Shown here piece by piece: positions 1 to 37,996 of a DNA stretch of 37,996 nucleotides. The DNA comes from a virus. A program made the translations under genes and the position numbers. Where the stretch lies: IMG/VR virus record IMGVR_UViG_3300015204_000001; one strand, 5' to 3'. Positions within the stretch are counted from its first letter, which is position 1. Each line of letters begins with the position of its first letter. The notes beneath the pieces were generated by a model. The model did not search any database, was not told the origin of the DNA, and worked only from the letters and a program-made list of their open reading frames with translations.

Positions 1-1299
1 GACGCTCCGACTGGACAGGCACCGTTAGAGGCTCAGGGTGCATCACTAGCTAGTGGCGCGGGCGCTTTACCGCAAGATGGCGCATCCGCATCGCCCACGG
101 CCTCTCAACCGGCCGTGGCGAACGCCGGGCGTCAATGGAGCATTCCCGGTGTTCCCGACGCGCAAGCACGCTACCTGTTTGCCATGAACCCGGAAGCGTG
201 GGCAAAGCTTGCTGAGGGGGCTTACAAGCCAACCGACGTGATGAAAGATATTCAGTCGGGCAATTTCTCCCCTGAAATGCGCCAGCAAATTATGCAACAG
301 CGGGCCTCAAAGGACGCTGGCCAGTTCGATCCCGCGACGGGCACGCAAACGCTTCGTGGGGCCGACGGGTCCTTTTCCCAGTCCCCAATTCCGGGAAGCA
401 TAGCCACGAAGGAAGCGGATAGCCAAGCGAAAGCCTATGGCACAAAGCTTGGCGACGCGGCGAACGATCCGGCGGTTGCCGATTTTGGCGCGCGCAAGAC
501 TGCGGGCCTTATCGATCCCACGACTGGCAAGCAAGTGGTCAATGGTCCGGGCGGATCGATGATGCAGCCTATCCCCGGCTCTTTGCAAACCGATACGGCA
601 ATCGCTCAATCGAAGGAAACCGGGACAAAATTAGGTGCGGCTGGAGGGGATTATCCGAAGGAATTAAACGCGCGGGCCTATGCCGCAGCGGATACCTTGC
701 GCACCCTTTCTCAGCAAGAGACGTTGACCGGGCGCAATTCGACGGGAAGTTTTGCCAATATCAAATCCGAAGGTGGCGAGCTTTTGCGCTCCATGGGCGT
801 GCCGGACGAGTCCATCCGCAAGTGGCTCAAAATAAGCCCAGGTGACGCGGAGGCGTCGAACAAGTTGCTGATCGAAATGGCGTCTCAGGGATCGAAGAAT
901 ATCAGCGCGCGGCCAACGGAGTTCGAGTTCAAGAAAATGATCGACGCAAATCCGGGAATGACGCAAACCCCGGAAGGTCTGCGTAACATATTCCTGCATC
1001 TTAAGGGGATCGCCAACGATACCCTGGATGAACAAAAGGCCTTTTTGGGCGCGAAAAAGGCGGGATTGAAGCCGGAGGAATATGCGGATTTCCCGGCCAT
1101 CTACAATCAACAGCGCGCTGAGCTTATCAGGTCCGGCGCGTACAATAGTCCTCCAAACAGCGCCAAGCCCACCGCAGTGAGCGGCACTCAATCCGCGTCA
1201 CCTTCTTCCGCTTCGGCGGTTCCCGCCGCGCCAGCGACACGAACGATCGGTGGCAAGACCTATGTCAATATCGGCGGCACTTGGCATGTGGAGCAATAA
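1..1299 (+). CDS. internal virion protein with lytic transglycosylase domain, 3' portion (the ORF wraps the circular junction; 5' portion at 36755..37996)
   Basis: Frame 1 is open from base 1. Bases 1-99 equal 37898-37996 and are in frame with the ORF starting at ATG 36755. Stop TAA 1297-1299. The joined ORF is 2442 nt (813 aa). Confidence 0.8.
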   Translation, partial: DAPTGQAPLEAQGASLASGAGALPQDGASASPTASQPAVANAGRQWSIPGVPDAQARYLFAMNPEAWAKLAEGAYKPTDVMKDIQSGNFSPEMRQQIMQQRASKDAGQFDPATGTQTLRGADGSFSQSPIPGSIATKEADSQAKAYGTKLGDAANDPAVADFGARKTAGLIDPTTGKQVVNGPGGSMMQPIPGSLQTDTAIAQSKETGTKLGAAGGDYPKELNARAYAAADTLRTLSQQETLTGRNSTGSFANIKSEGGELLRSMGVPDESIRKWLKISPGDAEASNKLLIEMASQGSKNISARPTEFEFKKMIDANPGMTQTPEGLRNIFLHLKGIANDTLDEQKAFLGAKKAGLKPEEYADFPAIYNQQRAELIRSGAYNSPPNSAKPTAVSGTQSASPSSASAVPAAPATRTIGGKTYVNIGGTWHVEQ

Positions 1300-1301
1300 T
1301 T

Positions 1302-3128
1302 ATGCCCGGATATAGCGAAGTTACCGATCCAGCCTTGCTTGCCCAGCTTAACGCCCCGGTCGCGGCCGCGCCTTCGTCTGGCGGTGCCATGGTGCCAGTT
1401 ACGGATCAGGCCTTGCTCGCACAGCTTAACGCCCCGTCCAGCGACGCACCGAAAGACGAAGGCGCGACATGGGGCCAGCGGTTCGCGCACGGGCTTGGCG
1501 ATCCAATTTACGGCGTTGGCCAGCTCATAAGGCATGGCTTTTCGGCCCTTCCTCATCTTGAGGGAAAGCCTTACCAGCGCCCGGACGGCACGATGAACAT
1601 GGACCCAAATCCCGGCGAATATGAAGCGGACGATGCCCAGACGCTAAAGGCCGTCGACGACGAAGTAAAGTCCCGCAAGACCGCTTACGACGAACGGCTT
1701 ACTGCGGCTGGGCGCGACCCTAAGGATTACACCGATTGGGCCGGTCTTGCCGGAAACGTGGCGTCTCCGGTTGGTATGATCCCCGCATCGCGCGCGGCTT
1801 CTCTTATATCACCCGCTACAACAATCGTGGCGCGCGGTGCCGCAACGGGCCTTGGCCAGGCCGTGGCGCGAACGGGTGCCAGGGGAGCGCTTGGAGGGGC
1901 GGCGAACGCGGCAACGCAACCGGTGACGGATGAGGGAGATTACGGCGACCAAAAGGCCGGGCAGATAGCTACGGGGGCCGTCGTCGGAGGCGGTTTAAAT
2001 GCAGGCGCTGGACTGGCCAGCAAAGCCATAGCGGGCGCGGTTTCGGATAGCGCCGCTAGACGGCTTGTCGATCAAGGGGTCAAAACGACAGTCGGGCAAA
2101 CGCTTGGCGGGTGGGCGCGGCACATAGAAAACGCCATGGGTAGTTATCTTCCGCTGATTGACCATCAGGTTAGCGATTTGCAGGGCGAGTCCGTCAACTC
2201 ATGGAACAGGACAAGGGTCAACGCGGCGCTTGGGCGTATCGGGGAAAAGCTTCCAGAGTCGGTCCCAACGGGAACGGACGCTATTGACCATGCCGCAAAA
2301 ACAATCGGGGATGCCTATCAAAACGCCCTTACTGGAGCCTCTACGGGGATCGACGCAACGCTTCATTCTCAATTTAGAACACTCTCAAAGCAAGCGTTTG
2401 AAAATCTTCCGAAGGACGAATTTGATAAATTCAATCAAATAATAGAAGGTATTAGATATAAACATGCAAACGCTTCTGACGGAAATATAGACGGAGAAGC
2501 AATCAAGCGTCTTGACGCAAGCTTGGGCAATGACGCGCGCTCCAGGTTAAAAAGCTCCGATCCCGACAAGCAGGACCTTGGGCGCTACATAAGGGAAGCT
2601 CAGGACTTCTACCGTGGCGCGATATCGCGTCAGAACCCCTCGACGGAAGGCCCGCTCGCGAACGCAAACCGTGCTTACGCTGAATTTTTACCTCTTGCGA
2701 AAGCGGCTGAAAAGGCAACGGGAACCGGGGGTGTTTTTACTCCAAATCAAGTGCTTATCACCACAAGAACAGGGGCAAGAAACGGTCTTGAGTTTGCGCG
2801 CGGGCAATCGATAAACCAGGCTGCCGCGCAAGACGCTCAAGAGGTCTTGCCGAACACGGTGAGAAACAGCGGGTCCCCCGCCGGTATCGCTTACGGAAAC
2901 GCCATTCATAGGGCTTTGACAGTCGGCCTTGCGGCAACGGTCCCGCCTCCAATGGCGATAGCCGGTAGTCTTGCCATGGGTGCTTTTACGCCTGCTGGGC
3001 AAAACGCTGGCCGCTGGCTTGCCGCAGGTTCGCCTGTCTCGCGAGCCATGATCGCAAACGCCATAACAGAAAAAGTGCCGACATTTCCCTTGACGCGAGC
3101 GATAACGCAACAAAATCAGGATCAATAG
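1302..3128 (+). CDS. large virion-associated protein (internal virion/ejection protein position), 608 aa
   Basis: ATG 1302 follows GGAG at 1289-1292 and the upstream stop. The tracked ORF starts at TTG 1281. The N-terminus carries a duplicated D(P/Q)ALLAQLNAP motif, and the protein is Ala/Gly-rich. It lies between the SLT protein and the tail fiber. Function is positional only. Confidence 0.6.
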   Translation: MPGYSEVTDPALLAQLNAPVAAAPSSGGAMVPVTDQALLAQLNAPSSDAPKDEGATWGQRFAHGLGDPIYGVGQLIRHGFSALPHLEGKPYQRPDGTMNMDPNPGEYEADDAQTLKAVDDEVKSRKTAYDERLTAAGRDPKDYTDWAGLAGNVASPVGMIPASRAASLISPATTIVARGAATGLGQAVARTGARGALGGAANAATQPVTDEGDYGDQKAGQIATGAVVGGGLNAGAGLASKAIAGAVSDSAARRLVDQGVKTTVGQTLGGWARHIENAMGSYLPLIDHQVSDLQGESVNSWNRTRVNAALGRIGEKLPESVPTGTDAIDHAAKTIGDAYQNALTGASTGIDATLHSQFRTLSKQAFENLPKDEFDKFNQIIEGIRYKHANASDGNIDGEAIKRLDASLGNDARSRLKSSDPDKQDLGRYIREAQDFYRGAISRQNPSTEGPLANANRAYAEFLPLAKAAEKATGTGGVFTPNQVLITTRTGARNGLEFARGQSINQAAAQDAQEVLPNTVRNSGSPAGIAYGNAIHRALTVGLAATVPPPMAIAGSLAMGAFTPAGQNAGRWLAAGSPVSRAMIANAITEKVPTFPLTRAITQQNQDQ

Positions 3129-3130
3129 TC

Positions 3131-4066
3131 ATGGCTTTCAACGGTTCGGGAACGTTTATCAGGCTGTACACGTGGGTATCGGACCGGGCGAGCACCATAC
3201 CCATTGCCTCCGCGCGCATGGACTCGGAAATGAATGGATTTGCCAACGGCCTTTCAAATTGCATCACTCGCGACGGACAGGGAAAGCCAACGCAGGCGAT
3301 CGATTGGAACGCTCAGCAAATCACGAACATCGCTTCCATATCCCTGAACGCCAACCCAACACTATCGTCTCAGGTGGCGAACAAGGGTTACGTGGACACG
3401 GCTGTTGCGGGCGTCGCCCCTATAGCCTCAGCCGTCACTAGCACGCCAGCGGGCGGGATAACATCGTCGAACGTGCAAGCGGCGCTGAATGAGCTTGACA
3501 CAAAAAAGGCGGCCCTTGCCGGGGCGAACATTTTCACCGCATCGCCTCAGACAGTAAGAAATCCAGCGACCTCGCTTCTCCAGTCTTTTTTCAAATGGAT
3601 CGGCGGAGACGGGACGGGCATCGGCGCTCAAATCCAGGGTATCTGCACCGCGACGGGCCTTAGCCAATGGTCGGAATACTTCGGGGCGCTCGAAACGCGT
3701 CGCACGGTCTACAACGCTGGCGTTCCAGAAACGCAGTTTCTGTATCAGGCCTACGCGCCTTTCCAGACGCTAACCGACGCGGCAACGATTGCGTGGGATG
3801 TTTCTGTCAATCAAAATGCCGTCGTCACTCTTGCCGGGAACAGAGTTCTCGGCGCGCCAACGAACCTTAAAAACGGGGCGGTCTATAATTTACTTATAAA
3901 GCAAGACGCGACGGGAACGCGGACTCTCGACGTGACGAACGCCGTTTTCAAGTGGCCAACGGCAACGAAACCCGTTCTTCCGCCAGCCGCCAACGCGGTA
4001 TCGCTGTTTTCGTTTATAAGCGATGGGACTAATTTGTATTCCGTTTCGGCTTTGGACCTACGCTAA
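3131..4066 (+). CDS. tail fiber protein
   Basis: The N-terminus FNGSGTF..Y.W..D......I.A..MD.E.N..A.GLS.C.TRDGQ followed by ANKGYVD matches the conserved phage tail-fiber N-terminal pattern. It sits at the end of the virion module. Confidence 0.8.
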   Translation: MAFNGSGTFIRLYTWVSDRASTIPIASARMDSEMNGFANGLSNCITRDGQGKPTQAIDWNAQQITNIASISLNANPTLSSQVANKGYVDTAVAGVAPIASAVTSTPAGGITSSNVQAALNELDTKKAALAGANIFTASPQTVRNPATSLLQSFFKWIGGDGTGIGAQIQGICTATGLSQWSEYFGALETRRTVYNAGVPETQFLYQAYAPFQTLTDAATIAWDVSVNQNAVVTLAGNRVLGAPTNLKNGAVYNLLIKQDATGTRTLDVTNAVFKWPTATKPVLPPAANAVSLFSFISDGTNLYSVSALDLR

Positions 4067-4749
4067 TGAATATGAACATGCCGGTTGCGGCCTTTACATT
4101 AAAGCAAAAATCATTGACGCCGCTAACCGCCGGTTTGATGTCAATTGCGGGAGCCACCCTTACTAGTCCGTCTTTGAACCTTGGTTCGCCAGGCTCGCTT
4201 GCACGTACAGTTGTAGCTGGAGTTTATTTTTATGTCGGAGGGGGTGGTGCTAATATAACGTCCGCTACAATAGGCGGAATAGCAGCTACCGTACAAGTTA
4301 CGGCTATTAACGGAAACTTACGCTTAGCTATAATATCGGCGGTTGTGCCAACCGGGACGGCGGCGACAGTAATAGTGAATTTAAGTTTAACGGGCGCTGC
4401 AGAAGCTTATTACGTATCTTATTTATTGACCGGATACGGGGCAAACTACGCCGGAAATTTTAATACCTCCGGAGTGACTTGGGTTGAAAGCATGACAATG
4501 AATACTCCTTTGAATGGATGCGTTATTGTGGCTTACCTTCCGGTAATACCTTCGGGGTCGATCACTTCGTGTTCCTTTGGCGTACCGCTTACTAAAGATT
4601 TGGACTTTCAGTTTTCGTCTCTAAGCGGCCGAATATCAGGTGCTAGCGCGGTTAATACGCCGCTTGCCGCAGGGGCGAGTTTTAGCGCAAACGCTGCGGG
4701 GAGCGCGGGGTCGCCACAATCTTTGATATGTGGAACAAGCTGGAATTAA
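4066..4749 (+). CDS. hypothetical protein downstream of tail fiber (possible fiber-associated/receptor-binding or assembly protein)
   Basis: 227-aa ORF. Its start overlaps the fiber stop (TAATG). Gly/Ala/Ser/Thr-rich, and visibly more AT-rich than its neighbours. Confidence 0.5.
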   Translation: MNMNMPVAAFTLKQKSLTPLTAGLMSIAGATLTSPSLNLGSPGSLARTVVAGVYFYVGGGGANITSATIGGIAATVQVTAINGNLRLAIISAVVPTGTAATVIVNLSLTGAAEAYYVSYLLTGYGANYAGNFNTSGVTWVESMTMNTPLNGCVIVAYLPVIPSGSITSCSFGVPLTKDLDFQFSSLSGRISGASAVNTPLAAGASFSANAAGSAGSPQSLICGTSWN

Positions 4750-4766
4750 TCAAAAAGGTAAAAAAA

Positions 4767-5060
4767 ATGATCGGGACTTTGATTCACGTCGAAAGCAGAA
4801 TGGTGATAGATTACGTGAGAACCATGGATGGAATAGGATATACACCTCCAAATGGAACAACGGTTGGACCCGAGGGCGGTAAAATCGGGCAGCTTTGGAC
4901 TGGCCAGCAATACGAAGACACTAAAATCGAAGCGCATCCAAATATCGAAACAGACGATCATATGACCTTTACTTCGGCTCAAATGGAGTCCGCCGCAAAA
5001 CACTTAAATATTACATACGATGAGCTTTTAAGCGTTTTTTTGCATGTAATGGCGGTTTAA
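4767..5060 (+). CDS. hypothetical protein
   Basis: The tracked ORF is 4728..5060. ATG 4767 is preferred because it follows AAGG at 4755-4758 and lies after the upstream stop. No recognisable motif. Confidence 0.45.
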   Translation: MIGTLIHVESRMVIDYVRTMDGIGYTPPNGTTVGPEGGKIGQLWTGQQYEDTKIEAHPNIETDDHMTFTSAQMESAAKHLNITYDELLSVFLHVMAV

Positions 5061-5131
5061 CGCAAGCAAGCCCTTTACTTGTTTTATGTATTCCCGCAGT
5101 ATGTCCGCAATCATTCAGCGGAGCCTTTGGC

Positions 5132-6172
5132 ATGGCAAAAGACAATTTTGATCGATGTCTTGCTATCACCCTTAAATGGGAGGGCGGATACTCCAATCAT
5201 CCTGACGATCCGGGCGGCGCTACTATGAAAGGCGTTACGCAGGGAAATTATAACAGCTACCGCGCATCGAAGGGCAAATCGAAGCGCCCCGTTCGTCAGC
5301 TGGAAGAAGCCGAACTACAGGAAATTTATCGGCGCGATTATTGGGATGCCATGGGGTGCGATGCGCTGGCCAGTGGCCTCGACCTCTGCGTTTTTGACGC
5401 TGCCGTCAACTCCGGTGTCGGTCGGGCTAAAAAGTGGCTTCAAGGCGATTCCAGCATCGATAGCTATTGCGCGCGGCGCTTGTCTTTCGTTCAGGGTCTC
5501 GGTCATTTGTGGCGCGTCTTTGGTGTGGGCTGGAAACACCGGATTTTCGGAATAAGAGACCATGCACATGTCATGACGGGCGCGCCCGTCGTTGTGCCCG
5601 TCGATGACGGATCAATCCATGCGGGCATGAAGGGGGAGAAGGTTCTGGCGTTGCAAGTCGCGCTACGGAACCTTGGCTATCCAGTGGGAGAGACCGACGG
5701 GACTTACGGTCAACAGGTCTATCGTGCCGTCGTCGTGTTCCAAACCGACCACGAACTCGCCGGCGAGCCGGGCGTTTGGCTCCCGTCGTATGACGCCGTG
5801 CTGGCCGCAGCCGCGCCGATGCTCCCAAAGCGCGCTGAGGCGACACATAAGGACCTAGAGGCCAAGGGCGATCACATGGTCAAGGGCCTGAATATTTTGC
5901 AGCGCGTCTTCGCTTGGATTTTTGGCGGCGTCACGGCATCCCAGGTCGTCAACGGCGGAAGCGTGCTGGAAAGCATGGGTGCCGCTCGCCAAGCGCTAGA
6001 CCCCGCAGTAGAACTCGCCACGTGGGCTAAGGGCAATTGGTTTTTCATCGCGGCAGCCGGATGCGTCATCGTCATCGCGATCGTGCGCATGCTGCGATCA
6101 AGCCACGTCGAGGCGTACCAGAATTTCACCTATCAGGGCCAGGCCCCAAAAGTAGAGGCTCCGAATGCTTAA
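5132..6172 (+). CDS. endolysin: GH108-type muramidase N-domain, peptidoglycan-binding repeat and C-terminal hydrophobic anchor
   Basis: N-terminus FDRCLAITLKWEGGYSNHPDDPGGATMKGVTQ..Y matches the GH108/COG3926 signature. GEKVLALQVALRNLGYPVGETDGTYGQQVYRAVVVFQ is PG_binding_1-like. The C-terminus carries WFFIAAAGCVIVIAIVRML. Confidence 0.85.
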   Translation: MAKDNFDRCLAITLKWEGGYSNHPDDPGGATMKGVTQGNYNSYRASKGKSKRPVRQLEEAELQEIYRRDYWDAMGCDALASGLDLCVFDAAVNSGVGRAKKWLQGDSSIDSYCARRLSFVQGLGHLWRVFGVGWKHRIFGIRDHAHVMTGAPVVVPVDDGSIHAGMKGEKVLALQVALRNLGYPVGETDGTYGQQVYRAVVVFQTDHELAGEPGVWLPSYDAVLAAAAPMLPKRAEATHKDLEAKGDHMVKGLNILQRVFAWIFGGVTASQVVNGGSVLESMGAARQALDPAVELATWAKGNWFFIAAAGCVIVIAIVRMLRSSHVEAYQNFTYQGQAPKVEAPNA

Positions 6173-6521
6173 GTTCCTTTCCAGCTTTATCGCGTCGGCG
6201 GGATGGGCGGCGGCGCTTGGACCTTTCATGCCCATCATGGAAGGCGTGTCGTCCGTCGTCGGTGCCGTCCTGAAAGCCGTAGGGGCCGTTTTTAGCGCGG
6301 TATTTGAGATTGTGTCCAGCTTATCCAAAAGCCCCGAAGGCCGCGTCACGCTTGCCATTGTGGCGCTTGGGCTTGGCTTTCTCTTCGCCCGCTGGCATTA
6401 CGTCGAACAGGGGCGGGCGGGCGAACAGGTTGCCAGTTCTCAGCGGTTGCGCGTTGCTCTTGCTAATCAGGCCAGGACATTGAAATGCCCCGCCCCGCAA
6501 AGCACCGGACGGCGAAAGTGA
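6165..6521 (+). CDS. putative holin (three hydrophobic segments and a charged C-terminus)
   Basis: The start overlaps the endolysin stop. Hydrophobic stretches are FLSSFIASAGWAAALGPFMPIM, VVGAVLKAVGAVFSAVFEIV and VTLAIVALGLGFLFARW. The C-terminal tail is basic. Confidence 0.45.
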   Translation: MLKFLSSFIASAGWAAALGPFMPIMEGVSSVVGAVLKAVGAVFSAVFEIVSSLSKSPEGRVTLAIVALGLGFLFARWHYVEQGRAGEQVASSQRLRVALANQARTLKCPAPQSTGRRK

Positions 6522-6523
6522 CG

Positions 6524-6790
6524 ATGGCGACAAAACCGGCCTTAAACGGTGCCTCACAGACCGTTTACACGTCAATGCCCTCGGATAGCGATCTATCCAA
6601 GGGGTATCTCCCAATACTCATTGTCGTTACGATGCTCGGGGTGAGCATCGGGGCGTCATTTTGGGTTGGCTCCTTTCTGGCCAGCTACAACACCGAAAAG
6701 CAGTTAGTGAGTTCCAGACTGGAAGGATTGGAAAAAAAGGTAGACACGCTGATAGACGCGTTGAGGCCAAAGATATCTACTCGACGCTAG
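6524..6790 (+). CDS. single-pass membrane protein with short coiled coil (lysis accessory; spanin-like or antiholin-like)
   Basis: ATG 6524 lies 3 nt after the upstream stop (alternative ATG 6485). One TM segment, LPILIVVTMLGVSIGASFWVGSFLA, is followed by LEGLEKKVDTLIDAL. Confidence 0.35.
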   Translation: MATKPALNGASQTVYTSMPSDSDLSKGYLPILIVVTMLGVSIGASFWVGSFLASYNTEKQLVSSRLEGLEKKVDTLIDALRPKISTRR

Positions 6791-6860
6791 CGAGCGGGCC
6801 TCGCGATGATCCCGCAACATGGTCCCTATCGCCTCGACGGCGTTCTCTCGGTTGGTGAGC

Positions 6861-7250
6861 CTAAGCATCGCTTGCTTCCCCCTGCTGGCCAGCGGTTGCG
6901 TCATCTTCGAAAAAACTTTCGTGTAGCCGATTCCAAAACCCGGTTTTTTTCGCCAGCCAATTAGGGACCCAAAGCCCCGTTGCGTCATCGGACAGGTGGC
7001 AGTAGCTGGCGGGCATGTGAAATATTTTCAGGCTCCCGTTCGGATTGCGCTCGCCAGTCTTTACGGAGATGGAGCGCGCATCTTCGCGAATGACGATGCA
7101 CGGTATAAGGGTGTTCGTCTCCGCGTAGCGGCGCGCGCGTTCGCGCATCCTTGTCTTGGACGGTTTATTGACCCATTGGTATCTGATCATCTTTGCATTT
7201 CCATTTTTGATGTTGACAAACACAAACACTGATAAATCAATCGCTTGCAT
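6861..7250 (-). CDS. hypothetical protein (accessory gene next to attP)
   Basis: ATG at 7250 is preceded by GGGAG on the minus strand. 129 aa with no recognisable motif. It is convergent with the lysis genes. Confidence 0.5.
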   Translation of the reverse strand: MQAIDLSVFVFVNIKNGNAKMIRYQWVNKPSKTRMRERARRYAETNTLIPCIVIREDARSISVKTGERNPNGSLKIFHMPASYCHLSDDATGLWVPNWLAKKTGFWNRLHESFFEDDATAGQQGEASDA

Positions 7251-7291
7251 GTTCTGCTCCCAAACAGCCAACAACACCAAAAAACAGGGTT

Positions 7292-7315
7292 TTGTTGGGA
7301 GCAATTTGGGAGCAA
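7292..7315. repeat. attP arm-type repeat copy 1 (tandem TTGGGAGC x2)
   Basis: TTGTTGGGAGCAATTTGGGAGCAA matches 7501-7524 at 21 of 24 positions. The internal octamer repeats with a 10-bp period. Confidence 0.5.
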
Positions 7316-7417
7316 GGCCCGATTATTACCCTATGTTCCCCGTCCGTTCACGGGTCAAAAACGGGTGAAAGCTAGACATAACAGCTTGATAATGCTAGAA
7401 AGCGTTCTCTTGTATCT

Positions 7418-7445
7418 TGGGGTGTAGCCAAGCGGTTATGCCCCA
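7418..7445. other. 12-bp stem hairpin spanning the integrase stop codon; candidate attP core and/or bidirectional terminator
   Basis: TGGGGTGTAGCC-AAGC-GGTTATGCCCCA (three pairs would be G-U wobbles in RNA), followed by AAATTTTTGATTTT. The left arm resembles the 5' acceptor/D-arm of a tRNA. Confidence 0.4.
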
Positions 7446-8734
7446 AAATTTTTGATTTTATCGTTTAAAATCAACGGCTTAGACACGACACGTAAACCGG
7501 TTGTTGGGAGCGAGTTGGGTGCAAAGAGCGCTTTTTTCGAAAAAGCGTGCAATTTATCCATGATCGCGTCCGTCGCGCGGCATGGCGCTCCCAGGAAATC
7601 GGCGTCGTAACTTTCGTACCATTTCTCGGTCATGCGGTGATCTGGGTCCACATGCCCCAGCCATTGCGCTCGCTGTTCCCTCGATACCGGGATGCCCTCG
7701 ACGTTTCGAATGTTCGTGGCCATGAAGTGTCGGAGCGTGTAGGCCGTTATTTTCTCAACTCCGGCGCGCAAGCACGCTTTCGCCAGGGTACGGGGACTCA
7801 TGGCAGCCACGGGCTTGCCCTGATAGGCGATAGGGCGGGCACAGTTCCACCACAGCGACCATGCGCGCAAATTTTGGGTCATGGGGATTACGGGCCGAAT
7901 TTTTTGCGTCTGGACGCGGCCTGGAGGATTGAGGGAAATAATGCCTCGCGAGAAATCGACCTGTTCGCTAAAATCGAGCTGGCACACCGCTTCGGGCCGT
8001 GCCCACGTATTAAGGGCCACGATCACGTACCGAAAAACGTGCTCTTCCTCGATTTCGTCGATGATGCTGGCCAGCTCCTTTATCGTCGGCACGGCATGGC
8101 GCGGCACCGACCTTGGCGCGCGCAAAATATTGGAAATGTTGCGCTCGCCGGTCTCTATGAAAACGGGCTTGTCGAGAATGAGAACTTCCGCTTCCCCATC
8201 GATCGTTGCGGCAATGCGCGGGCGTGCGGCCATTGCCATCGCGGCGGCGATGGTGCCCATATAATTTGAAAGAGACTTGGGTTTTAAATCGAAATTGTTT
8301 CTTGCCCATTCGAGAAAGGCATGTTGACGCAAGAGGCCAAAATCCGCAGCCGTCGCGCCCTCTATGGCGCACACATCGTTAAGGAATCGCATTACAAGCT
8401 GGCAAGCCCTGGAGGCAGCCGATTTCGATCTTGTCTTCGATCCGTGATTGTCCATATAAAATTTGAGGATCGTTATCATCGGGACCGACGCGGGATCACG
8501 CGACGATTTCGGAGCGGACGCAAAAACAGACTTTACGATTGCCGTCTTTGCGTCCTCTAAAGAAGTTGTGCCAAGGCTTTTTCGGCGGACGCGACGGGAC
8601 TCTTTGTCATACCAGTATCGGTAATAGGTGCTTTGCCCCGTTTCCCTTCCCAGCCATTGACCCTCGATTTCAAATCGCTCTTGAGCTGGATCGGCCTTTC
8701 CAGGTCTATCGGTTTTGGCTGGTATTTTTGACAT
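7436..8734 (-). CDS. int: tyrosine recombinase / phage integrase
   Basis: The C-terminal catalytic region has TWARPEA, AYTLRHFMAT, WLGH and WYESY (R..HxxR..H..Y pattern). The N-terminus reads YYRYWYDKESRRVRRKSLGT. Confidence 0.9.
   Translation of the reverse strand: MSKIPAKTDRPGKADPAQERFEIEGQWLGRETGQSTYYRYWYDKESRRVRRKSLGTTSLEDAKTAIVKSVFASAPKSSRDPASVPMITILKFYMDNHGSKTRSKSAASRACQLVMRFLNDVCAIEGATAADFGLLRQHAFLEWARNNFDLKPKSLSNYMGTIAAAMAMAARPRIAATIDGEAEVLILDKPVFIETGERNISNILRAPRSVPRHAVPTIKELASIIDEIEEEHVFRYVIVALNTWARPEAVCQLDFSEQVDFSRGIISLNPPGRVQTQKIRPVIPMTQNLRAWSLWWNCARPIAYQGKPVAAMSPRTLAKACLRAGVEKITAYTLRHFMATNIRNVEGIPVSREQRAQWLGHVDPDHRMTEKWYESYDADFLGAPCRATDAIMDKLHAFSKKALFAPNSLPTTGLRVVSKPLILNDKIKNFGA
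7501..7524. repeat. attP arm-type repeat copy 2
   Basis: TTGTTGGGAGCGAGTTGGGTGCAA lies 209 bp from copy 1, inside the 3' end of int. Confidence 0.5.
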
Positions 8735-8928
8735 GGGGCCTTCAACTTTGAATTAAGGTATGCTACTATTTGCGGCTCGGTGTAGTGCGGCCCCTTTCGA
8801 AGAAGGAACCATCCGATTTCCTGCTTTTTTCGTGCGATAGCCAGTTCATCGCAGGCAAATCTTCCCGGCCATTTAAGCAATACATCGTCTTCATGCATCA
8901 ACTCATCTACCTTTGAAAGCTCACTCAT
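8557..8928 (-). CDS. excisionase-like DNA-binding protein
   Basis: ATG 8928 overlaps the upstream stop. The pattern DDVLLKWPGRFACDELAIARKKQEIGWFLLRKGPHYTEPQIVAYL resembles AlpA/Xis-type winged-helix proteins found upstream of integrases. The 3' end overlaps int by about 178 nt. Confidence 0.45.
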   Translation of the reverse strand: MSELSKVDELMHEDDVLLKWPGRFACDELAIARKKQEIGWFLLRKGPHYTEPQIVAYLNSKLKAPCQKYQPKPIDLERPIQLKSDLKSRVNGWEGKRGKAPITDTGMTKSPVASAEKALAQLL

Positions 8929-9502
8929 TGGCTTGCTTTCCGCTATTGAGGCGCTTAAAACCGAAGTCGCGAAGCTTGATTTTGGCCATGCGACCATCTG
9001 AGTGGTGCCATACGATCCCTTCGATATCCTTGCCCTTGAGCCATTCTTGCAAGCCGTCGAAGGTGCGCGGAGGTGTATCCGGCAAGGCGACTGCGGGACT
9101 GAAATGACCGATTAGTCTGTGATTTTCGTAGCGCTCAGGGTTGCCCTGAATTTTAGGCCCGACAAGCTCATAAGTGCCATCGAGCTTAGGTGACATTTGA
9201 TCGAAAGCCTCGCGGTGCCAGCAATCCTCAGCGTTTCTTTTAACCTTCATCCAACCTACTGTTTTTCCAGTTTCTTCGTCGTGATCGGCCAGAACGAAAC
9301 CGTCAGGCGGCGTCCCCTCCTTACGAAGTTCGCGGCGCTTGAACAAAACGCCATCGTCAATAAGGCAGGACGTGCCTTCGAGCTTGCGCGTGGCGACACC
9401 TTCACCGTCGATTACCCATTGAGCTTTCGGGTTAACCTTGTTGACGACGCGGCTTTTGTCGCCGCTCCAGTCGCGTTCGAATAGTGTTGGCATTTTCTTC
9501 AT
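8921..9502 (-). CDS. nucleotidyltransferase-superfamily ligase-like protein (RNA/DNA ligase fold)
   Basis: Ordered motifs: ATRKLEGTS (KxDG-like motif I with D replaced by E), GTYELVGPKIQGNP (motif III-like), EGIVWH (motif IV) and KIKLRDF (motif V). Confidence 0.55.
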   Translation of the reverse strand: MKKMPTLFERDWSGDKSRVVNKVNPKAQWVIDGEGVATRKLEGTSCLIDDGVLFKRRELRKEGTPPDGFVLADHDEETGKTVGWMKVKRNAEDCWHREAFDQMSPKLDGTYELVGPKIQGNPERYENHRLIGHFSPAVALPDTPPRTFDGLQEWLKGKDIEGIVWHHSDGRMAKIKLRDFGFKRLNSGKQANE

Positions 9503-9807
9503 GATAAACCTCCATTATTGAGGGCGGCGCGGGCGAGCTCAACGCATCCGTCGTACCCCTCAAGCCAGTCTGCGGCATCCGCTTCATCGTCACTGAACTC
9601 ACAACTTAACTTCTGCTTCGCGATCATCGCCACCGCTTCCCTCAGCCGCGCTATCTCTGCGTCTTTGACGGCAACTTTTTGCTTCTCTTCGGCGAGCTCG
9701 AGAATTTTAAACGTCAACGCTTTTGCTGTTTCCGCAGGAGACATGATGTAATATCCGGCCTCTTTTAAATATTTATCGTGCAAGGTGCGGGGTTCTGGCG
9801 TTGTCAA
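9499..9807 (-). CDS. hypothetical protein (coiled coil)
   Basis: 102-aa ORF with a TTG start. Its stop overlaps the next gene's start. Confidence 0.45.
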   Translation of the reverse strand: MTTPEPRTLHDKYLKEAGYYIMSPAETAKALTFKILELAEEKQKVAVKDAEIARLREAVAMIAKQKLSCEFSDDEADAADWLEGYDGCVELARAALNNGGLS

Positions 9808-9995
9808 GCCGATACCTCTGTAAGGGGGCGCGTCTTCCTGTTTTGGATAAGGCGCTTATCCGTGTGGAAAGAAGAGACGCGTCCTTGACCTTGACATCCG
9901 CCACCGTTCTCCATTAGGCGCTTATCCGTCGTCCTGTTGAGGACCGACCCCTGTTTTCGAGCGAGGGGCTTGCATTCCGTTGTGGGCTTTTCCAT
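9804..9995 (-). CDS. possible small basic protein (63 aa); the region may instead be structured RNA
   Basis: ATG 9995 is preceded by AAGGA on the minus strand. The sequence is low in complexity with a duplicated TDKRL, and the same DNA carries hairpins and a 14-bp direct repeat. Confidence 0.3.
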   Translation of the reverse strand: MEKPTTECKPLARKQGSVLNRTTDKRLMENGGGCQGQGRVSSFHTDKRLIQNRKTRPLTEVSA

Positions 9996-9997
9996 TT

Positions 9998-10198
9998 TTA
10001 GTTCCTTTCTTTTTTCCATAAATTCGCCAGCGCGCGGTCTATTTCCACGCGCAACATCGACGCATGACCGTCCATAAAACCGGCGTCATAGAGGCTCTTG
10101 TCTTTGCCCATATAGGCGCAATCTTGGTGAGACCGGCCGTCTCGAGCCGCTTCCCGGCCTTGGCAATAAACGTAAACGTCGTGCGACGTGGCAAGCAT
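9998..10198 (-). CDS. hypothetical small protein
   Basis: 66-aa ORF. It is the first gene downstream of motif site A and its -35-like hexamer. Confidence 0.45.
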   Translation of the reverse strand: MLATSHDVYVYCQGREAARDGRSHQDCAYMGKDKSLYDAGFMDGHASMLRVEIDRALANLWKKERN

Positions 10199-10277
10199 AA
10201 CTAGAACTCCATGAGGTAAGGATTTGCTGTTTTATCCGTTTTAATCGAGCGCTCCATGCGGCTCCGCAAAACAGTTA

Positions 10278-10294
10278 TGTGCCATTACGGAACG
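10278..10294. promoter_or_regulatory. regulatory motif site A (TGTGCCATTACGGAACG)
   Basis: Near-palindrome TGTKCC-N5-GGMAC. On the minus strand it lies 8 nt upstream of TTGCGG (10264-10269). Confidence 0.5.
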
Positions 10295-10348
10295 TATGGC
10301 AACAAAAAAAAGATCGACGCAAGACAAAAAAAGACCGTTAATTACTCG

Positions 10349-11014
10349 TTAGCGACCGATATACGTTTGTATTCCAACGATGTAGCATAACGAGATTTCC
10401 GCGGAAATCGGCACGGGAAGCATGACAACGTTTCCCTCTGAGGCGCTGGCCAGTGCTAGCCCTCCGTTAATGCGGACAACCTTTCGAATTGTCTTTTCGA
10501 CAAGATCCCCAAGCACGCGACGAAGCACGACAAAATCCCCCGCCTGGGGTGCCAAATCGGCATCGGCATAATCGACCGTAACCACGTAGGCTCCCGCTGG
10601 CGCGAAGGGCATGGCGTGGTCGTCAATGATTTTATAGGCCTCTTGTCTTATACCAAGGTATCGCTCGGACTCATAAGGCGCTATTTCCGTTGTGTTTTCT
10701 GCTATTTTCATCGATCCCCCGACCCAAATATCATGAGCTACAAATCCCGCGAAAAAAACCTTGATCTTATCATTTGTCAAGACGTGCGGCAGCGCTACAG
10801 GTGCGGCCTCACCTATGTATTTTTCGATAATTTTTATCTGCCAGATTTTAATGTTTTGCTTATTTTTTGAATGGGGAAGCAATTTTGACACACTGGCGTG
10901 GCTGTCAAAGCCCAGCGCAAGCGCTAGGCCGCGTTGGGTTTTTCCTTTCTTCTTAAGGCCGTTTTCGAGCCATTGCCGCAAAACGTCTTGATCGTCATCG
11001 TCTCTTGACCGCAT
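10349..11014 (-). CDS. CI/LexA-like repressor (N-terminal HTH and S24-like C-terminal domain)
   Basis: N-terminal KGKTQRGLALALGFDSHASVSKLL is an XRE-type HTH. C-terminal DDHAMPFAPAGAYVVTVDY...GDFVVLRR...EKTIRKV is S24-like. It is divergent from the Cro-like gene. Confidence 0.75.
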   Translation of the reverse strand: MRSRDDDDQDVLRQWLENGLKKKGKTQRGLALALGFDSHASVSKLLPHSKNKQNIKIWQIKIIEKYIGEAAPVALPHVLTNDKIKVFFAGFVAHDIWVGGSMKIAENTTEIAPYESERYLGIRQEAYKIIDDHAMPFAPAGAYVVTVDYADADLAPQAGDFVVLRRVLGDLVEKTIRKVVRINGGLALASASEGNVVMLPVPISAEISLCYIVGIQTYIGR

Positions 11015-11043
11015 GACCCTAAATCACCTATCAGTTTCGAGCT

Positions 11044-11060
11044 CGTTCCAATTCGGAACA
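11044..11060. promoter_or_regulatory. regulatory motif site B in the cI/cro intergenic region (cGTTCCAATTCGGAACA)
   Basis: Perfect palindrome GTTCC-N5-GGAAC, 8 nt upstream of TTGCTA (11069-11074) and 30 bp from the cI start codon. Confidence 0.55.
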
Positions 11061-11104
11061 TTTTTCTCTTGCTATTTGATTTTGAAGCGGTTACTGAGGT
11101 GCCA

Positions 11105-11461
11105 ATGACGAACGGACATGACCAAATCGAGAACAGCGAAACGTTCGATGCGATTGCGGACAGCGATCTATTTCTTCGGCCACCACTTCAAGAGTGCCGG
11201 GAGCGGCTGGAGCCAGCAGCGACCGTTATCGAAATGTTCAGGACGGATACAATGAGCGGCGAAAACGCACTAGCTGAAATTTTGGGCTGCACAAGGACGG
11301 CGGTTTACAAAACCCAAATGCCAGAAAGGCGCGGCGGTCGCGGTGGTTACTTTCGCTCGAAACACCTCCCGCTAATCATGCGTGCGGCTCAGGAAAGAGG
11401 CCTAAAAATCAGCCCTTACCTGATTATGGGGTATTACCAACTGTTGGAAAAGGAAATTTAG
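11105..11461 (+). CDS. Cro/CII-like HTH DNA-binding protein
   Basis: ATG 11105 follows GAGG. HTH-like GENALAEILGCTRTAVYKT. It is divergent from the repressor. Confidence 0.55.
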   Translation: MTNGHDQIENSETFDAIADSDLFLRPPLQECRERLEPAATVIEMFRTDTMSGENALAEILGCTRTAVYKTQMPERRGGRGGYFRSKHLPLIMRAAQERGLKISPYLIMGYYQLLEKEI

Positions 11462-11463
11462 AA

Positions 11464-11940
11464 ATGGCCGGGTCCTTAAGCGGTGCCGCGCGGCATCGGC
11501 GAAACGAGGGGTGTGCGAAAGCAACCGGGACCGGCCTAAACGGTGAAACCGGCAACCCTTCGGCCGCGCAATTTTCTCTGACCGAGCATCAAATACAAAG
11601 CGTCGTCATGAAGGCCTATAGGCAACGCGCCAATCCGGCAACGGTGTTGTTCGCAATTCCCAACGGGGGCGCGCGTGACGTGGTGACTGGCAAGCTCCTC
11701 AAAGACGAAGGCGTGGAAGCTGGCGCGCCGGACCTTTTTGCGTCTAGAAAGGGGCGGTGCTTTTTTATCGAGGTCAAAACTCTAAACGGTAAGGTCTCGG
11801 CGGCACAAGATGAAATGCATCGAAAATTAAGCTTGGCCGGCGTTGATGTCTATGTCTGCTTTGGGCATGAGGAGGTAATAAGCGTTCTCCAAGTTAATGA
11901 AATTATTCGCCATCCAATAATTAAAGGGAAACAAAAGTGA
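11464..11940 (+). CDS. VRR-NUC domain nuclease
   Basis: The pattern LFAIPNGG...GAPDLFA...FFIEVKT..GKVSAAQ matches the PD-(D/E)xK VRR-NUC signature. Confidence 0.8.
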   Translation: MAGSLSGAARHRRNEGCAKATGTGLNGETGNPSAAQFSLTEHQIQSVVMKAYRQRANPATVLFAIPNGGARDVVTGKLLKDEGVEAGAPDLFASRKGRCFFIEVKTLNGKVSAAQDEMHRKLSLAGVDVYVCFGHEEVISVLQVNEIIRHPIIKGKQK

Positions 11941-12200
11941 AACGGGGTCAGGCAAAAAAGCAAAATGTTGTCGATATAAAGCGTAGCGTTACTTGCGACG
12001 TGATCGGCGATGTCTTGTCTTTGTTTTGCGGCCCATTTACTAGTGACGAATTTGACTGTGAATTACGGCATCTTTGCGCGATATACCGCTGCGAAATGCC
12101 AGGGACGATAAAGGTCGGCAAGCGTCTTGCCGAGATAGGTTTCGAGGTCGAGCGGTGCAGGCGTTATAGTTTGCCGGGCGACCTGAGGATAGCCGCATGA
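11937..12200 (+). CDS. hypothetical protein (may partly be a read-through of TnpB upstream sequence)
   Basis: 87-aa ORF. The GTG start overlaps the VRR-NUC stop, and its stop overlaps the tnpB-like ATG (ATGA). No HUH or recombinase motif. Confidence 0.35.
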   Translation: MKRGQAKKQNVVDIKRSVTCDVIGDVLSLFCGPFTSDEFDCELRHLCAIYRCEMPGTIKVGKRLAEIGFEVERCRRYSLPGDLRIAA

Positions 12201-13273
12201 TGATGCTCACATACAAATATCGTGTCAAGGACGAAACAACGGGGAAACACCTCGTTGCGCACTCGCGCGCGGTTAATTTTGTGTGGAATTATTGCTGCCA
12301 AATCCAGCGCGAGGCCGAGGGCCGTTGGAAGGCCGGAGTTAAGACCAGGTGGCCGTCCGCTTTTGACTTGATTAGGCTTTGCACGGGAAGCGCTAAAGAC
12401 CTTGGATTGCACTCCGATACGGTGAAAACCGTTTGCCAACAGTTTGTTGTTTCTCGTGACGTTAAGCGGAAATGTCCTCGTTTCCGGGCGAGCGGCGGCG
12501 CGAAGCGCTCCCTTGGTTGGGTGCCGTTTGTTTCTCGCGCGGTTAAGATCGACGGCGATTGCGCGATCTATCTTAAAAAGCGCTTCCGTTTTTGGAGGTC
12601 GCGTGAAGTAGAAGGCGTTTTCAAGACCGGCGCGTTTGTTCAAGACGCTTGCGGGCGTTGGTACGTTACTTTTCAATGCGAAGTCGCCGAAACCCTTCCC
12701 ACTGGAAACGGAGAAGTCGGCATCGACCTCGGTCTTAAGACATTGGCGGTTTGCAGCGACGGGAAAACCGTTCCGGCCCTTCGGCATTACCGGCGCTACC
12801 AAGCCGCGCTGGCGACCGCGTCCCGCGCCAATAATAAGGCCCGCGTCAAGGCGATCCACGCGAAGATCGCCAATTCCAGGAAACATCACTTGCACGAACA
12901 ATCTACCGTGATTGTCCGCGCCAATAGTTTTATCGCAGTCGGCAACGTGAACGCCGCCAATCTCGCGAAGACCAAGATGGCGAAATCTGTCTTGGACGCA
13001 GGATGGTCTACGTTCAGAAACATGCTCGAATACAAAGCCAGAAGGCACCGGGCGAGTTTCTATCAAGTCGATGAGCGGTGGAGTTCTCAAACGTGCTCGT
13101 ACTGCCGGACAATTCCCGGCAGTAGTCCGAAAGGTATGGGCGCGCTTGAAGTAAGGCATTGGGTTTGTTCGAACTGCAATTCAGTCCACGATAGAGACCT
13201 GAATGCAGCTTTGAACATCCTCCGTGTCGGGCGAGAACGTTCGCCTCTGGTTGCAGAAATCCCCGGCCTTTAG
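12197..13273 (+). CDS. tnpB: TnpB-like (IS200/IS605 OrfB family) RNA-guided nuclease homolog; canonical RuvC-II Glu not evident
   Basis: Carries GEVGIDLGLKTLAV (RuvC-I, D177), zinc finger CSYC...CSNC, and VHDRDLNAALNI (RuvC-III). The RuvC-II position reads FIAVGNVNAANL (12929-12964) instead of I-x-x-E-D-L. Confidence 0.85.
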   Translation: MMMLTYKYRVKDETTGKHLVAHSRAVNFVWNYCCQIQREAEGRWKAGVKTRWPSAFDLIRLCTGSAKDLGLHSDTVKTVCQQFVVSRDVKRKCPRFRASGGAKRSLGWVPFVSRAVKIDGDCAIYLKKRFRFWRSREVEGVFKTGAFVQDACGRWYVTFQCEVAETLPTGNGEVGIDLGLKTLAVCSDGKTVPALRHYRRYQAALATASRANNKARVKAIHAKIANSRKHHLHEQSTVIVRANSFIAVGNVNAANLAKTKMAKSVLDAGWSTFRNMLEYKARRHRASFYQVDERWSSQTCSYCRTIPGSSPKGMGALEVRHWVCSNCNSVHDRDLNAALNILRVGRERSPLVAEIPGL

Positions 13274-13386
13274 GCCGGGGAAGACGTTAAGTACAGAGAC
13301 AGGGTGTGTCCCGGCGTGTGCGTGCAAAACAGTGAGTCGTGCGAGGTAGAAGTCGCCACGGAAACAGAAGAAAGAAAGAGAAAGCC
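13150..13386 (+). ncRNA. candidate TnpB-associated omega/guide RNA region
   Basis: By analogy, omega-RNAs overlap the tnpB 3' end and run downstream. A perfect 8-bp GC hairpin, CCCCGGCC-TTTA-GGCCGGGG (13261-13280), spans the stop codon. About 110 nt with no convincing ORF follow. Boundaries are unknown. Confidence 0.3.
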
Positions 13387-13623
13387 ATGGTCAATATGTA
13401 TTCGATTTTTGTGTGCAAGTCTTGCAAACGATTTCCCGGTGAAACCAAAGAAGAAACTATATACGAATACTCGCTGCAGCAAGTTCGAGACTTGCACGGC
13501 GAAGCACAAACTGGCGATCCATTGCCGACGGGTAACGGCTCGCTCATTTTGTGCTATCCAGACGCCCGATACGAAGGATTCTTCAAGGTCGGCCAGGAGT
13601 ACGATTTGCAGCTCATGAAATAA
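13387..13623 (+). CDS. hypothetical small protein
   Basis: ATG 13387 follows a purine-rich AGAAAGAAAGAGAAAG stretch. 78 aa with a CxxC near the N-terminus. Confidence 0.45.
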   Translation: MVNMYSIFVCKSCKRFPGETKEETIYEYSLQQVRDLHGEAQTGDPLPTGNGSLILCYPDARYEGFFKVGQEYDLQLMK

Positions 13624-13625
13624 AT

Positions 13626-13671
13626 AGATTGCGTTAACGTATATACACGTTAACGGCGATTAACGCAATCT
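13626..13671. repeat. 12-bp perfect inverted repeat with internal CGTTAACG copies
   Basis: AGATTGCGTTAA (13626-13637) pairs with TTAACGCAATCT (13660-13671). CGTTAACG occurs at 13632-13639 and 13648-13655. Confidence 0.7.
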
Positions 13672-13677
13672 CAGTTA

Positions 13678-13729
13678 GTTAGTTAGGCGTTGCCCTTAAA
13701 ATTGCTGGCGGGGGCAAATCCTAACTAAC
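13678..13729. repeat. compound inverted repeat (10-bp outer and 6-bp inner stem)
   Basis: GTTAGTTAGG (13678-13687) pairs with CCTAACTAAC (13720-13729). The inner stem is TTGCCC/GGGCAA. The left arm (TTAG)x3 places TAG in all three frames. Confidence 0.7.
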
Positions 13730-13764
13730 CATCCTCTTCACCCAAAAAAAAAGAAAGGAACGCA

Positions 13765-14544
13765 GTGTTTGAGCTTGAGGATATCGGAGAGGTCGACACG
13801 AACTCTCCGAAACGATTTGTCATCTACGGCCCGCCAGGTATCGGAAAAACGTCTTTCGCTGCGGAATTTCCCGCGCCTATTTTTATACAAACCGAGGATG
13901 GCCAGCCAGCCGGTGCGCGCTTCAAGACGTTTACCCCGTCGGGAAAAATACAGACATGGGAAGAGGTTTCGTCAGCACTTCGGTTGCTTGCGAAGAAGGA
14001 TCACGCCTTTGAGACTATCGTCATCGATAGTATCGACAAGCTCGAGCCGTTGATATGGGCGCACGTTTGCCAAAAAAACGGATGGGATAGTATAGAATCT
14101 CCCGGTTACGGTCGCGGCTATGTAGAAGCAGACGCGTTATGGTACAAACTGTTTGAATATCTAGACTATTTGCGCAACAGCAAGAACATGACTTGCGTGT
14201 TGATCGGTCACTCAGCCGTCGTCAGCTCGCCAAACCCATCAGGCCAAGACTTCCCGAAATGGGACATCAGGCTACACAAGCGCGCCCATGGCATTGTAGA
14301 GGATAGCGTGGACGCAATACTTTTGTTGCTGTACGATTTGAGCACGGGCGTAGATAAAAAATCATCCGACAAAAAAACCAAATCAGCGAATAGTAATATC
14401 CGCTGGATACACTGTAACGGCGGCCCCGCATTCAATGCAAAAAACCGCCTCGGTCTACCGAACAAAATTATATACAATGAAGGCCAAGCATATCTAGAGC
14501 TTAGCAAGCATATACACGGCGAAATCTTGGAAACATCGGAGTAA
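13765..14544 (+). CDS. AAA_24/Sak4-like RecA-fold ATPase (recombination module)
   Basis: Walker A is VIYGPPGIGKTS and Walker B-like is TIVIDSIDKLE. The overall pattern is typical of phage Sak4-like proteins. GTG start. Confidence 0.75.
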   Translation: MFELEDIGEVDTNSPKRFVIYGPPGIGKTSFAAEFPAPIFIQTEDGQPAGARFKTFTPSGKIQTWEEVSSALRLLAKKDHAFETIVIDSIDKLEPLIWAHVCQKNGWDSIESPGYGRGYVEADALWYKLFEYLDYLRNSKNMTCVLIGHSAVVSSPNPSGQDFPKWDIRLHKRAHGIVEDSVDAILLLLYDLSTGVDKKSSDKKTKSANSNIRWIHCNGGPAFNAKNRLGLPNKIIYNEGQAYLELSKHIHGEILETSE

Positions 14545-14552
14545 AGATCAAA

Positions 14553-15143
14553 ATGGCGACGCTTAAAACTTCATTAGGCCAGCAAGACAAGCACGATAAC
14601 TTCGTACCAGCTGGCGAATACCACGTTTGTATCTTGACCGCCGAAGTAAAAGAAACCAAAAATGGCGGAGAACGCGTTCTCGCTCGTTTTCAGGTGATGG
14701 ATGGAAATTATGGAGGGCGATCATTTTTCCTCGGTTTTAACACCGAAAACGACAATGCGGCAGCCGCTGAAATCGGCCGGTCGCAGCTTTACTCTATCGG
14801 CCTTGCCGTTGGGTGCGATTGCGTCGAAGACACGGACGAACTTGTTGGCAAGCCATTTATCTTAAAATTGCGCGTCAAGGAAGGCCAGCTCGGAAAAGAG
14901 AACGACTTCGCCGCCGCAATGAGCTTGCCAATTGTCGTCGGGAGAACTCCAGCGGTAGCAGCGCAACGCCGGTCTCCCGCGCCTAGCCAAGCTCAGGTGA
15001 ATACCCACGCTCAAATGAACATCCAGCGAGGCGATGCCGTCCCGAGGGAAGAGTACGCGCCACGCGCCGGGGCGCGTCCGGCGGGAATGGTCGCGCAGCG
15101 CGGAAGAGCAACGCCCTTCGACGCTGACGAAATACCTTACTAG
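14553..15143 (+). CDS. DUF669-like single-stranded DNA-binding protein
   Basis: The N-terminal OB-like pattern (PAGEYHVCILTAEVKETKNGGERVLARFQV) and acidic C-terminal tail FDADEIPY are typical of SSB partners. It sits next to the Sak4-like gene. Confidence 0.6.
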   Translation: MATLKTSLGQQDKHDNFVPAGEYHVCILTAEVKETKNGGERVLARFQVMDGNYGGRSFFLGFNTENDNAAAAEIGRSQLYSIGLAVGCDCVEDTDELVGKPFILKLRVKEGQLGKENDFAAAMSLPIVVGRTPAVAAQRRSPAPSQAQVNTHAQMNIQRGDAVPREEYAPRAGARPAGMVAQRGRATPFDADEIPY

Positions 15144-15199
15144 CGTCCGCTCATTTCCGATTTTTTCGAAAACAAACCTTTGTCGAGGATAGCATAGCC

Positions 15200-16834
15200 A
15201 TGCCTCCGATTGCCCTTAGGCCCTACCAGCGGGAAGCATGCGATATGTTTTATGACTATATCATGGGCGGGGGAAGCTCCGCCCTGATCGAAATGGCCAC
15301 GGGGCTCGGCAAATCTCTCGTTAACGCAAAAATATGCCAAGAAATCATCGAAAAACATCCATCTTCGCGAATACTTTGCGTGGTGCATAGTCAAGAGCTG
15401 GTATCTCAAAATTATCAAGAGCTTATAAAGCTTTGGCCATGGGCAGACGCCGGTGTAAACAGCGCCGGACTCAACAGAAGAGATTGGGGCCGAAAAATAA
15501 CCTTTGCGGGTGTACAGTCTATTCACAAACACGCTGCACTTTTGGGTCCAGTTGATCTTTGCATCATTGACGAATGCCACCTTTTAAGCCGTAAATCAGG
15601 CGGGATGTACCAAAAAGTGCTCGAGGAATTGCGTTCCGTTACTCCAAAAATGCGTCTTTTAGGCCTGACGGCCACGCCATACAGGCTCGATAGCGGGCGT
15701 TTGGACGAAGGGGAGGACGCGCTTTTTGAGAAAACGATCTACTCCTACGGCATCGTGGATGGCATCCGCGACGGATATCTATCTCCACTCATATCGAGGG
15801 CCATGGTGTCGGAAATCGATACCGCTGGCGTCAAAATGCAAAATGGTGACTTCGCCGCTGGCCAGCTTGAAGCAGCCGCGATGCGTGATGGGCGCGTCGA
15901 CGCCGCCGTGGATGAAATTATAGCCTACGGGCACGATCGCAAATCGTGGCTGATTTTTTGTTCTGGCATCGCTCATGCGGACGCGGTGCGGGACGCCCTT
16001 TTTTCACGAGGGATCGAGGCTGCCACCATTACCGGGAAGACGCCAAGGGAGATAAGAAAAAAACAGTTGCGAGATTTCAAGGCGGGCCGCTTTCGCGCCC
16101 TTGTGAATGTGAACGTTCTTACCACGGGTTTTAACGTTCCGGGCCTGGACTTGATCGCCCTTCTCAGGCCAACGAAATCCCCAGGGCTTGCCATCCAGCA
16201 AATCGGCCGGGGCACACGTCTCGCGGAAGGCAAAGAAAATTGCCTCATTCTCGATTTTGCGCAAATATTAAAAACACACGGCCCGGTGGATCAAATAGCA
16301 CCGCCGGACAGGCAAAATCAAAAAGGCAAGTCAAAGCCCGGCATGCCGGTACGGATATGCCCGGAATGCAATTTTGCTTGCGAGATTGCAGCCAAGTCTT
16401 GCCCGGAATGCGGTCATGAATTTCTTGTCCAAAAAAGAGAGTATTCCCATGACAAAAACGCAGATAAAGAGTCAGTTGTTCTGTCTACGCAAGCAAAATC
16501 AAAGTATCTTAAAGTAAAGAGTTGGAACATATCGATTCACAAAAAAGAAAACAAGCCGGATAGTCTTAAAATTACTTACAGAATAGGCCTTTTTCAATCG
16601 ATAAGCGAGTTTCTTTGCTTCGATCATAGCCGTTATGCTTATCACAAAGCCGCGAAACGGTGGGGGGAACTGAACGATGGTGACCAAAACGGATGGCACC
16701 CCCAATCCGTTATTGACGCGCATGACATGGCACTAACGGTCCTTAAAATGCCAGCCGAAATATTGGTTAGGCAAAACGGACGTTATTTCGAGGTCATCGG
16801 ATCGGAAGGAGGGGGGCATGGCGGCACAGCGTGA
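15200..16834 (+). CDS. superfamily 2 DNA helicase (DEAD/DEAH, Res-subunit type) with C-terminal zinc ribbon
   Basis: Motifs LRPYQ, ATGLGKS (motif I), IIDECH (motif II), LGLTATP (motif III), and CPECNF...CPECGH. Confidence 0.85.
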   Translation: MPPIALRPYQREACDMFYDYIMGGGSSALIEMATGLGKSLVNAKICQEIIEKHPSSRILCVVHSQELVSQNYQELIKLWPWADAGVNSAGLNRRDWGRKITFAGVQSIHKHAALLGPVDLCIIDECHLLSRKSGGMYQKVLEELRSVTPKMRLLGLTATPYRLDSGRLDEGEDALFEKTIYSYGIVDGIRDGYLSPLISRAMVSEIDTAGVKMQNGDFAAGQLEAAAMRDGRVDAAVDEIIAYGHDRKSWLIFCSGIAHADAVRDALFSRGIEAATITGKTPREIRKKQLRDFKAGRFRALVNVNVLTTGFNVPGLDLIALLRPTKSPGLAIQQIGRGTRLAEGKENCLILDFAQILKTHGPVDQIAPPDRQNQKGKSKPGMPVRICPECNFACEIAAKSCPECGHEFLVQKREYSHDKNADKESVVLSTQAKSKYLKVKSWNISIHKKENKPDSLKITYRIGLFQSISEFLCFDHSRYAYHKAAKRWGELNDGDQNGWHPQSVIDAHDMALTVLKMPAEILVRQNGRYFEVIGSEGGGHGGTA

Positions 16835-17177
16835 ACACGTGGAGCGTCTATCCACGTTCACCCCAGCGTTTTGCGCCACGTGCAGGCGGCGCGCGGGTCC
16901 AGACGGGTATTCACCGCGCAAAAAATGGCCCCTTTGGAGTTGTCAAAATCCAGAATGCAAATCTATACTCAAGAGGCTGCACACAATGCCCGTTTTAGAC
17001 TTCGACGACGCTGAGAAGAAGGCCCTCACCGCCTCTGCAAAGGCCATGTACTTGTTTATGGCCGAGAATAGCACGGAGGACATTTTCGAGCTTAGCAAGC
17101 CTCAGGCCCTTGAGCTGGCCAGCAGGATAATCGAGACTTTTGGCGCGTCGCTCCGAAAGGCGCTGGTAAAGCCGTAA
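16818..17177 (+). CDS. hypothetical protein (Cys-rich N-terminus)
   Basis: 119-aa ORF overlapping the helicase end by 17 nt. Carries CATC...CQNPEC. Confidence 0.45.
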   Translation: MAAQREHVERLSTFTPAFCATCRRRAGPDGYSPRKKWPLWSCQNPECKSILKRLHTMPVLDFDDAEKKALTASAKAMYLFMAENSTEDIFELSKPQALELASRIIETFGASLRKALVKP

Positions 17178-17194
17178 AATTATAGGGGTGCCTT

Positions 17195-19303
17195 ATGGGC
17201 CGGGTCACGAATTTGATTATCGAACGGCACAACGACCCGGAAACACAATGGAGGCAAATCAACAGGGCGAACGCGAAAAGGCTGGGTCATGCCGGGTTTA
17301 CCGTGTTTCCGGCGCGGTCCAGCGATGCGGGGCCGGACAAAATATTACGCGCGAAATCCCCCCTCGCGCGAAAAATGGGTTCGTGCACGCAAACAGATAT
17401 CGACGATTTGTGGCGGAAATTTCCCGATGCCGTCCCCGCGATCGAGCTCGGAAAGTGCGATTTTTTTGTCGTCGATCTTGACCGGCATGGCGGCCCGGAC
17501 GGCGTTGCGGAATGGAAGAAGCTGGCCAGTCGACGCGGTCAGGTTCCCGTCACTTTTTGCGAGACGCCAACGGGCGGTTTCCACCTTTATTTCAGGCAAC
17601 CCGATGGCCCATTGGGTAATCGCGAGGGCGCGCTGGCGGGACTTGGTATTAACGTTAGGGGCGTTGGAGGCTACGTCATCGCCCCAGGCTCCATCATGGC
17701 CGATGGGCGCTCATACGGCCCCTTAGACGCCTCGGAAATAGCCGCCGCCCCAGACGCCCCCCGGTGGTTACTCGATATGATTGGCGGGGGAAGGGCGGCC
17801 CCTGCTACTGTCGCGCCCCTCCCCCGTCCCGCCGGTTTGTCTGGCGATGCGCGATCTGTAGCGTGGGCCGACGCGGCATTCAACGGCGAAGTCGCTGCCG
17901 TTGCCCAAATGTCGAAAGGCGGGAGAAACAATCAGCTCAACACGTCGTCCTTTAGAATAGGGCAATTGATCGATGCCGGGGCCTTTACCGTTAGCGACGC
18001 CTTGGCGGCTTTATCTCAGGCGGCGCGCGATTGCGGCTTGTGGCGCGATGACGGTGCGTCTCAGTGCGTGACGACGATTAACAGCGGTCTTGCTTCGGGG
18101 CGCAGAAACCCACGGACGCCACCGGTATCGCTGACGTGCGGCTCGCCAGTGGCCGCTCCGACGGTTGCGCCTTCGGAGGATGCGGACCCCATTACGATCG
18201 GCGATATCGAGAATATCCTTGGTTTTCGATTTGACGGCGATCCGGCCGTTGCGCGGCGAACCGCCATTATCAAAAAAATTCTACCTCGAGAAGGGACCGG
18301 AATCCTTGGCGGGCAATCGAGGGCCGGAAAATCCTTCGTGGCCATCGACCTTGCCGTTGCCGTGGCGTCTGGCCAGCAATTTTTCGGGCGCGATGTCAGG
18401 ACGCTGGTCGGCGTCGCATATCTCGCCGGCGAGGGCGGGTACGGTATTCAAGACCGGATAGACGCGGCAAAACTTTCCAGGGGTTTAGGGGGCACTCTGC
18501 CGATCGCTTGGACGGCGGACGTGGGCAACTTGCTCGACCCGAAAAACGCCGCCACCAAATGCGCCCGGTTGGCACAAATCAGCAAATCCTTTGAGGTCAA
18601 ATTCGGCTTGCCCCTTGGCCTGATTATCATCGATACCGTCTCCGCGTCCTACGCGATGAAAAACGAAAATGACAATTCCGAAGTAGCCGCCGTGTGCCGC
18701 GCCATGGCTGATATGGGGGGCAGCTTGGATGCGTTTGTCCTGTCGGTCCACCATTACGGCAAAGACCCGTCCCAGGGATTGCGGGGCGGTAGCGGATGGC
18801 GGGGAAACGTCGATATGGTCTACGCCCTGATTGCCGAGCGAGACGAACAGGGCGTTTGCGTATCGAGGTCTCTTCACGTCGAGAAAAATCGCGAGGGTGA
18901 AGAGGGGCCTTTGGGGCGTTTTTCGCTTGCATGGTCGACACTGTCCACGGACGAAGACGGCGACCCCGTGGGGTCCATGTCGGTCATGCTGGAGCGGGTC
19001 CTTTCGAGGACCGGCCAGCCCGTGTCCATGCACGCGGAGGCCTTCGACGCGGCGGTTAGATTGTGCGGCACGGAATGCGCTTTCGAGCACGTCACGCCGG
19101 ACGGGGAGTTAATCCCGGTTGTCCTTGTCGAGTCCGTCAGGAGGCGCTTTTACGGCAATTACCCAGCGGGTCAGGGCGACCCAAAAAAGCGGCTGGATAC
19201 CCTCAAAAAAGAGTTCCAGGCTTGCCTGTCCGGCTACCTTTCCAAGGCGAAAACGTCCACTGGATTTACCCGCGACTCTCAGGAATATATCCCCCTAAAT
19301 TGA
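17195..19303 (+). CDS. bifunctional primase-polymerase / RepA-DnaB-like helicase
   Basis: N-terminal prim-pol pattern (FFVVDLDRH...GGFHLYF...GGYVIAPGS). C-terminal P-loop GGQSRAGKSFVAIDLA with IIIDTVS. Confidence 0.8.
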   Translation: MGRVTNLIIERHNDPETQWRQINRANAKRLGHAGFTVFPARSSDAGPDKILRAKSPLARKMGSCTQTDIDDLWRKFPDAVPAIELGKCDFFVVDLDRHGGPDGVAEWKKLASRRGQVPVTFCETPTGGFHLYFRQPDGPLGNREGALAGLGINVRGVGGYVIAPGSIMADGRSYGPLDASEIAAAPDAPRWLLDMIGGGRAAPATVAPLPRPAGLSGDARSVAWADAAFNGEVAAVAQMSKGGRNNQLNTSSFRIGQLIDAGAFTVSDALAALSQAARDCGLWRDDGASQCVTTINSGLASGRRNPRTPPVSLTCGSPVAAPTVAPSEDADPITIGDIENILGFRFDGDPAVARRTAIIKKILPREGTGILGGQSRAGKSFVAIDLAVAVASGQQFFGRDVRTLVGVAYLAGEGGYGIQDRIDAAKLSRGLGGTLPIAWTADVGNLLDPKNAATKCARLAQISKSFEVKFGLPLGLIIIDTVSASYAMKNENDNSEVAAVCRAMADMGGSLDAFVLSVHHYGKDPSQGLRGGSGWRGNVDMVYALIAERDEQGVCVSRSLHVEKNREGEEGPLGRFSLAWSTLSTDEDGDPVGSMSVMLERVLSRTGQPVSMHAEAFDAAVRLCGTECAFEHVTPDGELIPVVLVESVRRRFYGNYPAGQGDPKKRLDTLKKEFQACLSGYLSKAKTSTGFTRDSQEYIPLN

Positions 19304-19330
19304 GGTGCGGGGGGTGCGGTCGGGGTGCGG
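19304..19330. repeat. three tandem GGTGCGG units (9-11 bp period)
   Basis: GGTGCGG occurs at 19304-19310, 19313-19319 and 19324-19330, immediately after the primase stop. Confidence 0.6.
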
Positions 19331-19341
19331 CGTACTTATCA

Positions 19342-19436
19342 AAATTTTTTCCTTGACTTTACCAAACGATCAGGTATGCTAGAGCAACTTGAGATTGCAC
19401 TAGCTAACCTGATCGCTTTGTATAGATTTTTGGGAA
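19342..19436 (+). repeat. 95-bp module copy 1 (promoter plus palindrome)
   Basis: Identical over all 95 bp to 32925-33019. Confidence 0.95.
19353..19380 (+). promoter_or_regulatory. sigma70-like promoter inside module copy 1
   Basis: TTGACT-N16-TATGCT preceded by an A/T tract. A 16-bp-arm imperfect palindrome (19367-19382 / 19400-19415, 14 of 16) overlaps the -10. Confidence 0.5.
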
Positions 19437-19497
19437 ATTTGGTTGGATTTGTTAGTTGATTAGATGCAGAGTTAAAAAAAACAAAAAAGAAAGAAAG

Positions 19498-19965
19498 ATG
19501 CGAAAAAACCAAAAAAATACAAATGTAGTTTACTTGCATGACGCGACTGTTGGTATAGACAGAATAACAGCTAGGGCAAGGCTTGCTCTGAGCAAGATAA
19601 ACGCTGACCGCAAGGTGGTCGAAAGCAAAGAATTTGGCTTTGAGCTCAATGAGGTGTGTGTGCAGCTCGGTCAGGGCATAGACGCCCTTCAAGCGGAGCT
19701 GGATGCCCTTCGCAGCGCTATTCGGGATGGTATGATCTCTCAAAAAATGAGACGTATAGAGGGATACGAAAGCGCTGGATTTTTGCTCGCAAGGGGCACC
19801 GGAAAAGTGACTGTACTGGACGAAAAAGCCGTTCCGTCTCAATTTAAAAAGATGGTGGTCGACACGAAAAATGCATACCAAGAAATGTCATCTGGCCAGC
19901 AAATTGCAGGGCTGGCGTTTACGCCAGGCGAGCCAATGCTAAGGTTATCGAACAAAAAGAAGTGA
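19498..19965 (+). CDS. Gp157/Gam-like protein (possible host-nuclease inhibitor family)
   Basis: A coiled-coil centre is followed by a C-terminal pattern, G.GKVTVLDEKAVPSQFKK.....K.A......GQQIAGLAF.PGEPMLRL, that resembles Siphovirus Gp157/Mu Gam-like proteins. ATG 19498 follows AAGAAAGAAAG. Confidence 0.4.
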   Translation: MRKNQKNTNVVYLHDATVGIDRITARARLALSKINADRKVVESKEFGFELNEVCVQLGQGIDALQAELDALRSAIRDGMISQKMRRIEGYESAGFLLARGTGKVTVLDEKAVPSQFKKMVVDTKNAYQEMSSGQQIAGLAFTPGEPMLRLSNKKK

Positions 19966-19966
19966 G

Positions 19967-19985
19967 CGGCGTCTAGCTGACGCCG
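19967..19985. terminator. hairpin between convergent genes (weak terminator candidate)
   Basis: CGGCGTC-TAGCT-GACGCCG. On the minus strand a T-run follows only after about 8 nt. Confidence 0.3.
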
Positions 19986-20020
19986 GTATAATTGATCGGT
20001 TGCGCGGCAAAAACCGTCCT

Positions 20021-20233
20021 TTAGGCGCGGGAGGATGTCAACCATAACCTAATAGCAGCTGCGACCATCGAATGCTTGCTTGCGGAGCTATGCGGCGATC
20101 CCGTCTTTTCGCGGAGCCAGGCGCTCAATGCCGCCTTTGTTGAATTGGCGGCGATGACGCTTTCGCCGTCGTGGTCTAGGGCGTGACCGGCAAGCAGGCG
20201 ATCAATTCGTTTGACTGCTAGATGATTAACCAT
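20021..20233 (-). CDS. hypothetical protein
   Basis: The internal ATG at 20233 lies just after the stop of the upstream gene (20238). 70 aa. Confidence 0.4.
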   Translation of the reverse strand: MVNHLAVKRIDRLLAGHALDHDGESVIAANSTKAALSAWLREKTGSPHSSASKHSMVAAAIRLWLTSSRA

Positions 20234-20237
20234 GTTA

Positions 20238-20615
20238 TTAGATTCCTTTGGTCGTTGCGGTTGCCTTATCTTTGTAGTACGCCACAACCACCTGTTTAAT
20301 CGCCGTGTATACCTCGCGAACGGCGGTGATGCGCACGTCGTCGCGTTGCGTTCTTGCCGTCTCAAGCGCCGTGAATCCGGCGCTACGGGCCGCGTTCAAG
20401 GCCAATATGTTGGTCGCCATCCACATAGCCCACCTACCCGCGTGCGGATGCTCGGCAAGCTCATCGATGGTGTACACTTTGTCGATAGCGCGCAATGCCT
20501 CTTCGCACGCGTCGTACCTATGGGCGTCTTTCCAAAGCAAGATAAGCGCTTGGCATGGGGCGGGAGCGAAGGATATTCTCGATATCGCCGATCGTAATAG
20601 GGCGTGCTCGGTCAT
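20238..20615 (-). CDS. hypothetical protein
   Basis: 125-aa ORF in the minus-strand operon with no recognisable motif. Confidence 0.5.
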   Translation of the reverse strand: MTEHALLRSAISRISFAPAPCQALILLWKDAHRYDACEEALRAIDKVYTIDELAEHPHAGRWAMWMATNILALNAARSAGFTALETARTQRDDVRITAVREVYTAIKQVVVAYYKDKATATTKGI

Positions 20616-20657
20616 TGTGGTGTCCTTTGTGTTGTGGAGATAGGTTTAGCTAATCAA

Positions 20658-20696
20658 GCGCTCGAACTCACAACGATTTCTTGTGAGTTCGAGCGC
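20658..20696. repeat. 16-bp perfect inverted repeat with 7-nt loop
   Basis: GCGCTCGAACTCACAA-cgatttc-TTGTGAGTTCGAGCGC lies between two minus-strand genes. No flanking T-run. Confidence 0.85.
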
Positions 20697-20716
20697 GCGG
20701 ATGCGGATAGGCTTTG

Positions 20717-21070
20717 CTAGAGATTGATCGTTCCAGAGCATTTCCACCTGCCGAGTTCGTCACGCTCAACATCGTTATCGGGGTCCAGCGCGTACAATCT
20801 GCCGGTGTCCGGCTCAAGGCGGTGTCTCGCTGGTATTTGCGCAAGCACGCTCGCCTTTACTCCTGCGTGTCGCGCCATGGCGACGACATTTTCGGTCATA
20901 AAACTAGCCGCGCCTGATTGGTTGTTATACATTGGCTGGGATCGCCATTCCTTTTCAACGCCCCCCATGTACAGGTCTTTGAAATCGTGGTCGTGCATGC
21001 TCGCGGGCAGCTCGTTAATGCTATTGTACGCTGTGATAGCTCTTGTCTGGCCGTTAAAAACGTAAATCAT
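20717..21070 (-). CDS. hypothetical protein
   Basis: ATG 21070 lies 2 nt after the upstream stop (21073). 117 aa. Confidence 0.5.
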   Translation of the reverse strand: MIYVFNGQTRAITAYNSINELPASMHDHDFKDLYMGGVEKEWRSQPMYNNQSGAASFMTENVVAMARHAGVKASVLAQIPARHRLEPDTGRLYALDPDNDVERDELGRWKCSGTINL

Positions 21071-21072
21071 GG

Positions 21073-21345
21073 TCACTCTCCGTTTGCGTTGCTTTTTGCA
21101 GCACACAACGCTTTCCAGGCGATTTTGTAGGCCTTGTTCGCTTCCGCACGCGCGTCGGAAACAGCGTCCCATTCTGCATCGCTGACGCCGCGTTGTTCTG
21201 ACAGGCGATCCAGCGCCTCTTGAGTTTTCAGTTGTTCGTTGGCCGCGCGGGCTGCTTCAGCGGTTAGCCTGTCGATCAATCCTTTTCGAACAGCCGTATA
21301 AACCGGCTGCCACGTTTCTTTGTAAATCCGCTTTGACATGGTCAC
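21073..21345 (-). CDS. hypothetical protein (helical/coiled coil)
   Basis: 90-aa ORF whose start overlaps the upstream stop. Confidence 0.5.
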   Translation of the reverse strand: MTMSKRIYKETWQPVYTAVRKGLIDRLTAEAARAANEQLKTQEALDRLSEQRGVSDAEWDAVSDARAEANKAYKIAWKALCAAKSNANGE

Positions 21346-21635
21346 TCTCCGCCTTGCATTTGCCTTTTGGCATCCATCAGGCGCACCAAGACCTCGATCA
21401 TTTGATCGTGTCTAACCTCGGTGCCGTTCTTAAGGCTACGCCTAATCTCATTGTGTACGATGTTTATGCACACCGACACTTGGCCGTAAGCATCGGTGGG
21501 CGTGCGCGCGAAAATGTCGTCCTCGGCCGACTCCTCAGTGACGATAATCTTTGCCTTCACGGATTCGATGTCGGCTGAGATGCGGGCAGCGATTTCGGCG
21601 TTTTCCGCGAGTTCTTCGGTGGTGTATAGGGACAT
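21342..21635 (-). CDS. hypothetical acidic protein
   Basis: 97-aa ORF downstream of promoter C. Confidence 0.5.
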   Translation of the reverse strand: MSLYTTEELAENAEIAARISADIESVKAKIIVTEESAEDDIFARTPTDAYGQVSVCINIVHNEIRRSLKNGTEVRHDQMIEVLVRLMDAKRQMQGGE

Positions 21636-21679
21636 GGTTGTTTTCCTTGTGTGTGTTGCTGTTCTTCTCTTGTGTCTCT

Positions 21680-21708
21680 TATATAAAATAGATGCAGGGT
21701 CGTGTCAA
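21680..21708 (-). promoter_or_regulatory. sigma70-like promoter (TTGACA-N17-TATATA) for the 21635 gene
   Basis: Read on the minus strand. Motif site C lies 7 nt upstream of the -35. Confidence 0.6.
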
Positions 21709-21715
21709 TGTATTA

Positions 21716-21732
21716 TGTGCCGTTTTGGAACA
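21716..21732. promoter_or_regulatory. regulatory motif site C (TGTGCCGTTTTGGAACA)
   Basis: Identical 17-mer to site D. Confidence 0.6.
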
Positions 21733-21734
21733 AT

Positions 21735-22052
21735 TTACAGCGCACCACACTGGCTAGCGCGTATCGCCAGTTCGGAAAAATGACCGTTTTCGATCATGCC
21801 GACGCGAAAAACGAGTTCGTTCACAATTGACCATTGTGGGGTGAGCGGCGCGAAAGTGTTGCGGATTGCAATCAGTTTTTTCTTGGTTTCCGCGTTGTTT
21901 TTTGTCACGTAATTGCGAGCGTAAAGCCTTCCAATGATTGCTACTTTCAGCGCAACAGGGGAAATCCTTGTTTCAATCGCGGCTTGCGGGCTGACTGCGG
22001 CGGTGCGGACCGGGTTGATTGAGGCTTGGTATGCTGCGAATGAGTTGGTCAT
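21735..22052 (-). CDS. hypothetical protein
   Basis: 105-aa ORF, the first gene of the minus-strand operon. Confidence 0.5.
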   Translation of the reverse strand: MTNSFAAYQASINPVRTAAVSPQAAIETRISPVALKVAIIGRLYARNYVTKNNAETKKKLIAIRNTFAPLTPQWSIVNELVFRVGMIENGHFSELAIRASQCGAL

Positions 22053-22088
22053 TTTCTGTCTCCGTTTGCTGTGCTCTTCGATGACCTA

Positions 22089-22117
22089 TATCTACTTTTT
22101 TTGACCCCCTCTGTCAA
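22089..22117 (-). promoter_or_regulatory. sigma70-like promoter (TTGACA-N17-TAGATA) for the 22052 gene
   Basis: Read on the minus strand. Motif site D lies 7 nt upstream of the -35. Confidence 0.6.
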
Positions 22118-22124
22118 CATAAAT

Positions 22125-22141
22125 TGTGCCGTTTTGGAACA
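22125..22141. promoter_or_regulatory. regulatory motif site D (TGTGCCGTTTTGGAACA)
   Basis: Lies in the divergent promoter region between 22052(-) and 22216(+). Confidence 0.6.
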
Positions 22142-22161
22142 TTATTTTTGGAAAATCTTTG

Positions 22162-22190
22162 TTGACATTCGTATATACGGCATGTAGTGT
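22162..22190 (+). promoter_or_regulatory. sigma70-like promoter (TTGACA-N17-TAGTGT) for the rightward small-gene cluster
   Basis: Lies 20 nt downstream of motif site D. Confidence 0.5.
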
Positions 22191-22215
22191 GCCTTTACGG
22201 AACAGGAAAGAAACG

Positions 22216-22527
22216 ATGAGTTCCAAAATCGAACAACCGATTTATGAGGCCTATAACAACGTATGCGGCAGCACGACTTTTCAGTTTTGCCGTTTTTCCG
22301 GGGTTTGGCACTGGCGTATCCCAGGTAGCCCCGGAAAAGCTGGAGGATGGATCAAGTGCGTCAGGACCCCGAGAAAACTAGATTTAACTCTATCAAAAGG
22401 CGAGGGAAAAAATGAAGAGATTTATCGTTACGACGACCAGCGGGGACAGTTTGGACGTTCACGCGTCCAGCGAAGACGAAGCGAAAAATTACGCAATGAT
22501 CTTCCTTCTTCAGACGGGGGTATTTGA
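22216..22527 (+). CDS. hypothetical protein (3' end uncertain)
   Basis: ATG 22216 follows GGAAAG. The last ~115 nt overlap a better-looking 50-aa ORF and translate to an Arg-rich tail. Confidence 0.35.
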   Translation: MSSKIEQPIYEAYNNVCGSTTFQFCRFSGVWHWRIPGSPGKAGGWIKCVRTPRKLDLTLSKGEGKNEEIYRYDDQRGQFGRSRVQRRRSEKLRNDLPSSDGGI

Positions 22528-22564
22528 TTTCCCCTCGAGTGCAAAAGAGGCGGCAAAGCAATGA
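22412..22564 (+). CDS. small hypothetical protein (50 aa, below the ORF-track cutoff)
   Basis: ATG 22412 follows GAGGGA. Its stop overlaps the next start (ATGA at 22561-22564). Sequence: MKRFIVTTTSGDSLDVHASSEDEAKNYAMIFLLQTGVFDFPSSAKEAAKQ. Confidence 0.45.
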   Translation: MKRFIVTTTSGDSLDVHASSEDEAKNYAMIFLLQTGVFDFPSSAKEAAKQ

Positions 22565-22749
22565 TGGTCATAAACGCTTTAATCTCGATCATTTACTATC
22601 TCGGACTGTTCGCCGTCTTGGCGTTCACCGCGATGTTTGGTTTTCTGGCGTTCGTGGACTGCTTTTCCGGCATGTACATTTATGCCGCGCTCGACCTTAT
22701 TATGTGCATCGTTCTGAGCGCAAGTCTCGTCTTTGGGCTGGATAGCTGA
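22561..22749 (+). CDS. small membrane protein (two hydrophobic helices)
   Basis: 62 aa and almost entirely hydrophobic (LISIIYYLGLFAVLAFTAMFGFLAFV; IYAALDLIMCIVLSASLVF). Confidence 0.55.
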   Translation: MMVINALISIIYYLGLFAVLAFTAMFGFLAFVDCFSGMYIYAALDLIMCIVLSASLVFGLDS

Positions 22750-22801
22750 GCAAAGACGTGCCACATTCGTTATGACGGCATACCCATGCCGATCACGGAG
22801 A

Positions 22802-22830
22802 CCCGCACCCTGCCCGGTGCGGGTTTTTTT
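22802..22830 (+). terminator. rho-independent terminator
   Basis: CCCGCACC-ctgccc-GGTGCGGG followed by T7. Confidence 0.85.
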
Positions 22831-22882
22831 ATGGCTTTTTGTATAAAAACGGTGTATATACCTCATTTAGGAGGTATTAACC

Positions 22883-23215
22883 ATGAATAACGCAACAAAA
22901 GAGTATGACACCAATATGATTGTGCGAGTAAAATCTGATTTCCTAAAAGAAATAGATGAATTTGCCAAGGAATACTCTCCGCCGCCGTCGCGGTCGGACG
23001 TTGTTAGACTTGCCGTTATGTGGTATATCCAAATAAAGCGGCATCGCAGAAAGACCGCTGGCCAGCAAGACCGCAATGAAAATCCGAAAGAGGGAGACAT
23101 TGTGAGTATAAATGGCGAGCGACTTGTTGTGCTTGGAGTAACAACGGCGGGTCATCCAAAGAGACACGCAGTAAGAAAAATGGGATTGCATCGGTTTATT
23201 GAGGATAGAGAATAG
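22883..23215 (+). CDS. ribbon-helix-helix (CopG/Arc-like) DNA-binding protein
   Basis: AGGAGG RBS. The N-terminus IVRVKSDFLKEIDEFAKEY..PPSRSDVVRLAVMWYI fits a beta-strand, helix, helix RHH pattern. Confidence 0.55.
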   Translation: MNNATKEYDTNMIVRVKSDFLKEIDEFAKEYSPPPSRSDVVRLAVMWYIQIKRHRRKTAGQQDRNENPKEGDIVSINGERLVVLGVTTAGHPKRHAVRKMGLHRFIEDRE

Positions 23216-23219
23216 ACGG

Positions 23220-23247
23220 TTGTGCTTTTTGTGTTATGATCTATAAT
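23220..23247 (+). promoter_or_regulatory. sigma70-like promoter (TTGTGC-N16-TATAAT)
   Basis: Consensus -10. Lies upstream of the 23275 gene. Confidence 0.5.
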
Positions 23248-23274
23248 ATTATGTAAGCTATGCGAGGATTTACA

Positions 23275-23532
23275 ATGGCGGGACCAGGAAACCCGAAGGG
23301 CGTGGGACGCAAAAAGGGTGTGCCAAATAAGCAGCACGCTGACGTGCGCCTTCTTGCGCTAGAGTTCGGACCGCGCGCAATCCAATGTCTCGCCGAGCTC
23401 ATGCTCAACAGCGCTGACGACAAGACTAAGGCAATGGCCGCCAATTCGTTGCTGGATCGGGCCTATGGCAAGGCAAAACAGCACGTAGACACTGAGCACC
23501 GGGGGCAAATCACGATCTCGTGGGAAAAGTGA
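23275..23532 (+). CDS. small DNA-binding protein, possible terminase small subunit
   Basis: The N-terminal GPGNPKGVGRKKGVPNK and C-terminal LLDRAYGKAKQ pattern is common in small phage packaging/DNA-binding proteins. ATG 23275 follows GAGGA. Function is tentative. Confidence 0.35.
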   Translation: MAGPGNPKGVGRKKGVPNKQHADVRLLALEFGPRAIQCLAELMLNSADDKTKAMAANSLLDRAYGKAKQHVDTEHRGQITISWEK

Positions 23533-23545
23533 CGGCCCGATAAAA

Positions 23546-23562
23546 TGTGCCGTTTCGGAACA
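23546..23562. promoter_or_regulatory. regulatory motif site E (TGTGCCGTTTCGGAACA)
   Basis: Lies 8 nt upstream of TTGACG. Confidence 0.6.
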
Positions 23563-23570
23563 TTTTTGTG

Positions 23571-23598
23571 TTGACGGTATCTATTTTTTTGGTATGGT
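23571..23598 (+). promoter_or_regulatory. sigma70-like promoter (TTGACG-N16-TATGGT) ahead of the packaging/head genes
   Basis: The spacing and hexamers were read directly from the sequence. Confidence 0.5.
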
Positions 23599-23630
23599 TT
23601 CCTTGCACACAAACAAAACTAGGGAATCAC

Positions 23631-23951
23631 ATGACCATGAATACCGTCGAGACGTTCTTAGATTATGCTGCGGTCATCTACGCGCTGTGGTTCTGTTTGT
23701 CTGGGATGCGGGAGATGATCGCTAATATGCAAAAAGATAACTCTATTGCGGCCGCAATTTGGATACGGCAATCTTATGACTGGAAGTGGATCGTGAAGCT
23801 GGCGCGCATTAGGGCCGTGCTGGCGGGACGCAAGACTATAAGAATCCCAGTGCGCGCGCCGGCGGCTATCGGCTGGCGTCGACCACGGCTGTACGGGCTA
23901 TCAGGGGTGAGCCGTCAACATCGTGCGTGCGATAATTGGGCACATTACTAG
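23631..23951 (+). CDS. hypothetical membrane protein
   Basis: ATG 23631. One hydrophobic helix, AAVIYALWFCLSGM, and a basic C-terminus. Confidence 0.45.
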   Translation: MTMNTVETFLDYAAVIYALWFCLSGMREMIANMQKDNSIAAAIWIRQSYDWKWIVKLARIRAVLAGRKTIRIPVRAPAAIGWRRPRLYGLSGVSRQHRACDNWAHY

Positions 23952-24168
23952 CAGGAATGCCGAAATAGTGCTGGCAAGACTTCCATTTTTTAGCTCCCGA
24001 CCTTCAGCAACTTTAAGAGCCAGAACGTCAACGGAAATTCCGCCGCAAGGGATGTTTTAGTCCCGTCAACATTAACGAACCGCGCGATTGGGCGAAGCTG
24101 TTCAAGTCTCAATCCGCAAGTCTTGCATGAAGTAGGTTCATTATCCATCCTGAAAATGTATCATTTTT

Positions 24169-25560
24169 ATGAACGTCGATCAAGCGGAAAAAGGCGATGA
24201 AATCGTGCCGGATGTTGTCATACCTTACAAGCCAAGAGCCGCTTTTGTGGATTATCACAGTAACGGTAAGCGATATTCTGTGTCTGTATGCCACCGCCGC
24301 GCTGGAAAATCTGTTGCTCGAATAAATCGCATAATAAAAGACGCGATTTTATGCACAAAGACTGACCCAAAGTTCGCTTATGTCAATCCTCAGCTTGCGC
24401 AAGCCAAGGATACGGTCTGGGGATACTTTAAATATTACACCTCTTCATTCCGTGATCTTGGCGAAGACTGCATAAAGACCAATGAGCAAGATTTAACACT
24501 TCGCTTTTTCCACAACAACGCGATTATCAGGCTATACGGGGCCGAAAACGCCGAACGCATGCGCGGCAATTATTTTGACGGCATCGTCGTCGACGAAGCC
24601 CAGGGCATGGCAAAAGCTATCCTCACTCAGATTATCCGCCCCGCCTTGTCAGACCGGAAGGGGTGGCTCGACGTGTCCGGCACGCCGAAGGGCTGGGCAA
24701 ACCTTCTGGGCGAGCTGGTAAAGGTCGCTCAGGCGCGCCCGGAGACGTGGTTCCTGCAGGTCCTCAAGGCGTCGGAAAGCGGCATCCTCGACGCTGGCGA
24801 GCTCGATGAAATGCGCGATTTCATGTCCGAAAACGAGTATTTGCAGGAGTTCGAATGCTCGTTCGACGCGGCAATCACGGGCGCGGTGTATGGACGCCAG
24901 GTGGCGGCTGCGGAGACTGGCCAGCGCATCGTTGCGGGGCTGCCTATCGAGGCCGCGTCCGACGTATGCACGTCATGGGACCTTGGATACGACGACGCCA
25001 CGGCGATATGGTTTTGGCAGATTACCGGACCGCGTGAAATCAGGGTGATAGATTATTACGAAGCTAGCGGGCAAGACATCGCGCATTACTGCGATGTCAT
25101 CAAGTCCAAGCCTTACCGGTATGGCAAGCACTACGTGCCCCACGATGCCGCGAACAAGGTCTTGGCCGCTGGCGGCCGATCGATCGTGCAGCAAGCACAC
25201 GCCCTTGGAGTGACGATGTACGTCGTTGCCGCGACATCGCAGCAAAACGGTATCGAGGCACTGCGCAAGACGCTGGAGTATTGTTGGTTCGATAAGGAGT
25301 TCTGTTCGCGGGGACTTGATGCATTGAGGCAGTATCAATTTGAGTTTGACACAAAAACCAAGATTTACAAAAGTACACCACGGCACGATTGGTCGTCTCA
25401 CGCGGCGGACGCGCTCGAAATACTAGGTCAAGTCTGGCAAAAGCCCCGTATAGACGAAAAGAAATCACGATCACGCTTCTTTAACGACATGACGGCAGAA
25501 GAATTGTTTGACCTTGAAAATAAATACGGCTACGGTATCTCAAAATCGGAGCGCATATAA
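24169..25560 (+). CDS. terL: terminase large subunit
   Basis: Walker A is CHRRAGKS and Walker B is GIVVDEAQ. The nuclease region carries WDLGYDDATAIWFWQ. Confidence 0.9.
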   Translation: MNVDQAEKGDEIVPDVVIPYKPRAAFVDYHSNGKRYSVSVCHRRAGKSVARINRIIKDAILCTKTDPKFAYVNPQLAQAKDTVWGYFKYYTSSFRDLGEDCIKTNEQDLTLRFFHNNAIIRLYGAENAERMRGNYFDGIVVDEAQGMAKAILTQIIRPALSDRKGWLDVSGTPKGWANLLGELVKVAQARPETWFLQVLKASESGILDAGELDEMRDFMSENEYLQEFECSFDAAITGAVYGRQVAAAETGQRIVAGLPIEAASDVCTSWDLGYDDATAIWFWQITGPREIRVIDYYEASGQDIAHYCDVIKSKPYRYGKHYVPHDAANKVLAAGGRSIVQQAHALGVTMYVVAATSQQNGIEALRKTLEYCWFDKEFCSRGLDALRQYQFEFDTKTKIYKSTPRHDWSSHAADALEILGQVWQKPRIDEKKSRSRFFNDMTAEELFDLENKYGYGISKSERI

Positions 25561-25847
25561 TGGCTTACATTGGTTCCAACGCTGGTTATACTTATAAGGC
25601 AATATCGAATATTGGAAATAACGTGGTAAAGGCCACGGACGGTGTTCTCGCTGGATTTTTCGTTACTTCGGGAACTGGCGTCACCCTCACGATTTACGAC
25701 GATCCGGTCGGGCAGACCGGGGCCGTTATCCTAGCGTTATTTGCCGCGCCCGCGAATGGCTGGTATCCAATACCGGCGGCATTTGCCACGGGCTGCAATA
25801 TTGTGCTTGGCGGTACGACCCCCAAAGTCACGGCGCTTTACCAGTGA
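25560..25847 (+). CDS. hypothetical protein
   Basis: 95-aa ORF translationally coupled on both sides (TAATG and GTGA overlaps). Confidence 0.5.
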   Translation: MAYIGSNAGYTYKAISNIGNNVVKATDGVLAGFFVTSGTGVTLTIYDDPVGQTGAVILALFAAPANGWYPIPAAFATGCNIVLGGTTPKVTALYQ

Positions 25848-28303
25848 GCGGCGCGTTCGACGAAGACGGCTCCGAAGGCGCGGCGATAGCCTCGACGAAC
25901 GGTGGCATCGAAAGCTATCTGGAAGAAATCAACATTTACGAACGCGAGGCGTCGAGCTGGGAGAAGAAGGCCCGAAAGATTTTGGCGCGCTATAAGAATG
26001 AGCGCGCAATTGGCGACGAAAAGCGCCGTTTCAACATTTTGTGGTCGAACGTGCAGACGCTATTGCCCGCGCTTTATGGGCGCGATCCAAAGGCGAGCGT
26101 GACGCGGCGCTTTCAGGATGGCGGCGATACGGCGCGGCTTGCTGGCCAGGCGTTGGAAAAGTGTTGCGATTTTTTCATCGGGGACTCCGAATTTGGCGAT
26201 GTCGTTCGGGACGCAGTGCGGGATGACGCGATCGTGGGGCGTGGCGTCATGTGGATGCGGTACGTGCCGCATATGCGCGATGTAAGCCCTTGCGACGGCG
26301 TTGAAATTACGGATACCGTAAATAACGATGAAGATGCCGAGCCTGAACAGGAAGTCTATTTCGAAGAGGTTATACCGGATCACGTGACGTTCGATGATTT
26401 CGGGCACAACATTTGCAAGAAATGGTCTGAAGTCTACTTGGTTTGGCGATGCGTCTACCTGGACAAGACTGAGCTTAAAGAGCGTTTTCCTGATAAGTGG
26501 AAAGACGTTCCTATGGATTACAAGCAAAAAAAGCTGAATGACTCTGGCATTGCCGGGTCGCGTTCCATGGCCACGATTTATGAGTTGTGGGACAAGCGCG
26601 CGAAGGTCGCGGTATGGCTACACAAGGATTTGCCTGAGGCGCTTGATCGCCGGGACGACCCGCTAAAGCTATCGAATTTCTTCCCGTGCCCGATGCCTTT
26701 GTTTTCGAATTTGGCGGGAGACAGTCTTATCCCGACGCCCGATTACGTGCAATATCAGGACCAGGCGATCCAACTCGATGAGCTTACGGCGCGCATCGCG
26801 AGCGTCACGAAATCGCTCAAAGTCGCCGGGGTTTACGACTCCAGCGCACCCGCCCTTGACCGGCTTTTATCCGAGGGTGTCGATAACAAGCTTATTCCGG
26901 TCGATCAATGGGCGGTCTTCGGTGAGAAGGGCGGCCTCAAGGGGGCGGTGGACTTCATGCCCCTGGAGTCGATTGTGGCGTCTCTCAAGGGGATGTACGA
27001 GGCCCGCGACAAGGTAAAGCAGGACCTCTACGAAGTCACGGGTATGTCGGACATCATTCGTGGCGCGTCCAATCCCGATGAGACCGCGACGGCACAAAGA
27101 ATAAAGGGTGCCTTTGCTAGCCATAGGCTAGATGACCGTCAAAGGAAGGTCCAGCGGTTCGCTCGCGACGCCGTAAGGATCATGGGCGAGGTTATCGCCA
27201 ACCAATTTTCGATAACCTGCATCAAAACGATCAGCGGAATGCAGCTCTTCCTTAACGAGCAAAATAAGGCAATCGCTCAGCAAAATAAGGCAGCGTCTCA
27301 GGCGCAAGCCGGACAAACGCAAGCAAATCCTAATCTCGCCCAAATGAATGTGGCGAATAATGGCGGAAGTAAGGACCTCGCCCAAATGAATGTGGCATCG
27401 CCCCACTTGGGTCAAGTGGGGCACCATTCGGGTCAAGTGGCGCAAACCCCCGCCCAAATGGGATATCACTTGGGTCAAGTGCCCGAAGAGATGGACGAAG
27501 ACCATATCGACGACGCGCTGGAGTCTCCCACATGGGAAGAGGTCGAGAAGCTGTTGCGCGATGAGCCTGCACGACGTTTTCGGCTGGGTATCGAGACCAA
27601 CAGCACGATCAAAATGGACGAAGAAACTGAAAAGGTAAGTAGAAACGAATTTTTGCAGGCGTTCTCGGGCTACCTGAAACAAGCCATGGAGGCTGGCCAG
27701 CAAAACCCTGACATGGTGCCGATGCTCGCTCGCATGCTCATGTTCGTGGTTCGCGCTTATCCTATCGGCAAGGATTTAGAAGAGTGCATAGAAGCGTTCG
27801 TCTCCAAGATGGAAAAGGCGGCGGCAAATCCACAGCCAAAACCGCCAAGCCCGGAACAGCAAAAGGCTCAGGCCGATATGCAGATGCATCAGGCCGAGAC
27901 GCAGGCCAAAATACAGATTGAACAAGCCAAGGCGCAAGCTCAGTCTCAGGCCGATCAGGCGCGCGCCCAGGCCGACATTCAGGTGCAACAGCACAAGATG
28001 CAGCAAGACATGGAAATGGAGCGGATGCGCATCCAGGCCGATATGCAGCTGGAGCAATTCAAGCAAAATGCTCAGGAACGGCAGATTGAACAGCAAAACG
28101 CGGTAGAGACAAGTGCCGATAAAATGACGGCGATGCTCAAGGCTCATTTTGAGCAAACCGCGCAAAATGCTGAGGCACAGACGCGCATCATGATTGAGCA
28201 CATCAAGGGCGCGGTCGCCATAGAGGTAGCGCGCGTTCAGGCTAAAAATCAAACGGACGACGGCAAAGAGCCATACGCATTCGAACGATCGAAGGAGGCA
28301 TGA
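25844..28303 (+). CDS. portal protein with repeat insertion and Gln-rich C-terminal coiled coil
   Basis: Carries FNILWSNVQTLLPALYGRDPKASVTRRF, a portal-type motif. It lies after terL and is 819 aa. Confidence 0.75.
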   Translation: MSGAFDEDGSEGAAIASTNGGIESYLEEINIYEREASSWEKKARKILARYKNERAIGDEKRRFNILWSNVQTLLPALYGRDPKASVTRRFQDGGDTARLAGQALEKCCDFFIGDSEFGDVVRDAVRDDAIVGRGVMWMRYVPHMRDVSPCDGVEITDTVNNDEDAEPEQEVYFEEVIPDHVTFDDFGHNICKKWSEVYLVWRCVYLDKTELKERFPDKWKDVPMDYKQKKLNDSGIAGSRSMATIYELWDKRAKVAVWLHKDLPEALDRRDDPLKLSNFFPCPMPLFSNLAGDSLIPTPDYVQYQDQAIQLDELTARIASVTKSLKVAGVYDSSAPALDRLLSEGVDNKLIPVDQWAVFGEKGGLKGAVDFMPLESIVASLKGMYEARDKVKQDLYEVTGMSDIIRGASNPDETATAQRIKGAFASHRLDDRQRKVQRFARDAVRIMGEVIANQFSITCIKTISGMQLFLNEQNKAIAQQNKAASQAQAGQTQANPNLAQMNVANNGGSKDLAQMNVASPHLGQVGHHSGQVAQTPAQMGYHLGQVPEEMDEDHIDDALESPTWEEVEKLLRDEPARRFRLGIETNSTIKMDEETEKVSRNEFLQAFSGYLKQAMEAGQQNPDMVPMLARMLMFVVRAYPIGKDLEECIEAFVSKMEKAAANPQPKPPSPEQQKAQADMQMHQAETQAKIQIEQAKAQAQSQADQARAQADIQVQQHKMQQDMEMERMRIQADMQLEQFKQNAQERQIEQQNAVETSADKMTAMLKAHFEQTAQNAEAQTRIMIEHIKGAVAIEVARVQAKNQTDDGKEPYAFERSKEA

Positions 28304-28656
28304 TGCCAAATTATACTGTTGCATGCGATAAGTGCGCAAAAACACAAGTGATATTCCGGCACGTTGCCGACCATGGAGCCTGGCCATGGTGTTGCCGTAA
28401 GAAAACACGGCAAATCCTTTGTTCCTCGCATCAAATTATTAAAGACATCGATCCCTACCGTGCCGTAGCGACAGACGTTGCCACGGGAAAGCGCCCGTTG
28501 ATTGGGGGAAGGGCGTCGCATAGGGAATACCTGAGGCGTAACGGGTACGTCGAGGTTGGGAATGACAAAATCAGACCAAGGGGGCAATATTATCAAATGG
28601 AAAGCCCAAAAGCCGAAATCGTGAAAAACTTTAAAAAAGTAACCGGGGCGCTATGA
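28300..28656 (+). CDS. hypothetical Cys-rich protein
   Basis: 118-aa ORF with CDKC...CC and coupled starts and stops. Confidence 0.5.
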   Translation: MMPNYTVACDKCAKTQVIFRHVADHGAWPWCCRKKTRQILCSSHQIIKDIDPYRAVATDVATGKRPLIGGRASHREYLRRNGYVEVGNDKIRPRGQYYQMESPKAEIVKNFKKVTGAL

Positions 28657-29663
28657 CCGAAGAAGAGAACGTTGAAAAAGAATTGCCTGTAGTCGCCGAA
28701 GCGTTGGCGGAAGCGGTTGCTTCGGAGCCAGTCGAAAAGGCCGTTCCGAAAACGTTGCGGGAAGAAATCCAGGAAAACGTCCGCGCCGCGCGCAATCGGG
28801 GAGAAGAAGGAAAAACCAAGGGGCGCGACGACTTGCGCCGTGACGATACCCTTGTCGCACCCGCTGAAAAGGCCGCGTCAAAGCTTGTTGCGCCGGTTTC
28901 GTGGGATGACAAGTCCAAGGCAGATTTTGCCTCAATGCCGTTGCATGTACAGACTGCCATAGCAAAACGCGAAGCAGAAATGGCAAAAGGCCTAACAAGG
29001 CAAGATGAGGATCGTGTATTCGGAAAGCAAATCAAAGAATTGGTTACCCCGTTTTCCGAAATGATTAAGTCAGAAGGGTCAAGCGTACAGCAAGCGTTCG
29101 GTTCTTTTCTTAATACGGCAAAAATATTGAGGACTGGAACAGAAGAAGAGAAATCTTCTGTTGTAAAAGACTTGATTAAACGCTATAACGTAAGAATAGA
29201 CGTGACCCAAGCTCCAAGTAATACCGGTTTTCACCAAAACGACGGTATGACACGCGAGCAAGTCGCGCAAATTGTGAAGCAAGAGCAAGAGCAATCGCGA
29301 TTATTGTCTGAGGTCGATGCTTTCAGAAGCGATCCGGCGAACGAACACTTTGACGTTGTACGCGGTCACATGGTCGCGTTACTGAACGGTGGACTCGCGG
29401 ATACTTTAAAAAGCGCATACGATCAAGCGGTTTACGCGAACCCACAGACACGCTCCAGCCTGCTAGCCAGACAAGACACGTCGGCTCAGGACAAGCAAAA
29501 AATAGATATGTCAAAGAAAGTCGCGGCAGCCAAGGCGGCAAGCGGGTCCGTCATCGGATCGAACAACGGCTTGGGCGCGTCATCGAAGGCGAAGGGGCCT
29601 GAAATGTCGTTGCGCGATGAAATTCGAGCAAATTTGGAGGCCGCTAGAAACGGTCGCATTTAA
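28653..29663 (+). CDS. scaffolding protein (putative)
   Basis: Acidic, helical, low-complexity 336-aa protein between the portal and capsid genes. Confidence 0.55.
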   Translation: MTEEENVEKELPVVAEALAEAVASEPVEKAVPKTLREEIQENVRAARNRGEEGKTKGRDDLRRDDTLVAPAEKAASKLVAPVSWDDKSKADFASMPLHVQTAIAKREAEMAKGLTRQDEDRVFGKQIKELVTPFSEMIKSEGSSVQQAFGSFLNTAKILRTGTEEEKSSVVKDLIKRYNVRIDVTQAPSNTGFHQNDGMTREQVAQIVKQEQEQSRLLSEVDAFRSDPANEHFDVVRGHMVALLNGGLADTLKSAYDQAVYANPQTRSSLLARQDTSAQDKQKIDMSKKVAAAKAASGSVIGSNNGLGASSKAKGPEMSLRDEIRANLEAARNGRI

Positions 29664-29695
29664 CACGGGGCCGAGGCCCCTGATAAGGGGTTTTT

Positions 29696-30676
29696 ATGGC
29701 TTTGGTCAATCCATCAACGACGTTGACGGAAATTGTCACCACCACCTTGCGCAATCGGACTGGCAAGCTGGCGGACAACTTCACGATCAACCATGCCATG
29801 CTCAATCGCCTTCGCAAGAAGGGCAAGGTCAAGCCGGTTTCGGGCGGGCGAACTATCGTCCAGGAACTCGAGTATCAACAGAACGGGACCTACAAGCGCT
29901 ATAGCGGCTATGAACAGCTGAATATTTCGCCGTCCGACGTGTTTACCGGGGCGGAATACAACTACGCCCAGGGCGCGGTAGCGATTTCGATTTCCGGCTT
30001 GGAACAGCTGCAAAACGCCGGTGAAGAGGCGATCATCGATCTTCTCGAAAGCCGTATCGTCAACGGCGAAAAGACGCTTGTCAACAACGTTGCGCTCGAT
30101 TGCTATTCCGATGGCACGGCGGACGGTGGGCGTCAAATCGGCGGTCTTAACCTTCTGGTCGCGGGCTCCGCTGGCAATACCGTTGGCGGCATCAACTCCG
30201 GCACCAACCCATTCTGGCAGAACGTCATTTTTTCGGCGTCTACCAACGGCGGCTCGCCAGCGACGACCGCGAATATCGGCTCGTACATGAACCGTTTGTG
30301 GGTCCAGATGGTGCGCGGAACGGATCGTCCAGACCTTATCATAGCGGATAACAACTATTTCCGCCTGTACCTGGAAAGTTTGCAGGCTATCCAGCGGATC
30401 GAGTCCAATGAAATGGCTGAACTTGGATTTACCTCGCTGAAATACATGAACAGCGACGTTGTTCTCGACGGCGGTTTCGGTGGCGGTATGCCCACGAACA
30501 CGATGTATTTCTTGAACACCGATTACATCTTCTTCCGCCCTCATAGCGAACGAAACTTCTCCCCGATCGGCGATGACCGCATGGCCGTCAACCAGGACGC
30601 CATGGTCAAGCTGATCGGCTTCGCCGGGAACATGACTGTATCCAATCGCCGCCTCCAAGCCGTGCTAACGGCCTAA
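29696..30676 (+). CDS. major capsid protein
   Basis: 326 aa, positioned after the scaffold gene. The N-terminal TTTLRNRTGKLADNFT..HAMLNRL pattern is seen in podovirus-type capsid proteins. The decoration gene downstream of it is followed by a strong terminator. Confidence 0.7.
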   Translation: MALVNPSTTLTEIVTTTLRNRTGKLADNFTINHAMLNRLRKKGKVKPVSGGRTIVQELEYQQNGTYKRYSGYEQLNISPSDVFTGAEYNYAQGAVAISISGLEQLQNAGEEAIIDLLESRIVNGEKTLVNNVALDCYSDGTADGGRQIGGLNLLVAGSAGNTVGGINSGTNPFWQNVIFSASTNGGSPATTANIGSYMNRLWVQMVRGTDRPDLIIADNNYFRLYLESLQAIQRIESNEMAELGFTSLKYMNSDVVLDGGFGGGMPTNTMYFLNTDYIFFRPHSERNFSPIGDDRMAVNQDAMVKLIGFAGNMTVSNRRLQAVLTA

Positions 30677-30703
30677 CCCTCAAAAAGAAGAAAGGCTAAA
30701 GCA

Positions 30704-31765
30704 ATGGCATTCACAATCAAAACGCCTCAGCTTGGCGAGGTCGGCATCACCGACCTCGACATCGGCGGCCCGGGTCCTTTTGCCCTTGTCGGGCCGAACG
30801 CCGGAAAATATGGACGCTCCAGCTTTTATACGGAAATCTTGCTGGCTTACGACGGTGCCCTCGGTGCCGCTGAAGTTTGTTTCGCTCAAGCGTCAGCTTC
30901 GATCACGCCAGGGCAGCTTGTACAGTTTTCGTGCACTCAGGACGCCAACTTTAACATGGTGTTCCAGGCCACGCCATGGACGGGTACGGCCAACTCCGGT
31001 CAGGACATCGGCGTTGCTCTTATCTCTGTTGGCGCTGGCCAGTGGGTGTGGTTCCAGATTAACGGTTTTGCCATCGTTAATTACGGCGCAGCAACGGCTG
31101 GCCAGACCGTAACCGGTGTCACCCAGCTTAACAACGTCGCGACCGTCACCGTAGCGGCACCTCACGGCCTTGTGGTCGGCAACCAAGTGACGCTAGCGGG
31201 CTTCACACCCGCTCAGTACAACGGCTCCTACGTCGTCATCGCGACCCCATTGCCCACGACCTTTACTTACGGTCTTGTCTCGAACGCGCTGCCTATCGGT
31301 AACGCAACGGTTCAGGGAACCTACCTGTATTACGGTGGTGCTGTAGCTGGCAAGACCGTTTCCGGCGGCACGGCGGCGGGTAACGTTGCCACGATTACGA
31401 CCGCAACGCCTCACGGTTTGCAGCTTGGCGATACCGTCGTCGTCTCAGGCGCGACTCCAGCGGCCTATAACGGCACGTTCGTTGTGACCGCCGTGACATC
31501 GACGACGTTCAACTACAACGCCCTCAGCGCGCCAGGCGGCGTGACGACCGTATCGCCGATCTACACGATTAGCAGCCCAGGTCCAAACGGCCAGGTCTAT
31601 TACTCGGCTAACGGTGCGGCTTCGTCGATCGTTACGGCGTCGAAGCAGCTTCTCGGCACCCAGTGGGCAGCTCCCGCTGGCGGGCAAATCGGCAAGATCG
31701 TCCTTCCTTCATGGCAAGCGGTTGCTTTCCTTGGACGGCCAAACAGCCAGGGCGCTATCACCTAA
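30704..31765 (+). CDS. capsid decoration/head fiber protein with two tandem ~45-aa domains
   Basis: The internal duplication is VATVTVAAPHGLVVGNQVTLAGFTPAQYNGSYVV...TFTY and VATITTATPHGLQLGDTVVVSGATPAAYNGTFVV...TFNY. It lies directly after the capsid gene. Confidence 0.55.
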   Translation: MAFTIKTPQLGEVGITDLDIGGPGPFALVGPNAGKYGRSSFYTEILLAYDGALGAAEVCFAQASASITPGQLVQFSCTQDANFNMVFQATPWTGTANSGQDIGVALISVGAGQWVWFQINGFAIVNYGAATAGQTVTGVTQLNNVATVTVAAPHGLVVGNQVTLAGFTPAQYNGSYVVIATPLPTTFTYGLVSNALPIGNATVQGTYLYYGGAVAGKTVSGGTAAGNVATITTATPHGLQLGDTVVVSGATPAAYNGTFVVTAVTSTTFNYNALSAPGGVTTVSPIYTISSPGPNGQVYYSANGAASSIVTASKQLLGTQWAAPAGGQIGKIVLPSWQAVAFLGRPNSQGAIT

Positions 31766-31772
31766 GCAAGAC

Positions 31773-31801
31773 GGGGGCCGTTTAAGCGGCCCCTTGTTTT
31801 T
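31773..31801 (+). terminator. rho-independent terminator after the capsid/decoration genes
   Basis: GGGGCCG-tttaag-CGGCCCC followed by TTGTTTTT. Confidence 0.8.
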
Positions 31802-31822
31802 CTCAAAACAGGAAAACGATCA

Positions 31823-32485
31823 ATGTTCGCAACGCCGCAAATCAAGCAAATCAGCCAGACGGATTACGTGGCTATTCACGGCACCGACCGTGAGCTTGTG
31901 GTTAATTTTTTCATGGAAGCGGTCCATCTTGAGGCGGAAAGCGTCAAGGCGGGACGGCCCATTTATGAAGAACGGCCTTTTATTCGCATCAATTTTCCGG
32001 GAGACCGCACGCGGGAAATCATCCGTGGCGTGAAGCTAGAAGACGACACGTTTAGCCCCGCCGACGTGAACAGGTTTCCTCAGCAGTGGGCGCGCTTCCA
32101 AAATCAACAGGAACCCGGCCAGCACGGCACGCCGCTCGAACAGTGGCCGCAAATTCGCAAATACCAAGTCTTGGAGCTGAAAGGCTTGAAAATTCACACG
32201 GTGGAACAGCTGGCCAGCGTACCGGACACGGCGCTTCATAATCTCGGCATGGGCGCGCGAGATTTGCGTGAGATGGCACAGTCCTATCTTTCAAAGGCTG
32301 GCGACGGCGCGGAACTCAGCCAGCTTCGCGCTCGCATTGCCCAGCTCGAAACAGACGCGCACATGGCGAAGGAAAAAGCATCCATCGCCCCCGCGCCAGA
32401 ATTGACAAAACTTGTCAAGGATAACGACCCAATGGCGGCAATGGACGCCGAAACATTTATGGCAAAACGAAGGGGCACACGATGA
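31823..32485 (+). CDS. hypothetical virion-module protein
   Basis: 220-aa ORF with a helix-hairpin-helix-like LKGLKIHTVEQLASVPD. Confidence 0.5.
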   Translation: MFATPQIKQISQTDYVAIHGTDRELVVNFFMEAVHLEAESVKAGRPIYEERPFIRINFPGDRTREIIRGVKLEDDTFSPADVNRFPQQWARFQNQQEPGQHGTPLEQWPQIRKYQVLELKGLKIHTVEQLASVPDTALHNLGMGARDLREMAQSYLSKAGDGAELSQLRARIAQLETDAHMAKEKASIAPAPELTKLVKDNDPMAAMDAETFMAKRRGTR

Positions 32486-32850
32486 TTAAAAGCAAGCTTA
32501 CAGGCACTGGAATTTCTCCCTTCGCGGCCTTGTCTATCGGCTGCACCGTGACCAACGCCATCGTGGCGGCTGGCGCAACGCTGGCCAGTGCGACGCCCCT
32601 TGGTGACGATATCAACGTCGTGACCGTGGCGACGGCAAACCAAGGCGTCTCTCTTCGCGGTGACTTGACTCCAGGCGATAACCAAAAAGTCGTTAATTAT
32701 ACGGCGGTATCGATAATCGTTTACCCGGCAACGGCCCTCGGAAAGATCAGTAACGGCGTCGCTGGCGCGGGCCTTGCCCTAGCGCCAAACAAGGTTGCCA
32801 GGTTTATCTGCATCGACGGCGTTAGCTTTGCGGCGCTCGTAAGCGCCTAA
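32482..32850 (+). CDS. hypothetical virion-module protein
   Basis: 122-aa Ala/Gly/Thr-rich ORF with a coupled start. Confidence 0.5.
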   Translation: MIKSKLTGTGISPFAALSIGCTVTNAIVAAGATLASATPLGDDINVVTVATANQGVSLRGDLTPGDNQKVVNYTAVSIIVYPATALGKISNGVAGAGLALAPNKVARFICIDGVSFAALVSA

Positions 32851-32885
32851 AACGTCTTAATGTTTCACGGATTTTTCTGCGTACT

Positions 32886-32918
32886 TGGGATATTCAAGAA
32901 ATTGGATATCCCATTTTT
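32886..32918 (+). terminator. rho-independent terminator candidate
   Basis: TGGGATAT-(12 nt)-ATATCCCA followed by T5. Confidence 0.6.
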
Positions 32919-32924
32919 GTGCCT

Positions 32925-33019
32925 AAATTTTTTCCTTGACTTTACCAAACGATCAGGTATGCTAGAGCAACTTGAGATTGCACTAGCTAACCTGATCGCT
33001 TTGTATAGATTTTTGGGAA
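32925..33019 (+). repeat. 95-bp module copy 2 (promoter plus palindrome)
   Basis: Identical to 19342-19436. Confidence 0.95.
32936..32963 (+). promoter_or_regulatory. sigma70-like promoter inside module copy 2, ahead of the tail genes
   Basis: Same TTGACT-N16-TATGCT as copy 1. Confidence 0.5.
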
Positions 33020-33107
33020 TTTATATATTACATATGTAGTTGGATGTAAAGGTTAACGAAAGCTATCTAGCGTGAAACAATAGATTTTGTAACTGGAAAG
33101 ATAGAAT

Positions 33108-33842
33108 ATGCCCCGGTCTTTTTTGCAGCTTGTGCAGGCCGCGTGCGCGGAAATGGCTCTTCAACAGCCGACGACGGTCATCGGAAACCCGGACCAAACG
33201 ACGACGCAATTGCTTGCGTTATGCCAACGCGAGGGTGCTGAGTTTTTCAAAGAAGAGACGCTGTACGGCGGATGGTCGGTTCTGAGGACCGACTACACGT
33301 TCAACATGGTGCCAGGGCAGACGGTCTACCCCTTGCCTGCGGATTACGGCTGGTTCCTTCCAGAAAGCATTTGGGACAAGAATTTTCGCTGGCAGCTTTT
33401 GGGGCCATTAAGCCCGCAAGAGTGGAACGTCTTGCAATACGGCATCACGCCGCTTGGACCTCGCACAAGATTTCAAATACGAGGAACTTCGCTTTATCTC
33501 AATCCCGCTCCCGGCGTCGGACAGACGGATACGGTAGGTTTATCCTATCAGTCCACGGCATGGGCAAAGTCTTCTGGAGGCGTCCCGCAGGGGCAATGGC
33601 TAGCAGACACCGACACATACCGGCTCGACGAAGACAGTCTCATTCTCGGCTTGATATGGCGATTTTTTAAAGCAAAAGGCTTTGCTACGACTAACGGCGC
33701 TTATGAGGATTATCGGCGTTGCGTCGATACGATCAAGGCGCGCGAGGCTGGCGGGCGGACGTTACCGCTAAATTCGGCGGCTTCGATGGATATCAATATT
33801 ATAAATTCCGCGAACGTTCCAGACACGGGATTTGGATCGTGA
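33108..33842 (+). CDS. virion structural protein (adaptor / tail tubular A position)
   Basis: 244-aa ORF, the first gene after module copy 2. Function is assigned by position only. Confidence 0.45.
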   Translation: MPRSFLQLVQAACAEMALQQPTTVIGNPDQTTTQLLALCQREGAEFFKEETLYGGWSVLRTDYTFNMVPGQTVYPLPADYGWFLPESIWDKNFRWQLLGPLSPQEWNVLQYGITPLGPRTRFQIRGTSLYLNPAPGVGQTDTVGLSYQSTAWAKSSGGVPQGQWLADTDTYRLDEDSLILGLIWRFFKAKGFATTNGAYEDYRRCVDTIKAREAGGRTLPLNSAASMDINIINSANVPDTGFGS

Positions 33843-35407
33843 GGGCGCTAAGAAGGACCACGAAAGGGCGGCGTCCGGCTGCTGTTACCGAGAAGACGAA
33901 AAGCGTACCGGCCCCCACGGGCGGGCTTAACGCCGTCAATGCGATTGCCGAAATGCCACCAACGGACGCGCTCGTTCTGGACAACATTTTTTGTCAGCCA
34001 GGTTGGGTCGAGGTTCGAAAAGGCTATACCAATTTCGTGACCGGGTTTCCGGGATGGGTCGACACGCTGGCGGCCTATGCCAGTGCGACCGCTCAAAAGC
34101 TGTTCGCGCTATCGGGCGGAAATCTTTATGACGCGTCCGTGTCCGGCCTCGTTGGCGCGCCGCTTCTTACGGGATTGCCGTCGTCTCGCTATGAGGGCGT
34201 CCAGTTCGCCACGCCCGGCGGAAACTACCTTTATTTGATGTGCGGCAACGGCGCGCCGCTCCTTTACGACGGCGTGACATTCAAGGCCATAACCGGCGTC
34301 ACGGCCCCTATCGCTCTTTCTGGACCTACGTCCATAAACAAGTTGCGCAATCCGTGGGTTTGGAAAAACCGGCTTTGGGCGATAGAAGATGGAACGTTCA
34401 CCGCGTGGTATCTCCCAATTCAATCGGTTGGCGGTGTCATGCTCCCGCTACCACTGGCTAGCTATTTTACACTTGGCGGGCAGCTTCAATGCGGTTTCGA
34501 GTTTTCCCTTTCCGACGCGAACACCACGGATGACTTTATCGGCTTTATGTCGAGTTTTGGCGAGATTGTCGTTTTTCGCGGAACCGATCCTGCTTTTCAG
34601 GGGTCTTTCGGGCTTGCCGGGGCTTTCCAGGCCGGACGCCCCGTGGGAAGAAGGCCTTACTTCAAGTATGGCTCCGACACGATCCTTATCACCACGGACG
34701 GCTTTAATTCTGTCCGTGAGGTCATATCGTCGGGACGGGACAGGCAAAACCAGGCCCTTTCTTACAAAATACTCAACCTGATAAATAACGATACGGCAAG
34801 CTATGTTGGCAATTTTGGATGGCAAGGCATAGTATATCCAATAGGAAACAAGCTTATCGTCAACGTTCCCATGATATCGTCGTCTACTCAGTACCAATAT
34901 GTCATGAATACAATAACAAAATCTTGGTCTACATTCAGCAACTGGAATGCGTCTTGCTTTGAAAAGCTTGTAGACAATTTGTATTTTGGCGGTAATACTT
35001 ATGTTGCTTTGGCGGATACTGGAAACACCGATGGCGGAGCCGCGATTAGCTTCAAAATAAAGCCAGCTTTTAACTATTTCGATAGCGACAGAAAAAAGCA
35101 GTTCAAGATGGTGCGCCCGATCATCGCGGCCAACGGATCGCAGAACATTTCTCTGCAAATCAACGTCGATTTCAACGATATTGCACCGTCATTGCCCAAC
35201 GCTCCAAGTCTATCTTCGGGGCCTTTTTGGGACGTTGCTTTATGGGATACGGTACAATGGGGGGGCGCGGAACAAATTTTCCAGAATTGGTATAGTGTAA
35301 ATGGCTTGGGTTTTGCCTCTACTCTTTATTTGACTGGAAGCATAAACGGAAGTACTCTAAAATTGCAAGCAATCGACTACCTCTATGAAGTTGGAGATAT
35401 ACTTTGA
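33839..35407 (+). CDS. virion structural protein (nozzle / tail tubular B position)
   Basis: GTG 33839 overlaps the upstream stop (GTGA); the tracked ORF starts at 33719. The N-terminus is PTGGLNAVNAIAEMPPTDALVLDNIF. Confidence 0.45.
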   Translation: MRALRRTTKGRRPAAVTEKTKSVPAPTGGLNAVNAIAEMPPTDALVLDNIFCQPGWVEVRKGYTNFVTGFPGWVDTLAAYASATAQKLFALSGGNLYDASVSGLVGAPLLTGLPSSRYEGVQFATPGGNYLYLMCGNGAPLLYDGVTFKAITGVTAPIALSGPTSINKLRNPWVWKNRLWAIEDGTFTAWYLPIQSVGGVMLPLPLASYFTLGGQLQCGFEFSLSDANTTDDFIGFMSSFGEIVVFRGTDPAFQGSFGLAGAFQAGRPVGRRPYFKYGSDTILITTDGFNSVREVISSGRDRQNQALSYKILNLINNDTASYVGNFGWQGIVYPIGNKLIVNVPMISSSTQYQYVMNTITKSWSTFSNWNASCFEKLVDNLYFGGNTYVALADTGNTDGGAAISFKIKPAFNYFDSDRKKQFKMVRPIIAANGSQNISLQINVDFNDIAPSLPNAPSLSSGPFWDVALWDTVQWGGAEQIFQNWYSVNGLGFASTLYLTGSINGSTLKLQAIDYLYEVGDIL

Positions 35408-35823
35408 AGACAATCCATTACGGTTTTGACTTGAAAGCAAAAGAGTGGCTTCAAGAAAAAATTGATGTTTCAAGATTTGACGATGTTGCCTTGATTTACA
35501 TAAAGGAGAATGAAGAAATTATCGGCTGTTTTGGCGCAAATGACATGCATCCAAAGCTAGATATAAATCTAAATATTGCAGGTTTGCCAAATCGTTATTG
35601 GGGTACACGTGGTTTTTTTAGAGCAATATTTACATATTTGTTCGTTCAGCTTGAGTTGCGACGCGTAACGGCAAGAGTAGAGTACGGGAATACTTTGTCG
35701 CGCGCTCTTTGCGAGCGGCTTGGATTTAGCGTCGAGGGAAAGATGTTGGAAGCCGCAAAAAACGGCGACGATCTCGTTATTTACGGCATGCTTAAGAACG
35801 AATGTAAGTGGATAGGCAATTAA
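35404..35823 (+). CDS. GNAT family N-acetyltransferase (RimJ/RimL-like)
   Basis: Carries RYWGTRGFFRAIFTYLFVQLELRRVTARVEYGNTLSRALCERLGFSVEGKM....G.D.VIYGMLKNE. TTG start overlaps the upstream stop. Visibly AT-rich. Confidence 0.75.
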   Translation: MKTIHYGFDLKAKEWLQEKIDVSRFDDVALIYIKENEEIIGCFGANDMHPKLDINLNIAGLPNRYWGTRGFFRAIFTYLFVQLELRRVTARVEYGNTLSRALCERLGFSVEGKMLEAAKNGDDLVIYGMLKNECKWIGN

Positions 35824-35824
35824 G

Positions 35825-36742
35825 ATGTCTTTCGATACGCCAGACCCGCCCCCTCCGCCCGATCCCTATGCCGTCGCGGCGGCGCAGACGCAGACGAATA
35901 TCGCGACAACCAACGCCAATAGCGCGGCAAACCGCGTCAACACGGTCACGCCCCAGGGGAGCCTTACCTACAAAGTGACCGGAAAGGACGCCAACGGCGT
36001 CGATATCTATTCGGCAAATCAACAGTATTCGCCGGGCGAACAGGGGATTTACGATAATTCCGTCATGGGCCGGAGGGCTCTTGGCGATACAGGGATTTCC
36101 CAGCTCAATCAGGTTCGCTCAGCGACCGGGTCGCCCTTGGATGCATCGCAGTTCGGTCCGCTCGCCTCTTCTCCGACGAACGGCGCGGGCGGGCCTCAAG
36201 CCATCCAAGACGCGCGCGATGCGGCCTACAACACTCAGGCGCAGTATCTCGATCCGAAGTATCGCGATAGCGACCAACAGCTGCACGACAAACTTGTCAA
36301 TCAAGGACTTCAACCCGGAACGGAGGCCTATAACAGGGCGTCCGACGCGCAGGGGCGTCAAAAGACGTTCGACTATACCGCCGCGCGGACGGCTGCCGTG
36401 CAAGCCGGAAACGCCGAACAAAACACATTGTTCAATCAGGGCATTCAGGGGGCGAACCTACAAAACAGCTCGCTCGCTCAAAACCTCAGCCAAGCCCTTA
36501 CGATACGTCACAACCCGCTTAACGAATATGACGCGCTGGCGACCGGGTCTCAGGTTAGCAATCCAAGCTACGCGAGCGTGCCGGGAAGCCAAGTCGCGAA
36601 CACAGATTTGAGCGGGGACGTTTACAAGAGCTATGGAGCTCAGGTTGCGAATTACAATCAACAGGTTGCGCAGCAAAACTCGATGAATGCCGGTATTTTT
36701 GGCTTGGCGGGCGCGGGCGCAAAAGCTGCTTTTACGCTTTAA
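35825..36742 (+). CDS. internal virion protein (putative)
   Basis: 305-aa Gln/Asn/Ala-rich ORF upstream of the SLT protein. Confidence 0.5.
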   Translation: MSFDTPDPPPPPDPYAVAAAQTQTNIATTNANSAANRVNTVTPQGSLTYKVTGKDANGVDIYSANQQYSPGEQGIYDNSVMGRRALGDTGISQLNQVRSATGSPLDASQFGPLASSPTNGAGGPQAIQDARDAAYNTQAQYLDPKYRDSDQQLHDKLVNQGLQPGTEAYNRASDAQGRQKTFDYTAARTAAVQAGNAEQNTLFNQGIQGANLQNSSLAQNLSQALTIRHNPLNEYDALATGSQVSNPSYASVPGSQVANTDLSGDVYKSYGAQVANYNQQVAQQNSMNAGIFGLAGAGAKAAFTL

Positions 36743-36754
36743 GGATTTTAGGTT

Positions 36755-37996
36755 ATGGCTCAATCTGGCGGTATAAATGCGGGATTGGCAATCGCCGATC
36801 CAGAATTGTTCAACTCGCAGCTATCGTACCAGGCGCAGCAAGACGCGCTTGCGCGTCGGCAAGCGCTTGCCCAGTCGCTTTTGCAGGATAGTTCGCAGCC
36901 TCTTCCGAACGCGGCGGCGTCTGGAGGCGTGCAATATCACACTTCCCCGCTCGAGGGTCTGTCGCGTGTTTTGTCCGGTGGGTTAGGTGCCTACGGAATG
37001 CAAAAAATTAACGAAGATAGTCTTGCCGCAGCAAAAAACTATGGAAAGGCCATTCAGGGCAGTTTTGGCGGCACGTCTTCATCAGGGGCGGGGACGACGC
37101 CCACAAACACGCCAGCGGCGTCTTCTCAGGGTTCTGGCGGGAGTCTTTCTTCGGCCATTCAAGGCCTTTTTAGCCCATCTTCTCCTTCACCTTCGGAGGC
37201 TCAGCCGCCCGTCGCGGGGGGCAGCCAGACGCAAGACAATGGCCAGCAACCCTACAAGCCGGGCGGCACGCCAGTCGTGAACGGTGGGTACAATCTCGGC
37301 AAGCTCGATCCCATGATTAACGACGCGGCGCAGCGCTACGGGGTGAACGCCCAGACGATGCGCGCTCTTATCGGTATCGAAAGCGGTGGGAACCCCAACG
37401 CCGGGGCAAGCAGCTCTTACAAGGGTTTGGGGCAGTTCAACAACGACGAATGGTCGAAATACGGAAAAGGCAGAAACGTCCTTGATCCGGCCGCGAGTAT
37501 CGACGCAATAGGGGCAAAACTCGCCGATCAAACGGTTTCGTTCAAGGCGAAGTACGGTCGCGACCCCGAAGCGAACGATCTCTACATGATGCATCAGCAA
37601 GGCGAGGGCGGCTACGCTAATCACGCCGCCAATCCCGACCGGCCCGCGTGGCAAAACATGAACGATACCGCCGAGGGCCGTCAAAAAGGAGCGGGATGGG
37701 CAAGAAAGGCCATATGGGGCAACGTTCCTGGGGACCAAAAGGAGAAATTCGGAAGCGTCGATAACGTCACGTCCGGTCAATTTATGGATATGTGGCGTAA
37801 CAAGATGGCGCGCTTTGGCGCGGGTCCGGCACAAGCCAATTTATCTGCCCGCACTGGCCAGCCAGTTCAGACCGATCAAAACGCTGCCCAAACTCAGGAC
37901 GCTCCGACTGGACAGGCACCGTTAGAGGCTCAGGGTGCATCACTAGCTAGTGGCGCGGGCGCTTTACCGCAAGATGGCGCATCCGCATCGCCCACG
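36755..37996 (+). CDS. internal virion protein with lytic transglycosylase (SLT) domain, 5' portion (continues at 1..1299)
   Basis: It is absent from the ORF track because it has no stop in the window. ATG 36755. The SLT motif is LIGIESGGNPNAGASSSYKGLGQFNNDEW...MMHQQGEGGY. It reads in frame into base 1 through the 99-bp overlap. Confidence 0.85.
   Translation, partial: MAQSGGINAGLAIADPELFNSQLSYQAQQDALARRQALAQSLLQDSSQPLPNAAASGGVQYHTSPLEGLSRVLSGGLGAYGMQKINEDSLAAAKNYGKAIQGSFGGTSSSGAGTTPTNTPAASSQGSGGSLSSAIQGLFSPSSPSPSEAQPPVAGGSQTQDNGQQPYKPGGTPVVNGGYNLGKLDPMINDAAQRYGVNAQTMRALIGIESGGNPNAGASSSYKGLGQFNNDEWSKYGKGRNVLDPAASIDAIGAKLADQTVSFKAKYGRDPEANDLYMMHQQGEGGYANHAANPDRPAWQNMNDTAEGRQKGAGWARKAIWGNVPGDQKEKFGSVDNVTSGQFMDMWRNKMARFGAGPAQANLSARTGQPVQTDQNAAQTQDAPTGQAPLEAQGASLASGAGALPQDGASASPT
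37898..37996. repeat. 99-bp terminal overlap identical to bases 1-99 (circular closure)
   Basis: Direct comparison of the two window ends. Confidence 0.95.

Follow-up and report, generated by a model that had tools for sequence, protein, structure and literature searches.

A tnpB-omega-RNA cassette without left end or tnpA in the putative early operon of a temperate phage, probably encoding an active nuclease with a rearranged RuvC-II site

The viral genome IMGVR_UViG_3300015204_000001, a stretch of 37,996 nucleotides that was analyzed as a whole and is called "the window" here, carries a tnpB gene amid phage genes. Its product has a glycine at the position of the canonical RuvC-II glutamate, and it is not accompanied by tnpA. 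This raises the question of whether the phage possesses a nuclease-dead regulator, the relic of an insertion sequence (IS), or a functional nuclease with a displaced active-site residue, and what such a nuclease may be good for. The evidence makes it probable that the locus is an intact tnpB-omega-RNA cassette in the early operon of a temperate phage, which lost its left end and tnpA but encodes an active nuclease.

The TnpB protein and its RuvC-II position

The tnpB open reading frame (12197 to 13273, on the plus strand like all annotated features described below) encodes a 358-amino-acid protein that belongs, as an RNA-guided endonuclease, to the IS200/IS605 clade with a rearranged RuvC-II site. 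Its assignment to the TnpB family is firm. The scores were 199 bits for NCBIfam guided_TnpB (cut-off 100), 49.5 for Pfam OrfB_IS605 (cut-off 30.5), and 77.4 for Pfam Cas12f1-like_TNB (cut-off 26.3), and the best Foldseek matches of the AF2 model (pLDDT 84.5) were the ISFba1 TnpB, the ISDra2 TnpB, and Fanzor2 (8iaz, 8h1j, 9b0l). PADLOC matches to the type V CRISPR protein Cas12f indicate homology only, and the window contains no CRISPR repeat array. The ATG at 12197 is immediately followed by two more in-frame ATGs at 12200 and 12203. Similarity to the IS relatives starts at 12200, and the native start may be one of these two codons instead of that at 12197.

The RuvC-I aspartate D177 in GIDLG (12725 to 12727) was invariant in 121 of 121 close homologues and in all 73 sequences of a representative alignment, composed of the query and 72 representatives from clustering at 50%. 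The four cysteines of the zinc finger, C300-x2-C303 (CSYC) and C324-x2-C327 (CSNC), encoded from 13094 to 13177, were likewise present in 121 of 121 close homologues, and so was the RuvC-III aspartate D334 (13196 to 13198), which aligned with D361 of ISDra2 and belongs to the HDRD at the beginning of HDRDLNAALNI (residues 331 to 341). The C-terminus is complete, with zinc finger and RuvC-III intact. These elements had been named in a preliminary description of the locus, and they are present at the positions given there. Counting departures from columns conserved to at least 90% gave 5 for the query and a mean of 4.3 for the family, which is rank 52 of 121 sequences and no sign of relaxed constraint. 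Six near-identical contigs of at least seven retrieved were compared and displayed two single-nucleotide polymorphisms in tnpB, both synonymous. The sampled phage copies of tnpB are all near-identical, a scope too shallow to judge long-term purifying selection.

The glycine G249 (12941 to 12943) occupies the canonical position of the RuvC-II glutamate at the end of a beta strand from residue 243 to 249 in the AF2 model. In phmmer and profile alignments, G249 of FIAVGNV was opposite a glutamate in ISDra2 (E278 of IIGTEHL), in an AI-designed nuclease (IIAVEDL), and in LaTranC (LLAVETL). The absence of the canonical glutamate had already been noticed in the preliminary description, and the profile alignment proposed there as a check confirmed it, placing G249 in the column of E278. 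All 121 close homologues and all 73 sequences of the representative alignment contain this glycine. Forty-four residues further on, and two residues past the beta strand 287 to 291 of the model, E293 in VDERW (13073 to 13075) is the predicted relocated catalytic glutamate. It was found in 121 of 121 close homologues and in 71 of 73 representatives, with both exceptions being frameshifted fragments. An earlier candidate for the replacement acidic residue, E234 in HLHEQS, was present in 101 of the 121 close homologues but was ruled out because a lysine occupies this position in 57 of 73 representatives across the clade.

A clade of rearranged proteins is known in which the canonical glutamate is changed to glycine and an alternative glutamate is located about 45 to 50 residues away (PMC10691335, PMC10530073, PMC11832414). 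The alternative glutamate has been described as being on beta-5 (PMC10691335), with which the position of E293 just past the strand 287 to 291 agrees. The alternative glutamate of ApmFanzor is essential, as indicated by E467A (PMC10530073), and cryo-EM revealed the catalytic triad D324/E467/D501 in this protein (PMC11832414). TvTnpB, also with a rearranged site, cleaves DNA (PMC10530073). Judged by the aligned residues, the G249/E293 pattern matches this published "rearranged RuvC-II / TnpB2" clade. The rearranged-glutamate branch is large and already described, and the gene studied here is an additional member. Since G249 and E293 are invariant across the clade, the missing canonical glutamate is a feature of the clade and not a sign of decay, and because its absence is clade-wide and defines the sub-clade, membership in the TnpB superfamily is left standing. 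The predicted catalytic triad is D177/E293/D334, in which E293 would stand in for the glutamate replaced by G249, and the protein is most likely an active RNA-guided endonuclease cutting double-stranded DNA. Two explanations had been offered in the preliminary description. The one assuming that the glutamate is relocated throughout a clade turned out to be right; the other, given more emphasis there, a cleavage-impaired binder similar to the TnpB-like nuclease-dead repressors (TldR), found no support in view of the invariant E293 and of a deviation at only one position of the DED motif.

omega-RNA, guide, and remains of the insertion sequence

The 3' part of the omega-RNA scaffold coincides with the transposon right end (13229 to 13290) and closes with the conserved terminus GGGGAAGACGTTAA. 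It overlaps the 3' end of tnpB and contains three helices (13229 to 13246, 13247 to 13256, and 13260 to 13281), the third of which crosses the stop codon. All of them form in the phage copy. Pairing was possible in 97% of the alignment cells but in only 48 to 52% of those of slid controls, the helices contained 165 compensatory cells versus 16 to 30 in these controls, and the single-sequence fold of the region had a z value of -4.6. The right-end motif was present in 44 loci, and conservation broke off sharply behind GTYAA in 38 of 38 aligned loci. The scaffold is intact, with its 3' limit at 13290. Rfam gave no match at the gathering threshold; the only sub-threshold matches, HgcC and sot0042, were at the right place on the plus strand and start at about 13098.

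The predicted guide GTACAGAGACAGGGTG (13291 to 13306) begins with the base that is the first non-conserved one past the right end in all relatives. A guide length of about 16 to 20 nucleotides was assumed. The guide starts exactly at the right-end boundary and runs on into the intergenic DNA of the phage, just as it would if the IS were unmodified; the omega-RNA encoded over the 3' end of tnpB would take up this adjoining phage sequence. From the left-end flanks of the relatives, we infer TTCAT as the TAM, and the predicted cut target should be 5'-TTCAT directly followed by GTACAGAGACAGGGTG. Written with an open slot of 5 nucleotides for the TAM, the candidate target is NNNNN + GTACAGAGACAGGGTGTGTC. 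A second copy of the guide did not exist in the window at up to 3 mismatches, no target was found in IMG/VR, and the fetched loci contained no meaningful match. The JGI metagenomes yielded 11 exact matches to an 18-mer of the guide, which is chance level, and none of these was preceded by TCAT or extended further. Promoter matches were likewise absent from the window, IMG/VR, and the JGI metagenomes.

Homology to IS elements is confined to 12200 to 13290. In relatives with 71 to 72% identity, a divergent Y1 tnpA occurs together with a left-end hairpin that is conserved and preceded by TTCAT or TCAT. The cassette is derived from an ISPa83-like element of the IS200/IS605 family, within the "TnpB2/RIIr" clade with its rearranged RuvC-II. 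The same Gly/Glu pattern is shared by autonomous relatives in tnpA-bearing IS and by IS families with several copies per genome, such as the 3 copies at 94 to 95% identity in Ralstonia pickettii RAL3. The preliminary description had reported that the genome is devoid of tnpA, and this was upheld: the best tblastn match with two Y1 TnpA proteins of clade relatives was a 26-amino-acid match at chance level (E = 0.014), and when every likely gene encoding 180 or more amino acids was scanned with PHROG or Pfam, a tyrosine integrase was the only such enzyme, and no tnpA appeared. To locate a left-end hairpin, the window was searched with a degenerate pattern tolerating at most 3 mismatches, with a fuzzy pattern tolerating at most 7, and with a regular expression for the clade, all of which recovered only the right end at 13256 to 13281. 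Left end and tnpA are lost, and therefore the cassette cannot be mobilized by TnpA.

A perfect 8-bp hairpin at 12115 to 12133 inside the upstream gene was rejected as a left end; its sequence is unrelated to that of the clade. Breaks of the Logan contigs L001 and L002 (12155; 13335/13306) were not IS ends either, since longer contigs of this phage read through them at 99.8 to 99.97% identity and the breaks coincide with strain polymorphisms. An ordinary hitch-hiking IS with many identical copies elsewhere, considered in the preliminary description, was not found: in a search of 5.8 billion protein clusters, the next-closest protein was 75% identical. The GC content of the cassette, 54.5% compared to 53.4% for the genome, showed no compositional anomaly.

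Phage context and possible roles

At its left junction, the cassette adjoins an 87-amino-acid phage gene, ORF87 (11937 to 12200), which is outside the IS and the stop codon of which overlaps the start of tnpB in the ATGA at 12197 to 12200. This overlap had been seen before; in addition to the fusion into the phage operon, the left end is missing. A GAGGA motif resembling a Shine-Dalgarno sequence, as read from the letters, is located in the 3' end of ORF87 (12185 to 12189), 7 nucleotides ahead of the ATG at 12197. Up to its C-terminal AA, ORF87 is homologous to the product of the ORF after VRR-NUC in two syntenic phages without tnpB (E = 2.6e-14 and 7.8e-10) and is a genuine native phage gene. 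The slot behind the ORF87 homologue contains no tnpB in these phages, which were found only via their Sak4 homologues (53 to 62% identity) and in which the intergenic target is too diverged to be aligned. Neighbors of tnpB are, besides ORF87, a 78-amino-acid ORF, both without a family match, as well as VRR-NUC and Sak4; the nearby recombination genes are VRR-NUC, Sak4, an SSB-like DUF669 gene, and a helicase gene. Co-transcription of tnpB with the early genes is plausible from the common strand, the stop/start overlap, and the GAGGA motif. The label "cro" of the preliminary description and the label "cI" reflect position alone, as no family is matched by either protein.

The cassette-bearing phage was recovered from at least 7 assemblies at 99.8 to 99.97% identity, and the cassette has been seen only in this one near-clonal lineage. 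To judge from the relatives of Sak4 and TnpB, the host probably belongs to the Hyphomicrobiales. The protein database of 5.8 billion clusters contained only identical copies of ORF87. Megablast of 11000 to 15000 against INPHARED and peptide-pattern scans of IMG/VR with ORF87, ORF78, and Sak4 gave no match, and they brought up no close relative with a cassette-free allele.

IS homology thus begins at the start codon of tnpB, which is fused to the stop codon of the phage gene, and TnpB would be expressed from the early (replication/recombination) operon of the temperate phage. What the enzyme does there can be answered tentatively. Its likeliest role may be that of a selfish homing or anti-loss nuclease, although this assignment still falls short of an even case: during co-infection, TnpB would cut the cassette-free alleles of related phages, and repair would copy the cassette into them. 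The missing left end does not preclude such homing because copying by repair needs none. A more specific version can be proposed only with considerable doubt. It assumes that the phage retained the cassette without left end as an RNA-guided homing or interference nuclease, co-expressed with VRR-NUC, Sak4, the SSB-like protein, and the helicase, which would convert or exclude co-infecting relatives at TTCAT + GTACAGAGACAGGGTG. A role of the cassette in homing or in exclusion of competitors is possible. Its anatomy is mildly interesting in any case: nuclease, guide scaffold, and right end were kept, left end and tnpA were not, and tnpB is linked through overlapping stop and start codons with a native gene of the early recombination operon. 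An active enzyme would make the locus a convenient natural case for asking whether a TnpB can persist or spread among phages by RNA-guided homing alone, without transposition.

The cassette may instead be functionless: an IS inserted into a variable slot after ORF87, a later deletion eliminated the left end along with any tnpA, and what remained was a neutral passenger bound to decay. The missing IS parts agree with such a history, as do the syntenic relatives without cassette, the restriction to a single near-clonal lineage, and the failure to find a guide target in the JGI metagenomes, and 408 phage records with TnpB matches indicate that TnpB insertions into phage genomes are common. A relic is nevertheless unlikely. 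The full-length ORF, which departs from conserved columns about as often as the family average, and the integrity of every omega-RNA helix argue against it, and a random deletion should rarely keep the upstream gene whole and generate a stop/start overlap with a Shine-Dalgarno sequence, unless selected or very recent. This explanation would also allow for an active nuclease and differs from the preferred one only with respect to a role of this activity.

Retention as a weapon is improbable. Here, an active TnpB would have been domesticated and its guide retargeted from the empty site onto a competing phage, a plasmid, or a host locus, to be used in superinfection exclusion or host takeover. 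Immobilization of the cassette under early transcriptional control of the phage, its vicinity to VRR-NUC, Sak4, the SSB-like DUF669, and the helicase, and the predicted activity of the protein would fit. It speaks against retargeting that the guide starts right where the right end stops and extends into intergenic DNA of the phage itself, and a TAM-flanked match to it did not occur in the window, IMG/VR, the JGI metagenomes, or the fetched loci. Moreover, none of the neighbors matched a PADLOC defense family, and the Cas12f matches of TnpB itself are due to homology.

A nuclease-dead TldR-like binder, which the phage would have exapted for repression at a promoter of the host or of a phage, has the missing canonical glutamate in its favor, together with an immobilized, phage-borne cassette in a phage operon that recalls the prophage setting of fliC-associated TldRs. 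This reading falls because the alternative glutamate is invariant across the clade. It is extremely improbable also in view of the single deviating DED position, the untruncated C-terminus with zinc finger and RuvC-III, the tnpA-bearing and multi-copy relatives, such as those in Ralstonia pickettii RAL3, with the same Gly/Glu pattern, a guide that equals the neighboring flank like that of any ordinary IS and lacks a promoter match, and a position in a lytic early operon instead of that of a moron expressed during lysogeny.

Comparison with known systems

Among the closest known systems are the RIIr branches (Altae-Tran et al. 2023, PMC10691335) and TnpB2, for example, TvTnpB (Jiang et al. 2023, PMC10530073). 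They resemble the protein studied here in several ways: glycine replaces the canonical RuvC-II glutamate; an alternative glutamate, itself conserved, follows about 45 residues later, past the next beta strand; the aspartates of RuvC-I and RuvC-III are intact, and so is the zinc finger; the omega-RNA overlaps the ORF at its 3' end; and the setting is that of IS200/IS605, with a Y1 TnpA in autonomous relatives. Unlike these, the phage copy has neither left end nor tnpA and is fused to a phage gene. TvTnpB is a distant relative, archaeal and with the TAM NTGAC. For enzyme surveys, the locus adds one more compact (357 to 358 amino acids) TnpB with a rearranged site and an inferred TAM of TTCAT.

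ISDra2 TnpB (PDB 8EXA / 8H1J) agrees in fold (Foldseek E = 6.7e-19) and domain order, with D191 and D361 corresponding to D177 and D334. The pentanucleotide TAMs are similar, TTGAT in ISDra2 versus the inferred TTCAT, and the omega-RNA of each carries a 3' guide from the right-end flank. They differ in the RuvC-II region, where E278 is opposite G249 and a proline opposite E293, and ISDra2 is a complete IS with tnpA, left end, and right end. Another phage-borne protein of this clade, the "IS200/IS605 family transposase ISPa83" of the cultured Ralstonia phage Heva (MT740742), is 44% identical over the full length, contains VGDV and KESY at the positions of the glycine and the alternative glutamate, and its locus shares the right-end terminus GGGGAGGAAGTCAA; no tnpA is annotated in its 2.5-kb flanks. 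In contrast to the direct contact of ORF and phage gene here, 447 non-coding nucleotides precede the Heva tnpB, which is room for a left end.

The Enterobacter prophage TldR is similarly derived from TnpB, borne by a temperate phage outside of a mobile IS, and has kept a downstream guide RNA. The TldRs of the initial screen carried at least two DED mutations, and many were without the C-terminus comprising zinc finger and RuvC-III, whereas the protein here has two of three canonical positions, a compensating glutamate, and the full C-terminus. The screen was limited to at least two RuvC mutations because, as stated in the TldR discovery paper, the alternate position of the glutamate had produced spurious "inactivated" calls; single-glutamate cases like this one were left out as spurious. 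TldR guides match TAM-flanked host promoters, but the guide here had no match of this kind in the window, IMG/VR, or the JGI metagenomes, and TldR partner genes such as fliC_P or oppF contrast with the 87- and 78-amino-acid ORFs, VRR-NUC, and Sak4. That a TnpB seems to miss its RuvC-II glutamate alone is no evidence of a nuclease-dead regulator, and an alternative glutamate about 45 residues downstream should be looked for first.

By analogy only, the preferred reading can be compared with the free-standing homing endonucleases of phages, such as T4 SegF in intronless homing, the genes of which are located between conserved phage genes. A nuclease of this kind could cut the allele free of the cassette and spread by recombinational repair (PMC13565253). 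The homing endonucleases of T-even phages recognize their sites by protein, whereas recognition here would be guided by RNA, and if the homing or interference reading is true, the cassette would be an RNA-programmed counterpart of these enzymes.

Identity of the TnpB protein and its active site

The 358-aa product of the ORF at positions 12197 to 13273 (plus strand) is a TnpB protein by all measures applied. NCBIfam guided_TnpB scored 199 bits at a cutoff of 100, Pfam OrfB_IS605 and Cas12f1-like_TNB each exceeded their own cutoffs, and an AlphaFold2 model with 44 homologues as input (mean pLDDT, 84.5) found ISFba1 TnpB, ISDra2 TnpB, and a mimivirus Fanzor2 as best Foldseek matches. Profiles and structure search agree with the assignment in the preliminary description, and the motifs read there from the sequence were all recovered in place: D177 in GIDLG, the zinc finger CSYC...CSNC, HDRDLNAALNI at residues 331 to 341, FIAVGNVNAANL at positions 12929 to 12964, and the ATGA overlap of the tnpB start with the stop of ORF87, an 87-aa ORF directly upstream (11937 to 12200, plus strand). 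The family is very large, with more than 7,700 of 8,000 scored candidates in a 90%-clustered database and 5,620 representatives of 50%-identity clusters being homologues at an E value of ≤1e-10. A 331-aa ORF antisense to tnpB (12164 to 13159, minus strand) spans nearly all of the gene and is most likely a by-product of its codon composition.

The canonical RuvC-II glutamate is absent, as had been suggested, because G249 occupies the column of the catalytic glutamate. When aligned to solved structures by sequence and by profile, G249 fell opposite E278 of ISDra2 TnpB (IIGTEHL) and likewise opposite the catalytic glutamates in LaTranC (LLAVETL) and in an AI-designed TnpB (IIAVEDL). In a close set composed of the query and its 120 closest homologues (63 to 75% identity), Gly249 was found in 121 of 121 sequences, as were D177, D334, the four zinc-finger cysteines, and E293, which is located in VDERW 44 residues downstream of G249. 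A divergent set of the query plus 72 full-length representatives (32 to 54% identity) contained G249 in 73/73 and E293 in 71/73 sequences, the remaining two having frameshift-like, unalignable C termini. G249 is the last residue of the beta strand 243 to 249 in the AlphaFold2 model, and E293 follows two residues past the next strand, 287 to 291. E234, proposed earlier as a substitute, was dismissed because a lysine is present there in 57 of these 73 sequences.

Two readings of the missing glutamate had been offered. The first, a nuclease-dead regulator comparable to the TldRs (repressors that resemble TnpB but are nuclease dead), would agree with the glycine at position 249 but is not supported, since E293, conserved across the clade, is predicted to offset this glycine, and loss of the canonical glutamate need not mean inactivation. 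An alternate glutamate position gave spurious “inactivated” calls in the TldR discovery paper, and its initial screen was therefore limited to proteins with at least two RuvC mutations. The second reading, a clade with a relocated glutamate, is correct, and such a clade has already been described. RuvC-II-rearranged branches exist according to Altae-Tran et al., and in the largest of these the glutamate is replaced by glycine, offset by an alternative glutamate on beta-5 in a RuvX-like manner (PMC10691335). Jiang et al. located the alternative glutamate of all Fanzors and of “TnpB2” proteins at a distance of about 45 residues, an E467A exchange killed ApmFanzor, and the rearranged TvTnpB performed TAM-dependent DNA cleavage (PMC10530073). 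The cryo-EM triad of Fanzor2 is D324/E467/D501, with the glutamate displaced by 50 residues (PMC11832414). The G249/E293 pattern matches this published picture of rearranged TnpB and Fanzor proteins; family membership and the clade-wide pattern are established. The protein departs at 5 positions from columns conserved to at least 90%, compared to a family mean of 4.3, and the tnpB copies of six near-identical contigs differ by only two SNPs, both synonymous. Judged by these comparisons, the gene is not decaying.

Omega-RNA, guide, and transposon ends

The final 230 nt upstream of the right end and 20 nt past it were aligned for 38 loci. Conservation was sharply lost after ...GGGGA(A/G)GA(C/T)GT(C/T)AA in 38/38 loci, and this terminus was found in 44 fetched loci. 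It stops at 13290 in the window, and the guide therefore starts at 13291 (GTACAGAGACAGGGTG...). Three helices are located just upstream, at 13229 to 13246, 13247 to 13256, and 13260 to 13281, the third of which contains the tnpB stop codon. Standard pairs occupied 97% of the cells in these helices versus 48 to 52% when the partner was slid by 1 to 3 columns, compensatory cells numbered 165 versus 16 to 30 in the slid controls, and the covariation score was 0.68 versus about 0.10; the covariation is strong. All three helices are formed by the window copy, and its single-sequence fold yielded a z value of −4.6. No Rfam family reached the gathering threshold; below threshold, HgcC and sot0042, which are archaeal TnpB-associated RNAs, matched 13098 to 13300 on the correct strand. 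By covariation and terminus, the omega-RNA scaffold is intact and the guide boundary is defined.

The relatives possess left ends. A divergent Y1 (HUH) tnpA is located directly upstream of tnpB in three loci of 71 to 72% protein identity (L084, L085, and L087), followed past tnpA by the highly conserved hairpin GGAAACCCCGsCsTTyAGGsCGGGGAGGA. In the closest relative (L083, 75%), which is a solo element, this hairpin is found 60 nt upstream of the ATG, and farther clade members are multi-copy, for instance, three copies of about 1,160 bp each and 94 to 95% identity in Ralstonia pickettii RAL3. A strict hairpin pattern was found in 28 loci, with TTCAT or TCAT 12 to 20 nt upstream in nearly all of them, and similarity between paired or triplicate element copies begins exactly at TTCAT/TCAT. 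Placement and start of similarity point to TTCAT as the probable TAM, which is close to TTGAT of ISDra2.

Left end and tnpA are absent from the window copy. Nucleotide homology to eight close relatives covers only about 12200 to 13290, weaker matches beginning later; a search across all 38 kb for left-end-like motifs matched none, with the right end alone matching; and the conserved leader CAGACCAAC... is missing upstream of the ATG. The reported lack of tnpA was borne out by tblastn with two clade-specific TnpA proteins, the best match in the window being 26 aa (E = 0.014).

The phage genome and the insertion slot

Positions 1 to 99 and 37898 to 37996 are 100% identical over 99 nt, indicating a circular assembly; the window is thus apparently the entire genome (about 37.9 kb) of a temperate phage. 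PHROG or Pfam scans identified a tyrosine integrase, genes for terminase, portal, major head, and tail, and an early operon, running rightward, that contains genes for VRR-NUC, a Sak4-like and a DUF669/SSB-like protein, a helicase, and a primase-polymerase. In two syntenic phages, the ORF that comes after VRR-NUC matches the full length of ORF87, as far as the ...AA at the C terminus (E = 2.6e-14 and 7.8e-10). By this homology, ORF87 is a genuine phage gene rather than left-end debris. Neither phage carries tnpB between the ORF87-like gene and Sak4, so the cassette is an insertion into a variable slot. At its left junction, ORF87 is complete, stop and start overlap, and GAGGA is present 7 nt upstream of the ATG: the cassette is fused to a native phage gene.

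Comparison of the window (11464 to 14544) with these phages, L093 (3918 to 5780) and L094 (3537 to 5798), revealed in this slot tnpB plus a 78-aa ORF, a 70-aa ORF, and a repetitive 129-aa (GxKLRAEG)n protein, respectively; the slot appears to be a gene-exchange hot spot. Between the 78-aa ORF and Sak4, nested inverted repeats on CGTTAAC (GATTGCGTTAACGTATATACACGTTAACGGCGATTAACGCAATC; 13625 to 13675) have outer arms of 11 bp around a TATATA core and include a terminator-like match on the minus strand (13655 to 13632). They could be an operator, origin, or terminator.

At least seven independent assemblies yielded this phage with an unchanged arrangement (99.8 to 99.97% identity). Positions 12171 and 12835 are T in the window and C in most of the others; the breaks of short Logan contigs fall close to strain variants of this kind and were rejected as element boundaries. 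An ordinary multi-copy IS hitchhiking in the host had been considered as well, but the protein database contains no other identical or near-identical TnpB, the next-ranking entry being only 75% identical, which argues against it; the donor IS might just be missing from the sampled sequences.

Other genes were also observed. A 193-aa protein (8921 to 9502, minus strand) strongly matches the PHROG RNA-ligase family phrog_14301 (E = 1e-58), with a weak RLIG1 match in the precomputed Pfam annotation; its gene adjoins the integrase region in the leftward operon, an unusual accessory for a small temperate phage. A divergent pair (10349 to 11014, minus strand, and 11069 to 11461, plus strand) does lie at the presumed lysis-lysogeny switch, but no Pfam, PHROG, or PADLOC family stands behind the names “cI” and “cro” used before. 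For the 130-aa protein of the pair, a weak homologue occupies the corresponding position in L094 (36% identity over 78 aa, E = 1e-13). Two separate cell-wall hydrolases are encoded at 5132 to 6172 and 33719 to 35407: a GH108 lysozyme carrying a PG_binding_1 domain and a 562-aa protein that matches a PHROG “amidase” family (E = 4.5e-101). The latter, encoded among structural genes, may be a virion-associated lysin.

Possible role of the cassette

TnpB is probably an active double-stranded DNA nuclease with the predicted triad D177/E293/D334 and would read TTCAT as TAM. Since its own left-end leader is gone, tnpB would be expressed from the phage early operon, and the cassette locus itself should be spared because the GTTAA right end, not the TAM, precedes the guide-matching sequence. 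The leading candidate for its role, at somewhat less than even odds, is the ordinary one of TnpB moved to phage populations: a cassette-free allele would be cut and repaired by copying from a cassette-bearing genome, which would need homology but not the left end. According to an OMEGA review, homing can still allow elements that lack TnpA to spread (PMC13565253). No cassette-free close relative of the phage was recovered, and no TTCAT-flanked guide target was found in the window, IMG/VR, or JGI metagenomes; 11 exact 18-mer guide matches were at chance level, none with TCAT.

What sets this cassette modestly apart is that its left end is lost and that it is translationally fused into the early recombination operon of a temperate phage; this makes it a fair case in which to test RNA-guided homing in the absence of transposition. 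The closest TnpB relatives (72 to 75%), L085/L086 (JGI 3300037140/3300037222) and L083 (JGI 3300045621), were located in phage-like settings, one with Phage_lysozyme2 and Peptidase_M15_4 and the other with SSB and dATP/dGTP pyrophosphohydrolase as neighbors, and alphaproteobacterial phages may be the preferred carriers of this subclade. Phages commonly carry TnpB genes, with matches in 408 INPHARED records. The TnpB of Ralstonia phage Heva, annotated as ISPa83-like, belongs to the same clade and shares with the protein described here the glycine/alternative glutamate pattern and the right-end terminus.
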